Shown here: positions 1-64,000 of the stretch, one piece after another
Position numbering within the stretch: position 1 is the first letter of the stretch
How the letters are laid out: every line of letters starts with the position of its first letter
Virus record (IMG/VR): IMGVR_UViG_3300021138_000002
Span: 64,001 to 128,000 of that record
DNA length: 64,000 bases
Origin: a virus
Direction: 5' to 3' (one strand)
Notes under the pieces: generated by a model
The model's database searches: none
Told to the model about the DNA's origin: nothing
The model's input: only the letters and a program-made list of their open reading frames with translations
Made by a program: the position numbers and the translations under genes

Positions 1-27
1 AAAGCAGTCATCGTCAAAAAAGTCAAA

Positions 28-261
28 TTGGAAGGCTTGAGTTATCCGACTTTTTTAAACTCTAGTCGATACCGCCCTGACTATTCGCAGGGGTACTATC
101 ACTATGCCAAACAAAACAACATTGTGGTTGAACCTGTCATACATTCAAACTATCTGGGCTTCAACGGTGAATGGTTTTTGGAATTTACCTGGCCGACCTT
201 TTCGTGGATATACGAAACCGAAACTGGCGGGCTCGGTTGGATTTATGAAAAAAATATATGA
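28..261 (+). CDS. hypothetical protein (possibly 5'-truncated by the window edge)
   Basis: 77-aa ORF at the window start with no recognisable motif. Confidence 0.4.
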   Translation: MEGLSYPTFLNSSRYRPDYSQGYYHYAKQNNIVVEPVIHSNYLGFNGEWFLEFTWPTFSWIYETETGGLGWIYEKNI

Positions 262-289
262 TTTATAAAATTTGTATAATTACTAGTCC

Positions 290-718
290 ATGGTATGGCT
301 GTATGAAAACACTCAAATTGAAACCCTGCCCGAAGATTGTGTCGGCTTTGTTTACTTGATCACAAACAACGTAACCGGCAGAAGATATATTGGAAAAAAA
401 TTAGCAAAATTCAGCAAGACAACGTACAAAGTAGTAAAATTAAAGAACGGCAACAAAAAACGCAAGAAAATCAAGTCAAAAATAGATTCAGACTGGCAGA
501 CATACTATGGTAGCAACGATCAACTCAACCAAGACATCAAGAGCCTGGGTGCAGACAACTTCACAAGAGAAATATTATTTTATTGCAGATCACGAGCCGA
601 ATGCAGTTATATAGAAGCTAGAGAACAATTCAATCATAGAGTACTAGAATCTGACGCGTGGTACAACGGACAAATTGTCTGTCGTATACACGGTAGTCAC
701 ATAAAAAACAAAATCTAA
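290..718 (+). CDS. minimal GIY-YIG nuclease-domain protein
   Basis: GFVYLITN...RRYIGKK motif, YYGS, and a C-terminal E...YN; basic KKRKKIK insert; no NUMOD DNA-binding tail; TATAAT at 272-277 upstream. Confidence 0.8.
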   Translation: MVWLYENTQIETLPEDCVGFVYLITNNVTGRRYIGKKLAKFSKTTYKVVKLKNGNKKRKKIKSKIDSDWQTYYGSNDQLNQDIKSLGADNFTREILFYCRSRAECSYIEAREQFNHRVLESDAWYNGQIVCRIHGSHIKNKI

Positions 719-720
719 AC

Positions 721-1146
721 TTAGACAGGCAACTAACCGACCGTGTTTGATCGAGGCAGCTCGATCCCCGTTGAGGGCTGGTGTGATACCCAGCCCGGAT
801 AGAATGGACCAAGGTTCACTCGGGTGTCAAAGGCAAATGCTAACTCAAGGCAGCAAAGGATTTGGGCTCTGTGAAAAAGATACAACCCATGCTCGTAGGA
901 CTTGGATCGATAATCGGGTCACTAGGGTTCCGTTGATATGTGAAGCTAGAGTAGGGGGTACCGGTCAACCGCCTCCGTGTGTGCAAACACAATCTCTTTA
1001 GGATCGATGACAGCTCAACTCAGATAATGTGTGGAGAATCATATTCACCGTGTGTACGGTGAATTGTGACCGCGTAATCTAGATAATGCAGAAGAGAAAC
1101 AATCGTTTCTGAGCTTTAGCGAAAGAAACAGATCTCTAAGAGATCT
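721..1146 (+). ncRNA. candidate large structured non-coding RNA (strand inferred)
   Basis: About 420 nt without a credible ORF in a gene-dense genome; stems at 749-766, 775-796, 979-990 (GCAA tetraloop), 1043-1064, 1105-1129 and 1130-1146. Confidence 0.55.
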
Positions 1147-1481
1147 CAAAACTGATCAGGATAATCTCTCCAAAGAGCATGTTGTATGTCTCCAGCAACA
1201 AACTGATTGAAACTGCGATGTTTGTCTTCCAGTTCGCCTTTGAGTGGAGCAACACGACGGAATGCCTCATCGATCTGTGCCATGTTCTCAAACTCCATGA
1301 TGATAAACCATTCGGGCATGTCGGCTATGCTGCGGAATCCCATTTTGCATCTGGTAATCCTGTAAGATATCATTTTACCTTCATCAACCAGGTGTTGTAA
1401 AAAACTTTTCATGTTGTTGACAAAATCAAGGTCGCTGATGTCGCCTTCCTTGTTTGCCCATATTGTGTATAAGTCTGACAT
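1146..1481 (-). CDS. DUF6614-like small alpha/beta protein
   Basis: Y.IW....ISDLDFV...L.HL..EGK..SYRITR.K.G...EW.I.MEF...Q.D.AF pattern resembles DUF6614 as recalled. Confidence 0.5.
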   Translation of the reverse strand: MSDLYTIWANKEGDISDLDFVNNMKSFLQHLVDEGKMISYRITRCKMGFRSIADMPEWFIIMEFENMAQIDEAFRRVAPLKGELEDKHRSFNQFVAGDIQHALWRDYPDQF

Positions 1482-1915
1482 TATTGTAGTGGTCCTAGTA
1501 GTTCAAAGCCGTCAAGGCCCTGTTTGTACAAGTGTGCTTGATCCAGATAGAGATATTGGAATCCTCGATCTCGATAGATGGCACACTCGGTTTTTAAACT
1601 TTCTATGCCCAATCGCAACCGGGGATTGTGATAATTCCAGGCAAATTGAGCACACAAAGCATTGTGACTGTCGTAGCGTTTGATCATGCTCCAGGCTACC
1701 AGTCGTCCTTGGTCTCGATAGCCGATTAGATCTGTGTCTGGATCACGGTATTGGCTATCAAATATGGGCATCACACTAGCAAAGTGTTTGTAGATGCAAT
1801 AGGTTCTATAGATGTCGTTTAACAGGTCAATATCAGGATTGGTGATGTAGTACCAGTCCACCGTGGGCCGATAGGAGACCTTTTCAAGATTGATTCTGGC
1901 ATATTGATAGGTCAT
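1481..1915 (-). CDS. GNAT-fold protein resembling the C-terminal domain of aminoacyl-tRNA-protein transferases (ATE_C/Bpt)
   Basis: LIGYRDQGRLVAWS...LGIESLKTE...RGFQYLYL....YK resembles the ATE_C LG...L..I......YLYLGY...YK pattern. Confidence 0.5.
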   Translation of the reverse strand: MTYQYARINLEKVSYRPTVDWYYITNPDIDLLNDIYRTYCIYKHFASVMPIFDSQYRDPDTDLIGYRDQGRLVAWSMIKRYDSHNALCAQFAWNYHNPRLRLGIESLKTECAIYRDRGFQYLYLDQAHLYKQGLDGFELLGPLQ

Positions 1916-2415
1916 GGTCTGGGATCCTGTCGGTGTTGGAACAGTTCTTTGAGATAGGGTTCAGGCCAGGTGTCATAAAATCCTCGCTGACCCAGTGTTG
2001 CGGCCTTTTGATCAAGGTCTGTAAGACGCTGTATCAAGATCAAGGCATAAGTTCCTTGATTCATAGCGACACTGTTTACTATTTCGGGCAGACCCGGGTG
2101 ATCCACCAGGGCTATCAAATCGTTGGGCAATAGATATTCCTCACAGGCAGTTTTCACAGCCAGTTCAAAATTGAATCCTGAGTACCGGTCTGGATCGTAG
2201 GCCAAGATTACTACATCGCGATTGCCCAATCCGGTGCGACCAATTTCCATCAGGTCAAACAAGATGTTGTCGCCCGTGCGTACTTCGTAGGCTTGTTCCA
2301 GCCTGGCACGGCGTGCATACGGGCACGGTGCCCAGTTGTTGAGTGCTGGATTGGGCACTTCCAAGAAAGTTTCAATCCATCTATCGATGTCGGATTTTAT
2401 CTGTTCAAGATTCAT
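1912..2415 (-). CDS. DUF1415-like protein (CP[YF]A motif)
   Basis: WI..FL...NNWAPCPYAR, DHP and ILIQRL.DL motifs. Confidence 0.45.
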   Translation of the reverse strand: MNLEQIKSDIDRWIETFLEVPNPALNNWAPCPYARRARLEQAYEVRTGDNILFDLMEIGRTGLGNRDVVILAYDPDRYSGFNFELAVKTACEEYLLPNDLIALVDHPGLPEIVNSVAMNQGTYALILIQRLTDLDQKAATLGQRGFYDTWPEPYLKELFQHRQDPRP

Positions 2416-2416
2416 G

Positions 2417-2653
2417 TTAGAAAAATGGTAGTCCTGATTTTTTGGTAGTTTCCAAATTGGTCTTGATCAGCCGGTTGATCAACTTGCGTTCGGTCACGCT
2501 GAGCTGTAGTGCATGATCGTAACTGAGTCCTCCACGCATGTACCAACTCAACTGCAGGGCCTCTTCTCTAATTTCTTCACACTCATGATCCATTCGGTCA
2601 ACTATTTTGCCAATTTCGTCAGAGTTAGAGACTAGGAGGCGGGAGCGAAAAAA
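2417..2653 (-). CDS. small baseplate/tail-assembly ORF (gp51-like position); possible -1 frameshift extension of the upstream gene
   Basis: Overlaps the 3' end of 2632..3471 in the -1 frame; LSWYMRGGLSY..ALQLS..ER pattern; alternative start at the internal MDHEC Met. Confidence 0.55.
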   Translation of the reverse strand, partial: FFRSRLLVSNSDEIGKIVDRMDHECEEIREEALQLSWYMRGGLSYDHALQLSVTERKLINRLIKTNLETTKKSGLPFF

Positions 2654-3471
2654 CTGGACATGTCCAAGGTCAGCAATTGATCGTATTCGTGATTGCATTC
2701 ATCACAGACCAAGTGCAAGGGTTTTATTTCCGACACAGATTTCAAATTGATCGCATAGTCTCTGATCTGATTGAACAGCTTGCGATCGCAGTGCAACAGC
2801 ATTTCTTCAATGAATTCGGATTCGGTCACCATGGCCGACGGTGTTTTGACCATGGCTATACTCATGGCCAAGGCTTTTACAGTGATTTCGGTTATTTTTT
2901 TCAAGGCGTCGCTGACCATGGTGACTTTTTGATCGTCGACTACTTCTAGATCTGGCATCATCTGTATGATTTTTTGATTCTCGTACTGCATCTTGCTGTT
3001 GTCGGTGATATTCTTGTAGTTCATGGGCCGAAAGAAAATTTCCATGTCACCAGATTTTATACTGGCACTGTAGTCGGGCGATTTCAACGAATCCATGACC
3101 AACCGCAAATCCAAGCTACGATCTGCACTAGCTTGACAGGCCGGGCAGGTTGACCCAAACTCCATTTCGTGTCCGTAACTGGCTATGCGTATGGCTACCA
3201 AGATAGCATCAAGATCCATGGCCGGCACGTCCCAGGCATTCACAATGTCGGGAATACAGCTCTGTATCACGCTCACAGTGGCCTGTCCGTTAAACATGGC
3301 ATCGGGCGTGCGATAGGTGATTTCGTCAATGGCTGTCATGGGATACACTGCGTACTCGCCGGTCACACTAGGCTTGAGCGAACCAGACGGATAATACTTG
3401 CCCTGGCTGGGCAATCGTATGTAAATGGCGGGCTGTCTGAAATACTGCTGGAGCGGGTTGTTTGGGTTCAT
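2632..3471 (-). CDS. T4 gp26-like baseplate hub / tail assembly chaperone
   Basis: NPLQQYFRQPAIYIRLPS.G..Y, PMTAIDE, DLDAILVAIRIASYG, two CxxC pairs; GAGG SD. Confidence 0.7.
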   Translation of the reverse strand: MNPNNPLQQYFRQPAIYIRLPSQGKYYPSGSLKPSVTGEYAVYPMTAIDEITYRTPDAMFNGQATVSVIQSCIPDIVNAWDVPAMDLDAILVAIRIASYGHEMEFGSTCPACQASADRSLDLRLVMDSLKSPDYSASIKSGDMEIFFRPMNYKNITDNSKMQYENQKIIQMMPDLEVVDDQKVTMVSDALKKITEITVKALAMSIAMVKTPSAMVTESEFIEEMLLHCDRKLFNQIRDYAINLKSVSEIKPLHLVCDECNHEYDQLLTLDMSSFFAPAS

Positions 3472-3494
3472 TTTTTTCCTCGGTAAATATAATT

Positions 3495-5678
3495 ATGGCT
3501 GACACATACACCCCTGAAGAAATTGATGAAATATTTGGCGCCTATAATCGAGCCATAAAAGACGGTACTCCGATCACGGCCGATCTGACCCGGCAGATGA
3601 AAGATGCCGCCACTGGTGTCAAAAATTACACAGCCAATCTAAATAACAGTCTCAAAGGACTGGGCAATTCGGCCCTGAAACTGGCTGACCAAATCAAAGA
3701 CGGTGCACAGGGTGCAGCAGTATTCAACGACAGCATAAATGCCACAGCCACAGTGCTGGACAATTTCCTGTCACGGTTTGGTGTGCTTGGACGCATGTTG
3801 GGTACAGCAATAACAGCTGGTGCCAAATATGCTTCTGAAGCCAACAAGCAAGGCGATGCACTGTTCAAAAGCTATCAGGACCTGACTAGATTTGGGCAAG
3901 GCACTGCACGTGGCATGAGCGACGTGTTTGACACCATGCAGAAGTTCAGCTACGGCATTGGCGAACTGGATCAAATGACTGCCCTGCTCAGGGACAACGC
4001 CAAGAATTTGGCCCTGTTTGGTGGCACTGTAGCACAAGGCACCGACGCCTTGGCCAACACATCAGCACAATTCAGAGATTCAGGATTACAAGATTATTTT
4101 CGAAGAATGGGCATGGATGTTGACACCCAAAATCGTGCCATAGCCGGTTACATAAAACAGTTGGGCATGCTGGGGCAGACACAAGGAAAAACACAGAACG
4201 ATCTGACCCAGGGGGCAGCAGCCTACCTGAGAGAAATAGAAGGGCTTACACGACTGACCGGTCAAAATCGTGAAGAATTGGAACAGCAACGTGAAGCAGC
4301 CATGCGGGTGGATCAGTTTGCAGTCACAGTGCAAGATCTGGGCAAACAAGGCAAAGAGCTACAAAAAGTTTTCAATATATTGAACAGCATAGATCCCAAA
4401 TATGCACAGGCTTTTGCCGAAAGTTCCACTGGATTCTTGACCGGTTCGGCTGAACAAACCCAGCTGTTCCAGCTGTCGGGTGGACGATTGTTGAGCTTGA
4501 TGGACCAACTCAAGACCGGGGCCATAAATGCCGGACAGTTTGTGGATGCATTAAAACCAACTGGAAATCAGCTGGAACTGTTCAAAAACATGGCCCGAGT
4601 TCCGGGTCAACTGGCCGGATTTGCTGGGTCCTACAGCAGTGTTATCAAACTGACCAACAAGAGCTGGGAACAGTCAGCAGAAGCCGCGGATAGGTCAATC
4701 GAAGTCACAGACGAAACCACCGACGCATCAGTGGACCTTAGAAAAAAACAGATGCAGACTCGAGATGCGTTACAAAGCATGATCCATGATGGGGTACTGC
4801 CGGCCACTCAAGCCATGGCCAAATTGGCCGGAATCACAGACCAAGCTGCCGAAGGTAGCAAAGGTTTTTGGGATAAGGTGGGTGACTTTTTTAGCGGAGA
4901 TAAAAACAAAGTAAAATCAGATTCTGATCTAGATAAATTGTTAGGCGCTATACGCAAAGTAGAAAGCGGCAGCATTGCGGGCAATTACAAAATTAAAAGC
5001 CCATCATCTAGTGCATCAGGGGCATATCAATTTCTTGACAAGACCTGGCAAGAACAAACTAAAAAACAAAATCTTGGTACCGAATACAGACGAGCTGCAG
5101 ACGCACCCAAAGAAATACAGGATGCTGTGGCAAAAACTTTTATAAAAGAATTGTTGAGGATCAACAAAGGCGACATTGATGCTGTACTGAATCAATATTT
5201 CACCGGCGATCCTAGAGGTAAAATGAACAAACAGCAATTGGATGCCAACTCTGGACTCGATTCTGGTGGGTATCGACAGCGAGCCTATAATGCACTAAAA
5301 GAGCAAGGCGGACTAAGTTCAGGGTCAACCTCAACTAACAATACTTTGGCCGGAACTACGCCAAATGCACCGTTAGGTATGGCCAACGGCTTTGAAGGAT
5401 TTATGTCAGGACCAAAATCTGGATATCGACCCAACATAATCATGCACGGAACCGAGTCTATCAAGGTCACGCCAGAAAATCAGTTAGGACAATCAACAAC
5501 TCCAGTACACAGTGCGTTAAGCCAGCAGACTGCAAAGTTGGATCAAATGGTACAGGCCTTGCAAGACAGCAATGGCCAAGAAATGATGATGATGCAACTT
5601 GACAAACTGGATCGTCTGATACATGTCATGCAAAATCAAGTCAACATCAGTCAAAAGATATTGCAACAGAGTCACTAA
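3495..5678 (+). CDS. tape-measure-like protein with C-terminal lytic transglycosylase/lysozyme-like domain
   Basis: Long Ala/Gln-rich helical region followed by AIRKVES...SASGAYQFLDKTW...QDAVA; start moved to ATG 3495 after the TAAATA motif. Confidence 0.65.
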   Translation: MADTYTPEEIDEIFGAYNRAIKDGTPITADLTRQMKDAATGVKNYTANLNNSLKGLGNSALKLADQIKDGAQGAAVFNDSINATATVLDNFLSRFGVLGRMLGTAITAGAKYASEANKQGDALFKSYQDLTRFGQGTARGMSDVFDTMQKFSYGIGELDQMTALLRDNAKNLALFGGTVAQGTDALANTSAQFRDSGLQDYFRRMGMDVDTQNRAIAGYIKQLGMLGQTQGKTQNDLTQGAAAYLREIEGLTRLTGQNREELEQQREAAMRVDQFAVTVQDLGKQGKELQKVFNILNSIDPKYAQAFAESSTGFLTGSAEQTQLFQLSGGRLLSLMDQLKTGAINAGQFVDALKPTGNQLELFKNMARVPGQLAGFAGSYSSVIKLTNKSWEQSAEAADRSIEVTDETTDASVDLRKKQMQTRDALQSMIHDGVLPATQAMAKLAGITDQAAEGSKGFWDKVGDFFSGDKNKVKSDSDLDKLLGAIRKVESGSIAGNYKIKSPSSSASGAYQFLDKTWQEQTKKQNLGTEYRRAADAPKEIQDAVAKTFIKELLRINKGDIDAVLNQYFTGDPRGKMNKQQLDANSGLDSGGYRQRAYNALKEQGGLSSGSTSTNNTLAGTTPNAPLGMANGFEGFMSGPKSGYRPNIIMHGTESIKVTPENQLGQSTTPVHSALSQQTAKLDQMVQALQDSNGQEMMMMQLDKLDRLIHVMQNQVNISQKILQQSH

Positions 5679-5696
5679 GCCCATAAATAATAGACT

Positions 5697-7532
5697 ATGG
5701 CAGAAAACACTAACGGCGGTCAAGGGCGCGGATGGCGCAAGTATTTCAAGGTCGCAAGCACCAGCGGTCAACTCAGTCCAATTTCAGGATCAAATCAATT
5801 TGGCCTTCCTGGCTACAGCAAACAAAACGGTGCTGACTACAGCACACCGGGCACCGGCAACGAGTTCAGCTATCGCAACTATGCCAGTCGATTGCCCGAA
5901 GTTTATTCAGGACATCCCAACAGGATCGAACGCTATAACCAGTACGAAAACATGGACTGCGATTCGGAAGTCAATGCCTGTTTAGACATCATTGCCGAGT
6001 TTAGCACACAGATCAACCAAGACAACAAGACACCGTTTGATATCAATTTCACCGACAAACCAACCGATCACGAAGTTGAAATTATCAAAAAACAACTGCA
6101 ACAGTGGACCAAACTGAACAAGCTGGATCAACGCATATTCAAACTGTTCCGAAACGTGATCAAGTACGGCGATCAGGTGTTTGTGCGTGACCCAGAGACA
6201 TTTGAAATGTACTGGGTAGACATGGTCAAGGTGGCTCGTGTTATTGTAAACGAAAGCGAAGGCAAACGGCCCGAGCAGTACATCATACGCGACATCAATC
6301 CCAATTTCCAAAACATGAGCATAGCTCAAAAGACCACTAGTGATTACTATGTGAGCCGTGCCACTGGCAGCATAGGACAAAACAACTACACAGCACCCAA
6401 TGGTGGTGGCTATGGCGGTGCCGGCGGCGGAACTGGCAACAACAGATTTACTCAGGCCATGAATGAAACTTGCCTGGACAGTCGACACATTGTACACATC
6501 AGCCTGAATGAAGGCTTGGATTTTTTCTGGCCATTTGGACAAAGCATCTTGGAAAACATATTTAAGGTCTACAAGCAGAAAGAATTGTTAGAAGATTCTG
6601 TGTTGATCTATCGTGTGCAACGTGCACCAGAACGCCGAGTTTTCAAGATTGACGTGGGCAACATGCCCAGCCATTTGGCCATGCAGTTTGTGGAACGTGT
6701 CAAAAACGAAATGCATCAACGCAGGATTCCTACCAACACCGGTGGCGGTGCCAACATGATGGACGCCAGCTACAATCCGCTCAGTATCAACGAAGATTAC
6801 TTTTTCCCTAGCACCAGCGACGGACGTGGTAGCAGTGTGGAAGTGTTGCCAGGCGGTACCAATCTAGGCGAAATTGACGATTTAAAATACTTCAACAACA
6901 AAATGGCCCGCGGTCTGCGTGTGCCATCTAGCTATTTGCCGACCGGTCCTGACGATTCAGACCGTGCATTTACCGACGGAAAAGTGGGCACAGCTCTCAT
7001 ACAAGAATACCGATTCAATCAGTATTGCAAACGCCTGCAAAACTTGATCATGCAAAAGCTAGACGACGAATTTAAAATGTTCTTACACTGGCGCGGATTC
7101 AACATTGATTCGGGTCTGTTCACGATCACCTTTTGCGAGCCACAAAACTTTGCGACCTATCGCCAGGCCGAAATGGACAACAGCCGTATCACAGCATTTA
7201 CTCAATTGGAGCAATTGCCTTACATGAGCAAGCGATTCATGATGAAACGCTTCCTGGGCTTGACCGAAGAAGAAATTGTAGAAAACGAAAAATACTGGCG
7301 AGAAGAACGCGAAGAGCCCGAAGTTGAAACCACGCAAGGCCAGGATCTGCGTTCGATTGGTATCACACCAGCCGGTCTTGAAAGCGACATCACTACCGGA
7401 GCCGATCTTGCTGGTGCCGAAATCATGCCAGGTCCTGGACAACCGGGTGCCACACCGCCCATAGCTGGACAGCCAGCCGGCACAGGAGCACCGCCCGCAG
7501 GTGGGGCCGCCGGCGGAGTACCTCCGTTATAA
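5697..7532 (+). CDS. gp20: portal vertex protein (T4 gp20-like)
   Basis: LLEDSVLIYRVQRAPERRVFKIDVGNMP, EDYFFP, LPGGTNLGEIDDLKYF and LRVPSSYL motifs. Confidence 0.95.
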   Translation: MAENTNGGQGRGWRKYFKVASTSGQLSPISGSNQFGLPGYSKQNGADYSTPGTGNEFSYRNYASRLPEVYSGHPNRIERYNQYENMDCDSEVNACLDIIAEFSTQINQDNKTPFDINFTDKPTDHEVEIIKKQLQQWTKLNKLDQRIFKLFRNVIKYGDQVFVRDPETFEMYWVDMVKVARVIVNESEGKRPEQYIIRDINPNFQNMSIAQKTTSDYYVSRATGSIGQNNYTAPNGGGYGGAGGGTGNNRFTQAMNETCLDSRHIVHISLNEGLDFFWPFGQSILENIFKVYKQKELLEDSVLIYRVQRAPERRVFKIDVGNMPSHLAMQFVERVKNEMHQRRIPTNTGGGANMMDASYNPLSINEDYFFPSTSDGRGSSVEVLPGGTNLGEIDDLKYFNNKMARGLRVPSSYLPTGPDDSDRAFTDGKVGTALIQEYRFNQYCKRLQNLIMQKLDDEFKMFLHWRGFNIDSGLFTITFCEPQNFATYRQAEMDNSRITAFTQLEQLPYMSKRFMMKRFLGLTEEEIVENEKYWREEREEPEVETTQGQDLRSIGITPAGLESDITTGADLAGAEIMPGPGQPGATPPIAGQPAGTGAPPAGGAAGGVPPL

Positions 7533-7535
7533 ATA
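7528..7535 (+). promoter_or_regulatory. T4-type late promoter TATAAATA (representative of a window-wide TAAATA motif)
   Basis: TAAATA precedes many genes: 3484, 5684, 11816, 12956, 16606, 41228, 42161, 51936 and 62384 on +; 39125-39130, 39705-39712 and 45461-45466 on -. Confidence 0.75.
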
Positions 7536-7539
7536 CAAC

Positions 7540-7761
7540 ATGATACTCAAAGAAATTTACGATCGAAACCACCCAGGCTATCAAGACGACAGTCAAGACA
7601 ATAGCCAGCCCGAGCTGGGCGATCTACGTAAAACTCGTTTGACTCTACGTCAGTTGAACAAACTGCGTCAGATGAACGATGTACGCAGCTACGAGTACAA
7701 AGAAAAACTCAAGCTGGTCAAGCAACAGTACGCACCACCTCCGGCTGCACCCGGACTGTAA
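7540..7761 (+). CDS. small conserved head-region protein
   Basis: ATG directly after TATAAATA; RKTRLTLRQLNKLR; lies between portal and core genes. Confidence 0.6.
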   Translation: MILKEIYDRNHPGYQDDSQDNSQPELGDLRKTRLTLRQLNKLRQMNDVRSYEYKEKLKLVKQQYAPPPAAPGL

Positions 7762-7868
7762 CGCTACAGTCACAATCTCTGTCAAAAACTACCAGTTTTT
7801 GGCCTCAAAACTACCAATATTTCTCTTTTGACGTAAGTAATATACGAGCCATTACTTAAGGAGATATT

Positions 7869-8714
7869 ATGACATCGAAATTTGAACAGTTGATCGAATA
7901 TGTGATCAACGATGAAGAAGACAAAGCTAAAGAGCTTTTCCACGACATAGTAGTTGAAAAAAGTCGTGAAATCTATGAAAACCTCATGAACGAAGAAGAT
8001 CAGGACGACGAGGAAGAAGACGGCGAAGAGGAAGACCTCGACGAAGGCATGGAAGATGAAAGCATGGGCGGTGACGCCAGTGACAGCTTGATTGACGACG
8101 TTGAGAGCGAAGAAGCCGGCATGCAGATGGAAGGCGACGAAGAGTTTGACGACGAAGCCGAAGAAGACGGCGAAGATTTAACTCACGACATGGAAAAAGA
8201 CCATGACGAAGACGGTGATATCGAAGACAGAGTCATTGACTTGGAAGACAAGTTAGACGAACTCATGGCCGAATTTGAAGCCATGATGGGCAATGACGAA
8301 GGCGGTATCGACAGCGATTTACAAGGCGAAGAAGGCGACGAATTGGCCGGTGATGCTCTAGAAATGGACGACACCCAGGCATTTGCCGACAACGACATGG
8401 ACGAAATGGGCATGATGGAAAACGTACAGTTAGACAAAGTTCCTGCTCCAAAGCACGGCGATGACGGTGCCAACAACAAAAGCGTAGTGGCTTTCAACTC
8501 CGGCGCCAAAGGCATGCAAGGTGCTCCAGTCAAAATGACCGGCGATGTAGCACAAGGCCGTCCAGCTCCTAAAACTGCTGATTTACCCGAAGCCGGCAAG
8601 TTCAAAAACACCCCCGGTAAAGGCACAAGCAACACCAAGTTAGATGCGGCCCCAAAGCCAACTTTGACACAGGCTGCTGGTACAAACACTAGAACTCCTT
8701 TTCCAAAAGGATAA
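7869..8714 (+). CDS. acidic prohead core-like protein
   Basis: Very Asp/Glu-rich; AAGGAG SD; position between portal and protease matches T4 gp67/68. Confidence 0.6.
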   Translation: MTSKFEQLIEYVINDEEDKAKELFHDIVVEKSREIYENLMNEEDQDDEEEDGEEEDLDEGMEDESMGGDASDSLIDDVESEEAGMQMEGDEEFDDEAEEDGEDLTHDMEKDHDEDGDIEDRVIDLEDKLDELMAEFEAMMGNDEGGIDSDLQGEEGDELAGDALEMDDTQAFADNDMDEMGMMENVQLDKVPAPKHGDDGANNKSVVAFNSGAKGMQGAPVKMTGDVAQGRPAPKTADLPEAGKFKNTPGKGTSNTKLDAAPKPTLTQAAGTNTRTPFPKG

Positions 8715-8723
8715 TAGGCAGAT

Positions 8724-9371
8724 ATGGCTCGATATCTAAAAGAACATCTCAGCTTTACTCAGGCCAACATTGAACTGTTGACTGAGGAAGCTGCTGATGG
8801 ACACGGCAAAACTTTAAAACTCAAAGGAATTTGCATTGAGGGCGGCGTAAGAAACGCCAACGAGCGTGTGTATCCAGTAACCGAAATAGCCAAAGCAGTA
8901 GACACCATCAATGAACAAATCAAGAGTGGTCACAGTGTGTTGGGTGAAGTAGATCATCCAGACGATTTGAAAATCAATCTAGATCGAGTCAGTCACATGA
9001 TTGAACGCATGTGGATGGAAGGTCCTTGCGGATACGGCACATTAAAAATATTACCCACACCCATGGGCGAACTGGTAAAAACCATGTTGACCAACGGTGT
9101 AAAACTAGGTGTTAGCAGTCGTGGATCAGGAAATGTCAACGACGCCAACGGACATGTCAGTGACTTTGAAATCGTCACTGTGGATGTGGTTGCTCAGCCC
9201 AGTGCTCCAAATGCATATCCCACAGCAATATACGAAGGCCTGTTAAATCATGCCGGCGGACAACGCTTGTTGGATATGTTCAAAGACCCGGCTAAAAGCA
9301 ACAAAGCAAAGAGCTATGTACGAGACGAAGTGATTCGCCTTATACGTGGTCTCAAAATAGAAGGGAAATAA
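8724..9371 (+). CDS. gp21: prohead protease (T4 gp21-like)
   Basis: NANERVYP, LGEVDHP, LGVSSRGSG and DVVAQPSAPNAY motifs. Confidence 0.95.
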   Translation: MARYLKEHLSFTQANIELLTEEAADGHGKTLKLKGICIEGGVRNANERVYPVTEIAKAVDTINEQIKSGHSVLGEVDHPDDLKINLDRVSHMIERMWMEGPCGYGTLKILPTPMGELVKTMLTNGVKLGVSSRGSGNVNDANGHVSDFEIVTVDVVAQPSAPNAYPTAIYEGLLNHAGGQRLLDMFKDPAKSNKAKSYVRDEVIRLIRGLKIEGK

Positions 9372-9375
9372 TACT

Positions 9376-10461
9376 ATGTTAGATAGTTTAAAACCGTTAC
9401 TAGACAGCGACTTGATCAACGAGGAAGCTCAACAGCAGATCACTGAAGCCTGGGAAGCCAAGCTCAATGAAGCTCGTGAACAAGTGCGTGCAGAACTCCG
9501 CGAAGAGTTTGCACAACGTTTAGAGCATGACAAACAAGTAATGGTGGAAGCCCTGGATCGTATGGTAACAGAAGGTCTACAAGCAGAGATCCAAGCAGTT
9601 CAAGCTGAAAAGCAACAACTTGCTGAAGATCGTGTACGTTTTCAAGCCAAAATGAAAGAAAGTTCCACCAAGTTTAACGACTTTATGGTAACCAAATTGG
9701 CTGAAGAAATCGGCGAACTGCGTAAAGATCGCAAGATGCATACCGAAGGTATTGAGAAGTTAGAAAACTTTGTGGTACATGCACTTGCCAGCGAAATTCG
9801 TGAATTTGCACAAGACAAACAGGACGTGGTTAAAACCAAGGTCCGTTTGGTTCGCGAAGCTCGTCGTCAGTTGGAAACACTCAAAGCACGTTTCGTAACA
9901 GAAAGTGCCAAGAAAATGTCCAACGCTGTTGGCCGTCATCTCAAGGCTGAACTCAATCAGTTGCAGGAAGATATCAAAGTTGCTCGCGAGAACAATTTTG
10001 GTCGTAGAATTTTTGAAGCATACGCAGCAGAATTTGGTGCTACCCATTTAAATGAGAAAGCCGAAGTTCGCAAGTTGCACAGCATTATTGCTCAAAGAGA
10101 AAAACAACTGGGTGAGGCCATCCAACTTTCAGCCAAGGCAAAAACCTTAGTTGAAAGCAAAGAACGCGAAATACGCATAATCAAGGAATCCAATGAACGC
10201 GAAAGCACCATGGACGAATTGCTTGCTCCTTTAAACAAGGAAAAACAAGCACTAATGCGTAATTTGTTGGAAAGTGTACAGACAGCTAGACTGTCCAGTG
10301 CTTTCGAAAAGTATCTACCGGCTGTATTGGCAGACAAATCTGTGAAAGCACCACGAGTGATCACAGAGAACGTTTCCGTTGCAACTGGCGATAAATCTGC
10401 CCGTGTCCAGGAAGAAGATCACAGCAATGTGATTGACCTCAAGCGTCTGGCAGGGCTTTAA
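9376..10461 (+). CDS. gp22: prohead scaffold protein (T4 gp22-like)
   Basis: Coiled-coil, Glu/Lys-rich; GRRIFEAY motif; between protease and capsid genes. Confidence 0.85.
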   Translation: MLDSLKPLLDSDLINEEAQQQITEAWEAKLNEAREQVRAELREEFAQRLEHDKQVMVEALDRMVTEGLQAEIQAVQAEKQQLAEDRVRFQAKMKESSTKFNDFMVTKLAEEIGELRKDRKMHTEGIEKLENFVVHALASEIREFAQDKQDVVKTKVRLVREARRQLETLKARFVTESAKKMSNAVGRHLKAELNQLQEDIKVARENNFGRRIFEAYAAEFGATHLNEKAEVRKLHSIIAQREKQLGEAIQLSAKAKTLVESKEREIRIIKESNERESTMDELLAPLNKEKQALMRNLLESVQTARLSSAFEKYLPAVLADKSVKAPRVITENVSVATGDKSARVQEEDHSNVIDLKRLAGL

Positions 10462-10486
10462 AATTAGATAGAAAAAGGAGACTTAA

Positions 10487-11683
10487 ATGTCACAAGAATT
10501 ATTAGAAAGTCGTTGGGGAGAAACCAAAGAAGCATTGCTCGAGGGCTTAAATGGCTCAAAACGCAATTCAATGGCAGTTATCCTTGAAAATACCAAAAAG
10601 TACTTGAAAGAGAACGCAACTTCTGGTTCTACTGCAAGCGGCAACATCGCTACCTTGAACAGAGTGATTCTGCCAGTGATACGACGTGTTATGCCAACTG
10701 TTATCGCTAACGAGTTGGTAGGCGTACAGCCAATGACAGGTCCAGTGGGTCAAATCCACACATTGCGTGTAAGATACGCACAGAGCTTGACTGACAACAG
10801 CCAAGCAGCAACTAGTGTAACAGCCGGCCAAGAAGCATTAAGCCCGTTCACTATTGCAACTGCATACTCCACAGTTCCACAAGGTGCTACTACTGCTAGC
10901 GGTTACACTGGCAATAACACAGCTACCATGGAAGGTACTGGCGGTAAGCAGATTAGTGTTCAGATCTTGAAACAGGCTGTTGAAGCTAAGACTCGTAAGT
11001 TACAAGCACGTTGGACTTTTGAATCTGCACAAGACGCACAAGCCATGCATGGTATTGACGTTGAAGCAGAAATCATGGCTGCTCTTGCACAAGAGATCAC
11101 AGCTGAGATCGATCAAGAGATCCTCTTGAGCTTGCAGACTTTGGCTGCAACCGAGTACACATACAACCAAGCTACTGTATCTGGTACTGCTACATTCGTT
11201 GGTGACGAGCACGCTGCTTTGGCTGTTCTTATCAACAGAGTTGCAAACTTGATCGCTCAGCGTACACGTCGTGGTGCTGGTAACTGGTGTGTTGTAAGTC
11301 CAGCAAGTTTAACTGTTTTACAAAGTGCAACAACTAGTGCATTTGCTCGTACAACAGAAGGTACTTTTGAAGCTCCTACAAACACCAAGTTTGTTGGTAC
11401 TTTAAACGGTGCTATGCGTGTGTTTGTAAACAGCTATGCTCAAGACACACAGAGCGTATTGGTAGGTTACAAAGGTACATCAGAAGCTGATGCTGCCGCG
11501 TTCTACTGCCCATACATTCCGTTAATGAGCTCTGGCGTTGTATTAGATCCGTCAACCTTCGAACCAGTCGTATCATTTATGACACGTTATGGCTTCGTAG
11601 AATTAACGAACACTGCCTCGAGTTTCGGGAACGCCGCCGACTACGTGGGGGAGATTGCCGTCCAGAACCTTAGTTTTTCCTAA
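10487..11683 (+). CDS. gp23: major capsid protein (T4 gp23-like)
   Basis: RRVMPTVIANELVGVQPMTGPVG, AKTRKLQARWT.E.AQD, FYCPYIPL and TRYG motifs. Confidence 0.97.
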   Translation: MSQELLESRWGETKEALLEGLNGSKRNSMAVILENTKKYLKENATSGSTASGNIATLNRVILPVIRRVMPTVIANELVGVQPMTGPVGQIHTLRVRYAQSLTDNSQAATSVTAGQEALSPFTIATAYSTVPQGATTASGYTGNNTATMEGTGGKQISVQILKQAVEAKTRKLQARWTFESAQDAQAMHGIDVEAEIMAALAQEITAEIDQEILLSLQTLAATEYTYNQATVSGTATFVGDEHAALAVLINRVANLIAQRTRRGAGNWCVVSPASLTVLQSATTSAFARTTEGTFEAPTNTKFVGTLNGAMRVFVNSYAQDTQSVLVGYKGTSEADAAAFYCPYIPLMSSGVVLDPSTFEPVVSFMTRYGFVELTNTASSFGNAADYVGEIAVQNLSFS

Positions 11684-11756
11684 TCGAAAAACAAAAGGTT
11701 TGTACTGCGTCTATCAGACGTATCAAAAACAAAAACAACCCAGGGATGGGGAGTTG

Positions 11757-11786
11757 CAAGAAAGCACCGCAAGGTGCTTTCTTGTT
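11757..11786 (+). terminator. rho-independent terminator after the capsid gene
   Basis: CAAGAAAGCACC-GCAA-GGTGCTTTCTTG perfect 12-bp stem. Confidence 0.8.
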
Positions 11787-11840
11787 GACCGCAGTATCAA
11801 TCCTGCCCATCAGTATAAATACTCCAAACAAAGGAACACT

Positions 11841-12920
11841 ATGGGATTTTCAATTGGACCAGGATGGAATTTTGCCGGCGGCTGGGCCGTTGGTCCTGCA
11901 ATAGGTGGCGGCGGTGGTGGCTTGACCTGGACTGCTGTTTCTACCATGGGCACGGCAACGGTTCTTGGTGGTATTGGTCAAGTGGTCTATGGTTCGGGAA
12001 CTACCTTTGTGGCAGTTGGTATAAATTCGGTCAATGTACCGGTGTACTCAATCAGTACCAATGGCCTTACCTGGAGCACTCCGGTCGCTATAAACGGAAC
12101 AAACACCGCGGTCAGTCAGATGACAGCCATAGCCTATGGATCGGGAACTTATGTGGCACTGGGCTACGATAACAGTTATAATTCGCTTTACACTTATAGC
12201 ACCAACGGTACCACCTGGATAACTCCAACTGCCCTGGCCGGCGATTCTGCCGGAAACGGGCTGAGTACCCTGGCCTATGATGGAACAAAATTTGTGGCGG
12301 TTGGGACCAATAGTACCAATGCCAGATTCTCCTACAGCTCCGACGGTATCAGCTGGGCCAGCATTGCCAATCTTGGTTCTGGATCTGCAGGATACAACCC
12401 ATACGATATCTGTTATGCCAACGGTAAATTTGTCGTGGTTGGTACTGACACCAACGGCTATGCGTCGGTAGTGACCAGCGCCAATGGTACCACCTGGAGC
12501 AATCCCAGCGTGATGGGCTCAAACGGTGCAACTTTTATACAACCGTGCGGTATTGCTTATACCGGTTCAAAATACATAGCCACTGCCAATGATGAAATCA
12601 ACAATTATCCGGTTTATAGTACCAGCACCGATGGTTCCACCTGGACAGCATGGTCATCCTTTAATGGCTATACCACATATTCTTTTGTGTTAACTCATAA
12701 CTGTGCTTACGGCAATGGAAACACAGTGGTGATAGCTCAACGTGTCAGCGACCTGGCGCCTATCTATTCGGTATCGTCTGATGGTGGTTCTACCTGGACT
12801 ACGCCGTCTGCAACTGCTGTAATTGATCAATTTGGCGCAACCTTGTGTTACGGAAATCTAGAGTTTATGGCTGTGGGTCTTGGTTCTTCCAACAACGCTT
12901 CTTATCAGATTTACAAATAA
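11841..12920 (+). CDS. beta-propeller (BNR/Asp-box-like repeat) virion accessory protein
   Basis: About 7 repeats of YGxGxFVAVG...YSTNGxTW; AAGGA SD and TATAAATA (11814-11821) support the 11841 start. Confidence 0.7.
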   Translation: MGFSIGPGWNFAGGWAVGPAIGGGGGGLTWTAVSTMGTATVLGGIGQVVYGSGTTFVAVGINSVNVPVYSISTNGLTWSTPVAINGTNTAVSQMTAIAYGSGTYVALGYDNSYNSLYTYSTNGTTWITPTALAGDSAGNGLSTLAYDGTKFVAVGTNSTNARFSYSSDGISWASIANLGSGSAGYNPYDICYANGKFVVVGTDTNGYASVVTSANGTTWSNPSVMGSNGATFIQPCGIAYTGSKYIATANDEINNYPVYSTSTDGSTWTAWSSFNGYTTYSFVLTHNCAYGNGNTVVIAQRVSDLAPIYSVSSDGGSTWTTPSATAVIDQFGATLCYGNLEFMAVGLGSSNNASYQIYK

Positions 12921-12984
12921 TTGTTTCTAGTACTGTGACATTTGTGATTTCCATATAAATACTCTAAACAATAAAGGAACACAC

Positions 12985-13719
12985 ATGGTCGCACCATTAA
13001 TAATTGGAACAGGAATCACAGTAGAAGGCGGTATTTCAATAGGCCCAGGCGGCCCTTCGGCACCAATAGCCGGCAGCTTTACAATTAATCACACAGATGG
13101 CGGCGGTGGCGGAGTGGCTAATCAAAGTACCGGTGTTGCAGGCTATATAACCGGGACCTATGACTCGTTGACCATAGTGAGCACTGTGGTGACTGGTAGC
13201 GGAACTGGATCAGCTACAGTATCTGGACTTGACATCCTGTATTCAGCCAATCCCAACGTGTCCAATCCTGCCCCGACTGTTACAATCACGATCACTTACT
13301 ATGCTTCAAATGGTGGTGCTAATAGTTCTAACGGAGTTATTACAGTAAATGACAAGTGTTGTGTTGTTGCCAACGCCATGACTGAAACCGGCATGTGGGA
13401 TCGCAGTCAGTTGTATCAACTCAATGTTTGGGGTTCCAAAGTACTGGATCAAACATTTATGGGACGTGCTGTACACAAAGGTTACCATGTCATAGCACCC
13501 AAGGTATGGGTTCCGCAGATACAGAAACAAACTGCGATAGGACGTTACTTTGGTTGGACATTCGAAAATGGTACCAATATGTTGCGTGGCAAAAAGTATG
13601 ATCGCCGTGCTCTAGTAAGTATAGTACCCTGGATTGCTGTGTTTACTGTGGTTGGTTTGTTTACCAAGCAAGAAACAGCGACTCGTAGTTGGCAAAATAG
13701 CAACAAGGAAACCAAATAA
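12985..13719 (+). CDS. Gly/Thr-rich beta protein with C-terminal CFI-box-like domain and hydrophobic tail
   Basis: KCCVVANAM...W...GYH.IA...then a hydrophobic IVPWIAVFTVVGLF segment. Confidence 0.5.
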   Translation: MVAPLIIGTGITVEGGISIGPGGPSAPIAGSFTINHTDGGGGGVANQSTGVAGYITGTYDSLTIVSTVVTGSGTGSATVSGLDILYSANPNVSNPAPTVTITITYYASNGGANSSNGVITVNDKCCVVANAMTETGMWDRSQLYQLNVWGSKVLDQTFMGRAVHKGYHVIAPKVWVPQIQKQTAIGRYFGWTFENGTNMLRGKKYDRRALVSIVPWIAVFTVVGLFTKQETATRSWQNSNKETK

Positions 13720-14009
13720 TGACACCAAATTTTGATAATTGTATTCTGCATCATGTAATTTCTGCGGCCGCCAGTATGCCAAATTATGTAAGCCCGGTTG
13801 ATCGGTTAAATCAGCACTTGGCCAATTTGCCAGCGGAATTTGTACAAGAATACTGCACACGATGCGAGAGTATTTTGAAAAGCCGGAGTTTTACTGTTGA
13901 ACAGTTGCAAGGTATGTACATCAACACAGTCTTGCCGATGTTGAACAACACCAACACAGCAGAAGATTTTGGCCGAGAGTTGTTGGCGCTGGTTGGCACA
14001 CTCAACTAA
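13719..14009 (+). CDS. hypothetical protein
   Basis: TAATG stop/start overlap with the previous gene. Confidence 0.55.
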   Translation: MTPNFDNCILHHVISAAASMPNYVSPVDRLNQHLANLPAEFVQEYCTRCESILKSRSFTVEQLQGMYINTVLPMLNNTNTAEDFGRELLALVGTLN

Positions 14010-14048
14010 CAATTTAAAAACAATATTTTACTATAAGGAAAACAAGTC

Positions 14049-14501
14049 ATGTCGGCAGTGGGGATAAAAATAGAATCAGGAATTACCATGGGGGCCGGTA
14101 TTTCAATCGGCGCAGGCTCGGCACCCGGTCCGGCCCCAGGCGGCTCCAACGGAGTGGTCAGCTTTTCAGAAATGACAGCAACTGGAAATATTGTCCAATG
14201 GATCGAAGCCGGAGCGTCGGGCAACGCCACAATGATCACAAACGGATTTATTCAAACTGCCAACGTGGGTACTCCTGGCATCTACAACGGTGTTGCTATT
14301 GTATCGTTGACAGCCAACAATCAGGCATTCTTCAGCACTTACGGCACAGGAAATAGAACGGCCACATGGAGTGCAGGCAGCACCTATACCAGTCCAATGA
14401 CTGTGAATCTTGCTAACAATTCTGGTAATGCAATAGTATTTTACATGAACAACGTGCCTGCTTTCCCGGCCACATTCATATTCCCAGTAACATTCAGCTA
14501 A
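14049..14501 (+). CDS. putative virion accessory protein
   Basis: AAGGA SD; N-terminal IESGITMGAGISIG tag, PG linker, beta-rich body. Confidence 0.6.
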   Translation: MSAVGIKIESGITMGAGISIGAGSAPGPAPGGSNGVVSFSEMTATGNIVQWIEAGASGNATMITNGFIQTANVGTPGIYNGVAIVSLTANNQAFFSTYGTGNRTATWSAGSTYTSPMTVNLANNSGNAIVFYMNNVPAFPATFIFPVTFS

Positions 14502-14522
14502 AAATCATCTAGGTATATTTGT

Positions 14523-15410
14523 TTAATTGGGCAACAGAAACTGTTGCACCTGCGGCAAATCAAATATCATCTGCGGCAACTGATCGTGTGGAAACGGTCT
14601 CAATACCGAATTGGGATCCCAGGTCAAGCTGGCGCCTTCTCGGAATTGGATACCTCGTTGTACATGAGCCTGGTGTCCGCGATTGGGCCAGTGTGCATAA
14701 CTCCTGCTTTTGGTGGTGATTCTGTCGTCGCCGCCCATCCAGCTAAAATGCCAACCAAATTCGTCAAATATCTTGCCGTCTAAAGTAGGAGCCAAGATCT
14801 CAAACGGCACATGATACTCGCATCTGATTCTGTGCGGAGTGGTCTGTGCTATCAGAGATTTACGACAGATGCTCATGGCCGTGCGCCAGGTAAACGGCCA
14901 GCCCGCAGTTGAATACGGACGCAGATCGGCCCGACCGTAGAGATTGATCAAGGGCAATTTTATCACAGCACCGGGATTGCCCTGTGCCACGTTTAACGCA
15001 AATCCGATATGGTCGGGATTGATGATTTCGTCGCAGTCGCTCATTATGATCCAATCATTGTTGTCAAATTGGTCAATGACTTTTAGTAATCCGTTGCGTT
15101 GATGGCGATCGCGGGCCACAGCTTGTATAGATGCAATGTCTCCGCGATCTTCGGCAAATTGGGCATCAAAATCTTGTCGTTCCATCTGCAAGTTGATGTC
15201 ATCGGCATGGTTAAGCTCGATCACAGTGATTCGTTCTTGCGGCAAGCCCAGTTCCGCAATTAGGTTTTTTACTTGAAATGTCCTGGGCAGGCCAGTGTGA
15301 GTTTTGTCAGCTTCGCAAATCACAAAATGATCTACATGGTCCTGTAGGAGCCGTATTCGTAATTCCAGTAATTCGCGTTCGATAAAATAGGGAAAATAGT
15401 CAACCAGCAT
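14523..15410 (-). CDS. glycosyltransferase family 17-like
   Basis: D.FPYF.E.ELLELRI..L...VD.FVI.EA..THTG, QRN, IIMSDCDEI and GWHFSWMGG; start at the TGATG overlap (15410). Confidence 0.8.
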   Translation of the reverse strand: MLVDYFPYFIERELLELRIRLLQDHVDHFVICEADKTHTGLPRTFQVKNLIAELGLPQERITVIELNHADDINLQMERQDFDAQFAEDRGDIASIQAVARDRHQRNGLLKVIDQFDNNDWIIMSDCDEIINPDHIGFALNVAQGNPGAVIKLPLINLYGRADLRPYSTAGWPFTWRTAMSICRKSLIAQTTPHRIRCEYHVPFEILAPTLDGKIFDEFGWHFSWMGGDDRITTKSRSYAHWPNRGHQAHVQRGIQFREGASLTWDPNSVLRPFPHDQLPQMIFDLPQVQQFLLPN

Positions 15411-16558
15411 CAGACCTTGAACCAACTGAGATATTGATGTATCTTGTCGGTCACTGTGGCCCAGTCGCCCATTTTGGGCTGTCTGAACAGTCTTGCTGTG
15501 CTGTACCACGGACTGCTATCTCTATTCAACAACCAGCGCCAATCCAGGGCAAACCAGCTGAGCATGACCCAGGTTGGACGGCCTAATGCTCCAGATAAGT
15601 GTGCGACCGCAGTGTCCACAGCCAAGACCACATCGCAATGATGTATCAAGGCAGCACTGTCAGCAAAACTTTGTACTGATCCTGGATAGCAGGCCACGCC
15701 TGCTGCCATCAATGCGTCATTTTCTTCTTGGGTGCAATCAACCTGTAGATTGATCCATTCGTAATTGGGATTGCGTTTTATCAAAGCCAGCATGTCAGCG
15801 AACGGCATGCCCTTGTGTCTGTTGATCCAGGTATCTCTGCGTCCTGACCAACAAAAGCCCACACGTAATCGACGTTTCAATCCCAGACGATCTTGCCAGG
15901 TACGGACGCGACCTGCATCGGCTGCAAGATAATACTGCATGTGACCAAGATTTTCCAAGGTAGTGCCAATCACACCCGGAATGCTCATGATCGGAATCCA
16001 GTAATCAAATCCCACTGGAGTTTCTTCGTAAGGAATCAGTCTGGCAATAGTTTTGGAATTTTCAAGCAACGGAATCAGGCTGGCATTAACATGTACCCAA
16101 ACCTGAGCACCGCGTTGGGCCAAGTCTCCCACAAAGCGTATAAATTGTATGTTGTCCCCGTGACCTTGCTCGCCCACGACCAATATGGTCTTGCCTTGCA
16201 GATCCTGTCCAGTCCATCTGGGCTGTTCGTATTTGGGCAGGAGGCCGTTTAGATGTTCGTATTGCCAGCGGTATTCGTACTGTTTCCAACCATTGGCATA
16301 GTCGCCCATCAAGAGCCAGGCCACGGCCAGATTGAACCGGGCTGTGATATTGGCCGGATCCAGCTGTATGGCTCGTTGCAAAAATGGCACAGCCGCTTCG
16401 GGCTCGGCACACTCTCTCAGCACATTACCGTAGTTGTTGAAGGCAGCCGCACAGTTTCTGTCCTGGGCGATAGCTTGCACATAACAGGCCAAGGCCTGTT
16501 CGGGATTGTTTTGTTCTCTATGGGCATTGCCCTGGGCGATCAGTTCGTTTACGTTCAT
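15410..16558 (-). CDS. TPR-repeat protein with GT-B (GT9-like) glycosyltransferase domain
   Basis: N-terminal TPRs; EQGHGDNIQFIRF; VLAVDTAVAHLSGALGRPTWVML..DWRW...SPWY. Confidence 0.85.
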   Translation of the reverse strand: MNVNELIAQGNAHREQNNPEQALACYVQAIAQDRNCAAAFNNYGNVLRECAEPEAAVPFLQRAIQLDPANITARFNLAVAWLLMGDYANGWKQYEYRWQYEHLNGLLPKYEQPRWTGQDLQGKTILVVGEQGHGDNIQFIRFVGDLAQRGAQVWVHVNASLIPLLENSKTIARLIPYEETPVGFDYWIPIMSIPGVIGTTLENLGHMQYYLAADAGRVRTWQDRLGLKRRLRVGFCWSGRRDTWINRHKGMPFADMLALIKRNPNYEWINLQVDCTQEENDALMAAGVACYPGSVQSFADSAALIHHCDVVLAVDTAVAHLSGALGRPTWVMLSWFALDWRWLLNRDSSPWYSTARLFRQPKMGDWATVTDKIHQYLSWFKV

Positions 16559-16605
16559 GGCAATATTTAATTGGGTGTCAGTCCTGGTAAAATATTTTGA
16601 CGCCA

Positions 16606-16704
16606 TAAATACTAATCAACGCAATGGTGCGTTTTATGCTGGTCGGGAAACCCAACAGCGTAGCAGAATAGAACCTGCATTGGACTTCTTTAAGGAGAAA
16701 ACAA
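16606..16704 (+). promoter_or_regulatory. late promoter followed by a structured ~90-nt 5' leader
   Basis: TAAATA, then three consecutive hairpins (16618-16633, 16635-16662, 16663-16678), then an AAGGAG SD. Confidence 0.5.
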
Positions 16705-17664
16705 ATGGGTCGTCCGTTAAAAATTAAAAAATCCACAACCAAGGATATTGGTTTTAATGACTTTGGTAATGTAGAAGTGCCTGTAATTCCGGTTGGCATA
16801 ACAAGCACAGAATTTTTGGGTGTGGTAGGTGGTGCCAATACTGGCATCGCAACTTCCAGCTATCCAGTAGTGCAAATCACAGCCAACGTGAATGGTCAGC
16901 AGGGCAGTGCTTACATCATTACACAAAAAGGTCAAACCAAATACTTGGTGGCCGGCGAAGATTCAGTTTACGCCAACAGTCTCACACAAGGTTTCAGCTA
17001 TCAAATCACCAATTTAGGTACAGGCACAAACTGGACACAGTTAGGCGCTGGTATCAACCCACAAGTGGGACAAGTTTTCACCTGTACTCTCCCAATTGGG
17101 TCCGGCACCGGAAACGGCACAGCCAGCGATTGCGGACAGTGCACCTTGGTAACCAGCGGCACACTTAGCTCTGGTCAAATGAACATGGTATTCAATGCCA
17201 ATGGTGGATCAGCTTACGCCAGCCGTCTCACAAACAAGTACATCTGGGATGCCTCAAATACTCGCTATGCTGTAAACTTCTTTGTGGCAGGTACCAATAC
17301 TCCGCTTGCTTTGGCCAACGTCACCATCACCGGCAACGCAGGCACATTCACTTGTTCTAACACCAATATTGGTCTAGGCGAATTGATCACAGTCACTGGC
17401 ACATTGAGCAACGTGGCCACTGGCACAATCTCTGGTTACAGCAACCCAACCACTTATTATGTGATCAACACTAACGGCGTCAATACCTTTACTTTGAGTA
17501 CCACAGAAGGCGGTGCCAATATCACTACTGGCACTGGTAATACTACTGGATTGACATTCAACACCATAAGTTCAACCACATTCAAGTCTGGAGCAGATCC
17601 GGTAACTTGGACCAATGGTACTGGCAATTTGATCCTGGCACAGGTTCAGAATTACACATCATAA
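16705..17664 (+). CDS. putative virion structural protein (fibre/collar associated)
   Basis: MGRPLK N-terminus, YIITQKG..KYLV, Thr/Gly/Asn-rich beta domains; strong SD and own terminator. Confidence 0.6.
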   Translation: MGRPLKIKKSTTKDIGFNDFGNVEVPVIPVGITSTEFLGVVGGANTGIATSSYPVVQITANVNGQQGSAYIITQKGQTKYLVAGEDSVYANSLTQGFSYQITNLGTGTNWTQLGAGINPQVGQVFTCTLPIGSGTGNGTASDCGQCTLVTSGTLSSGQMNMVFNANGGSAYASRLTNKYIWDASNTRYAVNFFVAGTNTPLALANVTITGNAGTFTCSNTNIGLGELITVTGTLSNVATGTISGYSNPTTYYVINTNGVNTFTLSTTEGGANITTGTGNTTGLTFNTISSTTFKSGADPVTWTNGTGNLILAQVQNYTS

Positions 17665-17679
17665 CGCAGTTTTGTGTGG

Positions 17680-17708
17680 AAAAAACCCGTACCTGTTACG
17701 GGTTTTTA
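17680..17708 (+). terminator. rho-independent terminator
   Basis: AAAAACCCGTA-CCTGT-TACGGGTTTTT. Confidence 0.75.
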
Positions 17709-17781
17709 AATGAGTCAAAATTCTAAACACAGTCCCGGTTTTATGCGGGCACTGGTAAATATATCATAATAGGAGAAAACC

Positions 17782-20700
17782 GTGGCCGTCACAAGAATAA
17801 AAAATAACCAGATCACTGATGCATCAGCTGGCAATACCCAACTTGGTATCAATGCAAATACCAAAGTACAAGATTATAGCGTAACTTCAGTCAAGTTAGC
17901 TAACAATATTACCTATGGTTCAGACCTTACCATTTCGGGTAACCTAAGCGTAACTGGTACAACCACAGCGGTTGATACCACATATACCAACATACAAGAT
18001 CCCCTGATCGTATTAGCAGACGGACAGACTAGTGGTAGCCCGGCCGTGGACATCGGCTATATCGGTCTACGTGGAAACCAAGCCAATATTGCTCTTATCT
18101 GGAATGAGGCCAACAGCACTTTTGCTGCTACCTATACCAACAGCGGTGTGAACGATAACACCGTTGTTGCGATCAACAGCTATGCCGACTTCAAGGCCAA
18201 CAATGTAAACACTGTGACTGATGTTTCAGCAGGCGGTAACGTATCGGGTGGCAATGTCTCTGCCACAACTGATGTATCAGCTGGTGGCAATGTAGCAGGT
18301 GGCAATGTGACTGCTACTACCAATGTGAGTGCTGGCGGAAACGTTTTGGCCAATACTGATGTTTCGGCTGGCGGTAACGTAGTTGGTGGCAATGTAAATG
18401 TAACTACCAACGTAAGTGCTGGTGGCAACATCTACGGTGCAAATTTTGCAACAACAGGATCGGGTGGCAATATCACTGGTGCCAATGTTATTTCTGCAAC
18501 TACAGTGACCACTACTGGTGATGTCAGTGCAGGTGGCAATGTTGTAACTGGTGCCAATGTCAGCGTAGGCGGAAACGTTTCAGTTGCTGGCAATATTACT
18601 GCGGTAGGCAACATTGGTGCTGGTCAGTACCTGTTTGGTGATGGTTATTATATCAGCAACATCAACTCAGGCAATATTGCAGCCAGTAAAATTGTAAACG
18701 GCGGTAGCTTTGCTAATATAGCCACAACTGACGGCAACTTGGTAGTTGCCATTGGTAACGCTTCGAGCACAGTGGCCACATTCTATGACACTGGTATCAA
18801 CACCAACGGCAATCTCAGTGCCAGTGGTAATATACTAGCCGGGGCTGACATAAGTGCTGGTGGTAACGTAACTGCAACTACCAATATCTCAGCCGGTAGC
18901 AATGTTTTGGCCAATACCGATGTTTCAGCAGGCGGTAATGTGTTAGGTGGCAACGTAACTGCCACTACCAATGTTTCAGCTGGTAGCAATGTTCTTGCTA
19001 ACACAGACGTTTCGGCTGGTGGTAACGTAATTGGTGGCAATGTAACTGCAACTACTAATGTTTCAGCTGGTAGCAACGTTTTAGCAAATACTGATGTAAG
19101 TGCTGGCGGTAATGTAATTGGTGGTAACGTAACTGCAACTACCAATGTTTCAGCTGGTAGCAATGTTCTTGCCAACACAGATGTAAGTGCTGGCGGTAAT
19201 GTAATTGGTGGTAACGTAATCGCAACTACCACCGTGAGTGCTGGCACCAATGTAATTTCTGGACAAGATATCAGTGCAGGCGGCAATGTATTGGCCTACA
19301 ACAGTGTTTCTGCTAACGGAAATATAGCAGGTGACAATGTAATTGCTGGCACTACCATTTCATCAGGCGGAAATGTATTGGTTTATGGTTTGGTGACAGC
19401 TGGTGGCAACATACAGTCCAATCAAAATGTACAGGCTTTCCAGGATGTCAGTGCCGGTGGTAACATAATTGCAAATTACAACGTAACTGCTACAGGCAAC
19501 GTAACTGGTGGTAACGTAAATGCGGTTGGTATAGGTGCAGTAGTAAGTGCAGACGGCAACGTGGTTGGTGGCAACATAGTCACTCAAGGCACTATCACAG
19601 CCACAGGTACATTGGAAGCTGGCAACATAGTCACCGGCGGATATGTAACTGCCACAGGTAACGTACAAGCCGGCAATATCAACACAGCAGGCGACGTAAG
19701 CGCCACAGCCAATGTCAACAGCGGCAACGTAAACAGTGGCACTATCAGTGCCACAGGTGCGATATATGGTGCCAACATCAACAGCAACTATCTCTACAGT
19801 GCCAACAGCAGTTTGGTTATCAGTGCAGTAGGTACCAATAGCGGTATCAGCATATTCACCAACGGCTCGGGCAACATTGGTGTGGGCAATGCCTATATCA
19901 ACAACTTGGCTGATCCACAGCAGAATCAAGATGCGGCTACCAAGTTCTATGTTGACAGCGTGGCACAAGGTTTAGCAGTAAAAGCTTCTGTGAGTGTGAG
20001 TGAAGTTTCCACATTGGCCAACGTGACCAACGTGACCAACGTGACTTACAACAACGGCACGTCCGGAGTTGGTGCCACATTGACCATAACCAGTACAGCT
20101 CAAATCAGTTTAGACGGAGTTAATCTCAGTACATTGCCGGCCAATGCCAGAGTATTGATACAGAACGAAACCGGATCCGGTGCTGGCGATACCAATGCTG
20201 CCTGGAACGGTATCTATTACATATCAACCAATACTCCAACCAACACTGTGCTCACACGTAGCTTGGATATGAATCAACCGAGCGAATTCTACGGTGCATT
20301 TACCTTTGTTGAAGACGGTACTGTGTACAAGGCCTCGGGTTGGGTATGTACCAATACTGCTGAGGCTAGCCCGATCACGATCGGTACCACAGCAGTTACT
20401 TGGAGCCAGTTCTCGGGTGCAGGTGCTTACACACAAGGCAACGGTATCGCGATTACAGGCACAATCATCAGCACCAGAATCAACACTGGCAATTTAGAGT
20501 ATGATGGTAGCGGAAACCTACAAGTATCCAGCTATGCCAATTTGACTTATCCAAATATTGGATCAGCAACTGGTACCACATTGAGCTTGACCGGTAATTT
20601 GGTTGCCAGTGCGATTGGCTCAACCGACAGCATGAGTGCTGCAGGCAATGTTTATGCAGGCAATATCAGTACAAGTGGCACTGTAGTTGCGGTAGCCAAC

Positions 20701-23061
20701 ATAACTGGTGGCAACTTGTTGACCGGCAACGTGGTCAGTGCAACTGGTAACGTAACAGGTGGCAATTTGATCACTGCAGGTTATGTTTCTGCTACTGGCA
20801 ATTTGTACGGTGGTAACCTCAGCTTGTCAGGCAACGTACTCAGCGATATCAACATGTTGGGCAACATCACTGCAGGTGGATATATCACCGCAGTTGGCAA
20901 CGTGTCAGCTGGCAATGTAAACACTGGCATAGTATCAGCTAGCGGTAACATATATTCAGCCAATATATTTGCCACAGGCGCTATTATTCCTACCACAGAC
21001 AACACATTTACACTGGGTAACTCAACCAACAGTTGGCAAAGCCTGTATGTTAGCGGAAGCACCATTTACTTGGGCAACATCCAACTCAAACAAACCGCGG
21101 CAAATACCCTTAGCGTGGTAGCCAGCGATGGTACTACACCAGCCAGCTTGTCTATCAACAGTATCAGTGCCAGTGGAAATATCACTGCTAATGGAAACAT
21201 GAGTGCCGGCGGCAATGTATGGTCTTCGGCAGACGTCAGCGCCACAGGCAATGTGTACGGCAACAATCTTTCAGCAGTCAGCAATGTAGCAGGTGGCAAT
21301 ATAGTTGCAACTACCGATGTAAGTGCTGGTGGTAATGTTTTAGCCAATACCGACCTAAGTGCTGGCGGCAATGTTGTGGGTGGCAATGTAAACGTAACTA
21401 CCAACGTAAGTGCTGGTGGTAACGTCTATGGTGCCAATTTTGCAACAACGGGCCCAAGTGGCAACATTACTGGTGCCAATGTTATTTCTGCAACCACATT
21501 CACTGCCAGCGGCAATGTCACTGCCAACAATGTAACAGTTGGAAACATAGTGAGTGCAGTTGGCAATATTGTTACTAGCAACTACTTTGTGGGCGATGGT
21601 TACTACATCAGCAACATCAACGCCGGCAACGTGGCCACAACCAAAATCTTTAACGGCAACAGCTATGCCAACGTAACTGCCAGCAACGGCAACGTCACAA
21701 TTGGTGTAAACAGCAATTTGGTAGCCACATTCTATGACACTGGTATCAGTTCAACTGGCAATGTAAACGTTGACGGATTAACTATTGCAGTAGGTCAGAG
21801 TTTGATTGGTACCACAGCCAATGCCAATATTACCATAACACCAAACGGATCGGGCGTACTTGCAGTACAAAGTTCCAGCAACGTTGGTATAGTTGTAAGT
21901 ACAACTAGTGCTAATTTAAAAAATCAAATTAGAGTGCAGACTGTTGGAACCACCCTGGGCGGAAGCGGCGGCGGAGCATTTGTTGGAACTTATGTACTAG
22001 GTAACGGCACACCAACACAAAGTCAAAATCGTTTGGTAACCATTGTTGGTGAAGGATCTGAAGACGGCACAACTGCCGGCCCAAGTGCTGCAACCAAGAT
22101 CACGTTGGATGCTGCAGCCGATTGGTCAACAGGAAACACACCGGCTCACATCAGTTTTTGGACCACACCAAGTGGAAGCAACGTCAGTGTTGAATCAGTA
22201 CGAGCCGAATCCAACGGCGATTTGAGTATTTTTAATGGTAACTTGAATGCAGCCAACGGTAACGTTTACACAACCAGTGTCAGCGCCAGCGGTTCGATTG
22301 TGGCAGACGCCAATATCACCGGTGGTAATATATACACTGGCGGCGAAATCAGTTCAACTGGTAACGTCACATCTGGCACATTCTTCTATGTTGATCCTGT
22401 AGACAGCACTGTGTTGATCGGCAACAGCTCGATCGTGGCCTGTTCTGTATTGAGTTTGAACACCACAACCAGCTTTGTAGTTCCAGTTGGTAACACAGCA
22501 CAACGTCCAAGTTCAACTTACACTGGTATGGTTCGTTTCAATACCAGCCAAAACAACTTGGAAGTGTACGACAACGCACAATGGAGCCCAGTTGGTTCAA
22601 CCACATACACTGTGATTGCTGACGAACAGTTCAACGGCGACGGTGCTACTGTGGCCTTTACATTGGGTAGCACACAAACTACCAACAGTTGTATTGTAAG
22701 CATCAACGGTGTGGTACAGATCCCAACATTGGCTTATGCTGTGTCAGGAACTTACCCAACTTGTGTGTTGACATTCACAGAAGCTCCAGAACTTGGTGAC
22801 GTAATTGATGTAAGAGAAATCACAACCACAGTGACCTTGACCGAATTGGCCAGCCAAAGCGGTAATGCAACTGTAACTGTAAGCAACACCAGCGCCGAAG
22901 TTGACATCAAGGGTAACTTGGTAACCACAGTTAATAGCTCAGCTCCAACCCTGTCGACCAACCAGACCTTGAGCTTCCAGCTAGTATCAAATACCAGCTT
23001 GAAGATCTTGGTACGCGGCAGCGACGGTGTAACAAGAAGCGCCACATTGACCCTGAGCTAA
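17782..23061 (+). CDS. very large repeat-rich tail/collar fibre protein
   Basis: 1759 aa; VSAGGNV repeats; INNLADP...DAATKFYVD; COG5301-like RVLIQNE...NGIY...FVEDG; C-terminal KILVRGSDGVTRS. Confidence 0.75.
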   Translation: MAVTRIKNNQITDASAGNTQLGINANTKVQDYSVTSVKLANNITYGSDLTISGNLSVTGTTTAVDTTYTNIQDPLIVLADGQTSGSPAVDIGYIGLRGNQANIALIWNEANSTFAATYTNSGVNDNTVVAINSYADFKANNVNTVTDVSAGGNVSGGNVSATTDVSAGGNVAGGNVTATTNVSAGGNVLANTDVSAGGNVVGGNVNVTTNVSAGGNIYGANFATTGSGGNITGANVISATTVTTTGDVSAGGNVVTGANVSVGGNVSVAGNITAVGNIGAGQYLFGDGYYISNINSGNIAASKIVNGGSFANIATTDGNLVVAIGNASSTVATFYDTGINTNGNLSASGNILAGADISAGGNVTATTNISAGSNVLANTDVSAGGNVLGGNVTATTNVSAGSNVLANTDVSAGGNVIGGNVTATTNVSAGSNVLANTDVSAGGNVIGGNVTATTNVSAGSNVLANTDVSAGGNVIGGNVIATTTVSAGTNVISGQDISAGGNVLAYNSVSANGNIAGDNVIAGTTISSGGNVLVYGLVTAGGNIQSNQNVQAFQDVSAGGNIIANYNVTATGNVTGGNVNAVGIGAVVSADGNVVGGNIVTQGTITATGTLEAGNIVTGGYVTATGNVQAGNINTAGDVSATANVNSGNVNSGTISATGAIYGANINSNYLYSANSSLVISAVGTNSGISIFTNGSGNIGVGNAYINNLADPQQNQDAATKFYVDSVAQGLAVKASVSVSEVSTLANVTNVTNVTYNNGTSGVGATLTITSTAQISLDGVNLSTLPANARVLIQNETGSGAGDTNAAWNGIYYISTNTPTNTVLTRSLDMNQPSEFYGAFTFVEDGTVYKASGWVCTNTAEASPITIGTTAVTWSQFSGAGAYTQGNGIAITGTIISTRINTGNLEYDGSGNLQVSSYANLTYPNIGSATGTTLSLTGNLVASAIGSTDSMSAAGNVYAGNISTSGTVVAVANITGGNLLTGNVVSATGNVTGGNLITAGYVSATGNLYGGNLSLSGNVLSDINMLGNITAGGYITAVGNVSAGNVNTGIVSASGNIYSANIFATGAIIPTTDNTFTLGNSTNSWQSLYVSGSTIYLGNIQLKQTAANTLSVVASDGTTPASLSINSISASGNITANGNMSAGGNVWSSADVSATGNVYGNNLSAVSNVAGGNIVATTDVSAGGNVLANTDLSAGGNVVGGNVNVTTNVSAGGNVYGANFATTGPSGNITGANVISATTFTASGNVTANNVTVGNIVSAVGNIVTSNYFVGDGYYISNINAGNVATTKIFNGNSYANVTASNGNVTIGVNSNLVATFYDTGISSTGNVNVDGLTIAVGQSLIGTTANANITITPNGSGVLAVQSSSNVGIVVSTTSANLKNQIRVQTVGTTLGGSGGGAFVGTYVLGNGTPTQSQNRLVTIVGEGSEDGTTAGPSAATKITLDAAADWSTGNTPAHISFWTTPSGSNVSVESVRAESNGDLSIFNGNLNAANGNVYTTSVSASGSIVADANITGGNIYTGGEISSTGNVTSGTFFYVDPVDSTVLIGNSSIVACSVLSLNTTTSFVVPVGNTAQRPSSTYTGMVRFNTSQNNLEVYDNAQWSPVGSTTYTVIADEQFNGDGATVAFTLGSTQTTNSCIVSINGVVQIPTLAYAVSGTYPTCVLTFTEAPELGDVIDVREITTTVTLTELASQSGNATVTVSNTSAEVDIKGNLVTTVNSSAPTLSTNQTLSFQLVSNTSLKILVRGSDGVTRSATLTLS
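18865..19212 (+). repeat. 87-nt (29-aa) tandem coding repeat, about 4 copies
   Basis: NVTATTNVSAGSNVLANTDVSAGGNVIGG units start at 18865, 18952, 19039 and 19126. Confidence 0.85.
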
Positions 23062-23077
23062 AAACTATAGGGTTTAG

Positions 23078-23110
23078 AAAAAATAGGACTCTCCGGAGTT
23101 CTATTTTTTT
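23078..23110 (+). terminator. terminator hairpin, possibly bidirectional
   Basis: AAAAAATAGGACTC-TCCG-GAGTTCTATTTTTT. Confidence 0.75.
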
Positions 23111-23140
23111 GGCTAAATATACAATAGGATAGGTAAAAAA

Positions 23141-23872
23141 ATGGCTCTAACTAAACCCCGTGCGTATCAGATATACGACATAGATTACAAACAAGCGACC
23201 CGAGTAGTAACAGTTACCAACGTTTCTTTAACTGGCGGAGCCCCAAACAATGTGGACGGAGTAACGCTCAGCCTCAACGATCGAGTGCTAGTCACCGGCC
23301 AGGCTGACCAGACACAAAACGGTATCTACATCATAACCACTGTGGGATCGGGTGCCAACGGAACTTGGGCTCGTAGCAACGATACCAACGAAACAGGAGA
23401 ACTATTAGCCGGCACCATTGTCATGGTCACCGAAGGTGTAATCTACGCAGATACTCAGTGGAAACTGATCACAGACAATCCGATCATGATCGGAACCACG
23501 CCCTTAGTATTCACACAAAATTATTTGGCCAACGTATTACACGCTGGCAACAGCAATGTCACAGTTTACAGCAACGCCAATGTGACCATAACAGCTGCCG
23601 GTGCAGCCAATGTGCTCACCGTAGCCTCGGATGGTGTGTACGTGATTGGCAATGTGTCGGCTTCTGGCAATGTCACAGCCGGTCGTGTGTCAGCTACCGG
23701 CAATGTGACCGGTAACAATGTGGTTGCTGTGGCAGGATTTTTGGGCAATAATATCAGTGTGTCTGGCAACGTGACCCTGGGCAACCGACTGGATTGGACA
23801 TCAAACGGTACCAGTGCGGTATACCAAGTGTACAATGCCAGCACCGGAAGCCTGGATACCATATTTGGGTAA
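23141..23872 (+). CDS. COG5301-like tail fibre segment
   Basis: DYKQATRV...DGVTL..NDRVLV..Q.....NGIY...W.RS.D...VTEG; ends YNASTGSLDTIFG. Confidence 0.7.
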   Translation: MALTKPRAYQIYDIDYKQATRVVTVTNVSLTGGAPNNVDGVTLSLNDRVLVTGQADQTQNGIYIITTVGSGANGTWARSNDTNETGELLAGTIVMVTEGVIYADTQWKLITDNPIMIGTTPLVFTQNYLANVLHAGNSNVTVYSNANVTITAAGAANVLTVASDGVYVIGNVSASGNVTAGRVSATGNVTGNNVVAVAGFLGNNISVSGNVTLGNRLDWTSNGTSAVYQVYNASTGSLDTIFG

Positions 23873-23875
23873 TGT

Positions 23876-24745
23876 ATGTCTACATTAGCGACCCGACTCA
23901 CCAGTGATGGCATACTGCTAACCAATGCCTACTTTGACGAAATCACCAAGACCTGGGTCAGTATAGCACCTGATGCTGTGTATGCCGGCCAGTTTGACGA
24001 AGTTTTTCTAGCCACCGGCAGTTTGTTGTTCTCGGGATCCACCGATTTTCTCTACGGAACCAACTCGGTATTTGACATCAGTGCACCTGGCACAGCCTGG
24101 ACATTTGAAACTTGGATTTATCCTGCAACAGCCGGTGCTGTGTTCAGCATCGGCGACGGTACCCAGTACGGGCAGAGTTTTGCATTAGATTGGGGCGTTA
24201 CTGCCACTGACAAATTTACGCTAAAGCAAGGTGATGGATCCAGTTATCCCATTTCGATTACCACTGCTGGCACCTATGCCAGCGGATCTTGGTATCACGT
24301 GGCTGTGAGTTACACTGCCAGCGGCCTGAGAGCCATCTATGTCAACGGTGTGGATGATGCCAGTTACATGGCATCGGTCACGTTGAGTTCGGCCACCCAG
24401 TGGGTGGTCAACGGCTACTACGACAACAACGGTCTGGGCAATGCTGGCGGATCCGGGCACCTGAGCAATCTGAGATTTGTGTTGGGCACAGCCCTGTACA
24501 CAGCCAATTTTACGCCGCCTTACGCACCCCTAGTGCCGGTCACCAACACACAACTGCTGTTGTGCATGCCCGACAATGGTGGTGTCTTGATTGATACCAG
24601 TGCCAACGCTTTCAAAATTCAGAGCCAAGGAACACCGGTAGCAACTGTTTTAAAACCATTCGTGGTAAATACTGTACAACGAGAATTAAACACAGGAACC
24701 TTACAGGTTTCTGGATATTTTGATGAAGAAACTGGCATCATTTAA
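23876..24745 (+). CDS. LamG/concanavalin A-like lectin domain inserted in a small FDE-repeat protein
   Basis: WTFETWIYP, WYHVAVS, IYVNG and SNLRFV.GTALYTANFTPP; termini match ORF 27059..27301. Confidence 0.75.
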   Translation: MSTLATRLTSDGILLTNAYFDEITKTWVSIAPDAVYAGQFDEVFLATGSLLFSGSTDFLYGTNSVFDISAPGTAWTFETWIYPATAGAVFSIGDGTQYGQSFALDWGVTATDKFTLKQGDGSSYPISITTAGTYASGSWYHVAVSYTASGLRAIYVNGVDDASYMASVTLSSATQWVVNGYYDNNGLGNAGGSGHLSNLRFVLGTALYTANFTPPYAPLVPVTNTQLLLCMPDNGGVLIDTSANAFKIQSQGTPVATVLKPFVVNTVQRELNTGTLQVSGYFDEETGII

Positions 24746-24763
24746 CAATTAGGACAATAAAAA

Positions 24764-27046
24764 ATGGCTAAACTGCTATCAGGAACCACGGTATACGGAA
24801 ATGCCGTAATCCAAACATATATAACCGTTACCGGTAACGTGATCGGTGGCAACGTACTAGTAACCGGATCCGGACAGATCAGCACAGCTGGAAATGTCTA
24901 TGCCAACAACACAATCATAGCTGGATCAGAAACTGTGACTGGAAATATCACTGGTGGTAACATATTGACAGGTGGACAAATAAGTGCCACTGGCAATATC
25001 ACCATACCGCAAGGCAACTTCTTTATCGGTAATGGTAGCCAACTTACCGGTGTTGTTGCTACTTCGGCCAATGCCCAAACATTGACTGGCACATACCTTG
25101 CCAACAATGTTGTAACTTCCAATTTGACCAGTTTTGGTCTTGTAACTTCTATCAGCTCAACCGGCAACGTCACTACCACAGGTAATGTAATTGGTGGCAA
25201 CGTATTAACAGGTGGTTTGATTTCGGCGGCTGGTACGATCACCAGTGCAGCCAACATCACTGGCGGTAATGTATTAACTGCTGGCTTGATCAGCTCGACC
25301 GGCACAATCACTTCGGCAGCAAACGTGATCGGCGGCAATTTGGTCACTGCTGGATCAGTCACAGCCACAGCCAACATCACCGGCGGTAATGTATTAACAG
25401 CCGGTTTGGTAAGTGCTACAGGCAATGTCACAGGCGGCAACATAACCACCGCTGGTTTAATCACTGCAACCGGTGCAATCACCAGTTCTGCCAACATCAC
25501 AGGTGGTAATGTACTAACTGGTGGTTTGATCAGTGCCACAGGTAATGTGATCAGCGGCAACATAAACACCGGCAGTATCAGCCAAACCGGAAACTTATAT
25601 GTGGGCGGATCGGCCAACATTATCGGTAACTTGAACGTACAGGGCAATGTAACATTCGTCAACAGCAACGTAATCACTGTAAACGATTTATACATCGAAC
25701 TGGCCAACAACATCACTACCTATGCCAACGCTAACAGTGCTGGTTTGGTAGTTGGACCTGCCGGCAACAGCTTGTTCAATTGGCAGTATCTCAATTCAGC
25801 CAATGCCTGGTCAACCAACATCGGTATCAGTGCCCAGGGCAACATAAACGGTGGTAATGTAATCACAGGTGGTTTGGTAAACGCCACAGGCAATTTAACA
25901 GGTGGAAATGTAAACACAGCCGGTCTAATCAGTGCCGCAGGCAATATCTACGGTGGCAATTTGAGCATCACCGGAAGCATTACATTTGCTACAGTGACTG
26001 GAACTACAATCAGTGTCACTGGTAATGTGATTGGTGGTAATCTATTGACAGGTGGTGGCGTAAGTGCTGCCGGACAGATCAGTGCCACAGCCAACATCAC
26101 TGGTGGCAATTTGCTCACAGCTGGTCTAATCAGCTCAACTGGCTCTATCACCAGTGCTGCGAACGTGACCGGTGGTAATGTATTGACTGCTGGATTGGTA
26201 AGTGCCACGGGTAACATAACTGGCGGTAACATATTAAGTGCTGGCTTGGCCAGTTTGACCGGCAACATCACAGGCGGTAACATATTAACTGCTGGTTTGA
26301 TCAGCTCAACTGGCACAATCACCAGTGCTGCTAATATCACAGGTGGTAACGTATTAACTGCTGGTTTGATCAGCTCAACTGGTAATTTGACCAGCGGCAA
26401 CATTACAACCAGCGGCTCAGTGACAGCCACAGCCAATATTACCGGCGGCAACATATTAACTGCCGGCTTGATCAGCTCAACTGGTACTATCACTAGTTCT
26501 GCCAACATTGCAGGTGGTAATGTACTCACAGCTGGATTGATATCAGCAACCGGTAACGTAACAGGTAATTACATATTGGGTAACGGTAGTCAATTGACCG
26601 GTATTGATGTTGGACCACAACCCAACATTGTGAACGGAACTACCAACGTAAGTATTGCCACAGCCAATGCCAATGTGACAGTGAGTGTCGGCGGTGTTGG
26701 CAACGTAGCAGTATTTTCGACAGCCGGACTCAGTGTATCAGGCACAGTACAAGCCAACGGAACTGTCACAGGCGGTAATTTGGCCACAGCCGGCACCGCC
26801 AGTGCAACCGGCAACATCACCGGCGGTAACATACTGACAGCTGGATTGGTCAGCGCCACAGGCACCATTACTAGTGCTGCCAATATCACTGGTGGTAACT
26901 TGTTAACAGGTGGACAAATAAGTGCTACTGGTAATATTGCCACAAGCGCCTATTTAAACTTGGCCAACAGTGCTAATGCTGCCGGCCCAGGTGGACACAT
27001 AACTTATAACTCAAGTCTGATCAGCATAGACTTTACCTTTGGATAA
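24764..27046 (+). CDS. repeat-rich fibre segment
   Basis: Many NITGGNxLTAGLISxTG repeats; starts MAKLLSGTTVYG and ends YNSSLISIDFTFG. Confidence 0.7.
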   Translation: MAKLLSGTTVYGNAVIQTYITVTGNVIGGNVLVTGSGQISTAGNVYANNTIIAGSETVTGNITGGNILTGGQISATGNITIPQGNFFIGNGSQLTGVVATSANAQTLTGTYLANNVVTSNLTSFGLVTSISSTGNVTTTGNVIGGNVLTGGLISAAGTITSAANITGGNVLTAGLISSTGTITSAANVIGGNLVTAGSVTATANITGGNVLTAGLVSATGNVTGGNITTAGLITATGAITSSANITGGNVLTGGLISATGNVISGNINTGSISQTGNLYVGGSANIIGNLNVQGNVTFVNSNVITVNDLYIELANNITTYANANSAGLVVGPAGNSLFNWQYLNSANAWSTNIGISAQGNINGGNVITGGLVNATGNLTGGNVNTAGLISAAGNIYGGNLSITGSITFATVTGTTISVTGNVIGGNLLTGGGVSAAGQISATANITGGNLLTAGLISSTGSITSAANVTGGNVLTAGLVSATGNITGGNILSAGLASLTGNITGGNILTAGLISSTGTITSAANITGGNVLTAGLISSTGNLTSGNITTSGSVTATANITGGNILTAGLISSTGTITSSANIAGGNVLTAGLISATGNVTGNYILGNGSQLTGIDVGPQPNIVNGTTNVSIATANANVTVSVGGVGNVAVFSTAGLSVSGTVQANGTVTGGNLATAGTASATGNITGGNILTAGLVSATGTITSAANITGGNLLTGGQISATGNIATSAYLNLANSANAAGPGGHITYNSSLISIDFTFG

Positions 27047-27058
27047 TAGGGGAACACC

Positions 27059-27301
27059 ATGACATTTTTAGCCGCTAGACTGTTGAGCACCGGCAACCTG
27101 ATGATAGCCAACACTATCCAGTTTGACGAAGTCACGTACAGCAATGTACACATTGCTCAGAATGGATGCTATGCGGGATTGCTGGATGAAGTCACCCAAC
27201 CAGCCAATGTGCCCATGCGTATACTGAACAACCAAACCATACAAACTGGTAATGTAGCAGGAGCCAACGGAATATTTGACGAGTATACCGGCATAAGTTA
27301 A
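27059..27301 (+). CDS. small FDE-repeat protein, putative fibre adaptor
   Basis: Three FDE/LDE motifs; paralogous to the N- and C-terminal parts of 23876..24745. Confidence 0.6.
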   Translation: MTFLAARLLSTGNLMIANTIQFDEVTYSNVHIAQNGCYAGLLDEVTQPANVPMRILNNQTIQTGNVAGANGIFDEYTGIS

Positions 27302-27309
27302 AGGATACT

Positions 27310-27687
27310 ATGGCCAAATTACAAAGCGGAACCACGGTATACGGAAATGCCAATGTCACTACATACCTAACAGTTGGAAGCTATGTATCGGCTGCGGGCA
27401 ACGTGTATGCCGGCAACATTGTCAGCACCGGTTCAGAATCAGTCGCAGGAAACATTATCGGTGGTAACATACTCACTGCCGGACAGATCAGTGCCACCGG
27501 TAACATCACAGCTGATCCTAGCAGTTTTTTCATTGGTAATGGTAGTTTACTGACTGGTGTACAAACCAGTAACGGTGGTAATCTATTGGTATTACAAAGA
27601 ACAGGCATCCTAAAGGTGCCAATTAGCTATGGTTATCTGCTGGTGGTGGGTCGATCTGGAAATGTACAATGTCCAATTGTTGCATAA
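27310..27687 (+). CDS. short fibre segment
   Basis: MAKLQSGTTVYG start paralogous to 24764; FFIGNGS.LTGV; C-terminal L.V..R.G repeats. Confidence 0.65.
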   Translation: MAKLQSGTTVYGNANVTTYLTVGSYVSAAGNVYAGNIVSTGSESVAGNIIGGNILTAGQISATGNITADPSSFFIGNGSLLTGVQTSNGGNLLVLQRTGILKVPISYGYLLVVGRSGNVQCPIVA

Positions 27688-27708
27688 ATATGATAATAGG
27701 ATAATAAC

Positions 27709-30700
27709 ATGACAAATCGTTTTCCACTAATATCTAATGCAACAGCAAATCAGATACAAGAAATCGCCGTTGGCGATTTTCTAGATTTAAGCCAAAGTGG
27801 TATAGCCAACAGCGGTAATATTACAGTAGCTTCCGGTAGCTTTTTTATCGGAGACGGATCAAAACTAACCGGAGTAACTGCCGAAGGAGCAAATGCTGCT
27901 GAGCTGATAGGAAATACTCTCAGTTCTAATGTGCTTTTTTCAAGTTTAACCTCGGTGGGCACATTGACCACTGTTAGTGTATCGGGCAATATAGGTGGCG
28001 GAAACGTTTTAACCGGTGGCCTGATCAGTGCCAGTGGCAATATTACTGGAAATTACATATTAGGTAATGGTGCTTGTTTGACTGGTGTGATCACTAGTGT
28101 GGCCAATATCAATAACGGTACTTCAAATGTCGCAATCACCACTTCGGGTGGAAATGTCAATGTGGCAATTGCCGGCAATGCTATTGCTGCATTTACAGCC
28201 AATGGCTTGATGCCAGCTGCTAATGTCACATACAGTCTTGGATCAACTACCCAAAGATGGAAAGATCTTTGGGTCGCTAACAGTACAATTTACATGGGCA
28301 ATGTCAGTCTTGCCACAACTGGAGACACATTAACGGTCAACGGTGCTAATGTTTTAACTGGTACCAATGGTGGATTTAGCACTGCTGGCAATATCACCGG
28401 CGGTAATATTTTAAACAACGGATTGATCAGTTCAACCGGCAACAGCACAGCAGCCAATTATCAGACTGCAGGACTGGTATCAGCCACAGGTAACATTACC
28501 GGTGGCAATGTGTTAACCGGTGCTGTATCAGCTTCGGGCAACATAACTGGCGCCAACATCTTGACTGTTGGGCTAGTAAGTGCTGGCGCCAACATTACCA
28601 GTGCAACCAACATCAACGGTGGCAATTTGATTGCAACCGGTATAAACGGTTTTGTGAGTGCTAACGGTAACATTGTGACAGCATTTGGTAGTTTTATTGG
28701 AACAGCTATGTCTGTGAGTGGCAACATTGCAGGCGGCAATGTCAATACCGGCAGCATCAGTCAAACCGGCAATTTATATGTGGGCGGTAGTGCCAACATT
28801 ATCGGTAACTTGAATGTGTCGGGCAACGTGACATTCGTCAACAGCAACGTGATCACAGTCAATGACTTGTACATTGAGTTGGCCAACAATATTAACACTT
28901 ATGCCAATGCTAATTCGGCTGGATTGGCTGTTGGACCTGCCGGAAACGCATTATTCAACTGGCAATATCTTAACTCGGCTAACGCTTGGTCAACCAACAT
29001 CGGTATCAGTGCCGCAGGCAATGTCACAGTTGGCAATATTATCAACAAAGGATCTGAGACTGTTGTAGGCAATGTGATAGCAGCCGGATTCCAATATGCC
29101 AATGGTACTCCGGTACAAGGATCAGGCGCACAAGGCACAACCGGAACACAAGGCACTACTGGAGCTCAGGGCACAACCGGAGCACAAGGAACAACAGGTG
29201 CTCAAGGCACAACTGGAACACAAGGCACAACCGGAGCTCAAGGAACGCAAGGCACTACAGGTGCACAGGGAACCACAGGTGCACAGGGCACAACTGGAGC
29301 CCAGGGCACAACTGGAGCCCAGGGCACAACTGGAGCCCAGGGAACAACTGGTGCACAAGGTACAACCGGAGCCCAAGGAACCACAGGTGCACAGGGCACA
29401 ACCGGAGCACAAGGAACCACAGGAACACAAGGCACTACCGGAGCTCAAGGCACAACCGGAGCTCAAGGAACCACAGGTGCTCAAGGCACAACCGGATCAT
29501 TTAATGGCAATTTGACAGCCAATGTAAACGGCAATGGTTTCAGTATCAGCAATGTAGCTTATATCAGTACAAACAATAATATTACAGCTACCGGCAACGT
29601 AATTGGTGGCAATTTGCTTACCACTCTTGGCATCATCAGCACTGGTGGTAACATTTTTGGCTATCAAGAGTCATTGAGTGGTTCAAGTCAAGCAGCCAGC
29701 TACAGTGCCAGTGGTAACATAACCGGCGGTAACATAAACGCGGCTGTACTAATTTCGTCTGCCGGTAATGTATACGGAAACAATTTTGTAACCGCAGGTT
29801 CGGGCGGAGCATTATCGGGCACAGGTAATATAATTGGCGGTAACTTATTGACCAGTGGTGGCATAAGTGCTACCGGACAGATCAGTGCCACAGCCAACGT
29901 TACTGGTGGTAATGTCTTAACCGGCGGATTAGTTTCAGCCACAGCCAACGTTACTGGTGGCAATGTCTTAACCGGCGGATTAGTTTCAGCCACAGCCAAC
30001 GTTACTGGTGGCAATGTCATAACCGGCGGATTAGTCAGTGCCAACGGTACCATTACTGGCGGTAACATAAACACCGGTGGCGCAATATCAGCCAATGGCA
30101 ACGTCACTATAGGTACAGTTGGCTCAGGATCAGGCACCTATATTTCCGCACAAGGAAATATATCAGCTGCCAATATCATAACAACCGGTGCCAATGTAAG
30201 CAATATCATAATGCCTGGGTCGGGATATATCAGCGCCTATGGCAATATATATGGCGGTAATTTGATAGCAACCGCCGCAAGTGGATTTGTCAGTGCCAAT
30301 GGTAATATCGTGACAGCATTTGGTAGTTTTATTGGAACAGCAATGTCTGTGAGTGGCAATGTAAACAGTGGCAACATTAGAACTCTTGGTGTAGTCACAG
30401 CGTCTGGTAACGTAGTAGCGGCCGGATTCCAATATGCCAACGGTACCGCAGTACAAGGATCTGGAGCTCAAGGCACTACCGGTACACAGGGTACTACCGG
30501 AGCTCAAGGCACCACAGGTGCTCAAGGCACCACCGGTACACAGGGTACTACCGGAGCTCAAGGCACCACCGGTACACAGGGCACCACCGGTACACAGGGC
30601 ACAACTGGGGCTCAAGGCATTCAAGGTGTAGTTGGAACACAAGGTACAGTTGGCACTACGGGTGCTCAAGGAACTGTAGGTGCTCAAGGCATTCAAGGTG

Positions 30701-32298
30701 TAGTTGGAACACAAGGTGTAGTTGGAACACAAGGTACAGTTGGCACCACAGGTGCACAAGGCACAACAGGTACAACTGGATCAACCGGAGCACAGGGAAC
30801 CACAGGTGCACAAGGCACAACAGGTACAACTGGATCAACCGGTGCACAAGGAACCACAGGTGCACAAGGCACAACAGGTACAACTGGAGCACAAGGAACC
30901 ACAGGTGCACAAGGCATCACTGGATCAACCGGTCTAGGATATTCTGGATTGACATCCTCAAGTAGCCAAACTATTGCATCAAGCGGCACATTCACGCTTA
31001 CCACAAACTTGGCATCAACAGCGACAGCGTTTGCCATTGGACAACGTGTACGAGTATTCAACACACCAACTCCGGCCAACTTTATTGAGGGTACTATTGC
31101 CACGTTCTCTAGTACTTCGATGACTGTAACCATAACTAACAGCGGCGGTTCGGGAACATTCAGTGCTTGGACTATTGTTGACGCAGGTGTACAAGGTGCA
31201 CAAGGTACAACAGGTACAACCGGTAGCCAAGGTACCACAGGTAACACTGGTAGCCAAGGTACAGCTGGTACCAACGGAAACAACGGAAGCCAAGGTACAA
31301 CAGGTACTACAGGTAGCCAAGGTACCGCTGGTAACAACGGAAATAACGGAAGCCAAGGTACTGCTGGTAACAACGGAAACAACGGAAGCCAAGGTACAAC
31401 AGGTACAACCGGTAGCCAGGGTGCCACTGGACCACAGGGCAATCAGGGTAACACCGGTACACAAGGTACTACAGGTACAACCGGTAGCCAAGGCACAACA
31501 GGACCACAAGGCAATCAGGGTAATACTGGTAGCCAAGGTACTACAGGTGCAACAGGTAGCCAAGGTGCGACTGGACCACAGGGCAATCAGGGTAATACAG
31601 GTAGCCAAGGCGCAACAGGACCACAGGGCAATCAGGGTAATACAGGTAGCCAAGGTACTACAGGTGCAACAGGTAACCAAGGTAATCCGGGTAATACCGG
31701 TAGCCAAGGTACTGCTGGATCAACTGGTAGCCAAGGTGCCACAGGTCCAAGCACAGCAATCAATGCCACGGCAGTTAGTACCGGTACATACTATCCGGTA
31801 TTTGTTGCCTCAGCTGGATCAAATCAGACTCCAAGCATAAGAACCACTGCTACTGCATTCAGCTTCAATGCTGGAACCAACGTGCTTACTGTTACTGCAA
31901 CCACAGCACAATACGCCGACTTGGCAGAATGCTATGCAGCCGATGCCGAATATGCTCCTGGAACAGTAGTAGTGTTTGGTGGAACAAACGAAGTCACAAT
32001 CAGCGATATCGCAAGTAATCCTGCGGTAGCTGGTGTGGTCAGTACCGAACCAGCTCACTTGATGAATGCATTCCAACCGGGCAAAAACATAGTACCAGTT
32101 GCGTTGGTTGGACGTGTGCCTTGTCAAGTTACGGGTACGATCACCAAGGGCGATCGTTTGGTGACCAGCTCCATTCCGGGTGTGGCAGTTCGACTAGATC
32201 CAGATCTATATCAACCAGGTTGCTTGATTGGTAAAGCCCTGCAAGACTACGACAGTGACGCCATTGGCACCATCGAAGTAGCGGTAGGTCGAGCCTAA
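27709..32298 (+). CDS. collagen-like fibre protein with C-terminal chaperone/auto-cleavage-like domain
   Basis: MTNRFPL...QIQEI start; three G-X-Y tracts; C-terminal YADLAECY...PGTVV...GVVST.PA...[11 protein letters not shown]...IGKAL. Confidence 0.8.
29116..29497 (+). repeat. collagen-like (GAQGTT)n 18-nt coding repeat, tract 1
   Basis: Degenerate GGnGCnCArGGnACnACn repeats. Confidence 0.9.
30457..30940 (+). repeat. collagen-like G-X-Y repeat, tract 2
   Basis: [12 protein letters not shown] and GTTGST repeats. Confidence 0.9.
31186..31750 (+). repeat. collagen-like G-X-Y repeat, tract 3
   Basis: [15 protein letters not shown] and GNNGNN repeats. Confidence 0.9.
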
Positions 32299-32348
32299 AA
32301 CACACAAAAATATCAGTACTATCATTCGGCAGTCATAAATGATAGTAC

Positions 32349-33356
32349 ATGATGAACATTGCACAACAAATCAAAAAAACCGGCCTGGTAAAATCCTCAC
32401 TTGATCGGGGTGGAAGCATACATCCCTTGATCATTCCAGCCGAGCTCACAAACGGTACTGGGCTGATGAATCCCAGCATTTACTTGGACAACGATCAACT
32501 GGTGGTCAACATACGCCACGTAAATTACACCTTGTATCACTCAGAGAATAAAAAATTCCAACACAGATACGGACCTTTGCAGTACCTACATCCTGAAAAT
32601 GACCGTAATCTGCGTACCTGGAACTTTTATTGTACACTGAACGATGATCTTTCTCTGAGCCAAATCACCACAGTGGACACATCAAAACTGGATGTTGAAC
32701 CAATCTGGGAGTTTGTTGGCTTGGAAGATGCTAGACTGTTTAGATGGGACAACAAGATGTATCTGTGCGGAGTACGCAGGGACACTACCACAAACGGCCA
32801 AGGTCGTATGGAACTCAGCGAACTCAGTGTCAAAACCAATATTGTAAGAGAAATCAAACGTACCCGGATTCCGGCACCGGGTGCCAACGCTACCTACTGC
32901 GAAAAAAACTGGATGCCCATCATAGATCAGCCGTTCCACTATGTCAAATGGTCCAATCCTACCGAAGTGGTCCGATTCAATCCGATCGATGGAACTACTG
33001 TGACAGTGCATCTGGATGAAACCAAATTCATAAGCGGTCAACCTGATTTCCGCGGTAGCAGTCAAGTCATACCCTACGGCGATTACTACCTGGCACTCAT
33101 ACACGAAGTTGATTTATTCAAAAGCGAAACTGGCGAAAAAGATGCGGCCTACAAGCATAGATTTTTGGTCTGGGATCGGTCATGGAATATTGTAAAATTT
33201 ACCGACTCATTCACTTTCATGAATGCCGACATTGAGTTTTGTTGTGGTGCTACCTTCTTCCAAGATGATTTACTGTTGAGTTTTGGCTTCCAAGACAACT
33301 GTGCTTTTATCTTGCGTATGCCCACGACCATGCTGGCAGAATATCTAGGAGTTTGA
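32349..33356 (+). CDS. five-bladed beta-propeller glycoside hydrolase-like protein (GH130/43 clan-like)
   Basis: NPSI, GLEDARL, EKNWMP, RGSSQ, H..Y.HRF and IEFCCG...SFG.QD motifs. Confidence 0.6.
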   Translation: MMNIAQQIKKTGLVKSSLDRGGSIHPLIIPAELTNGTGLMNPSIYLDNDQLVVNIRHVNYTLYHSENKKFQHRYGPLQYLHPENDRNLRTWNFYCTLNDDLSLSQITTVDTSKLDVEPIWEFVGLEDARLFRWDNKMYLCGVRRDTTTNGQGRMELSELSVKTNIVREIKRTRIPAPGANATYCEKNWMPIIDQPFHYVKWSNPTEVVRFNPIDGTTVTVHLDETKFISGQPDFRGSSQVIPYGDYYLALIHEVDLFKSETGEKDAAYKHRFLVWDRSWNIVKFTDSFTFMNADIEFCCGATFFQDDLLLSFGFQDNCAFILRMPTTMLAEYLGV

Positions 33357-33357
33357 C

Positions 33358-35247
33358 ATGCTGACCCAATGCTTACACGAATATATACAGAATCCCAATT
33401 TGGCCCAGGCCAATTTTGATCTAGGCTGGGCCTATGAATCAATAGGACAAACCGGGGCAGCCATCAGTTTTTATTTGCGTACTGCTGAACGATCTGAAAC
33501 TGATCTTGAGCAATACGAAGCCCTGTTAAGGATGGCCTTGTGTTTTGAACGCCAACGCACCAGAGATGACACCGAAAAAGTCATACTGCAAAAAGCCATC
33601 AGCTTGTTACCCAGGAGACCCGAAGCCTATTTCGTATTGAGTCGCTTGCACGAAGTCAATCGCGAATGGCACGATGCTTATACCATGGCCAGCATTGGAT
33701 TGTCCACTTGTGATTTTGATTTGCCCGCACTGTCAACTGATGTACAATATCCAGGAAGATATGGACTGCTGTTTGAAAAGGGTGTAGCTGCATGGTGGGT
33801 GGGACAGACCGAACAGTCTAGAGAGATCATGCATGATCTAAAATTCAGTCACCGCATAACCGAAGCGTTCACAAACGCAGTCAACAGGAATCTGGCCAGC
33901 ATAGGATGGCCAAACACCACAACTCCGTACAAGCCCGACATGCAATCACGGTCTCGGGTACAATTTGCCGGTATTGCCACAGTTGAAAAGAATTACTCAC
34001 AGAGCTATCAAGATCTTTTTGTGTTATCAGCTACCAACGGAAAACGACAAGGTCGTTATTTGGAAATTGGCAGTGCTGAGCCATTCAAAAACAACAACAC
34101 AGCACTGTTGGAAACTGAATTTGGTTGGACCGGAGTCAGTGTAGATATCAATCAAGCTGTGGTAACCGACTTCATGAACAAACGCAACAATCTTGTGTTC
34201 TGTTTAGATGCTACCAAAATTGACTACGCCAAGTTCCTGGCCACGCTGGGATTTGCTGGCGACATGGACTATTTGCAAGTAGATTGCGATCCGCCCACTT
34301 ACTCGTTTGAAATATTGAAACGCATTCCTTTTGATCAGATGAGATTTGCTACTATCACGTTCGAGCACGATTACTATGTGGATACCACGATCAGGGATCA
34401 AGCAAGACAATATTTACGATCAAAAGGATATCGGTTGGCCGCTGGCAACGTGGCCTACAACAAGATACACAGCTACGAAGATTGGTGGATACATCCTGAC
34501 TTGGTTGATCCGGCTATACAGAAACTGTTGATAGAACCCGATGACACAATTAAATTTGCCGGTGATTATCTTTTTCCGACCGAGACTGTGGCATTGCCAA
34601 CCATCGCCGTTGAACCAGATCTGCCGGCAATCAATCGACCCAGATCAGTCATCTCAAGACCCAAGTCTGACTTGATCAATGCCAACTACATGCCGGGATT
34701 CTGGGTGGTGGACAATTTTTATAGTGATCCTGATGCTGTCAGAGCTTTTGCGTTACAACAAGAATATGAGCCCAGTGGTCCGGGAAAACCTTACATAGGC
34801 AGTCGTACCTACAAGCAATTTTTGTTTCCTGGCCTCAAGGAAGAATTTGAATACATCATGGGCAGAAAAATAACCGAATGGGAATCGCACGGCATGAACG
34901 GTCGATTCCAGTTCAATGTCGAGGGCGAACCCTTGGTCTATCATGCCGATCTACAACAGTGGGCGGCCATGTTGTATCTCACTCCCAATGCTCCTTATCA
35001 AACAGGAACCATGACACACGCTCTCAAAGGCACAGACATACGACACAGCAGTCATCCTGAGTTTGGTCGCTGTTTTAGACCGGGTTCAAGAAATCTTGAC
35101 AAAACACCGTTTGAAGATGTGGATATCCTGGGTAATGTGTACAACCGCCTGGTCATATTCAATGCCGGATACCTGCACAGTGCTTGTGGGTATTTTGGTT
35201 GGACACAAGAAAATTCACGATTGTGGCAAATGTTCTTTTTTGATTAA
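33358..35247 (+). CDS. TPR + FkbM-like methyltransferase + 2OG-Fe(II) oxygenase (DUF6445-like) fusion
   Basis: N-terminal TPRs; YSQSYQD..V...G.YLEIGS...NNT.LLE..GW.G.S.D, DYLQVD and ITFEHD; VVDNFY.DPD.VR, H.D...WAA.LYL.P and NVYNRLVIF...H. Confidence 0.75.
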   Translation: MLTQCLHEYIQNPNLAQANFDLGWAYESIGQTGAAISFYLRTAERSETDLEQYEALLRMALCFERQRTRDDTEKVILQKAISLLPRRPEAYFVLSRLHEVNREWHDAYTMASIGLSTCDFDLPALSTDVQYPGRYGLLFEKGVAAWWVGQTEQSREIMHDLKFSHRITEAFTNAVNRNLASIGWPNTTTPYKPDMQSRSRVQFAGIATVEKNYSQSYQDLFVLSATNGKRQGRYLEIGSAEPFKNNNTALLETEFGWTGVSVDINQAVVTDFMNKRNNLVFCLDATKIDYAKFLATLGFAGDMDYLQVDCDPPTYSFEILKRIPFDQMRFATITFEHDYYVDTTIRDQARQYLRSKGYRLAAGNVAYNKIHSYEDWWIHPDLVDPAIQKLLIEPDDTIKFAGDYLFPTETVALPTIAVEPDLPAINRPRSVISRPKSDLINANYMPGFWVVDNFYSDPDAVRAFALQQEYEPSGPGKPYIGSRTYKQFLFPGLKEEFEYIMGRKITEWESHGMNGRFQFNVEGEPLVYHADLQQWAAMLYLTPNAPYQTGTMTHALKGTDIRHSSHPEFGRCFRPGSRNLDKTPFEDVDILGNVYNRLVIFNAGYLHSACGYFGWTQENSRLWQMFFFD

Positions 35248-35268
35248 ATATTACAACAAGGAACAACC

Positions 35269-35931
35269 ATGGACGCACGATACAGACGAGATTATCCCGG
35301 AGAGTTTGTAATACTAAACACCCGCTGGGCCGGTGGTAAAAAAGAAGAAACACGAGAGTGGATTGCCAACCCTATTGAAAATCATCATATCAGCGGCCGT
35401 GCTGCCTGCATAGGACACACAGCAGAAAAACAATACTTTGACTATACACGACTACAACGCCATCGAGGCGGTTTGCTTGGTTCAAAAAAATTACAAACCT
35501 ATGGCATAGGTGATATAGCTCAAGAAATGCGACTGGATTTCACAATCGAAACACGCAGACCGCAGTTGGCTGACTTGATCGAATCTGGATATACCAAAAA
35601 CAACATCGTGTATACTGATGCCAGAAACTGTATCACCAACCCAGGCGAATTTTATCTTATTCCTTACAAGCCCAAATTGCTGGACCTGGTCATACTCATG
35701 TATTTGGCCGCATTTGACGGACACAGCGAAATATTCATGATAGGTTACCACAAAGAAACTGACGCAGGGAATCCCGGCTGGATCGATCAGGTCTGTGAAG
35801 TGATGCGTGCCTATTCGGGTACTCAATTTACTTTTGCTGGTGAACCCACAAACATGCCCGACAGTTGGTTGGATTTGCCCAATGCTCGTGCGTTAAACTA
35901 TCGAGACTTCATAGGCTACTGCGACATTTGA
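35269..35931 (+). CDS. hypothetical protein, possibly Rossmann/glycosyltransferase-related
   Basis: 220-aa ORF with late motif and SD; AACIG and YLAAFDGHSEIFMIG. Confidence 0.55.
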   Translation: MDARYRRDYPGEFVILNTRWAGGKKEETREWIANPIENHHISGRAACIGHTAEKQYFDYTRLQRHRGGLLGSKKLQTYGIGDIAQEMRLDFTIETRRPQLADLIESGYTKNNIVYTDARNCITNPGEFYLIPYKPKLLDLVILMYLAAFDGHSEIFMIGYHKETDAGNPGWIDQVCEVMRAYSGTQFTFAGEPTNMPDSWLDLPNARALNYRDFIGYCDI

Positions 35932-36410
35932 ATCTGTGCTTCCATCACATGGATTTTGTCTTGCACAGCATCAAAATTCACGGTGCTCCATAGTCCCGGA
36001 TGTAAAGGTTTAGGCCAGCGTCCGGATGCTATCCAGGCCCAACCCACGTGCTCGTCGTTTAGGACCGGTGCGAATTCGGCCGACACACTGCAAAAAAATG
36101 TATGATACGCAAAGCCCGAATCGGCTGTGGTAAATTTTTCCAAAGGTACCAGTTTCAAATAGTCGGGCATTGAGCCCAATTCCTCAGTGCATTCTCGCAC
36201 CATGGCCTGCATGAGAGTTTCTCCAGGTTCAACACGACCGCCTGGTAATCCCCAGGTGTCTGGATGCTTGTGATCGTTACGCATGAGATACAGGTAGGTG
36301 TTGGTTTTCACACTATAAAACCAAATGCCCACTGCATTTACAATACCAGAGTCCATGAGCCTCCTTTGTATAGACCTTGATAGCTTTTGACCCAAGCGTC
36401 GCCGGTCCAT
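35916..36410 (-). CDS. NUDIX hydrolase (true start probably ~50 nt further downstream)
   Basis: WGLPGGRVEPGETLMQAMVRECTEELG Nudix box; LNDEH. Confidence 0.9.
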   Translation of the reverse strand: MDRRRLGQKLSRSIQRRLMDSGIVNAVGIWFYSVKTNTYLYLMRNDHKHPDTWGLPGGRVEPGETLMQAMVRECTEELGSMPDYLKLVPLEKFTTADSGFAYHTFFCSVSAEFAPVLNDEHVGWAWIASGRWPKPLHPGLWSTVNFDAVQDKIHVMEAQIQMSQ

Positions 36411-37741
36411 CTATATTGCAGTTCGGTGTTTATGTTGGTCACATACTGATAGTTGTCGGGGCTGGTTGTGCTGTCAAAAGACACCACCCAACTGCCGCCA
36501 TCATATTCCACGATGTCATTGGCATTGGCCACCATGGGTTGTCCAGCCAGACCCGACCATGCAGCAGCATTGGCAGTGTTGTCGTTCCAACTGCCGGTGC
36601 TTTCGGTCAGCAAATATCTAGTGCCTTCCGCAGCGTCAGGCAGGCCGGCTCCGGGTCCACTCAACAACGGATTGATAACAGCGTTGACCGGTGACAGGGT
36701 ATTGGCTGGCACAGTGTCTATGTTCACATTGAACAACAAGAATCTATCATCGGTAGGATCAAAACTCACAGTGCCGATCACATCGGTGCCGTCGGGCTGT
36801 TCCAGGCTGACATAACTGATTCCCGGTCTCAATGTACCATACATGCCGACCACAGAGGACCACATGAGGTTGCTGTCTGGACTGTCTGGCGGAATCAAAC
36901 TGGCGTCAGACTGATCGATCACTTCGGGTGCTCTTAACACTTGTAGAGTGTTGTTGATCAACAACACCTGATAGTTGAAAGGTGTAAAGGCCTGTCTGGT
37001 TCCTAGCAATAGATCGTTATCAGTAATGGCCAAGCTGGCGTCACCGTTGGCATTGTAGATACTAGCCACGATGCGTTCGACCACGCCCAGCTTTTTGACC
37101 TTGGCTGGACTGGAAATCCACATGGGCAATTTGAATCTTAAGGTGGCTATGTCGATGGGATTTTCTGTACCTACCGGAATACTGCGACTGCTCCACGTGA
37201 CATCATCCAAATATAACGTACTGAGACTGGTCCAATCTATGTAGTTATCGGTACTTTGTATTTCTAAACTGGGATTGAATAGCACCAGGATCTGTTCCAA
37301 CAACTGCATTTTTTGATTGGTATTCGACGTCCATAGGTCCAAATTTATTGTGAGTTCAAACGGCACTGGCATGACTCGATCTATGGTAAATGCATTGCCT
37401 TGCGTGGTTTCGTAAGTGTCGGTCATGCTGTCGTAGGTTCTTTGACGCACCTGGATGGTGCTGACAAAGTTGGGCTCCTGGATCATGGACCTGTTGTATT
37501 TGAGATCAGTAATATAAAAAGTCATTAACGGCGTGCTGGGCAATTCATTAGCCGAGTTTTGTTGTATGATGGTCTGGGCCTGTCGGCTGCTGTCACCGTA
37601 GCGTACTGGCACACGAACTAGTGTGTCGTTTTTACCTTCTTCGTTGCGACCGTATTCAACTTGAAAGTTACTAAAAATCCTAGAAAATTGCAAAAGGAAT
37701 CTTCTGATCTGGGCATCATAAAAATATTGTGTAACTGCCAT
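36338..37741 (-). CDS. tail sheath stabilizer / tail terminator (T4 gp15-like) with C-terminal extension
   Basis: YFYDAQIRRFL.QF..IFS, VPVRYG, MPVPF.L...L.LW.SN..QK.QLLEQIL..FNP. Confidence 0.75.
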   Translation of the reverse strand: MAVTQYFYDAQIRRFLLQFSRIFSNFQVEYGRNEEGKNDTLVRVPVRYGDSSRQAQTIIQQNSANELPSTPLMTFYITDLKYNRSMIQEPNFVSTIQVRQRTYDSMTDTYETTQGNAFTIDRVMPVPFELTINLDLWTSNTNQKMQLLEQILVLFNPSLEIQSTDNYIDWTSLSTLYLDDVTWSSRSIPVGTENPIDIATLRFKLPMWISSPAKVKKLGVVERIVASIYNANGDASLAITDNDLLLGTRQAFTPFNYQVLLINNTLQVLRAPEVIDQSDASLIPPDSPDSNLMWSSVVGMYGTLRPGISYVSLEQPDGTDVIGTVSFDPTDDRFLLFNVNIDTVPANTLSPVNAVINPLLSGPGAGLPDAAEGTRYLLTESTGSWNDNTANAAAWSGLAGQPMVANANDIVEYDGGSWVVSFDSTTSPDNYQYVTNINTELQYRWTGDAWVKSYQGLYKGGSWTLVL

Positions 37742-37743
37742 GA

Positions 37744-39117
37744 TTATCGTCCTGGTGGTCTTGGGTTTGGTGGTAAATTACCGCCTTGATCCCCATTGTC
37801 GGCCAAGGGTTTGAGTATTTGGCTGAGACTTTGACGACTCGGTATGTTACCCATATCGGTGGTCGGTACAGTGTATGTATTGTTTACGAAGCTGTTGCGT
37901 TGAGTTTGTGCAGCCGGTGCCAGGTCAAGGTCGGTGCGAACAGCATCTTCGATTGCTATCCATCTGGCACCATCGTAACGGAACAGCCTGTTGGGCACAT
38001 AATCTAGGCGTAATGCGTAGGTTCCGGCAACCGGGTTGGGTGGAAAACTCACACCAGGCACAACTGGCAAGCCGTTTGGCGGTAACAGGTATCCGGTTTC
38101 AGGATCATATCCACCGGTCAAATAACCCAGTGTGTAACCAAATCCAGTTGGGGTGTCGCCCACGCCAGTCTGTGTGCCGCTGACCAAACTGCCATCATCA
38201 CTGGCCAACAGTCCATCTCCACTGGGCCCGCCCAGTTGATTGGTCGGCAATATATAAAATTTTGTAGTGTCGTATCCACTAAACGGCACATCTGCCTGCG
38301 CCTGTGTCAATAATGCATCATTGATCTGTAAGTCTTTGGGACGAGTGCTCATACGATCGCCTACTGTGGCCGGATTGTCAACGGGAGTCCAGTAGGCGGT
38401 ATCGGTTATGGGCGTGCCCGGTGGTACCGGTCCATTGGCTTGATAATAGGTGTTGCCATCTAACACAGTGGTTCCTCCTGGATAAAAATTTCCTGGATCC
38501 CAGATGTTGTCGGGCATGAAAGGTTTGTTCACGATCTGTTGAAACTCTTGGGCATTGACCATTGGTGTGGCCTTCACACGCCACAGGTGCGGCAACCAGG
38601 TTTGGCTGAATCCTTCTGATGCATAGTCGGCATCTTGTATCACATAATACTTGGGCAACGGTAATGGTATAGTGGGATCCAGCGGATAGTAATCTTTGAG
38701 ATTGGGCAATTCCAACACATCACCTGACATCAGTTTACGACCAAAAGTGTCAATCATTTTATTGTAGGCAAATGTAATAAACAAAGTATCATTGGCTAGG
38801 AATAGGCCAAATTGTGTAAGGTCAAAATCAAGGTCTTGCTGGCGATAAACACCACGCATAATGTACACATCGGGATCATATGCTCTATCTCTATTTTCTA
38901 ACAACAGTAAGTCTTCGATATACAACGGATTACTACTATCGTAGACTGGCAATGTGGCATCATTGTTGCCAGGATTCGGTGAATTATCCACAATTGGACC
39001 AAGATATTTATGTATCAGTACATCAACACCTCCTACGGTGTACATCTCAGTTATTGTACGATCAAAAAATTGATAATCTTTTGTCCGATTTGGACGATAC
39101 ATGGAAAGTCTTGGCAT
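37744..39117 (-). CDS. neck / head closure protein (T4 gp14-like)
   Basis: E...VGGVDV..HKY, DL.QFGLFL.ND..FITF and GDVLELP; adjacent to the gp15-like gene. Confidence 0.65.
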   Translation of the reverse strand: MPRLSMYRPNRTKDYQFFDRTITEMYTVGGVDVLIHKYLGPIVDNSPNPGNNDATLPVYDSSNPLYIEDLLLLENRDRAYDPDVYIMRGVYRQQDLDFDLTQFGLFLANDTLFITFAYNKMIDTFGRKLMSGDVLELPNLKDYYPLDPTIPLPLPKYYVIQDADYASEGFSQTWLPHLWRVKATPMVNAQEFQQIVNKPFMPDNIWDPGNFYPGGTTVLDGNTYYQANGPVPPGTPITDTAYWTPVDNPATVGDRMSTRPKDLQINDALLTQAQADVPFSGYDTTKFYILPTNQLGGPSGDGLLASDDGSLVSGTQTGVGDTPTGFGYTLGYLTGGYDPETGYLLPPNGLPVVPGVSFPPNPVAGTYALRLDYVPNRLFRYDGARWIAIEDAVRTDLDLAPAAQTQRNSFVNNTYTVPTTDMGNIPSRQSLSQILKPLADNGDQGGNLPPNPRPPGR

Positions 39118-39123
39118 AATATA

Positions 39124-39699
39124 CTATTTAGCGGATTTTATTGTCTTGCAGTTATCCCCGTGCCATCGTTTATAATTAGTACCACCCTTACCGGTATGAT
39201 TACAATTTGGGCACACCCATTTTACAAGAGATGTATGTGTGCCACGATTTATTGAATCTTGTGCTAATGTGTTGCCCAATAAATGATGTGTTCCTGCTTC
39301 TCTGCGACGTTTGTTGCTTTCTCTTTGTATAGCACCACCTAACATATGATGCGTGCCTTCTTGCAAACGTTTAAGCTGAACATTTCTTTGAAATCCTTCT
39401 CTTAAAAATGGATGATCGCCCCTGGCTAATCTAGCTTGAGAGTGCTTACTTGCTAATTCTGATTTTTCTTGAGGAGATATACCCATACGTTTTGACATTA
39501 TTAAACACGCACCATAATCACCTTGAGAATAGTGTATGGCGTAATGTTCTTCTATGGTTACTAGTTTAAGATTGCTAATATCGTTATTTTCGTGATTGCC
39601 ATCTATATGATGAACTTCGTAACTACGGTTGTTAGCATCTTTGGGAATCTCACCAAAATATTTTTTGTATATAGCTCGTGGGTATATTCTTTTACGCAT
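39124..39699 (-). CDS. HNH homing endonuclease
   Basis: YEVHHIDGNHENNDISNL...EHYAIH; GTHH repeats; CPNC...WHGDNC; AT-rich relative to neighbours. Confidence 0.85.
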   Translation of the reverse strand: MRKRIYPRAIYKKYFGEIPKDANNRSYEVHHIDGNHENNDISNLKLVTIEEHYAIHYSQGDYGACLIMSKRMGISPQEKSELASKHSQARLARGDHPFLREGFQRNVQLKRLQEGTHHMLGGAIQRESNKRRREAGTHHLLGNTLAQDSINRGTHTSLVKWVCPNCNHTGKGGTNYKRWHGDNCKTIKSAK

Positions 39700-39737
39700 A
39701 AGAGTATTTATAATAATATGATTGATATAGTAAAAGT

Positions 39738-39766
39738 TTGACCAAAAATCCAAAACAGGATAAAAT
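39738..39766 (+). promoter_or_regulatory. sigma70-type promoter
   Basis: TTGACC-17 nt-TAAAAT. Confidence 0.65.
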
Positions 39767-39771
39767 ACTAT

Positions 39772-40026
39772 ATGGACAAATTACTAGAACGAGTAGAACA
39801 GGCTGAACGTCAAATCGCCGCTGTACGCAATCGGACAGCACGCAGAGATCTGATCAAAATGCTCAAACCCATAGATTCTGCTTTGAACCGAATGAGCCAA
39901 GAAAGTGTAGAATGCCGTAGACTACATCGAGCCACAGCACGTTATCAGCAGTTGGAGCAAGAAGCCCAGGATTTGATAAATCATCTGGAAAAATACCTGG
40001 TGTTTGCCTGTTTGTTGGGCGGTTGA
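39772..40026 (+). CDS. hypothetical helical protein
   Basis: 84-aa ORF directly after the sigma70-type promoter. Confidence 0.6.
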   Translation: MDKLLERVEQAERQIAAVRNRTARRDLIKMLKPIDSALNRMSQESVECRRLHRATARYQQLEQEAQDLINHLEKYLVFACLLGG

Positions 40027-40051
40027 CCAAAAACGGCAATGGCGCTATAAT
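40023..40051 (+). promoter_or_regulatory. sigma70-type promoter
   Basis: TTGACC-17 nt-TATAAT. Confidence 0.75.
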
Positions 40052-40078
40052 AAACAACAAAATACTCAAGGACAAAGC

Positions 40079-41230
40079 ATGGTCAAAACTAAAAAAACCG
40101 CCTCAGAAATCAAATCGTTAAATCCCAAAAGTGCCGATGTAAAATATACCGGAACTGAACCTGCCTGGCGATTGGTCTTGACTGACGGTGATCGCGTCAG
40201 TGCCATGCTCAAGGCCTTTGCTTGGTACAACTATCACTATGGTAAAAAAGAAGCCAAGGACATGATAGCACACTGGCTCGAGCATCACGATCGTGCTCGA
40301 GATGCCAAACTGTTGAGAGGTATTCCTGACAGCCAGATCCGCAGTACCACGGCCTGGGTATGTAGGATGAACATGGTTGGGTTAGAATTGAGTGAACACG
40401 AGCTGAGTGTTGTTGACTCACAAATTGCCGACATGTTGAAAATCAAACAGGAAGTGGTCAAGACTGTGAGTGCGGAAGAAACTGCACAGGCTCGCATGAC
40501 CATACAAGATCATTTACGAGAGCGTATAAGTGAATGTGCCGGCGAACTAGAAGGCATGCTTGATGAGTTTTTGAATCAAGGTGCCAAGATGTCAGCTGAC
40601 TTCAAGCCCATAGCACAGATACGCGGCATGAATGTGGCTCCGCAAATGATAGGTACCATTGCTGATTCTTGGAAACAACGTCTGGCCGAATTTGAAGAAA
40701 CCCTAGAAGGTCGTGACGGAGATCTAGTTGAAGCATACGGACATTTGACCAAATTGCAGTTGCGTAACTGCATAAAATTCTGCGAAACTGTGATCAACGA
40801 CTGTGCCAGTTATGTACAGATCAAAAAGGTCGAACGCAAACCCCGGGCTAAAAAAGCTGTGAGCCCAGAAAAATTATCCAGTCGATTCAAGTATCTCAAA
40901 CAGTTTGATGAATTGGCGTTGACATCAATCAGTCCGGCCACGTTGGTCAATGCCAGTGAAGCTTGGCTGTACGATACCAAAAAACGCAAACTGATCCACG
41001 TGGTAGCCGACACTCATGTGGGCACGTTCACTGTGAAAGGAAGCAGCATCGTGGCCTTTGATGCGGCCAACAGCTCACAGAAAACCCTGCGTCGACCGGC
41101 CGAGCAGATCAAGTCCATAACTTCGGTTGGCAAACCAGCGGCTCGCAAAGTGTACAAAGATATCAAGAGCACCGAAATCAAATTCAACGGACGTGGCAAC
41201 GAAAACTTGATCATACTACGAGCCTGGTAA
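40079..41230 (+). CDS. conserved hypothetical phage protein (basic, possibly nucleic-acid binding)
   Basis: AAGGA SD before ATG 40079; WYNY, YDTKKRKL, S.QKTLR.P and NGR.NE..I.L. Confidence 0.65.
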   Translation: MVKTKKTASEIKSLNPKSADVKYTGTEPAWRLVLTDGDRVSAMLKAFAWYNYHYGKKEAKDMIAHWLEHHDRARDAKLLRGIPDSQIRSTTAWVCRMNMVGLELSEHELSVVDSQIADMLKIKQEVVKTVSAEETAQARMTIQDHLRERISECAGELEGMLDEFLNQGAKMSADFKPIAQIRGMNVAPQMIGTIADSWKQRLAEFEETLEGRDGDLVEAYGHLTKLQLRNCIKFCETVINDCASYVQIKKVERKPRAKKAVSPEKLSSRFKYLKQFDELALTSISPATLVNASEAWLYDTKKRKLIHVVADTHVGTFTVKGSSIVAFDAANSSQKTLRRPAEQIKSITSVGKPAARKVYKDIKSTEIKFNGRGNENLIILRAW

Positions 41231-41237
41231 ATATCCA

Positions 41238-42152
41238 GTGACCGACAATCGAATTATAATCCCCAAAGTTGAATTTTATATAACCAATGTTTGTAATCTG
41301 ACCTGTCATAATTGTAATCGTTACAACAATTATGATTTCCGTGGATGGCAACGCTGGAGTGACTATGAAGAAATTTATACCGAATGGGCCAAAAAGATAA
41401 ACATCAAACACATTGTGATCCTGGGCGGAGAACCATTGTTAAATCCCACAATTTGTGAGTGGATTGATGGGATTACCCAATTGTGGGGCCACTCGTGTCA
41501 AATAATAACCAATGGTACATATCTTAACAAAACACCTGGGTTGTACGATCTAGTTAAAAGACACAAGGCCTGGATACAGGTCAGCATACACAATGTCAAC
41601 GATCTAGATCGACATTTTCAAAATATTCGAGAGTTTCTTCAAGAGCCAATTGATTTTTTTCAAGACAAAACACAACTAGATGCGCACGGACACTCGGTTA
41701 CCAACGGATCTGATTATTTGTTTAAAGATCGTAACGGTGCCCAGGTGGCTGCATCTGTACAAGATTCTTTCTATAACATATCCATCTACCCCAACGAACG
41801 CAATCAGCTGACCTTGCACAACAACGATCCTGAACTGGCACATCAAGATTGTGGATTTGTAAAATATAAAAACTATCATTTCATTCGCGGCAAGTTGTAC
41901 AAATGCGGACCAGTGGCATTGTTGCCCGAATTTGATCTGCAATATCCATTGGCCATTTCAGACGCAGATCGACAGCTCTTAAACAGTTATCAACCCTTGG
42001 GCATTGATGAGTTTGAACAACATGGACGAGATTTTTTAAATAACATAGATCGTGTGATACCGCAGTGTAAATTCTGTCCTACCAAATTTGCCAACCAGCA
42101 AATTTTTGCCTTGAACAAAGCCGCAGGGGCCCACAGCTCCTTCAAGAATTAA
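41238..42152 (+). CDS. radical SAM protein
   Basis: CNLTCHNC, LGGEPLLNP, TNG, and C-terminal C...GKLYKC...CKFCP. Confidence 0.9.
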   Translation: MTDNRIIIPKVEFYITNVCNLTCHNCNRYNNYDFRGWQRWSDYEEIYTEWAKKINIKHIVILGGEPLLNPTICEWIDGITQLWGHSCQIITNGTYLNKTPGLYDLVKRHKAWIQVSIHNVNDLDRHFQNIREFLQEPIDFFQDKTQLDAHGHSVTNGSDYLFKDRNGAQVAASVQDSFYNISIYPNERNQLTLHNNDPELAHQDCGFVKYKNYHFIRGKLYKCGPVALLPEFDLQYPLAISDADRQLLNSYQPLGIDEFEQHGRDFLNNIDRVIPQCKFCPTKFANQQIFALNKAAGAHSSFKN

Positions 42153-42172
42153 ACGCCCGGTAAATATAGCAC

Positions 42173-43141
42173 ATGATTGATCCTTTAGTCCAGTGGCCCG
42201 ACGAATCACCCGATGACCCACGATTATACGTTCCAAACATCGAAGTTTACATAACAAATGTTTGTAATATAGCCTGTAAAAATTGCAATCGATTTAACAA
42301 TTACAATTTTAAAGGTCAACAACTATGGAACGACTACCGAGACATTTACACAGCATGGTCTAAAAAAATCCGACTACAGAAAATCACCATCTTGGGCGGC
42401 GAACCGTTGATGAATCCCACAGTGGTAGATTGGATAAGAGGATTCAATCAGCTGTGGGACAAACGTGTGCAACTGCTGACCAACGGCACACGGTTAACCG
42501 TGGTACCAGGATTGTACGAAGTCATGCAGGAATATCGTCGAGATGGTGGTAACTGGATAGGTGTGAGCGTACACAACCCACTGGAACTGGATCGTTACTT
42601 TGAAGAGATACATAAATTTTTAAAAGGTCCTGTCAAAATGTGGAAAGGCAAAGACAGCCTGAATGAGTTTGGCGGCAGTGCCACCTGGGGAGCCGATTAT
42701 GCGTTTGAAGATCGTAACGGAGTACGTGTACATGTGTGGCTGTACGACAGTTTTTACAATGTGGGAATACATCAAAATTTGTCAGGAAACCTGACCTTGT
42801 GCAACAGCGATCCCGAACGGGCACATGACGTTTGTGGCATGGTCAAGTTCAAAAACTATCATTTTGTTCGCGGCAAATTGTACAAATGTGGACCGGTGGC
42901 ATTATTTCCTGAATTTGATCAACAACATGCCCTGGCTATTTCAGATGAGGATCGCCAGTTGCTGAACAGTTATCAACCGTTGTCGGTTGATGAATTTGAC
43001 CAAAGAGGACGAGATTTTTGGAACAATATCGATCGTGTAATACCGCAATGTAAGTTTTGCCCAACAAAATTCATAAATGAACCATTGTTTGCGACCAATA
43101 AAATAAAAGGTTCTACGACTGTATTTAAAATTACACAATAA
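42173..43141 (+). CDS. radical SAM protein (paralog of the preceding gene)
   Basis: CNIACKNC, LGGEPLMNP, TNG, GKLYKCGP and CKFCP. Confidence 0.9.
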   Translation: MIDPLVQWPDESPDDPRLYVPNIEVYITNVCNIACKNCNRFNNYNFKGQQLWNDYRDIYTAWSKKIRLQKITILGGEPLMNPTVVDWIRGFNQLWDKRVQLLTNGTRLTVVPGLYEVMQEYRRDGGNWIGVSVHNPLELDRYFEEIHKFLKGPVKMWKGKDSLNEFGGSATWGADYAFEDRNGVRVHVWLYDSFYNVGIHQNLSGNLTLCNSDPERAHDVCGMVKFKNYHFVRGKLYKCGPVALFPEFDQQHALAISDEDRQLLNSYQPLSVDEFDQRGRDFWNNIDRVIPQCKFCPTKFINEPLFATNKIKGSTTVFKITQ

Positions 43142-43162
43142 ATATACAACAGGAGCAATCAA

Positions 43163-43933
43163 ATGGCTATCCAATCAGAATCAAGTTTAGAAACACTGAA
43201 ACAAGACCTATTCAAATATGTGCAGTATCAGCTGGGCAGTCAGATCATTGATCTTGAACTGGATGCCGAGCACTATGAAGCAGCCTATAGAAACACAGTG
43301 GGAACCTATCGTCAGCGGGCACAAAACGCCTACGAAGAAAGTTACACTTTTATGGAACTGGTTACCAATGTCAACATCTATGAATTACCTCAAGAAGTGT
43401 ACAGTGTGCGTCAGATCTTCCGCAGAACGTTCGGCGACAGCACTGGCCCATTTGCCAGCAATTTTGACCCGTTTAGCCAAGCATCTCTGAACGTTTACTT
43501 GATGAATTTCAACGTGGCTGGTGGACTTGCTACCTACGATTTTTACAGCCAATATGTGGAATTGGCTGGACGCATGTTTGGTGCCTACATGAACTACACA
43601 TTCAATCCGGTTACCAAAAAACTACAGTTGATCCGTGACCCCAAAGGCACCGGCGAAGCTGTTCTACTTTGGACCTACAACTACAAGCCCGAATTCAACA
43701 TGCTGAGCGATCCTTTGATCAGTCAGTGGATGCGCAACTACATGGTAGGGAACTGCAAGCTCATAATCGGCGAAGCAAGAGAAAAATTCTCAACAATCGC
43801 CGGTCCACAGGGAGGTGGTACATTAAACGGCACAGCCATGAAAGCTGAAGGCCTGGCAATCATGCAACAGGGCATTGAAGACCTCAAGAACTATGTGGAT
43901 GGCAGCCAGCCGTTGGCATGGGTCATCGGCTAA
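43163..43933 (+). CDS. neck protein (T4 gp13-like)
   Basis: QLG..IIDLEL, K.IIGEAREKF..I.GP.GG.TLNG..MK.E; ends WVIG. Confidence 0.8.
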   Translation: MAIQSESSLETLKQDLFKYVQYQLGSQIIDLELDAEHYEAAYRNTVGTYRQRAQNAYEESYTFMELVTNVNIYELPQEVYSVRQIFRRTFGDSTGPFASNFDPFSQASLNVYLMNFNVAGGLATYDFYSQYVELAGRMFGAYMNYTFNPVTKKLQLIRDPKGTGEAVLLWTYNYKPEFNMLSDPLISQWMRNYMVGNCKLIIGEAREKFSTIAGPQGGGTLNGTAMKAEGLAIMQQGIEDLKNYVDGSQPLAWVIG

Positions 43934-43977
43934 CCTTTTTCCAACACTTTTTTCAAGTTTTCTGTTATACTAGCTGT

Positions 43978-44502
43978 ATGGCAGACTTAATGATCGATCT
44001 AGAAGGTTTGGGCACTGGTCCTGACACCACAATACTCACTATCGCAGCTCAGAGTTTTGATCCATTGGGGTCAGGCTATCACGAGTCAAAATACTATGCC
44101 AGAATAACTCTGGAAAGCCAGGAAAACCGTAGCATACAGCAAAGCACCATTGACTGGTGGGCCACCCAGCCTGCAACCGCCAGAGACGAAGCGTTCAATG
44201 AAGAAGGTCGTATACCGTTAGATCAAGCCTTGGATGAACTGGGTCGACTGATCTGGCACAGCAAACGAGTATGGGCCCAAGGTCCCACCTATGACATGAA
44301 TATACTAGAGCACGCCTACAAAAGTTACGGCAAACCCATACCATGGCAGTTTTATGCGGTACGTGATAGCAGAACAGTATTCAGCTTGTGGCCCGGTCTG
44401 CCAAAACCGCCCGTCAGTCACCATGCATTGGAAGATTGTCGCAGGCAGATCGCGTTACTACAAACCACTTTGAAACATTTTAACATAAGGGAATTGGCAT
44501 GA
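43978..44502 (+). CDS. DEDDh 3'-5' exonuclease (Rv2179c/DUF5051-like)
   Basis: LMIDLE.L, TIDWWATQ, VWAQG..YD, RD.RT and HHALED. Confidence 0.85.
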   Translation: MADLMIDLEGLGTGPDTTILTIAAQSFDPLGSGYHESKYYARITLESQENRSIQQSTIDWWATQPATARDEAFNEEGRIPLDQALDELGRLIWHSKRVWAQGPTYDMNILEHAYKSYGKPIPWQFYAVRDSRTVFSLWPGLPKPPVSHHALEDCRRQIALLQTTLKHFNIRELA

Positions 44503-45152
44503 TTATTGGCCTTGTTGGTTTAATAGGTTCTGGCAAAGACACCATTGCAGATTATCTGGTAAACATACACGAGTTTAAACGTGAAAGTTTTGCCAACACT
44601 CTCAAAGATGCTGTTGCCCATATATTTGGCTGGGATCGTGAACTGTTAGAAGGTCGTACCAAACAAAGTCGCGCCTGGAGAGAACAACGCGATCAATGGT
44701 GGAGCGACCGTCTAAAAATGGACATAACACCCAGGTGGGTCTTACAGTATTGGGGCACAGAAGTGGCCCGCCGCAACTTCCATGACGATATCTGGATTGC
44801 CAGTCTAGAAAACAAACTGCGTAAAATAACCGATGATGTGGTAATCAGTGACTGTAGATTTCCTAACGAAATCGCCGCTATCAAATCAGCCGGTGGACGA
44901 GTGATACGTGTTGTCCGCGGACCCGAACCCGAATGGTACGAATTTGCCCGAATGGTCAATCAAGGACCTGATCATAATTTACAGTGGAGTTGGGCCAAAA
45001 CCCAATTGTCAAAATTCACGATCCATGCCAGCGAAACTGCCTGGATTGGCACTGCTTTCGACGCCGTGGTTGAAAACAATTCCAGCCTTGATGCGTTATA
45101 TCAACAGATCACAAGTCTGGTTCAAGATCTCCCGCCCGCCACGGCAAGTTAG
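44499..45152 (+). CDS. deoxynucleoside monophosphate kinase (T4 gp1-like)
   Basis: GLIGSGKDT P-loop, SFA..LKD, R..LQ.WGTE, ISDCRFPNE and HASE. Confidence 0.9.
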   Translation: MIIGLVGLIGSGKDTIADYLVNIHEFKRESFANTLKDAVAHIFGWDRELLEGRTKQSRAWREQRDQWWSDRLKMDITPRWVLQYWGTEVARRNFHDDIWIASLENKLRKITDDVVISDCRFPNEIAAIKSAGGRVIRVVRGPEPEWYEFARMVNQGPDHNLQWSWAKTQLSKFTIHASETAWIGTAFDAVVENNSSLDALYQQITSLVQDLPPATAS

Positions 45153-45456
45153 ATCTGGCAACTTCGATCACGCAGTTTTGACATATGGTTCGTAGATTAC
45201 GAACTGCAACATTGTTCATGTCGCCGTCCATGTGATAGACCAACAACTGTGCCGAATACTTGGATCTAAACCCACAGCGTTCGCAGGTGGGTTTTTTCTT
45301 GTAGCCTTGTGTTTGCCATCTAGGGGCAGGAGCTTTTGCTCGTTGATTCTTTTTGATACAGTATTCGCAACGTGTGCGATAGTGTACCACCTGATCTCGA
45401 TGATAGTTTACAGCACAAAATCTCTGCTTGCATACGTTACATATAGGTCTGGACAT
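45109..45456 (-). CDS. Zn-finger / degenerate HNH-like protein
   Basis: Four CxxC pairs; VYHMDGDMNN...NLRTICQNC. Confidence 0.65.
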   Translation of the reverse strand: MSRPICNVCKQRFCAVNYHRDQVVHYRTRCEYCIKKNQRAKAPAPRWQTQGYKKKPTCERCGFRSKYSAQLLVYHMDGDMNNVAVRNLRTICQNCVIEVARSNLPWRAGDLEPDL

Positions 45457-45551
45457 GGTGTATTTACAACAAACCTTTGCAAAGGGAATACAACCACCTG
45501 TCTTTTTGTCTCCGGCCATAAATATCATTACTAGAAAAAAGGATTTTTGAT

Positions 45552-48500
45552 ATGGCCTTACTATCCCCAGGTGTACAAGTTAGCATAATTGATCAGAGCA
45601 ATTATGTACCAGCCGCTACCAATTCGGTTCCCTATATTTTATTGGCAACAGCTCAGAACAAAGTTTCTGGTGCCGGTGTTGGTGTAGCCTCAGGCACACT
45701 GGCTGCCAATGCAAACAAAACTTATTTGATGACAAGTCAACGAGACTTGCTCAATACTTTTGGTGTTCCGTTCTTTTACAACACCACAGCAGGAACTCCG
45801 ATCAACGGCTACGAGCTCAACGAATACGGACTGTTGGCAGCTTACAGTGCATTGGGCGTTACCAATCAATGCTATGTACAACGTGTTGATATCGATCTGG
45901 CGGCTCTTACAGCCAGCCTGACTAGACCAACTGGCAAACCAAACAACAATACCTATTGGTTGGATACCACCAACACTGCTTGGGGTATCTTTGAATGGAA
46001 TTCAACAACTGGTGCGTTTACCAACAAGATTCCTAGTGTTATTACCAGCACTGCCAATTTAGAAACTGGTAACACAGTTCCAACTTTTAGTTACGGTAGT
46101 ATCGGTGACTACACAGTGGTCGCTGCTGGAACTCAACCGGCCAATGTGGCTGGTGCTTTACAAAATCCTGAATACTACAAGCGTGGTGGTCCAACTGCCT
46201 CACAAACCAGTTCGGCAAATTTGAGTGGTCTATACAACAGCTGGGTATCGGTAGGTAGCGACGATTGGAAAACTGCATGGCCTACCATCAGTGGCACACA
46301 GGCTCCTGCAAATTTAACAGCTACCAACACTGTGGTAATCAACAACACACATACAATCACTGTTCCATCAAGCCCTAATAATACTCCGGCCAATGTGTCT
46401 ATTCAAATTAACTCGGCCAATATTACCGGTGTATATTCTGGCGTAATTGGTGGTGCATTGTTTGTTTATGCCGACAGTCAATCTGTTGGTTTTACTGGTA
46501 ATGTCACAGCCGGTACAGCCAATGTTTCTGCTGGTACAGCAACCTTGACATTTACCAATCTTGGTAACGCAGTTCCTACTCCGTATCCGGTTGGTAGCAC
46601 CATTACTGTTACAGGTACTGCAAGCAACAATTACGATGGTACCTATGATGTAGTTGCCAGCAGCAATACTTCGGTCACTTTTGATTTTGCCGGAGCCAAT
46701 ATTGCAACCAGTGGCGGTACAATCACCTGGCCCGACAGCGTCAGCATCAGCGGAACAGCATTGACCAGCCTGGGAATCACAGCCGGATCATACTCAACTC
46801 CACAATACTTGGCCAGCAACAGTTATCAAAATCCACGCTGGTCCAGCACCAGCGCCACAGCGGCACCAACCGGTTCTGTATGGCAAAAAACCAACAATGT
46901 GAATCTAGGTACTAACTTTGTTGTTAAAAAATACAACTCAACTCTGGGCGTATTTGTACAACAAAACTGTCCGGTCTACAGCGACGATGCTGCAGCCTTG
47001 TATGCACTCGACCCAGCTGGTGGTGGCACAAATATTGCAGCGGGTTCAACCTATGCTCAAATTGATGCCTACGGCAATGGAACTGGCACCTTTATGATCT
47101 GGGAAAGATACGCAACTGGACCGACCAACATCACTGGCTATGGAATAGCCAGTGATACATTCACCAGTGGCAATCAATTTACCATATCAGCAACACAGGC
47201 CGGTAGTACCGGAATCAACACTGCAACTGCCACACTTGAAGGCACTACACCTTCTGACTTCTGTGCCGCAGTATCAGCAGCCGGAGTTCCTTATGTGAGT
47301 GCTACCATAAACAGTTCAGGTTACATAGTATTCTCACACAGCCAAGGTGGCGACATTTATCTTACTCCGATCAGCGGTAGTCCAATCAGTGAAGCCGGTT
47401 TTGATCTTGGACACGGTATTGTTGGGTTAACAGCTCAAAACGTCACAGGCGAAACACTAGTGCTCAGTAACTGGGTAAGCTATCCAACATTTACCTACAC
47501 TGTGAGCAGTGTTGCCCCAGACCAAAATCCATTAAATGGCACTTACTGGTACTACAGCGATACCACACAGGTAGATATCATGATCCAGAACAATGGACAG
47601 TGGGTGGGTTATCAGACCGTCAACAGCGATTTCCGTGGTTACGATCTCAGCCAGACCAATGCCAGCGGGCCACAGATTTCGGTAACAGCACCGACTACAC
47701 AAAATGACACAGCACAAAGTCCATTGGTGTATGGCGACCTCTGGATTGACATCAGCAATCTTGATCTGTATCCAGTAATCAATCGTTGGGAAAGTGTCAC
47801 CGGACAAGATCAATGGGTACAAATTGACAACACCAATCAGACCACTTCGAGTGGGGTGTTGTTTGCAGATGCACGTTGGGCACCAAATGGAACCACAGAT
47901 CCTGTGGCCGATCCATTGCCAACAATCACCAGTTTGTTGACCAGCAACTATCTTGATCCAGACGCTCCAAATCCAGCTCTATATCCAGATGGTATTTTGT
48001 TATGGAACACTAGAAGAAGCGGATTCAATGTCAAGACATTTGAATCAAACTATTTCAATACTACCACATATCCGGCCTATGCCTGGAACGCTTACACAGC
48101 CTACAGCATTGGTAATCTTGTGATTGATGGTGGTATCGAATACATCTGTCTCAAGGCCAATACCGGTCAAGCCACAGGAACCAATGTTTATTGGACTCCG
48201 ATCACTGTGACCAATACCTGGTTGACAGCCAGCGGCAACAGACCAGATGGTAGTGCATACATGGGTCGTCAAGCACAGCGAGCTATTATTGTAAAAGCTC
48301 TCAAGAGTGGAATTGACAGCAATACAACCATCAGAGAAGAACAAAATCAGTTCAACTTATTGGCCTGCCCGCAATACCCAGAATTGGCACCTAACTTGGC
48401 AGTACTCAATACAGATCGTGGTCAGACTGGATTTGTAGTAGTTGATACTCCGCTAAGATTAACACCAGATGACATCGTGACCTGGGCTGGTAATAACAAC

Positions 48501-49211
48501 GGCTTAGGTTTAGCTACTGCTGATGGTAATCTTGACAGTGGCGATGCTTATGCTGGCGCATTTTATCCAAGCTGTACCACTACAGATTTAAGCGGTAATC
48601 TGGTAGTAACTGCACCAAGCCACATGATGTTGCGTACGATCATACGCAGCGACGAAGTAAGCTATCCATGGTTGGCACCGGCTGGTACACGTCGTGGTGT
48701 AGTAGACAATGCCACACAGATTGGTTATATCGTAGCACAGACCGGTGAGTTTACACCTTTGGGTGTGAGCCAAAGTCTACGTGATGTGTTGTATCAAAAC
48801 GACATCAATCCAATTACCTTTATACCAGGAGTGGGTATTACCAACTTTGGTAACCATACCCTACAAGGCACAGCCACAGCACTGGATCGCATCAATGTGG
48901 CCAGATTGGTCGCTTATCTACGTGCCAGATTGTCACAGATTGGTAAGACTTATCTATTTGAACCAAACGACACTATCACTCGCAATCAAATTACCAACAG
49001 TATCACTAACTTGATGATTGATTTGGTGGCCAAGCGCGGTATCTATGACTACTTGGTTGTGTGTGATCTTACAAACAACACACCAGCCAGAATCGATGCC
49101 AACGAACTATGGGTAGATATAGCCATTGAGCCGGTCAAAGCTGTTGAGTTTATATACATACCAGTACGTATACAGAACACAGGAACAATTCAGGCACAAA
49201 CATTAGCATAA
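45552..49211 (+). CDS. gp18: contractile tail sheath protein (T4 gp18-like) with large insertions
   Basis: LLSPGVQVSIIDQS, PWLAPAG.RRG, RDVLY...INPI, LDRINVARL, FEPND and EFIYIP. Confidence 0.95.
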   Translation: MALLSPGVQVSIIDQSNYVPAATNSVPYILLATAQNKVSGAGVGVASGTLAANANKTYLMTSQRDLLNTFGVPFFYNTTAGTPINGYELNEYGLLAAYSALGVTNQCYVQRVDIDLAALTASLTRPTGKPNNNTYWLDTTNTAWGIFEWNSTTGAFTNKIPSVITSTANLETGNTVPTFSYGSIGDYTVVAAGTQPANVAGALQNPEYYKRGGPTASQTSSANLSGLYNSWVSVGSDDWKTAWPTISGTQAPANLTATNTVVINNTHTITVPSSPNNTPANVSIQINSANITGVYSGVIGGALFVYADSQSVGFTGNVTAGTANVSAGTATLTFTNLGNAVPTPYPVGSTITVTGTASNNYDGTYDVVASSNTSVTFDFAGANIATSGGTITWPDSVSISGTALTSLGITAGSYSTPQYLASNSYQNPRWSSTSATAAPTGSVWQKTNNVNLGTNFVVKKYNSTLGVFVQQNCPVYSDDAAALYALDPAGGGTNIAAGSTYAQIDAYGNGTGTFMIWERYATGPTNITGYGIASDTFTSGNQFTISATQAGSTGINTATATLEGTTPSDFCAAVSAAGVPYVSATINSSGYIVFSHSQGGDIYLTPISGSPISEAGFDLGHGIVGLTAQNVTGETLVLSNWVSYPTFTYTVSSVAPDQNPLNGTYWYYSDTTQVDIMIQNNGQWVGYQTVNSDFRGYDLSQTNASGPQISVTAPTTQNDTAQSPLVYGDLWIDISNLDLYPVINRWESVTGQDQWVQIDNTNQTTSSGVLFADARWAPNGTTDPVADPLPTITSLLTSNYLDPDAPNPALYPDGILLWNTRRSGFNVKTFESNYFNTTTYPAYAWNAYTAYSIGNLVIDGGIEYICLKANTGQATGTNVYWTPITVTNTWLTASGNRPDGSAYMGRQAQRAIIVKALKSGIDSNTTIREEQNQFNLLACPQYPELAPNLAVLNTDRGQTGFVVVDTPLRLTPDDIVTWAGNNNGLGLATADGNLDSGDAYAGAFYPSCTTTDLSGNLVVTAPSHMMLRTIIRSDEVSYPWLAPAGTRRGVVDNATQIGYIVAQTGEFTPLGVSQSLRDVLYQNDINPITFIPGVGITNFGNHTLQGTATALDRINVARLVAYLRARLSQIGKTYLFEPNDTITRNQITNSITNLMIDLVAKRGIYDYLVVCDLTNNTPARIDANELWVDIAIEPVKAVEFIYIPVRIQNTGTIQAQTLA

Positions 49212-49216
49212 TGAAT

Positions 49217-49245
49217 CAGGACAAAATGGCCAAAATTTTGTCCTG
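49217..49245. terminator. hairpin between sheath and tube genes
   Basis: CAGGACAAAAT-GGCCAAA-ATTTTGTCCTG; no long U tract. Confidence 0.5.
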
Positions 49246-49287
49246 GCTCAGTGCCATAAATAACAGTAACTAGGAGATTAAAGAAAA

Positions 49288-49920
49288 ATGGCTACATCAT
49301 CATTAACAAATATGACCGTGCCTCTGGCCAGTGATCAAAGCACCACTAACCAAGGCTTGTTGATGCCAAAACTGAAGTATCGCTTTAGAGTGAGCTTCCA
49401 GAACTTTGGAGTATCGACACCGGTAACAGAATTGACCAAACAGGTGGTTGATTTCCAACGTCCCAATGTGACATTTGAAAATATTGATCTTCCTATCTAC
49501 AACAGCACAATCAAGCTGGCCGGCAAGTATAGTTGGCAAGATATCACCTGCAACCTGCGTGATGACGCTGCTGGCAATGTCAGCAGATTGGTTGGCGAAC
49601 AGTTACAGAAACAATTAGACTTTGCTGAAATGAGTTCAGCCAGTTCTGGTATTGACTACAAGTTTACCACTGTGTTTGAAGTACTTGATGGTGGCAACGG
49701 CAACAATGTTCCGATTGCATTGGAAACCTGGAACATACTTGGTTGCTATCTGCAAGGAGTCAACTACGGCGACATGAACTATGGAACTAATGAAGCAGCT
49801 CAAATTGCGTTGACCATACGCTTTGACAATGCCGTACAGAATCCGCCTGGACAAGGCGTTGGTGCAGTAGTTGGTAGAACATTGGGTGATGTGGCCACAG
49901 GCGTTGGTGTAGCACAATAA
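49288..49920 (+). CDS. gp19: tail tube protein (T4 gp19-like)
   Basis: PKLKYRFRV, AGKYSWQDIT..LRDD, W...GC and LTIRFDNA; follows the sheath gene. Confidence 0.9.
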   Translation: MATSSLTNMTVPLASDQSTTNQGLLMPKLKYRFRVSFQNFGVSTPVTELTKQVVDFQRPNVTFENIDLPIYNSTIKLAGKYSWQDITCNLRDDAAGNVSRLVGEQLQKQLDFAEMSSASSGIDYKFTTVFEVLDGGNGNNVPIALETWNILGCYLQGVNYGDMNYGTNEAAQIALTIRFDNAVQNPPGQGVGAVVGRTLGDVATGVGVAQ

Positions 49921-49933
49921 CTGATCGCTCGCT

Positions 49934-51127
49934 ATGACCAATTTGGCCTCATTTGGCGACAACATACTCCAGGGATTTTTTGGTACCAACGGTCTTAAAG
50001 ATTACAGTCACGCCAGCAAGACTTTTAGGACCAACAACTACGAGCTTACTCCTAGAACCAAGTACCTATTTCATTGCTATTTCAATGTCAACATAGGGCA
50101 GATTCCTGCATTACAAGGTCAATTCCAAAACAATGATATCAGCAGCATAGGCCTCATGGTCAAGACTGCAGATCTCCCCAGTTTCCAGATCACCAACGAA
50201 ACACTAAATCAATACAATCGCAAAAGAGTGGTACAGACCAAGATCAACTATCAACCGGTCACTATCACCTTGCACGATGATCAAAGCGATCTTATAAGAA
50301 ATCTCTGGTACAACTACTATACCTACTATTACAAAGACCCAACCTACGGCTACAACAATGTGCCCAATCAAAGCGGAAGCCTCGGCAAGTCGGCCACATT
50401 ACAAAATGGGTTTGGCTACAATACCGCCGACACCTATAGTGGTAGACAAAACACCGATTGGGGTTTTATAGGCGAAGGATATGCTGATAGCAGTCCAGGC
50501 ACAGCAGATGGTCAAAACAACGGCAAACCCAGATTTTTCAATGATATAACCATTTATGGCCTGGCAGCAAAAAGATTTGCATCTTATGTGTTGATCAATC
50601 CGATCATCACTGATTGGAAAAGTGACCAATACGATTACAGTCAAGGTGGCGGCACCATGAGCCATACTTTGACCATTGCATACGAAACAGTAAAATACAA
50701 CAGCGGCCCTGTTGGCGGAGCTACTCCTAGCAATGCTGTGGTTGGATTTGCTGACCCATCACACTACGATACAACCAAGAGCAGCTTATCAAGGCCTGGC
50801 GGAACAGCCACAGTGTTTGGTCAAGGTGGTATCGTTGATGCAGTAGAAGGATTTACCGACGATCTACAGGCGTTGGCATCAGGCCAAGGTGGATTGCAAA
50901 ATGTATTGGGTGCTGTGCAAACTGCCGGTACTGCTTATAACACATTCAAAAATGTAAATCTTGCACAAGTGGCCGGACAAGAAATTCAAAACATTGCTAC
51001 CAATGTGGCACAACAAGGTCTCACCGGCAGTGTAAGACAGGCAATCAATGCCGGTAACGGACAGTTTTTTCCAAGTGCACCACGTTTATCAACCGGTACC
51101 ACAGTACAATCACAATTGGGATTTTGA
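49934..51127 (+). CDS. tube-like baseplate/tail initiator (gp48/gp54-like)
   Basis: VKTADLP.F....NQYNRK....KINY.PVTIT.HDD...W..YY; LINP.I; TIAYE. Confidence 0.65.
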   Translation: MTNLASFGDNILQGFFGTNGLKDYSHASKTFRTNNYELTPRTKYLFHCYFNVNIGQIPALQGQFQNNDISSIGLMVKTADLPSFQITNETLNQYNRKRVVQTKINYQPVTITLHDDQSDLIRNLWYNYYTYYYKDPTYGYNNVPNQSGSLGKSATLQNGFGYNTADTYSGRQNTDWGFIGEGYADSSPGTADGQNNGKPRFFNDITIYGLAAKRFASYVLINPIITDWKSDQYDYSQGGGTMSHTLTIAYETVKYNSGPVGGATPSNAVVGFADPSHYDTTKSSLSRPGGTATVFGQGGIVDAVEGFTDDLQALASGQGGLQNVLGAVQTAGTAYNTFKNVNLAQVAGQEIQNIATNVAQQGLTGSVRQAINAGNGQFFPSAPRLSTGTTVQSQLGF

Positions 51128-51130
51128 TCC

Positions 51131-51490
51131 GTGAGCACAGTAAACTACGCCAACCCTAACAAAGATACCACGGTAAGAATCTTTGATCAATTTTACGGTT
51201 ACGAAACCTATGTGCCAGTTGATACCTATGATGTGGTCAACAGTTATTTTCGCAGTGTGTTTGGCACCGGCGAAGCAGCTGGAAATTTTACTGTTAGTTT
51301 ATTTAGAACAGCCGAACTCAGTGGCACACCGGTCTTGACCTTGCTAGAGCAGATACAAGGACAAACAGGCCCAGATCTAACCTTGAGCTTGGCCTATTAC
51401 CTCAATGCCACTCGCAGTACCAGCACCTTATTAGGATTAAACTTGGCCACACAACCCAATTACTATGTGGCACACAACATACGCAGTTAA
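51131..51490 (+). CDS. hypothetical protein
   Basis: 119-aa ORF tightly packed in the operon. Confidence 0.6.
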   Translation: MSTVNYANPNKDTTVRIFDQFYGYETYVPVDTYDVVNSYFRSVFGTGEAAGNFTVSLFRTAELSGTPVLTLLEQIQGQTGPDLTLSLAYYLNATRSTSTLLGLNLATQPNYYVAHNIRS

Positions 51491-51498
51491 GGTAATCT

Positions 51499-51942
51499 AT
51501 GCCTAAATTTGCACAAGGTCCCTACACAGTACGAAACGCCCAAAAATATGCCGGCAATGGTGTGCCCAAATATCGCAGCAGTTGGGAATGGGCCTTCATG
51601 AATTTTTGCGACGACAACAACAACATAATACAATGGGCCAGCGAACCAGTAAGGATACCCTATCGTCATCCGCTCACTGGTCGAATGACCACCTATGTGC
51701 CCGACTTTATCGTAACCTACCGCGGGCCCAACAATACTACTAGAGCCGAACTGATTGAAATCAAACCCAGCAGCCAGAGTCGCTTGCTGGAAAAACAAAG
51801 CCAACGCGATCGTGCCCAGGTGGCCATCAACTACTGCAAGTGGGCAGCCGCCCAGGCTTGGTGCAAACAGAATGGCCTGTTTTTCAGGATCATAACCGAA
51901 GACGACATTTTCCACCGAGGCGGTAAAAAACGCGGTAAATAG
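51499..51942 (+). CDS. gp4: head completion nuclease (T4 gp4-like, TnsA-type PD-(D/E)XK)
   Basis: YRSSWE..FM..CD....I.QWASE, IPY, YVPDF, IEIKP and KWAAA. Confidence 0.9.
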   Translation: MPKFAQGPYTVRNAQKYAGNGVPKYRSSWEWAFMNFCDDNNNIIQWASEPVRIPYRHPLTGRMTTYVPDFIVTYRGPNNTTRAELIEIKPSSQSRLLEKQSQRDRAQVAINYCKWAAAQAWCKQNGLFFRIITEDDIFHRGGKKRGK

Positions 51943-51945
51943 GTT

Positions 51946-52635
51946 ATGACCCATTATCTCTATAAAAAAACTCACAAAGAAACTGGTTTAAAATATTTAG
52001 GAAAAACTATATCAAAAAATCCCTACAACTACAAGGGGTCTGGGGTATATTGGAAATATCATATCAAAAAATATGGATACAATGTAGAAACAGAAATATT
52101 AAAAGAATGTTCAACCGAAGAAGAACTCAAACACTGGGGTCAATATTATAGCAAGTTATGGAACGTTGTTGAAAGTGAAGAATGGGCAAATCTTAAACCC
52201 GAAGAAGGAAGTGGCGGAGGTATGGTAGCAGGATCTGCCTCTGCTCAAAAACATTCGTCTAAAATGATAGGACATCCAAACTGGTTAAAATCTCAATCGG
52301 AATCAGCTAAAAAATTAATCAAAAAAGCTCAACAAGAGCTTATATCTAAATTAACACCCGATGAATTAATTTCTCGTATGAAAAATTCTTGTTGTCGCCC
52401 CGACAGTTATACTCCTGAAAGATCTAAAAAGATTAGCGAGGCATTAACAGGAAGGACTCTTAGCGACGAACATAAAAAAAATGTAAGTATCGGAGGTTCT
52501 AAATACAAAAAATCTCTTACACAAGAAGAAAAAATCATCAAATACGGTCGAGCAAATAATGGAAAAACTTGGAAAATTATCAATGGTAAACGAGTTTGGA
52601 TGGAAAAAGGAGATCCAAAATTACAAAGAAATTAG
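51946..52635 (+). CDS. GIY-YIG (Seg-like) homing endonuclease with NUMOD3-like motif
   Basis: YLYKKTH..TGLKYLGKT...YKGSG..W, WANL.PE.G.GG and ALTGRTLSDEHKKNVS; AT-rich. Confidence 0.85.
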   Translation: MTHYLYKKTHKETGLKYLGKTISKNPYNYKGSGVYWKYHIKKYGYNVETEILKECSTEEELKHWGQYYSKLWNVVESEEWANLKPEEGSGGGMVAGSASAQKHSSKMIGHPNWLKSQSESAKKLIKKAQQELISKLTPDELISRMKNSCCRPDSYTPERSKKISEALTGRTLSDEHKKNVSIGGSKYKKSLTQEEKIIKYGRANNGKTWKIINGKRVWMEKGDPKLQRN

Positions 52636-53111
52636 AAGAATTATTTCAGTTCGATCGACTCGACCCTGTCTCGGAACCTGATGAACCCACACTCTCTGTA
52701 GAACAAACTCGTGCGGCCATCGTGGCCATTGACACAAACATAGACAAAATTGATTTGGCATTGCCGGCCGTGCGTGATCTTGACACCAGCGATCAGGAAC
52801 TGGATGAGCTGGCCGAGTTGGCCAAACAGAGCTATCAGGATCTCAGTGATCTTGGCATGCAAGTAGAATCGAGATTTGCTGCCGAACTGTTTGCAGTGGC
52901 TGGAACCATGCTAGGGCATGCTCTTACAGCCAAGACTACCAAGCTGAACAAACGATTAAAAATGATTGATCTACAGTTGAAAAAAGCTCGTTTGGATCAA
53001 ACAGCCGTCAAGGAAGAACAGTTGCCCACTGCCGAAGGGCAGATCCTGAGCCGCAATGATTTGTTGGAACGCTTGATTGGCAGTAGAGATCAAAAAGACA
53101 AAAGTTCATAA
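52620..53111 (+). CDS. probable terminase small subunit (gp16-like); start uncertain (ATT at 52620 proposed)
   Basis: (I)TKKLEELF...ELDELA...YQDL.DLG..VE.R...E...VA..ML..A..AK...SRNDLL; AAGGAG 7 nt before the ATT. Confidence 0.55.
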   Translation: MTKKLEELFQFDRLDPVSEPDEPTLSVEQTRAAIVAIDTNIDKIDLALPAVRDLDTSDQELDELAELAKQSYQDLSDLGMQVESRFAAELFAVAGTMLGHALTAKTTKLNKRLKMIDLQLKKARLDQTAVKEEQLPTAEGQILSRNDLLERLIGSRDQKDKSS

Positions 53112-53132
53112 ATATCATATAGGGAAAAACGT

Positions 53133-53741
53133 ATGAAAAAATTTCAAGAATACCTCGCTGAATCAGAAAGAACCTACAATTATCGCATCAAAGTTGTAGG
53201 CGACACTCCTCCAAACTTCATGAAAGACATGGAAGAGAAACTCAAACAATTTGATATTGTCAAAATCTCAGCTCCAAAAACCACACCAGTACAGGCCAAA
53301 CCTGCAGATTTTCCAGCGTTTGACAATGACCGTGTGACACATGTGGATGTGGAATTCCGTTATCCGGCCATCGAACCACAGATCAAACAGATAGCTCAGC
53401 TGTTGATGTTTGATCCCAATCGTATTCGCATGCTCACTACACCATACGAAGACAGCATGGATACCGAGCGTGCCAAGATTGAAGAACAAAACAAAGATTT
53501 ATTAACTGATACCGATTTCCCTGCACCTGACAAGGAACAAAAAGCCTTGTACAAAGACTACAGCACCGAATATAACAACCATGCTGTGCTCAAAAATGCC
53601 TATCGCAGCGACTTCACTGTGGCTGGTGGCAAGACACCAGCGGCCAAAACAACTAACGATCTACCCATGGGCAAGAACAGTCCAATGACCACGATCAAGT
53701 TGCCACCCAAGCCAGCAACTGGCAACCGACCAAGAGGATAA
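53133..53741 (+). CDS. hypothetical head-associated protein
   Basis: N-terminus MKKFQEYLAES resembles the T4 capsid-targeting sequence. Confidence 0.65.
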   Translation: MKKFQEYLAESERTYNYRIKVVGDTPPNFMKDMEEKLKQFDIVKISAPKTTPVQAKPADFPAFDNDRVTHVDVEFRYPAIEPQIKQIAQLLMFDPNRIRMLTTPYEDSMDTERAKIEEQNKDLLTDTDFPAPDKEQKALYKDYSTEYNNHAVLKNAYRSDFTVAGGKTPAAKTTNDLPMGKNSPMTTIKLPPKPATGNRPRG

Positions 53742-53744
53742 ACC

Positions 53745-55856
53745 ATGGATAACTTTTTTCACAACATAAACAAACGCCTAAACGACATCGACAGTCGTCA
53801 AGATATCGCCGAGAGTGCCGTTAGTGAAATAGCACACGATACTGGCAAAAAGTTGCTGAGCAAAGGCGAACGCAGTGGACTGGCCAAACAGGCTCGTGCT
53901 GGCAAAGACATTGGCAAGCCTGGCAAAATGTTTAAAAAAGTTGCCGGTGATGCCGCCAAGCGTTACGGTAGCAAAGAAGCCGGCGAGCGTGTTGCTGCCG
54001 CGGCCATGTTTAAAAATGCTGCCAAGCACGAAAGTATCAGCAGTACCAGTGGTACCTTGGAAGAAGGACATTGTCCTACCTGTGATTGCTCACCATGCAG
54101 TTGCAACGAAGGCAATGCATTTAGTGGTGCAGTGGCCAAAGCCAAAGCAGATGGCATCCAAAAAGGCGAAAAGATTCGTGTGGGTGGTAAGACATATCCA
54201 GTCAAAGAAGCCGATCCAATGGGCATGGAAGAAGGCGCATTTAAAAATCTTGACATAGAACGTCAAGAACGAGAAATGAAAAAAGCACGTCACAGTTCTT
54301 TAAAACAAGTTCCTGGTGTACAAAATCTCAAGCCTGGTGCCAAAGAGCATCCATTAAAGAATGTGGCCAAAGGTATCAAAGCATTTGTGACCGGCAAAGA
54401 AGAGCCAATGGATGAGGCCAAAGCCAAACCCGATTATATCGATCTAGATCATGATGGTGACAAAAAAGAAACAATGAAAAAAGCTGCCGCTGACAAAAAG
54501 CGTAGCACTGGTACAGCGTTTGATCCAGAAGCCCGTAAACAAATGAAAACCGATCGGGAAGGTACTGGCAACTTTGACAAGAAAAAGATCAGCACCGGTA
54601 CAGTATATACTCGCCGTCACAAAGAAGATGACGACGAAGAAGTTACGAGCGATCAGCCAAAGAAAAAAGGCCGTCCTAAGGGACCAGCCAAAGGCCCTGA
54701 GCGTGTAACAGCCAAGGCTTGGAAGCATAAAGGTGGTCGTACTGTCAAAGAAATGGAAATTCCTCTAATCAATCGTGGCGAATACGATCAAGAAGGCGAC
54801 GAAGTCAAGGGCGACATGCATACCGTGATCCGTCATGCTCAAGAACTTGAAAAGCATTTGAGAGACAGCGAAAACTTGCCGACCTGGATTATCGAAAAAG
54901 TAGGCCAGATCAAAGGCATGATGACCAGCATTAGCGATTACATGTTGTCACAACACGAGCGTAATGCCGAACATGAAACCGGTCAAGAAGGTATCCGTAT
55001 TGCCGAGAAGATTACTAAAAATACACCAACCGGTGAAGTGATACATGATTTTGTACACAGCAAGAATCCCAAGTTTGCTGGCAAGAGCAAAAAAGAACGT
55101 ATCAATCAGGCTTTGGGTGCCAGTTATGGTATGAAGAAAAGCAAGATGGAAGAAGAATCTACAGCTGAAAAAGACGATCGTGCTGAGCATGCTGGCAAGA
55201 AGGTTGCCAAAGACATCGAGTATGATGACAAGAAAGACAAAAATTGGACAGCAGAACGCAAAGCTGCCGCAAAGAAAAAAGGCGAATGGGAGCCAAAAGT
55301 TGACGAAACAACAACTTCCGGCAGTGTAGCACCTGTGGCCAATGCTGCACCCAAGGCCAAAGGCATGTCATTTGGCAAAGGCGTATACGAAGGTGCTATC
55401 GCCGAAAGTTTTGACAAAAAATTATCCAGCGTACTCAACGAAGGTATGAATGTAAGCCTAAACATGAATGCCGAAGGTCAAAAATCAATCAATGTCAGTG
55501 CTGACGGTGATGATGCTGAGAAATTGGCTGAAATCCTAAAGTTAGCTGGCATGGGCGGTCATGCTGGTTGTAGTTCATGTGGTGAGTCACCATGTGGCTG
55601 TGACACTGTTGAAGAAGCTTACGGCGATACTACAGCCAACGAGAATCATCCAGATTGGCCAACCGATACAGAAACTGTAGATGCCGATGATCCACATTTA
55701 CGCAGATTCAGTGGCGGCTTGAATGGTCCTAAATCAACCGGACAGACCACAATCCCAGTCATAGCCGGTCAGCGTCGTAGAATGAGCACCATGGAAGAAA
55801 ACGTTACTCTTGAACGTAGCCTGTTTAAACTATACAAGGATTATAAAGGTCAATGA
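53745..55856 (+). CDS. large charged mosaic protein, putative processed internal head protein
   Basis: Short Lys/Glu-rich modules separated by [ILVM]-x-E motifs; PDYIDLDHDGD; two Cys clusters. Confidence 0.6.
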   Translation: MDNFFHNINKRLNDIDSRQDIAESAVSEIAHDTGKKLLSKGERSGLAKQARAGKDIGKPGKMFKKVAGDAAKRYGSKEAGERVAAAAMFKNAAKHESISSTSGTLEEGHCPTCDCSPCSCNEGNAFSGAVAKAKADGIQKGEKIRVGGKTYPVKEADPMGMEEGAFKNLDIERQEREMKKARHSSLKQVPGVQNLKPGAKEHPLKNVAKGIKAFVTGKEEPMDEAKAKPDYIDLDHDGDKKETMKKAAADKKRSTGTAFDPEARKQMKTDREGTGNFDKKKISTGTVYTRRHKEDDDEEVTSDQPKKKGRPKGPAKGPERVTAKAWKHKGGRTVKEMEIPLINRGEYDQEGDEVKGDMHTVIRHAQELEKHLRDSENLPTWIIEKVGQIKGMMTSISDYMLSQHERNAEHETGQEGIRIAEKITKNTPTGEVIHDFVHSKNPKFAGKSKKERINQALGASYGMKKSKMEEESTAEKDDRAEHAGKKVAKDIEYDDKKDKNWTAERKAAAKKKGEWEPKVDETTTSGSVAPVANAAPKAKGMSFGKGVYEGAIAESFDKKLSSVLNEGMNVSLNMNAEGQKSINVSADGDDAEKLAEILKLAGMGGHAGCSSCGESPCGCDTVEEAYGDTTANENHPDWPTDTETVDADDPHLRRFSGGLNGPKSTGQTTIPVIAGQRRRMSTMEENVTLERSLFKLYKDYKGQ

Positions 55857-56590
55857 AAGCCTTAAGAGATTACATCACCGAAAGTGAACACTGGATGCAC
55901 CATCCGGCCGAGGGCGACGAATTTGCCATTGAGTTGGCCGATGGAACCCTGGTGGAATCTTATATCTTGGAAACAGTGGAAGACTGTATCCTGTTGGATT
56001 CCAACCCAGAGATTGTATCCGTGTTAGAATCCTGGAACCTGCTGAGTGATCAAGAATCCGATGATGCTGTAATACTTGAAACCATGGGCTACGGTACCTT
56101 AGTTGGTGAAAATCGTGGCGGTAATTACGAAGAAATGGGTTACAGAAAATCAACTTCGGACAAATTTGTTTTACTTGATAGATTCCTTGATGCTGTTATA
56201 TTGACTACTAACAGTCTAAGAGAAGCCGAAAAAGAAGCTATAGAATGGGCCGAGCACGACGATATTGAAACTGAAGTTGTTGATCAAAAAACAGGTCAAA
56301 CTATATTTTCAGTTGATGGTGCTGCTGGTGCAGAAGAGCATATGGACGAAGCCAAGTATCATGGTAGAGAAGTGCCGTTAGGCAAACCCATGAAGGGCGA
56401 TGTAAAAAAATCTAAAGTATATGTGAGAGATCCAAAAACCGGCAACATCAAAAAAGTAAACTTTGGCGATCCCAACATGAGAATCAAAAAAAGCAGTCCC
56501 GCACATAGAAAAAGTTTTAGAGCAAGACATCATTGTGAGAATCCCGGATCACGCCTAAAAGCCCGTTACTGGTCATGTCGTGCGTGGTAA
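55853..56590 (+). CDS. putative internal head protein with basic C-terminal domain
   Basis: MKALRDYITES start; acidic middle; EAKYHGR...KKVNFGD...RKSFRARH.C...ARYWSCRAW. Confidence 0.65.
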   Translation: MKALRDYITESEHWMHHPAEGDEFAIELADGTLVESYILETVEDCILLDSNPEIVSVLESWNLLSDQESDDAVILETMGYGTLVGENRGGNYEEMGYRKSTSDKFVLLDRFLDAVILTTNSLREAEKEAIEWAEHDDIETEVVDQKTGQTIFSVDGAAGAEEHMDEAKYHGREVPLGKPMKGDVKKSKVYVRDPKTGNIKKVNFGDPNMRIKKSSPAHRKSFRARHHCENPGSRLKARYWSCRAW

Positions 56591-56607
56591 ACAAAGGAAA
56601 ATAAATT

Positions 56608-56901
56608 ATGGCAGAAGCAAACGTAGTTAGCTCGGCAGGTAATATTACCTGGTACACAGACAAGGCCGAAATAGCCGCCTTGGACAACAGCGTGACCTAT
56701 CAGGTCTATGCTACTGCACTGGGTTCTGCTGCCGCAGTCGGCAACATTTACAGTGCTCCTGTAGCCATACCAAACGGTGTTGTAAGACAGATCTACGTTG
56801 GAGCTGGCAACAAACTCACTGTGACCGGTACATTTACTGCCAAAGAACTTGGCACACAAAGTTCAGCACAGCATAGCGTATTCAACTCTTCAGGAGTATA
56901 A
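56608..56901 (+). CDS. small beta-rich hypothetical virion protein
   Basis: AAGGA SD; 97 aa. Confidence 0.6.
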   Translation: MAEANVVSSAGNITWYTDKAEIAALDNSVTYQVYATALGSAAAVGNIYSAPVAIPNGVVRQIYVGAGNKLTVTGTFTAKELGTQSSAQHSVFNSSGV

Positions 56902-56903
56902 CC

Positions 56904-57296
56904 GTGCGAGCCCGAGAATTTGTAAGTGAGGCAAGATTCAGTCAACGACCTAAGGCCAAGATGCATCACGACCATGCCCAGGTCCAAAAAGGTGTGCACC
57001 TAGCTCGAGATCCTGGTGGATACGATCGTATCTATCATTTGAATCGTCTCATGATGGCCACAGCCTGTGCCGACGGCAAGGGGACCGGCAAGATACCCAA
57101 TGTTGACAGCAGCAGTTGGTACGAAAAATACAACAGCATACATCCTTATACCGAAGAAGAACACAACATGGTCCGGCAGGCCATGGCCACTGTGCCCACC
57201 GACGGTGGAGAAATTGTCGACGATCATCGCAGTCTTGAACCCGATCATGTGCATCGAATCAGTCCTGTAAAAGGATTTCAGGGCTATCCCAGATGA
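56904..57296 (+). CDS. MRAREF-family paralog 1
   Basis: Shared N-terminus and SxEP...SPV..F.GY.R C-terminus. Confidence 0.7.
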   Translation: MRAREFVSEARFSQRPKAKMHHDHAQVQKGVHLARDPGGYDRIYHLNRLMMATACADGKGTGKIPNVDSSSWYEKYNSIHPYTEEEHNMVRQAMATVPTDGGEIVDDHRSLEPDHVHRISPVKGFQGYPR

Positions 57297-57661
57297 GAGC
57301 TCGCGAGTTCGTGATCGAAGGGCGACGAAGCAAGATAGATCACAGCTTCCAACACGCCAATCCTGGTGCCGTTATTCCCGGCAATCGAGACAGATTCTAT
57401 GATGGACGCACTTACGATAGTTATCGTATGGCCATGTTGAGCGGTATGCACCCAGATGATCTAGAAAAAGCCGATGTGCATTCCTGGGCCTCAAACATGC
57501 CCATGTACAATGCCTACACCCAAGCCGAACACGATAAAATTACTAGAGCCATGAAAAAAATGGGACACACTGTAAAACACATGGCCTATCAAGGTAGTCA
57601 AGAGCCACCAGACACACACAGGGTTAGCCCAGTAAACCAATTTACAGGATACAGTCGATGA
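57293..57661 (+). CDS. MRAREF-family paralog 2
   Basis: Same motifs; ATGA overlap with paralog 1. Confidence 0.7.
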   Translation: MRAREFVIEGRRSKIDHSFQHANPGAVIPGNRDRFYDGRTYDSYRMAMLSGMHPDDLEKADVHSWASNMPMYNAYTQAEHDKITRAMKKMGHTVKHMAYQGSQEPPDTHRVSPVNQFTGYSR

Positions 57662-58044
57662 GAGCTCGAGAATTTGTTACCGAAGGTCAACAAACACGTC
57701 TGCCGGCCTATACTAGAGATCCGCTGGAGCATGCTTATTTTTTACCAGGCATCCGTAACAACGACAGTTATCGTACCTACAGATTGGGCGCGGCCATAGC
57801 TCGAGCTCGGGCTGAAAAAGATGGCGGTGCTGATAATTTTCCAGAATGGCACCCTGAAAGTGCTTTTGGCGAAAATTCGGTAGTAATAGGTCCTGAAGTA
57901 GATGTCAAAGATATTGTGACCCGTGCATTAGAAATGACCGGATATGGTGGAGGCCTGGCCAGTGTGGGAAGCCACAAGAGCCACGAACCCGAAAGCGTAA
58001 ATCAAACCAGTCCTATGCGACCATTCAAAGGATATGCAAGATAA
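57658..58044 (+). CDS. MRAREF-family paralog 3
   Basis: Same motifs; ATGA overlap with paralog 2. Confidence 0.7.
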   Translation: MRAREFVTEGQQTRLPAYTRDPLEHAYFLPGIRNNDSYRTYRLGAAIARARAEKDGGADNFPEWHPESAFGENSVVIGPEVDVKDIVTRALEMTGYGGGLASVGSHKSHEPESVNQTSPMRPFKGYAR

Positions 58045-58931
58045 TGTGTGTGATCATAGCCCGACATTTTGATACTCACGGCTGGGTGGCGGTGAAAAAT
58101 CGCGACCGCAACTACACACCCGAAATATCATTCAATCGTTATCATGATAAAGATACCGGCATAGAACGCCTGTTGTTTGAAGACGATGTCACACAGTACT
58201 CGGAAGGTATCAACAGTCAAGGTGTAGCCATACTGTCGGCCAGCCTCATGGTACAAGATGACGAAAAAGAAGTGACCAAAAGTGCCAAAGAAAAAAGCCC
58301 CGACGGCGAACGCATACGCAGAGCCTTGCTCAAGGCCACAGCATTTGATGCTGCCCGTGAGTGTGCTCGATTGGGACTGACCGGCAACAGCGTTATACTA
58401 GATCGAAAAGAACTGTATCTGTTGGAAAGTTGTAAAAATCGTGCCGGACGCTATCGTTATGATTTGAGGAAAATACCCACCGACCAAACCGTGGCCCGTA
58501 CCAATCATGGCATATGGTTGCCCTGGGCCGGTTATCAACGTGGCATCGATGAAAGCCAAGATCTCAGCCGTATCAGCAGTGAAGCACGCCGGGTGCAGGC
58601 CGAAATCGTAGTGGAAACTGCACGCACACCTGAAGACATGATCGATGGCCTGTGCAAGATCATGGTGGACAATCCGCAATTGAACGTGATGCGTACCAGT
58701 ACTGAGCGTAAAAAAATGCGTACCACAGCACAAGAAATGGTGATACCTTGGGAAAATACCCTGTTTGTGCGACCGGTAGCCAGCCACATGACTTTTGATT
58801 TTTGGAAACTAAACCAGGCCGACGCCGACACCTGGGTAGAGATACTAAGCAATAGAGCCTTGTACAAAGATATAAGACCCGAGCAGGAACCTCCGTTTGC
58901 TGAGGTAAATACCACTCACAAAGTGGAATAA
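58044..58931 (+). CDS. N-terminal nucleophile (Ntn) hydrolase, C45/NRDE-like
   Basis: Cys2 (MCVII), KNRD, EGINSQGVAI and RTNHG. Confidence 0.7.
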   Translation: MCVIIARHFDTHGWVAVKNRDRNYTPEISFNRYHDKDTGIERLLFEDDVTQYSEGINSQGVAILSASLMVQDDEKEVTKSAKEKSPDGERIRRALLKATAFDAARECARLGLTGNSVILDRKELYLLESCKNRAGRYRYDLRKIPTDQTVARTNHGIWLPWAGYQRGIDESQDLSRISSEARRVQAEIVVETARTPEDMIDGLCKIMVDNPQLNVMRTSTERKKMRTTAQEMVIPWENTLFVRPVASHMTFDFWKLNQADADTWVEILSNRALYKDIRPEQEPPFAEVNTTHKVE

Positions 58932-58947
58932 CAAAAAAGGACCAACC

Positions 58948-59661
58948 ATGAAAAAAATTATCGTATTAGCCGCACTGCTGTTTGCATCAGTTGCAGCACA
59001 GGCACAAATCAATGCCCAGTGCCCACAGTTTACTGTGAACGGCACACCACAATATCAAGCTCACCCAGGTGATCAAGAACTTTGTAAAACCAACTATGCT
59101 GTGATACATCGTTGTGATGTCAAGGCACCTGTGGCCGTATTTGAACACCTGACTGTGGCCGCTATGTCAGGTCCGGCCAAACGCAAAGACAACTTCAGAC
59201 CCGATCCCGGTGTGGCTGCACAGTGCCAGGCACAGTTGGCCGACTATGCCACGGCCGGCAACATCTACGATCGCGGACACATGGCTCCAGCTGGCAACAA
59301 CACACAGAACGATGCCATCATGAGCGAAAGTTTTTTCCTGTCAAACATGGTACCACAAGTGGCCAACAACAACAGAGGTATCTGGAAACAGTTGGAAACT
59401 TGGGAACGTGATTGGGCCAGCAAGGGCGGCGATTTTTATATCATTTCGGGCGGCATTTACAACCCTGGACACAAAACCATCGGTAACGGTGTAGGAGTTC
59501 CTGATGCACTCTACAAGATCATCATCAACAAACAGTCTGGACAAGTGATGGCCTATATGATGCCTAATACTGCACTGCCAGTAGCAGATTTGCCCAAGTA
59601 TCAAACCACTATGACTGCTGTAGAACAAGCCACCGGCATGCGTTTTAATTTAGGCAAGTAA
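58948..59661 (+). CDS. DNA/RNA non-specific endonuclease (NucA/EndoG family) with Sec signal peptide
   Basis: MKKIIVLAALLFASVAAQA signal; YDRGHMAPA, ESFFLSNMVPQ..NNRGIWKQLE. Confidence 0.92.
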   Translation: MKKIIVLAALLFASVAAQAQINAQCPQFTVNGTPQYQAHPGDQELCKTNYAVIHRCDVKAPVAVFEHLTVAAMSGPAKRKDNFRPDPGVAAQCQAQLADYATAGNIYDRGHMAPAGNNTQNDAIMSESFFLSNMVPQVANNNRGIWKQLETWERDWASKGGDFYIISGGIYNPGHKTIGNGVGVPDALYKIIINKQSGQVMAYMMPNTALPVADLPKYQTTMTAVEQATGMRFNLGK

Positions 59662-59684
59662 TACCTGTAGTCATAAATTACAGT

Positions 59685-60830
59685 ATGAATAAAACCTATT
59701 GTGCGGCCCCCTGGCGGGGCTTGCACATCAACCCACGTGGAGATGTCAAAACTTGCTGTGCTGGCAACCCTAACATGCTGGGCAATCTCAACAATCTGAC
59801 CATTGAACAAATCTTGAATGGACCTGTGTTGCGTGAAATACAGGACACTGTGCGTCTGGGTCAATTACATGATCAATATTGTAAAAACTGTATCAATAGA
59901 GAAACCGCTGGCGGCGATAGCGAACGAGTTTGGCACAACACAGTCAATGACAATTTCGCTATTGAGTCTGCTGGAGATTTTGAATTTCCTTCTATCATAG
60001 ACATACGTTGGAACACCACTTGCAATTTGAGTTGTAACTATTGCGATCCTAATGCCAGCTCAAAATGGGCCGGTATATTAAAGCAACCGGTAGTATCGGG
60101 CACTCGACACTACTATGAACAGGTGTGCAACTACATCAAAAAACACTACAATCAAGTACAAGAAGTTGCCTTGGTTGGCGGCGAACCTTTGTTGTTGAAA
60201 GAAAATGAACGTTTGCTAGATGTGATTCCTGACGATTGCGTGGTCACTATTATTACCAACCTTGCCGCAGATTTGGAAAATAACGCTGTGTTCCAAAAAC
60301 TGGCCAAGCGATCCAGAGTAGGATGGAGTATCAGTTTTGAAAATGTTCAAGATCGATTTGAATATGTGCGTTATGGAGCCACATGGCAAAAGCTACTGCA
60401 CAATCTTGATCTAGTGCAGGATCTCATGCGTAATCAAGGACATTGGGGAGGCATACACGCGGTCTACAACTTGTTTACTGCCACAAGGTTGCGTGAAATC
60501 AAAAACTTTAGTCAAGAACGTGGACTAACAATTAAATGGCAAAGTTTACATCATCCGAGCCTGCTAGATCCACGATCATACGGATCAGAAATAGCCGAGT
60601 TGGCCGCAAATGAAATCAAACTCATGTATGAAACCTGTCAAGTTGACGCACTGGATCAACAGTTCTTTGACACAGCCTTGACACATTATCAAAATCAAAC
60701 CCAGACCAATCCAGCAACTCTGGAACAACTGGACCAATACATACAGAGATTGGAATCTGAATATCATCCTGATCAAGCCGGGCAATTTGCCGTGTGCTGG
60801 CCCGAACTAGAAAGTTTATTATGGCACTAG
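59685..60830 (+). CDS. radical SAM protein with N-terminal SPASM/twitch-like Cys cluster
   Basis: C..PW....I...G.V..CC...C..C; CNLSCNYC...SS.W; GGEPLL. Confidence 0.9.
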   Translation: MNKTYCAAPWRGLHINPRGDVKTCCAGNPNMLGNLNNLTIEQILNGPVLREIQDTVRLGQLHDQYCKNCINRETAGGDSERVWHNTVNDNFAIESAGDFEFPSIIDIRWNTTCNLSCNYCDPNASSKWAGILKQPVVSGTRHYYEQVCNYIKKHYNQVQEVALVGGEPLLLKENERLLDVIPDDCVVTIITNLAADLENNAVFQKLAKRSRVGWSISFENVQDRFEYVRYGATWQKLLHNLDLVQDLMRNQGHWGGIHAVYNLFTATRLREIKNFSQERGLTIKWQSLHHPSLLDPRSYGSEIAELAANEIKLMYETCQVDALDQQFFDTALTHYQNQTQTNPATLEQLDQYIQRLESEYHPDQAGQFAVCWPELESLLWH

Positions 60831-62386
60831 ACGAAAATACTCTGATCAAGGCTCCGTATCGGCGACAATCATTTACTGAACAACAGTTGACCGAGTTTGT
60901 GGCTTGTGCCGATCCGGTGACTGGTCCTGAATACTTCATGGATCATTTCTTTCATATACAGCACCCAACCAAGGGCAAAATGCTGTATCATCCTTTTGAC
61001 TATCAAAAACGCCTGATACATACCTATCACAACTATAGATTCAGCATCAGCATGATGCCCAGACAGACCGGTAAAAGTACCAGTGCTGCTGGATACCTGT
61101 TATGGATGGCCATGTTCCATCCAGACAGTACCATCCTGATCGCCGCGCACAAATATACTGGCTCACAAGAGATCATGCAACGTATCCGTTATGCCTACGA
61201 GCTGTGTCCGGATCATATTCGTGCCGGAGTGACCAGCTACAACAAAGGTAATCTGGATTTTGAAAACGGGTCAAGGATAGTATCGACCACCACAACTGAA
61301 AACACCGGCCGGGGTATGAGTATATCCTTGCTATACTGTGACGAGTTTGCGTTTGTGCGACCCACCATAGCCAAAGAATTCTGGACATCCATAAGCCCTA
61401 CCTTGGCCACTGGTGGTAAGGCTATTATCACAAGCACACCAAACAGCGACGAAGATCAGTTTGCATTATTGTGGAAAGGTGCCAACCGGTGTGAAGATGA
61501 GTATGGCAATCCCACAGAAATTGGCATCAACGGATTTAGAGCCTATCGTAGTTACTGGAACGAACATCCAGATAGAGATGAACGTTGGGCCTCAGAACAG
61601 CGAGCACAACTGGGCGATGATAGATTCCGTCGTGAAATGGGTTGCGAATTTATTTTAGCTGATGAATCTTTGATTGCTCCGGCCAAATTGATAGAACTAG
61701 TGGGAATTGAGCCAGTGAATAGAACAGGTCAAGTAAGATGGTTCCAAAATCCAAAGGCTGGAAGAATATATGTGGTGGCGCTTGATCCAAGCCTTGGAAC
61801 CGGAGGGGATAACGCTGCTATACAAATTTTTGAAGCTAATACCACTACACAAATTGGAGAATGGAAACATAATCGAACTACAATTCCAGAACAGGTTAAA
61901 ATTTTAGCAGATATATGTAAGTATATCAATTCTTTTGTAAATGCTCCAGAAAATATTTACTACAGTGTGGAAAACAACACCATTGGCGAGGCAGTTCTTA
62001 TCTCTATTGCACAATACGGTGAAGAAAACATACAAGGATACTTTCTTAGCGAAAGTGGAAAAAATAACGGAAGACGATATCGTAAAGGATTTAACACGAC
62101 GCCTAAAAGCAAGATCACAGCCTGCTCAAAATTAAAAACTCTTATTGAAACAAATAGAATGAAACTACGATCTTCGGCACTCATTGGCGAATTAAAAACT
62201 TTCGTAGCACACGGTGTATCTTATGCGGCCAAACCAGGAGAAAATGACGATTTAGTAATGGCGACTATTTTGGCAGTTTGTATGATGCAACTTTTACAAA
62301 ATTATCACACAGAGATGGATACGCAAATGAGAGATCACGGAGACATTGTGATCCCACCAATGCCGTTCATATCAACAATACGCTAA
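60821..62386 (+). CDS. gp17: terminase large subunit (T4 gp17-like)
   Basis: PRQTGKST Walker A, LLYCDEFAF Walker B, ITSTPN, ALDPS.G.GGD and DDLVMA. Confidence 0.95.
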   Translation: MALDENTLIKAPYRRQSFTEQQLTEFVACADPVTGPEYFMDHFFHIQHPTKGKMLYHPFDYQKRLIHTYHNYRFSISMMPRQTGKSTSAAGYLLWMAMFHPDSTILIAAHKYTGSQEIMQRIRYAYELCPDHIRAGVTSYNKGNLDFENGSRIVSTTTTENTGRGMSISLLYCDEFAFVRPTIAKEFWTSISPTLATGGKAIITSTPNSDEDQFALLWKGANRCEDEYGNPTEIGINGFRAYRSYWNEHPDRDERWASEQRAQLGDDRFRREMGCEFILADESLIAPAKLIELVGIEPVNRTGQVRWFQNPKAGRIYVVALDPSLGTGGDNAAIQIFEANTTTQIGEWKHNRTTIPEQVKILADICKYINSFVNAPENIYYSVENNTIGEAVLISIAQYGEENIQGYFLSESGKNNGRRYRKGFNTTPKSKITACSKLKTLIETNRMKLRSSALIGELKTFVAHGVSYAAKPGENDDLVMATILAVCMMQLLQNYHTEMDTQMRDHGDIVIPPMPFISTIR

Positions 62387-62396
62387 ATACAACACC

Positions 62397-64000
62397 ATGG
62401 CAAAAGAAACCACAGAAAAAAAACTTTACGATCTACTGGCAACTAGAGATTACGACAACTTCCAGGCCCTCGACAGCCGCACGGGAAAAACACCGGTCAA
62501 TCCAGAAACTGGTGCACAAGATGTTAGTCGAGCTGACATGTTTACCTTTGACTGGAGCTCCAGCCGTGGTAAAAACTACGGCACAGCAGTGATCCTGCTC
62601 ACACCCGAACACGACCTTGAATTGTACTTTGGCGATAATCTGGGCAAAACCATGGAAGACACTGAAGACAAAAACGAGTGGTTTGCGTTCATGGAACAGC
62701 TGAGACACTTTGCTACAAGAACAAACTTCAACGGATTTAGACCGTTAAATATCAATCAACTGAGACACAGCCTGCAAGGACAGGCTGCGATCAAAGAAGG
62801 CCTGTTTGAATCGTGGCAAGGACGTCGAAACATGAGCTGGAGTGCGGGTCCTACCGAAGCCAGACTCATGATCCGTCACAAACGCGATCTTGATGAGGCT
62901 GATGCACGCCATCTTTATATCGAAAGCCTGTTTATCGAAACGGTAGAAGGTGAGCGTTACAAGTTGCCATTTACTAAATTAGCTGGTGGTAGAGCCATGC
63001 TGGAACATGTACGCCAAGGTGGCAAGCCCTATGACATTCGCGGTCAACACATTGTAGACATAGTGGAAGAACTCAATGTACTGGGCCGATTTGAACGCGG
63101 TGTTGCCAGAGAAACAGTGTTGGAAGGAGATACAGCTCAGCTGGTGTCAGAAGCTGCAGAATATCGCAACACACTCAAGACCAGTCTCAAACGTCTTGGC
63201 ACCGGCCGTGGATATGCCGAATATTTTGAATCATGGAATCCCATAGACCTTACCGAACAGGATGTGGTAATTGAAAGTTTGAAACACATGTTTGTCAAAC
63301 AGACATTGGATGCAAGAATTGAGCAGGCCTTACCTGTGCTGGCTCGTATACAACAACAAGGAAACGCTATGAAAGAAGCCAACATATTTGAAGCCTGGGC
63401 CAATCGCCTGGTAGAAGGAACCTGGAGCACACCGGACACTCCAGAAGCTCAAAAGAAACTGTTAGATTTTATGAGTCGAGAACAACCGGTGGGCGCCGAT
63501 GCCACTGACGCCACCGAGCAACTGTATGATTTGTTGGGTGACGATGAGCTATTTGATCAGCTGGATGCACTGGCACAAGAAGATCCTAATGCTGACTGTC
63601 GTCAACTGGTACTTGATCGCATGCAAGAACTCGGCGACCATCCTGATGTGCGTGCTGTACTTGACCAATTAAACATTGATGCTGATGCCGAAATGAATCC
63701 GCCTGAGAGCTTGCCAGCTGACTTGGACAATCAAGAACAAGACATGGCCGAAGCAGGATACGCTAGCCGACACCCACGAACTGGCGGTATTGCCGGCGGT
63801 CGAGACGAGTGGGCTCAAATGGCTGGAGGCAAAAAACAAGGTGATACTTTGGCTGGAAGGAGAAAACCCGGACACGAAGTTGCCCATGGTCAAGCACTGG
63901 GGTGGAAAGATCACGATGAAAAAACCGAGCAAGGCAAACTCAAAGCTGCGTTAAAAGCCAAGATGGGTATAGCAGAAGATGCAGTCAACTCTTTACGCAG
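62397..64000 (+). CDS. large hypothetical protein, runs off the window end (absent from the ORF track)
   Basis: ATG after TAAATA at 62384 (MAKETTEKKLYDLL...); the same frame is open where checked at 63369 and 63660-64000. Confidence 0.7.
   Translation, partial: MAKETTEKKLYDLLATRDYDNFQALDSRTGKTPVNPETGAQDVSRADMFTFDWSSSRGKNYGTAVILLTPEHDLELYFGDNLGKTMEDTEDKNEWFAFMEQLRHFATRTNFNGFRPLNINQLRHSLQGQAAIKEGLFESWQGRRNMSWSAGPTEARLMIRHKRDLDEADARHLYIESLFIETVEGERYKLPFTKLAGGRAMLEHVRQGGKPYDIRGQHIVDIVEELNVLGRFERGVARETVLEGDTAQLVSEAAEYRNTLKTSLKRLGTGRGYAEYFESWNPIDLTEQDVVIESLKHMFVKQTLDARIEQALPVLARIQQQGNAMKEANIFEAWANRLVEGTWSTPDTPEAQKKLLDFMSREQPVGADATDATEQLYDLLGDDELFDQLDALAQEDPNADCRQLVLDRMQELGDHPDVRAVLDQLNIDADAEMNPPESLPADLDNQEQDMAEAGYASRHPRTGGIAGGRDEWAQMAGGKKQGDTLAGRRKPGHEVAHGQALGWKDHDEKTEQGKLKAALKAKMGIAEDAVNSLR

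What the first reader, a model, noticed from the sequence alone, without database searches (positions are those of the whole stretch)
290..1146. Minimal GIY-YIG nuclease directly followed by a ~420-nt highly structured RNA candidate: possible nuclease-RNA system
Seen: the 142-aa GIY-YIG protein has a catalytic domain and a Lys/Arg-rich insert but lacks the NUMOD-type DNA-binding tail carried by the homing enzyme at 51946. Right after its stop begins the longest non-coding stretch in the window. It is packed with stems: 721-750 (with G-U pairs), GATCGAG/CTCGATC 749-766, GGGCTGG/CCAGCCC 775-796, TGGG..CCCA ~863-889, a multibranch GGGGG/CCTCC plus GTGT-GCAA-ACAC domain ~948-997, ATTCACCGT/ACGGTGAAT 1043-1064, GTTTCT/AGAAAC 1105-1129 and AGATCTC/GAGATCT 1130-1146. 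Short repeats GGATCGAT and AGATAATG each occur twice. I could not match it to tRNA, tmRNA, RNase P or a group I/II intron core. Established: nucleases paired with structured RNAs exist (HEARO/omegaRNA with IscB), as do large orphan phage RNAs (ROOL, GOLLD). Inference: this is an undescribed large ncRNA, possibly forming a ribonucleoprotein with the nuclease. A replication origin or packaging signal is the alternative.
Basis: partly seen in the sequence, partly recalled or inferred. Interest (0 to 1): 0.8.

Follow-up and report, generated by a model that had tools for sequence, protein, structure and literature searches.

The report
Twin-box phage RNA beside nuclease gene
The gene-free gap behind a small nuclease gene of this uncultured freshwater T4-like giant phage encodes a real, doubly knotted non-coding RNA of about 410-430 bases, shared by well over a hundred related phages; it shows one short sequence twice, always changed in step, and nothing indicates that it guides the neighbouring nuclease.

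Summary
A single-sequence fold is no better than shuffles (z -0.9), so the proof is comparative. Homologous elements lie in 70 of 80 loci found through the nuclease and in 91 of 120 found through an RNA core motif. My structure, with two pseudoknots, is 95.5% paired, and 39 of 89 pairs show compensatory changes (0/500 shuffles reach this).

The window's RNA matches no Rfam family. In sister phages the first third is Rfam Polynucleobacter-1 (RF01718); the shared 3' core is uncatalogued.

Two 12-13-nt "boxes" (1018-1030 and 1077-1089) are identical at eight positions in 115 of 115 distinct RNAs, although the letters differ between phages. The fixed differences between the boxes are all transitions, which fits one common RNA partner that pairs with G-U wobble. 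I did not find that partner.

The nuclease-RNA complex idea is not supported:
- No nuclease residue tracks the box letters.
- The nuclease family occurs in 253 cultured phages, and the one neighbourhood I inspected (Melnitz) has no RNA.
- The RNA occurs behind a different nuclease, or behind none.
- Cargo genes can sit between the nuclease gene and the RNA.

This scan has already reported the same RNA family in more than 20 other genomes. Its function is unknown.

The parts
290..718 (+). GIY-YIG nuclease gene, 142 aa, catalytic domain only (SegE type); last protein gene of the rightward unit
   Evidence: Pfam PF19835, E 6e-33, full profile. More than 585 homologous stretches in viral contigs, mostly 142 aa. 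Homologues in 253 cultured phage records.
719..1146 (+). Whole structured non-coding RNA ('twin-box RNA'), window-type variant
   Evidence: nhmmer homologues in 70/80 and 91/120 loci. Structure 95.5% paired, 39/89 pairs compensatory, 0/500 shuffles. No conserved ORF. One copy per genome in six genomes.
719..895 (+). Lineage-specific 5' domain: hairpin 749-766; helix 767-770/821-824 enclosing hairpin 775-796; hairpin 838-852; helices 859-861/891-893, 863-866/886-889 and 870-872/882-884. It takes the place of the Polynucleobacter-1 domain of sister RNAs.
   Evidence: Per-helix counts (helices 2-7 are 83-100% paired, each with compensatory pairs). RF01718 absent here at E<=10 but present in 12 of 16 sister loci.
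896..924 (+). Hairpin Ha (896-905 with 914-924); its loop 906-913 is the 5' strand of pseudoknot 1
   Evidence: Helix 8 is 99.5% paired. The equivalent outer helix in sisters is 95.8% paired with 5/5 pairs compensatory.
1001..1008 (+). 3' strand of pseudoknot 1 (pairs with 906-913); this explains the repeated GGATCGAT
   Evidence: Helix 9 is 95.4% paired with 4/8 pairs compensatory in the near group. Sisters: 96.2% paired, 4/5 compensatory.
932..976 (+). H-type pseudoknot core: GTTGA 932-936 pairs with TCAAC 965-969; GGGGG 954-958 pairs with CCTCC 972-976; near-invariant GGTACCGG...ACCGCC at 957-973
   Evidence: Pseudoknot 2 is invariant in the near group. In sisters it is 99.6% paired with U-A/C-G and G-C/A-U switches. 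Invariant columns are listed.
948..997 (+). Helix C (948-951 with 994-997) closing the core, with optional hairpin 979-990 inside it
   Evidence: A-U to U-A switch, 13 vs 9 sequences. The equivalent sister helix is 92.7% paired with 5/5 pairs compensatory.
1018..1030 (+). Box 1 (A-CUC-x-GAU-y-A-y-G-n), lying in the loop region of a variable hairpin
   Evidence: The three top mutual-information pairs of the whole alignment are identities with box 2: 1022-1081, 1026-1085 and 1028-1087. 115/115 pairs are identical at positions -4 and 0..+6.
1043..1064 (+). Hairpin Hc between the two boxes
   Evidence: 98.5% paired in the near group; 90.7% in sisters with a different sequence.
1077..1089 (+). Box 2 (A-UCU-x-GAU-y-A-y-R-n), 59 nt after box 1
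   Evidence: The fixed differences from box 1 are C/U, U/C and C/U at -3..-1, and mostly G/A at +7.
1105..1129 (+). Hairpin with a tandem G-A internal loop (UGA / GAAA) and a 2-bp tip
   Evidence: 6/6 stem pairs compensatory, 94.7% paired.
1130..1146 (.). Terminal hairpin at the junction of convergent transcription units; terminator-like
   Evidence: Scored as a terminator on the - strand here. Homologues have other sequences that form the same hairpin, several followed by a T run on the + strand.
1146..1481 (-). Convergent DUF6614 gene (context only); first of the cassette that ends the baseplate-hub operon
   Evidence: Pfam PF20319, E 4.6e-22. The downstream flank varies between loci.

Best explanation
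Shown: window 719-1146 (+) is a gene for a non-coding RNA of about 410-430 nt.

Position. It starts directly after the stop codon of whichever gene ends the rightward gp55-gp47-gp46 unit, which here is the GIY-YIG gene. It ends at a hairpin shared with the convergent baseplate-hub operon.

Fold. It has a lineage-specific 5' domain. A core conserved across the family follows: hairpin Ha, whose loop pairs with a downstream strand, plus an H-type pseudoknot around the near-invariant GGUACCGG...ACCGCC. Two boxes then flank hairpin Hc. A G-A-loop hairpin and a terminal hairpin close the RNA.

Inferred: the RNA works in its own right and not as the nuclease's cofactor. The knotted core would be a binding or catalytic centre. 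The two boxes would be twin recognition sites that pair with the same partner strand, predicted as 5'-U y3' U y1' AUC x' GGG U-3'. Every fixed difference between the boxes is a transition, which a G or U in the partner would tolerate. The RNA would thus bind two copies, or two sites, of one fast-changing nucleic acid.

The GIY-YIG gene is a conserved neighbour. It belongs to a family common in T4-like phages.
For: Reality and strand:
- Homologues occur in 70/80 nuclease-seeded loci and 91/120 RNA-seeded loci.
- 95.5% of cells are paired and 39/89 pairs are compensatory. 0/500 shuffles reach this, and slid controls give 34-43% paired.
- Sister set: 27/38 pairs compensatory, both pseudoknots 96-99.6% paired.
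- Many invariant G-U pairs would be C-A on the other strand.
- There is no conserved ORF, and six genomes carry one copy each.

Independence from the nuclease:
- Mutual information between nuclease residues and box letters is at background.
- The RNA follows PDDEXK_15 or other genes in 7/83 loci. GIY-YIG and PDDEXK_15 never occur together.
- Cargo ORFs lie between the nuclease gene and the RNA in L013 and L011.
- The nuclease family is present in 253 cultured phages, and the Melnitz locus has no RNA.

Twin boxes:
- 115/115 pairs are identical at eight positions, and the remaining differences are transitions only.
- There are 11 combinations of the three variable letters. A tree built without the box columns needs about 30, 20 and 15 changes for the three letters, and both boxes always change together.
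Against: - No transcript data exist, so the ends, abundance and processing of the RNA are unknown.
- No sigma-70-like promoter is predicted on the + strand between 200 and 1146. The RNA may therefore be only the 3' part of the operon transcript.
- The predicted partner strand was not found within 1.5 kb or in six genomes. There were 6 wobble hits against 2 in a control, none in homologous places.
- The change counts may be inflated by recombination, which moves both boxes together because they lie 59 nt apart.
- The 92% linkage to the nuclease gene still lacks a tested explanation.
Confidence: 0.65

Rival explanations
1. Nuclease-RNA system. The 142-aa GIY-YIG protein has no DNA-binding tail, so it would use the RNA as a targeting or activating subunit, as IscB or TnpB use their omega RNAs.
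For: - Tight linkage: 76 of 83 RNA loci have the gene upstream on the same strand, and nearly all nuclease loci with room downstream have the RNA.
- The protein is a catalytic domain only.
- In four loci a nuclease of another fold (PDDEXK_15) sits in the same place.
Against: - No protein residue covaries with the box letters.
- The family occurs in 253 cultured phage records, and the one neighbourhood I inspected (Melnitz) has no RNA.
- The RNA exists without any nuclease gene upstream (L109, L173) or ahead of it (L095).
- One to two kb of cargo genes are tolerated between the two.
- There is no variable guide at either end of the RNA.
- Divergence of protein and RNA is only loosely coupled (Mantel r 0.32).
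Confidence: 0.07
2. Homing explanation of the linkage. The GIY-YIG gene, and PDDEXK_15 elsewhere, would be a free-standing homing endonuclease parked next to its target. The target would be the highly conserved RNA gene, much as T4 SegB sits in the tRNA gene cluster (from my own knowledge of T4). This explains the adjacency only. It is compatible with the best explanation of what the RNA does.
For: - The protein belongs to the SegE family.
- Two unrelated nuclease folds occupy the same slot and are mutually exclusive.
- The RNA core offers a 17-nt near-invariant DNA target.
- The gene has a lower G+C content (0.36) than its surroundings (0.45-0.50).
Against: - The gene is present in 92% of loci at one fixed length, whereas homing genes are usually sporadic.
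- It has no DNA-binding domain.
- Homologues are kept in cyanophages and in Melnitz, where I found no such RNA.
Confidence: 0.15
3. Cis-acting 3' untranslated element. The structure would only stabilise, terminate or process the transcript of the upstream operon and would have no function in trans.
For: - It always begins at the stop codon of the last gene, whichever gene that is.
- No promoter of its own is predicted.
- It ends in a terminator-like hairpin.
- Weinberg et al. 2010 scored Polynucleobacter-1 'y' in their table column for cis-regulation.
Against: - About 400 nt with two pseudoknots, an invariant core and twin boxes is far more than is needed for stability or termination.
- It is conserved behind unrelated upstream genes.
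- The interchangeable 5' domains suggest a modular functional RNA.
Confidence: 0.1
4. DNA-level element. The region would be a replication origin whose transcript primes synthesis, or a recombination or protein-binding site. The two boxes would be direct-repeat binding or crossover sites, kept identical because one protein or one strand-exchange step reads both.
For: - Identity between repeats, rather than complementarity, is what iterons or crossover sites show.
- The element sits at a module boundary between convergent units.
- An earlier agent of this scan proposed pairing back onto the RNA's own DNA.
Against: - Selection clearly acts on the folded + strand RNA, as shown by G-U pairs and compensatory changes in about 17 helices.
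- The boxes keep fixed transition differences that gene conversion would erase and that a DNA duplex reader would have to tolerate.
- There are only two repeats, and no AT-rich unwinding tract was noted.
Confidence: 0.06

Closest known systems
Polynucleobacter-1 RNA motif (Rfam RF01718; Weinberg et al. 2010, PMC2864571)
   Same: It forms the first third of the sister RNAs in related phages, directly after the same nuclease gene (81-121 bits). Additional file 1 of the 2010 paper already notes that it lies downstream of a gene family with possible homology to P-SSM2 locus PSSM2_218. Its function is unknown.
   Different: The window's RNA does not match it even at E<=10 and has another 5' domain in its place. 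The model covers 141 nt and leaves out the conserved knotted core and the twin boxes. The 2010 authors detected it in no sequenced phage.
Large ornate bacterial and phage non-coding RNAs of unknown function (GOLLD, ROOL, HEARO, raiA, OLE; Rfam)
   Same: Size class, multiple pseudoknots, discovery by comparative genomics, occurrence in phages, and unknown biochemistry. HEARO is the precedent for a nuclease-linked RNA (from my own knowledge).
   Different: No sequence or structure match to any of them. None is known to me to carry two internal segments that covary to stay identical.
cow-rumen-2 RNA (Rfam RF02947)
   Same: A sister core aligns weakly to it: a hairpin with a UAGC-type loop, then CCGCC, then GG..ACAGGAYRACC..CC-GUAA (20 bits, E 0.28).
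   Different: The score is far below the gathering score of 66, and the match did not recur in a wider scan. It is a lead only.
T4 Seg endonucleases (SegE, SegB) and Pfam PF19835
   Same: The neighbouring protein matches the SegE GIY-YIG domain over its full length. From my own knowledge, SegB sits among structured RNA (tRNA) genes.
   Different: At 142 aa it has no DNA-binding region, and I found no evidence of mobility. It is kept at one length in hundreds of phages.

Membership tests
Polynucleobacter-1 RNA (RF01718) | Match to the Rfam covariance model at or above the gathering score (37 bits) | tested here: not met
   The window gives no match even at E<=10. Sister loci score 81-121 bits.
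Polynucleobacter-1 RNA (RF01718) | Position downstream of the GOS11034 / PSSM2_218-like gene family | tested here: inconclusive
   Both the window RNA and the sister RNAs follow the same GIY-YIG gene. tblastn finds homologues in 20 Prochlorococcus phage records. I did not check the identity of PSSM2_218 itself.
Twin-box RNA family (uncatalogued; defined here and in earlier scan reports) | Core H-type pseudoknot with GGUAYNGG-NNN-RCCGCC, and a hairpin loop pairing with a downstream strand | tested here: met
   Window 932-976 and 906-913/1001-1008.
Twin-box RNA family (uncatalogued; defined here and in earlier scan reports) | Two boxes A-YYY-x-GAU-y-A-y, about 50-60 nt apart, identical at the variable letters | tested here: met
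   Window 1018-1030 and 1077-1089, both with AGAUAAUG.
GIY-YIG nucleases, SegE type (PF19835) | Full-length match to the family profile | tested here: met
   E 6.1e-33, 114 bits against a cut-off of 25, profile positions 1-123 of 123.
GIY-YIG homing endonucleases | C-terminal DNA-binding module (NUMOD, helix-turn-helix or zinc finger) and sporadic, mobile distribution | tested here: not met
   No second domain in 142 aa. The gene is present in 76/83 RNA loci at a fixed position.
RNA-guided nuclease systems (IscB/HEARO or TnpB/omega RNA type) | A variable guide segment at one end of the RNA, and obligate co-occurrence of protein and RNA | tested here: not met
   No variable terminal segment. 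Each occurs without the other.
Group I / group II introns, RNase P RNA, tmRNA, tRNA | Match to the Rfam models or detection by ARAGORN | tested here: not met
   In addition, the flanking genes are convergent, so there is no split host gene.

The most novel reading that the evidence does not exclude
The twin boxes would be a programmable, bivalent recognition device. Two displayed copies of one 8-13-nt word would pair, with G-U tolerance, to a single partner nucleic acid that evolves quickly. This would let the knotted core act on, or bring together, two partner molecules or sites. It would be a mode of RNA-directed recognition not described for any phage RNA. A stranger variant that the data also allow is that the two boxes pair with each other in parallel through like-with-like base pairs, which would likewise force identity.
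Probability: 0.2. Interest if true: 0.85.

Novelty: new variant of a known kind. Interest (0 to 1): 0.6.

Why it matters
Large, intricately folded RNAs with invariant cores usually turn out to be ribozymes, ligand sensors or scaffolds of molecular machines. This one is carried by well over a hundred uncultured giant lake phages.

Only a 141-nt piece of a sister version is catalogued, and it has had no known function since 2010. The two boxes change many times yet are never found to differ. That is a clean evolutionary signal that something reads both.

For annotation, the practical result is that this gap should be called an RNA gene. The adjacent small GIY-YIG protein should not be presented as an RNA-guided nuclease.

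Tried and rejected
- Known RNA families: Rfam at gathering scores and at E<=10, and ARAGORN, gave nothing for 719-1146.
- Single-sequence folding: not better than shuffles on either strand.
- Coding, + strand: ORF 747-1001 is not conserved.
- Coding, - strand: the frame reading RRLTGTP is broken in most homologues.
- Promoter: none predicted on the + strand before the RNA.
- Expression: no RNA holder is listed among public runs.
- Partner of the boxes within 1.5 kb: there is no consistent exact 7-mer complement.
- Third box copy: the Polynucleobacter-1 domain holds none. The genomes hold no surplus same-sense boxes.
- Partner anywhere in six genomes: the 12-nt wobble search gave 6 hits against 2 in a reversed-box control, none in homologous places. 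The recurring GTTGTTTGGGT hits are the antisense of N-terminal 'NPNN' codons.
- Candidate partner at G000:49531: it lies in a variable, unconserved loop of a 508-aa gene.
- Exact predicted 12-mer at G003:143807: it lies inside a + strand ORF and is judged to be chance (about 0.02 per genome, six genomes tried).
- Ha 3' strand AUCGGGU as an internal partner: it does not covary with the boxes, judged by eye.
- cow-rumen-2 relationship: the match is weak and did not recur.
- Bacterial homes: my strict pattern found 7 contigs in genome bins (MAGs). All carry the phage gene order, so they look like phage contigs binned with bacteria. I could not reproduce the 'bacterial islands' reported by earlier agents, but my pattern may be too strict.
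- Cultured phages: blastn with both RNA types found nothing.
- Literature: no paper was found beyond Weinberg 2010.

Full report
**What is in the window.** The window lies in a 145-kb IMG/VR virus record that is about 42% complete. Related records reach 347 kb, and one of them has terminal repeats.
- ORF 290-718 (+) encodes a 142-aa protein that matches Pfam SegE_GIY-YIG over the whole profile and has no other domain.
- The next gene, DUF6614 at 1146-1481, lies on the minus strand.
- It is followed by a weakly ATE_C-like gene, an unnamed gene, and gp51- and gp26-like baseplate genes (T4_baseplate).
- So 719-1146 is a 428-nt gap between convergent transcription units.
- The nuclease gene has 0.36 G+C, against 0.45-0.50 around it.

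**Is the gap structured?** By itself the sequence folds no better than shuffled copies (z -0.89 on +, -1.07 on -). It matches no Rfam family, tRNA or tmRNA. The evidence is comparative.
- A scan of viral contigs for the nuclease gave more than 585 relatives, and 80 loci were kept. In 70 of these a homologue of the gap lies downstream on the same strand. The rest are mostly cut off by contig ends, carry an inserted gene or have a divergent copy, and two (L023, L076) have room downstream but no detectable copy.
- A scan seeded with an invariant RNA motif, which is blind to the nuclease, gave 91 RNA loci out of 120.
- In 22 close homologues, RNAalifold found 83 pairs, 32 of them with compensatory changes.
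- My own structure has two pseudoknots and one weak long-range helix. It is 95.5% paired, and 39 of 89 pairs are compensatory. No shuffle in 500 reaches this on four of five measures, and sliding the partners drops pairing to 34-43%.
- In 52 sister RNAs the 3' domain shows 27 of 38 compensatory pairs. Pseudoknot 1 is 96.2% paired and pseudoknot 2 is 99.6% paired.
- Many invariant G-U pairs fix the strand as +.
- No reading frame is conserved on either strand.

The repeated GGATCGAT is the two strands of pseudoknot 1.

**Anatomy in window coordinates.**

| Part | Coordinates |
|---|---|
| 5' domain (five helices) | 719-895 |
| Hairpin Ha | 896-924 |
| Pseudoknot 1 (Ha loop with downstream strand) | 906-913 with 1001-1008 |
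| Pseudoknot 2 | 932-936 with 965-969 |
| Helix B | 954-958 with 972-976 |
| Near-invariant GGUACCGG...ACCGCC | 957-973 |
| Helix C | 948-951 with 994-997 |
| Optional hairpin | 979-990 |
| Box 1 | 1018-1030 |
| Hairpin Hc | 1043-1064 |
| Box 2 | 1077-1089 |
| G-A-loop hairpin | 1105-1129 |
| Terminal hairpin | 1130-1146 |

The terminal hairpin scores as a terminator on the minus strand here. In several relatives it is followed by a T run on the plus strand. No sigma-70-like promoter is predicted on the + strand ahead of the RNA. In loci where extra genes follow the nuclease gene, the RNA starts at the stop codon of the last one. It is probably made as the end of the operon transcript, but this is not shown.

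**Relation to known RNAs.**
- In most sister loci, the 135-145 nt directly after the nuclease gene are Rfam Polynucleobacter-1 (81-121 bits), and the shared core follows them.
- The window and about 20 of the 91 RNA-seeded loci have a different 5' domain and no match to that model.
- The only paper is Weinberg et al. 2010. It lists the motif without a function. Its supplement notes that the motif lies downstream of a gene family resembling P-SSM2 locus PSSM2_218, and that it was seen in no sequenced phage.
- A weak resemblance of the core to cow-rumen-2 (20 bits) did not recur.
- The core and the boxes are uncatalogued as far as I could search.

**The twin boxes.**
- The three strongest mutual-information pairs in 118 distinct 3' domains are identities, not base pairs: 1022=1081, 1026=1085 and 1028=1087.
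- In 115 distinct box pairs, positions -4 and 0 to +6 (counted from x) are always the same in both boxes, although x, y1 and y3 vary between phages.
- On a tree built without the box columns, the three letters need at least 30, 20 and 15 changes, and both boxes always change together. Recombination may inflate these counts, because the boxes lie only 59 nt apart.
- A point that, judging from the summaries I saw, the earlier reports do not make: the boxes also differ in a fixed way. They read CUC against UCU at -3 to -1, and mostly G against A at +7. Every one of these differences is a transition.
- Gene conversion would erase such differences.
- One partner strand with G opposite the pyrimidines and U opposite the purine would pair with both boxes.
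- That predicts a partner 5'-U y3' U y1' AUC x' GGG U-3'.

- There is no exact complement within 1.5 kb and no third copy in the Polynucleobacter-1 domain.
- I fetched five further near-complete or partial genomes carrying four further box types. Each has one RNA copy.
- Sites able to pair with both boxes over 12 nt number 6, against 2 for reversed boxes, and none lie in homologous places.
- The one exact match to the predicted 12-mer lies inside a coding region of G003. A candidate in this genome lies in an unconserved protein loop.
- There are no surplus same-sense boxes either.

**Is the nuclease the partner?** The linkage is strong: 76 of 83 RNA loci with room upstream have the gene on the same strand. 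The other tests argue against a complex.
- No residue of the protein tracks the box letters. The maximum mutual information is 0.14 bit for x, below the permutation ceiling. It is 0.33 and 0.30 bit for y1 and y3, as shared ancestry would give, against about 1 bit between the boxes.
- Four loci carry a PDDEXK_15 nuclease in the same slot, never together with GIY-YIG. Three loci have neither upstream.
- Cargo genes of 1-2 kb can separate the nuclease gene and the RNA.
- Homologues of the nuclease occur in 253 cultured phage records, mostly cyanophages. In the closest cultured relative (Methylophilales phage Melnitz, 47% identity) there is no such RNA behind the gene.
- Protein and RNA divergence are only loosely coupled (Mantel r 0.32).

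A homing endonuclease parked beside a conserved RNA gene would explain the adjacency. Two nuclease folds sharing one slot fits that reading. The gene's constancy and its missing DNA-binding module do not fit it.

**Verdict.**
- The 'undescribed large RNA' reading is supported, with the qualification that a piece of the sister form is in Rfam.
- The ribonucleoprotein reading is not supported.
- The most likely account is a stand-alone functional RNA whose knotted core is the active or binding centre, and whose twin boxes read one partner twice. The first part is shown. The mechanism is inferred, and the partner is unknown.
- Earlier agents of this scan reached the same family-level conclusion in more than 20 other genomes. 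I reached it independently before reading them.
- I could not reproduce their report of bacterial islands: all seven hits in genome bins carry the phage gene order.

Noticed in passing
window 16617-16707 (+): A match to Rfam freshwater-2 RNA (RF02980, 62 bits against a gathering score of 49.9), ending in AAGGAGAAAACAAAUG, i.e. just upstream of a gene start.
   Followed up: no
L128, L156, L119, L107 (upstream of the RNA); L095 (downstream); L197: A 167-188-aa PDDEXK_15 (PF24608) nuclease gene occupies the slot next to the RNA in loci that lack the GIY-YIG gene. The two never occur together in the fetched loci, which looks like displacement of one nuclease by another.
   Followed up: partly
L013:3390-4418 and L011:3401-5221: Cargo ORFs of 342 aa, and of 347 plus 258 aa, lie between the nuclease gene and the RNA. 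They overlap the nuclease stop and end exactly where the RNA begins. The 258-aa one starts with a GCSYTAGSG motif reminiscent of SGNH hydrolases (not tested).
   Followed up: no
It aligns only weakly to the GIY-YIG domain (E 0.019) and lacks the Lys/Arg-rich segment.
   Followed up: partly
L173:3911-4304 and L173:5169-5240: A related phage contig carries a permuted tmRNA (RF04321, 92 bits) and a tRNA a few kb from its twin-box RNA.
   Followed up: no
L206, L207 (Haliscomenobacter MAG contigs of 148 and 183 kb); L209 ('Bifidobacterium' MAG contig of 57 kb): These contigs, filed under bacterial genome bins, carry the full phage gene order around the RNA (GIY-YIG, RNA, DUF6614 in two of them, gp51-like, gp26-like). 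They are probably giant-phage contigs binned with bacteria.
   Followed up: partly
sister RNAs, 5-25 nt after box 2 (e.g. L019, L024, L055): Many sister RNAs, but not the window, carry an optional short element (TCGCTTCGCTC or CACTTCGTTCG) between box 2 and the G-A-loop hairpin.
   Followed up: no
window 1484-1915 (-): The 144-aa protein matches the C-terminal domain of arginine-tRNA-protein transferase only weakly (ATE_C, E 0.0078, below the cut-off). This three-gene cassette is absent from many related loci, where the RNA abuts the gp51-like gene directly.
   Followed up: no

Follow-up and report, generated by a model that had tools for sequence, protein, structure and literature searches.

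How the parts of long, multi-part phage fibres are joined is scarcely understood so far outside T4 and its close relatives, and the fibre locus described here raises this question twice in one genome. The window, a stretch of 64,000 nucleotides (positions 64,001 to 128,000 of the IMG/VR record IMGVR_UViG_3300021138_000002), belongs to a T4-like jumbo phage and carries, as read from the letters at 23141-27687, the same three-gene junction two times: a fibre gene whose product ends in YNxxxxS[LI]DxxFG is followed by a gene for a small protein in which FDE-x-T occurs three times and by a further fibre gene whose product starts with MAKLxSGTTVYGN (Table 1). This duplication had been reported in a first-pass annotation, and its coordinates and motifs proved correct when checked on the sequence. 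The same annotation proposed a fibre of separately encoded segments and connectors, a principle that is not new but already known from T4 genes 34-35-36-37. Known is joining of the kneecap type; new is the three-FDE connector family. It supplies a compact, sequence-defined joint of a C-terminal motif, a putative 72-aa plug and an N-terminal motif, and there is evidence that large uncultured phages use this joint widely.

Table 1. Genes, domains and docking ends of the fibre locus (nucleotide positions in the window).
Feature	Position	Strand	Length	Remarks
Repeat-rich fibre protein	17782..23061	+	1759 aa	upstream of junctions; C-end ...LKILVRGSDGVTRSATLTLS
Segment 1	23141..23872	+	243 aa	
Segment 1, FG-type C-end	23831-23869			YNASTGSLDTIFG; 'D-T' type
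Adaptor 1	23876..24745	+	289 aa	split scaffold with Laminin_G_3 insert
Adaptor 1, units 1-2	23876-24010			residues 1-45
Adaptor 1, Laminin_G_3 (PF13385)	24083-24415			residues 70-180; 46.6 bits, cut-off 27.6
Adaptor 1, unit 3	24668-24742			residues 265-289
Segment 2 (middle rod)	24764..27046	+	760 aa	both docking ends
Segment 2, N-end	24764-24805			MAKLLSGTTVYGNA
Segment 2, FG-type C-end	27005-27043			YNSSLISIDFTFG; 'D-F' type
Adaptor 2	27059..27301	+	80 aa	bare scaffold, three hairpin units
Segment 3	27310..27687	+	125 aa	T4 gp36 position
Segment 3, N-end	27310-27351			MAKLQSGTTVYGNA
Collagen-repeat protein	27709..32298	+	1529 aa	starts MTNRFPL; directly after segment 3

The genes of the locus are tightly packed, with intergenic gaps of 3-18 nt. 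Segment 1 begins with a domain that is common among phage fibre proteins (PHROG fibre and virion families; tblastn to fibre proteins). The N-ends of segments 2 and 3 share 63% identity over 97 aa, and orthologues of segment 2, ranging from 574 to 1345 aa, have retained both docking ends. The C-end of segment 3 carries two LLV..R.G units, which confirms the earlier description of a last segment with a repeat C-end in front of the collagen protein; by these units, segment 3 probably docks the next protein directly. The collagen-repeat protein, matched by Collagen PF01391 (E 5e-67) and by tail-fibre PHROGs, is a candidate for the distal rod in T4 gp37 position. Its C-terminal domain, without a match in Pfam or PDB, ends in ...IEVAVGRA, and the same C-end is found on the last segment in the loci L007, L008, L010, L014, L015, and L029. 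The 1759-aa protein features a FapA beta-solenoid match, and its C-end recurs in L006, L007, L010, L013, L015, and L016, each time ahead of a gene that starts MALTKPRAYQ. That this protein and the collagen protein are parts of one single fibre is unsupported.

The two adaptors are paralogues (BLASTP, residues 1-43 vs. 1-45, 47% identity, E 1e-8), with residues 265-288 of adaptor 1 matching residues 50-79 of adaptor 2 (E 0.003) and about 220 aa inserted in the former relative to the latter. The insert contains the Laminin_G_3 domain and is, judged by this match, a lectin-like domain predicted to bind sugars; the first adaptor thus carries a lectin-type insert and the second is bare, as had been noted. 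All three units of adaptor 2 close with FDE-x-T, one of them in the form LDE, and both proteins match the family consensus drawn from 134 domains, namely R-L-x-x-T-G-x-L...FDEVT, ...YA..FDEVT, and ...R...G..QV.G.FDEVTGI. The scaffold comprises about 72 aa, is all-beta and consists of three hairpin units. For adaptor 2, AF2 returned a confident all-beta monomer (pLDDT 91.4, pTM 0.77); for the whole 289-aa adaptor 1, where the alignment was shallow, the pLDDT was 40.8. The adaptor core is a genuine domain that stands on its own, and its family counts 241 representatives at E<=1e-3, clustered at 50% identity. As the first-pass annotation had supposed, the family is undescribed: it has no match in Pfam, the annotated PHROGs or the PDB, where a sequence profile search with the adaptor produced chance matches only. 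Likewise, apart from one uncharacterised family member, no structural relative of the model turned up in the PDB (Foldseek; VIA-align, 48,161 chains) or BFVD (Foldseek). Protein atlas scores, all <0.9, were uninformative.

Units 1 and 3 of the scaffold are homologous beyond the shared motif (score 13.98, reached by 0 of 5000 shuffles; null maximum 5.58); the middle unit has only the motif in common with the others. The scaffold may accordingly be a pseudo-threefold plug, a fold which is argued from the sequence repeat only, as the model lacks a structural match in the PDB or BFVD apart from that family member. Derivation of the units from the FG-end tail was considered and set aside, the resemblance being limited to h-D-x-V-x-G. 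Throughout the family, bare adaptors of 71-80 aa are common beside split ones, in agreement with the claim of a scaffold bearing optional lectin-type domains. The cargo comprises LamG, Gly-rich, Ig-like, and beta-helix types (matched families: Laminin_G_3, Gly_rich_2, He_PIG) and is placed behind the first unit, the second unit or both, or else at one of the two termini, a pattern to be expected for three equivalent outward-facing sites. Cargo can be very large, up to 1654 aa, and includes beta-helix proteins typical of tailspikes. Some adaptors form the C-end of long beta-helix proteins; if the latter are trimeric, three plugs per joint would result.

Whether the three parts belong together was read from their genomic context in two unbiased DNA-motif scans of IMG/VR. 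The scan for the adaptor C-end motif returned real adaptors in 12 of 13 matches, nine of them new loci and three on contigs already in the comparison, and all nine new loci showed an FG-type end upstream and/or a MAKL-/MALL-type start downstream where the flanks lay within the stretch covered. The MAKL-start scan gave 92 informative cases, 87 of which have an adaptor within the three upstream genes (first gene 77, second 9, third 1), and 60 of the 63 genes upstream of an adaptor encode an FG-type C-end. The grammar recurs in >100 other viral contigs, so the pattern is not due to chance. Its order is invariant across distant phages, and the number of units varies, with one or two junctions per locus and never three. 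Independent occurrence of the motifs, named at the outset as counting against the linkage, was not encountered in these scans, and a search for fusions of FG-end, adaptor, and MAKL start in one protein found none. The docking motifs always lie at free termini, never fused or internal. Middle rods have them at both ends, whereas the N-end varies among first pieces and the C-end among last pieces. Exceptions are a gene of about 1000 aa ending in ...SWTEAQA, without a match in Pfam or PDB, which lies between adaptor and MAKL gene in nine loci, and the MAKL genes of L126 and L142, which have no adaptor nearby. The motifs are kept down to roughly 30-40% adaptor identity, with rod bodies and cargo being replaced meanwhile. 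As the loci come from related phages, the conserved order could partly reflect common descent. The strongly conserved FG-ends fall into two types, D-T-V-F and D-F-x-F, and the adaptor clades track them: adaptor 1 belongs to the clade following 'D-T' ends and adaptor 2 to that following 'D-F' ends. The two joints of this phage are therefore of different type, which would prevent mis-joining.

The closest known system is the knee of the T4 long tail fibre, (gp34)3 - gp35 - (gp36)3 - (gp37)3, in which separately encoded trimers are joined in gene order and a gp35 monomer bearing a CBM-like domain connects (gp34)3 and (gp36)3 (PMC3004832; bioRxiv 10.64898/2026.03.06.709160). In both systems, a connector gene lies between a proximal-rod gene and a short gp36-like gene, with a long distal rod next; gene order equals assembly order in T4 and would do so here. 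The tower-like domain of gp35 is formed by residues 1-21 and 324-372, and the stretch separating them holds ILEI/PANDER-like and CBM-like domains (bioRxiv 10.64898/2026.03.06.709160); compared with this published description, adaptor 1 shares the architecture of an N- and C-terminal scaffold around lectin- or CBM-like inserts, and other members of the three-FDE family have the gp35-like insert position after unit 1. Furthermore, MAKLxSGTxIYG can be aligned in register with MADLKxGSTxGG, the N-end of gp36 (profile P 2.7e-4; cross-controls P of at least 0.09), and the 125-aa piece also seems to join the collagen rod directly, as gp36 joins gp37. Sequence homology of adaptor and gp35 was not detected by hhalign (probability 0.2% for the adaptor profile against T4 gp35) or hmmsearch (best match 4.2 bits). 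Against an 11-member alignment of gp35 tower-like parts, the adaptor reached P 0.043, the alignment being confined to the terminal F-R/D-E motif; a 98-aa subfamily gave P>0.2 against gp35, and the resemblance of the gp34 C-end to the FG-end is weak (P 0.036). Unlike gp35, the three-FDE scaffold can be bare, shows three clear FDE-V-T units and bears far more varied cargo at up to three sites. The joint can also occur twice per fibre locus, unlike in T4, and the adaptors come from environmental and jumbo phages as well as from one cyanophage, but not from Straboviridae.

On these grounds, it is probable that the locus encodes a jointed fibre of separately encoded trimeric rods with one copy of a gp35-like adaptor per joint. 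The adaptor core, a single chain whose three beta-hairpin units each end in FDE-V-T, would form a pseudo-threefold plug. On one face it would bind the proximal rod by that rod's three free C-terminal tails (...YNxxTxSLDTVFG), and on the other it would receive the next rod's three free N-terminal strands (MAKLxSGTxIYGN). Being a monomer, the plug would break the threefold symmetry, so that the fibre could bend at the joint and one to three side domains could extend from it; in the window, the first joint would bear the LamG lectin and the second no side domain. The side domains may serve to bind glycans of the host or to keep the fibre in a folded position on the virion, in the manner of the gp35 CBM-like domain in T4. 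The resulting chain would run from the 243-aa piece over the LamG adaptor, the 760-aa rod, and the bare adaptor to the 125-aa gp36-like piece, with the collagen rod joined directly. More tentatively, and with considerable doubt, the scaffold might be understood as a single-chain mimic of a trimer end, that is, a universal plug which concatenates rods, offers up to three side domains per joint and corresponds to a minimal or ancestral gp35 tower-like domain, with cognate types of FG-end and adaptor (D-T and D-F) acting as orthogonal connectors that set the assembly order.

A single polypeptide on a threefold fibre end is also seen in PAAR proteins and T4 gp5.4, where one chain with internal threefold repeats caps the end and may bear extension domains. 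The likeness is by analogy only, and the adaptor's own pseudo-threefold fold is putative; moreover, PAAR proteins are an unrelated sequence family and cap a tip but link no two rods. The adaptors might instead be tip proteins, namely adhesins or chaperones that bind the FG-type C-end of the upstream fibre and present a lectin to the host, with the MAKL proteins forming separate fibres attached to the baseplate by their conserved N-end. T2 gp38, lambda Tfa, and Mu U' are likewise small proteins encoded just 3' of a fibre gene that bind the fibre C-end, and some of this group remain on the virion and bind receptors. The position of the adaptor gene directly 3' of a fibre gene, the typical receptor-binding modules among the cargo, and the strong FG-end conservation suit this explanation, as does the tracking of FG-end type by the adaptor clades, which is a coupling to the upstream gene only. 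It is nevertheless unlikely, for it leaves unexplained why a MAKL start follows in nearly all informative cases, why middle rods carry both motifs, why bare forms without a binding domain are common, and why the MAKL N-end resembles the gp35-binding N-end of gp36 (PMC3004832). In contrast to the gp38 and Tfa group, the adaptor nearly always precedes a second rod with a conserved N-end, and neither adaptor matches chaperone or adhesin families (tail fibre assembly chaperones, gp38-type) in Pfam or PHROG.

A branching hub, with the MAKL rod and large cargo as side branches off the end of the FG-ended rod, would give, in place of a serial fibre, a branched array of receptor-binding proteins like those of G7C, CBA120 or Rak2-like phages. 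In G7C (gp63.1/gp66) and CBA120 (TSP2/TSP4), several receptor-binding proteins are docked modularly via conserved terminal modules. The very large, partly tailspike-like cargo and the extra genes between adaptor and MAKL gene in some loci fit such an array, as does the finding that, judged by the capsid protein, the closest phages in culture are jumbo phages. The strictly linear grammar of one FG-end, one adaptor, and one MAKL start per junction makes it quite improbable, however, as do the middle rods with both ends. In addition, those systems use N-terminal gp10-like anchors within the spikes, whereas the adaptor is a mini-protein of its own, with three units, that is set between one free C-end and one free N-end, and the T4 gp10-like domains of known branching systems were not detected in these proteins (Pfam, PHROG). 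Hardly credible, finally, is conserved synteny with signal-like termini in one lineage (e.g., by translational coupling or a shared chaperone) without mutual contact. All loci do stem from related environmental phages with tightly packed genes, but the motifs exist at protein level on free termini, persist despite swapped rod bodies and cargo, and appear in both paralogous junctions of one genome.

If correct, the jointed fibre would explain the cassette-like swapping of rods and lectin domains in these phages and extend the principle of the T4 kneecap more generally. As a modular connector provided by nature, the joint would further be of use for work on receptor-binding fibres of phages in phage-host pairs kept in the laboratory. 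The junction proteins of the window had no match among cultured phages in DNA and protein searches, and neither did P0049. Starting from P0025, a more consensus-like family member, and only from this one, a single cultured phage with the junction was found, Synechococcus phage S-SRM01, which offers a test case for the joint. Its junction (gp331-gp333) is situated inside the block of baseplate and long-tail-fibre genes, and gp332 matches the adaptor profile with E 3e-13.

Two junctions of one kind had been described for the window in the first-pass annotation, each consisting of a fibre rod with a C-terminal FG-end, a small adaptor with three FDE-x-T units and a next rod with an N-terminal MAKL start, and all elements of this description are present in the sequence (see table). 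The two adaptors, of 289 aa and 80 aa, are paralogues, each encoded between two fibre genes. Residues 1-45 of the 80-aa adaptor match the first 43 residues of its 289-aa counterpart (E 1e-8) and residues 50-79 match its last 24 residues (E 0.003), with about 220 aa, including a Laminin_G_3 domain over the Pfam cut-off, inserted between the scaffold halves of the larger protein.

Fibre genes of the window and their terminal sequences
Feature	Position	Strand	Termini
Fibre-gene run, containing both junctions	17782-32298	+	
243-aa fibre protein	23141-23872	+	C-end YNASTGSLDTIFG
760-aa fibre protein	24764-27046	+	N-end MAKLLSGTTVYGNA, C-end YNSSLISIDFTFG
125-aa fibre protein	27310-27687	+	N-end MAKLQSGTTVYGNA

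The window (bases 64001-128000 of the 145-kb IMG/VR record) additionally features a T4-type structural module with gp20 portal, gp23 capsid protein, gp15, tail sheath and large terminase. The capsid protein (10487-11683) is about 65% identical to those of the jumbo phages Vibrio phage 2.275.O, Sinorhizobium phage Phosso and Pseudomonas phage PA5oct, and the completeness of the record is 42% (CheckV); the virus is therefore probably a jumbo myovirus of ~300 kb or larger.

The adaptor family comprised 19 close clusters of 66-84 aa in a word-based search, and 241 proteins at E<=1e-3 emerged when 1.84 billion representatives were searched in full with a HMMER profile; all ten sampled clusters were metagenomic and unnamed or "hypothetical". 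No Pfam entry corresponds to either adaptor, and in PHROGs the 80-aa adaptor is unmatched and the 289-aa adaptor matched only in its insert region (residues 42-269). Among solved structures none is related by sequence or by fold, and relatives of the adaptor model in BFVD are limited to one uncharacterised family member. The family consensus (73 columns, from 134 extracted domains) consists of three units, each closed by F-D-E-V-T: ..A-R-L-T-N-T-G-N-L...FDEVT, ...I-S-I-T...V-Y-A-x-x-FDEVT and ..V-A-x-R-I-T-N-T-G-T-L-Q-V-S-G-I-FDEVTGI. Units 1 and 3 are alike far outside the motif (score 13.98; other registers <=5.58; a score as high in 0 of 5000 column shuffles), and unit 2 has only the motif and its spacing in common with them. 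An AlphaFold2 model of the 80-aa adaptor (pLDDT 91.4, pTM 0.77) predicts a small all-beta domain with short hairpins per unit. At three IMG/VR loci (L045, L093, L125) a subfamily of 98-101 aa was found, with the N-end MGVVGRLDQYASML, four acidic motifs (EFDE, EFSE, YDEF, EIDE) and upstream rods ending SLDFVAG; hhalign establishes its homology with the main family (96%, E 1e-9).

Bare forms of the scaffold span 71-101 aa; in other forms, cargo follows unit 1, unit 2 or both, or sits at the C-end or N-end. Several proteins have their units ~200-700 aa apart, e.g., at 1-35, 225-249 and 463-486 in locus L036. The cargo types identified are Laminin_G_3, Gly_rich_2 and He_PIG Ig-like domains. A pseudo-threefold single-chain domain would be expected to have one insertion point after each unit, all three equivalent. 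The scaffold was also found closing beta-helix proteins of 800-2000 aa that begin MATYYWVGGTGTW; the representatives P0027, P0030, P0057 and P0119 continue this start as .....TNW..SSGG.GGA.VPT..D.V. One such protein (L030:9597-12188) stands in the place of an adaptor, preceded by an FG-ended rod, with a 54-aa ORF in between, and followed by a MAKL-start rod.

Across related contigs retrieved using the 80-aa adaptor (L006-L017), the order of FG-ended piece, LamG adaptor, MAKL...FG rod, bare adaptor and MAKL piece is kept, with varying rod lengths (574-1345 aa and 125-1598 aa). Scanning IMG/VR for DNA encoding the adaptor C-end G-x-F-D-E-V-T-G-I gave 13 stretches, 12 of them with adaptors; three were contigs already retrieved and nine were new loci, which feature an upstream FG-type end and/or a downstream MAKL- or MALL-type start wherever the flanks lie inside the retrieved stretch. 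Among them are adaptors 517-1040 aa long, a beta-helix protein that carries the scaffold at its C-terminus, and L023, from a second clade with two junctions. When IMG/VR was scanned for DNA encoding the MAKL start (M-A-K-L-x-x-G-T-x-[IV]-Y-G), at least 119 stretches matched. Among the matches listed, 116 MAKL starts lie in ORFs, and in this phylogenetically non-independent sample, ascertained on the MAKL motif itself, the adaptor HMM matched the first, second and third upstream gene in 77, 9 and 1 cases, respectively; 24 starts were cut by the locus edge and the five remaining were scored as "no adaptor". L136, a "no adaptor" case, carries a divergent adaptor overlooked by the HMM, three such cases are edge artefacts, and L126 and L142 look like real exceptions.

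The gene before the adaptor ends [LIF][DE]x[VIKTYF]Fx in 53 of 63 cases, SLDFV[AS]G in six and SFEFQFK in one; the other three, 692 nt from the adaptor, are probably not true neighbours. The FG-end consensus is V-Y-Q-Y-Y-N-x-x-T-N-S-L-D-T-V-F-G with invariant N, D and F. Both FG and MAKL motifs are free termini in every case, and a search for internal copies or fusions found none. One adaptor per locus occurs in 79 loci, two in 21 and three in none, the loci being short. In a tree of 69 scaffolds, adaptors following D-F-x-F ends group separately from those following D-T-V-F ends, with the LamG adaptor of the window in the D-T group and its bare adaptor in the D-F group. This match fits cognate, non-interchangeable joints and is supportive rather than decisive, because relatives share labels.

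Some fibre loci show additional genes. A conserved protein of ~1000 aa, starting MARKAILDTYY.FTPST and ending ...RLSWTEAQA, accompanies fibre loci (L024:4635-7859, L013:11316-14195, L045, L049, L075, L093, L125, L127, L133, L136) and in nine loci separates the MAKL-start gene from the adaptor, with intergenic gaps of 0-4 nt; Pfam contains no match for it, and the window lacks it. In one clade (L019:6790-7673, L028:4542-5428), two small conserved genes (75 aa and ~220 aa) likewise separate the MAKL-start gene from a large adaptor.

A cultured example, Synechococcus phage S-SRM01 (Kyanoviridae), was identified by tblastn with an adaptor-family member. Its gp331 ends ...NSLDFIFI, gp332 combines an N-end scaffold (E 3e-13) with a C-terminal domain, and gp333 (1540 aa) starts MALLKTNTGIG; the annotations of the flanking genes are baseplate wedge and long tail fibre distal subunit. 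The S-SRM01 paper contains no virion proteomics. This sole cultured adaptor-bearing phage is a cyanophage; the capsid protein of the window is nearest to jumbo phages of proteobacteria, not cyanophages.

A mere synteny of the three genes is unlikely, because the protein-level termini persist while rod bodies and cargo are exchanged. Gene position and lectin cargo would also agree with a tip adhesin or chaperone, a reading which is nevertheless improbable as it does not account for a MAKL gene that follows almost without exception, for rods that have both ends or for the bare adaptor forms. Somewhat less probable still is a variant of the connector model with the adaptor as a branching hub.

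The connector reading has a counterpart in the T4 long tail fibre, which consists of (gp34)3, monomeric gp35 at the knee, (gp36)3 and (gp37)3 in identical gene order, with gp35 binding gp36 and gp36 binding the N-end of gp37 (PMC3004832). The tower-like domain of gp35 (residues 1-21 and 324-372) carries inserted ILEI/PANDER-like and CBM-like domains, the latter holding the fibritin whisker (bioRxiv 10.64898/2026.03.06.709160). Like gp35, the adaptors are small split scaffolds with inserted lectin-like domains, placed between a rod C-end and the N-end of a short rod, and in many family members the insert likewise follows unit 1, near residues 21-25. Motifs reminiscent of the three FDE units occur in 11 diverse gp35 sequences: F-G-Q-G or F-D-E-D at the N-end, E-F-G-V-N-G in the middle and F-R/K-E at the C-end. 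The MAKL N-end gave an in-register alignment with that of gp36 (MADLKxGSTxGG; P 2.7e-4; cross-controls P>=0.09), and the FG-end a weak one with the gp34 C-end (P 0.036). The design is thus shared and the N-end gp36-like, but profile comparisons of adaptor and gp35 were not significant; the adaptor system is therefore treated as working like the T4 knee, with membership of the gp35 family not demonstrated. Gene-ordered fibre segments joined by a monomeric connector with a lectin-like domain are already known from T4. What is new is the adaptor family itself, which occurs widely in uncultured phages and had not been described, together with its minimal form of three units, its provision of three sites for cargo and its double use within one locus.

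In the proposed model, every rod would be a trimer bearing free C-terminal FG tails, and a single adaptor chain would fold its three hairpin units into a plug seated on the threefold end; the rod that follows would attach to this plug by its three N-terminal MAKL strands. Such a monomeric plug would break the symmetry, allowing a bend and pointing the cargo sideways. The fibre of the window would accordingly have two knees and, beyond them, a gp36-like piece of 125 aa joined straight to the collagen rod, its LLV..R.G end pairing with the MTNRFPL start as in gp36-gp37.

A second, adaptor-less junction type occurs in the window between the end of the 1759-aa gene and the start of the 243-aa gene (22990-23220) and between the 125-aa piece and the collagen protein (27600-27790). 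C-ends of the form ...LVRGxDGVTRxAxxTxS or LLVVGRSGNV are followed here by genes starting MALTKPRAYQIYDIDYKQ or MTNRFPL; the 1759-aa protein, a possible part of the same fibre, has an end similar to ...LVRGxDGV..., followed by a conserved MALTKPRAYQ start. At other loci, a ...YVYGxLL end precedes an MxLTLDGTxG start without an adaptor. These may be direct rod-to-rod joints resembling T4 gp36-gp37. At many related loci, the last fibre segment closes with the ~160 aa that also form the C-terminus of the collagen protein (31801-32298; ...ADLAECY...IEVAVGRA). This region has no match in Pfam or PDB, is distinct from Peptidase_S74 and could serve as a tip domain or as an intramolecular chaperone.
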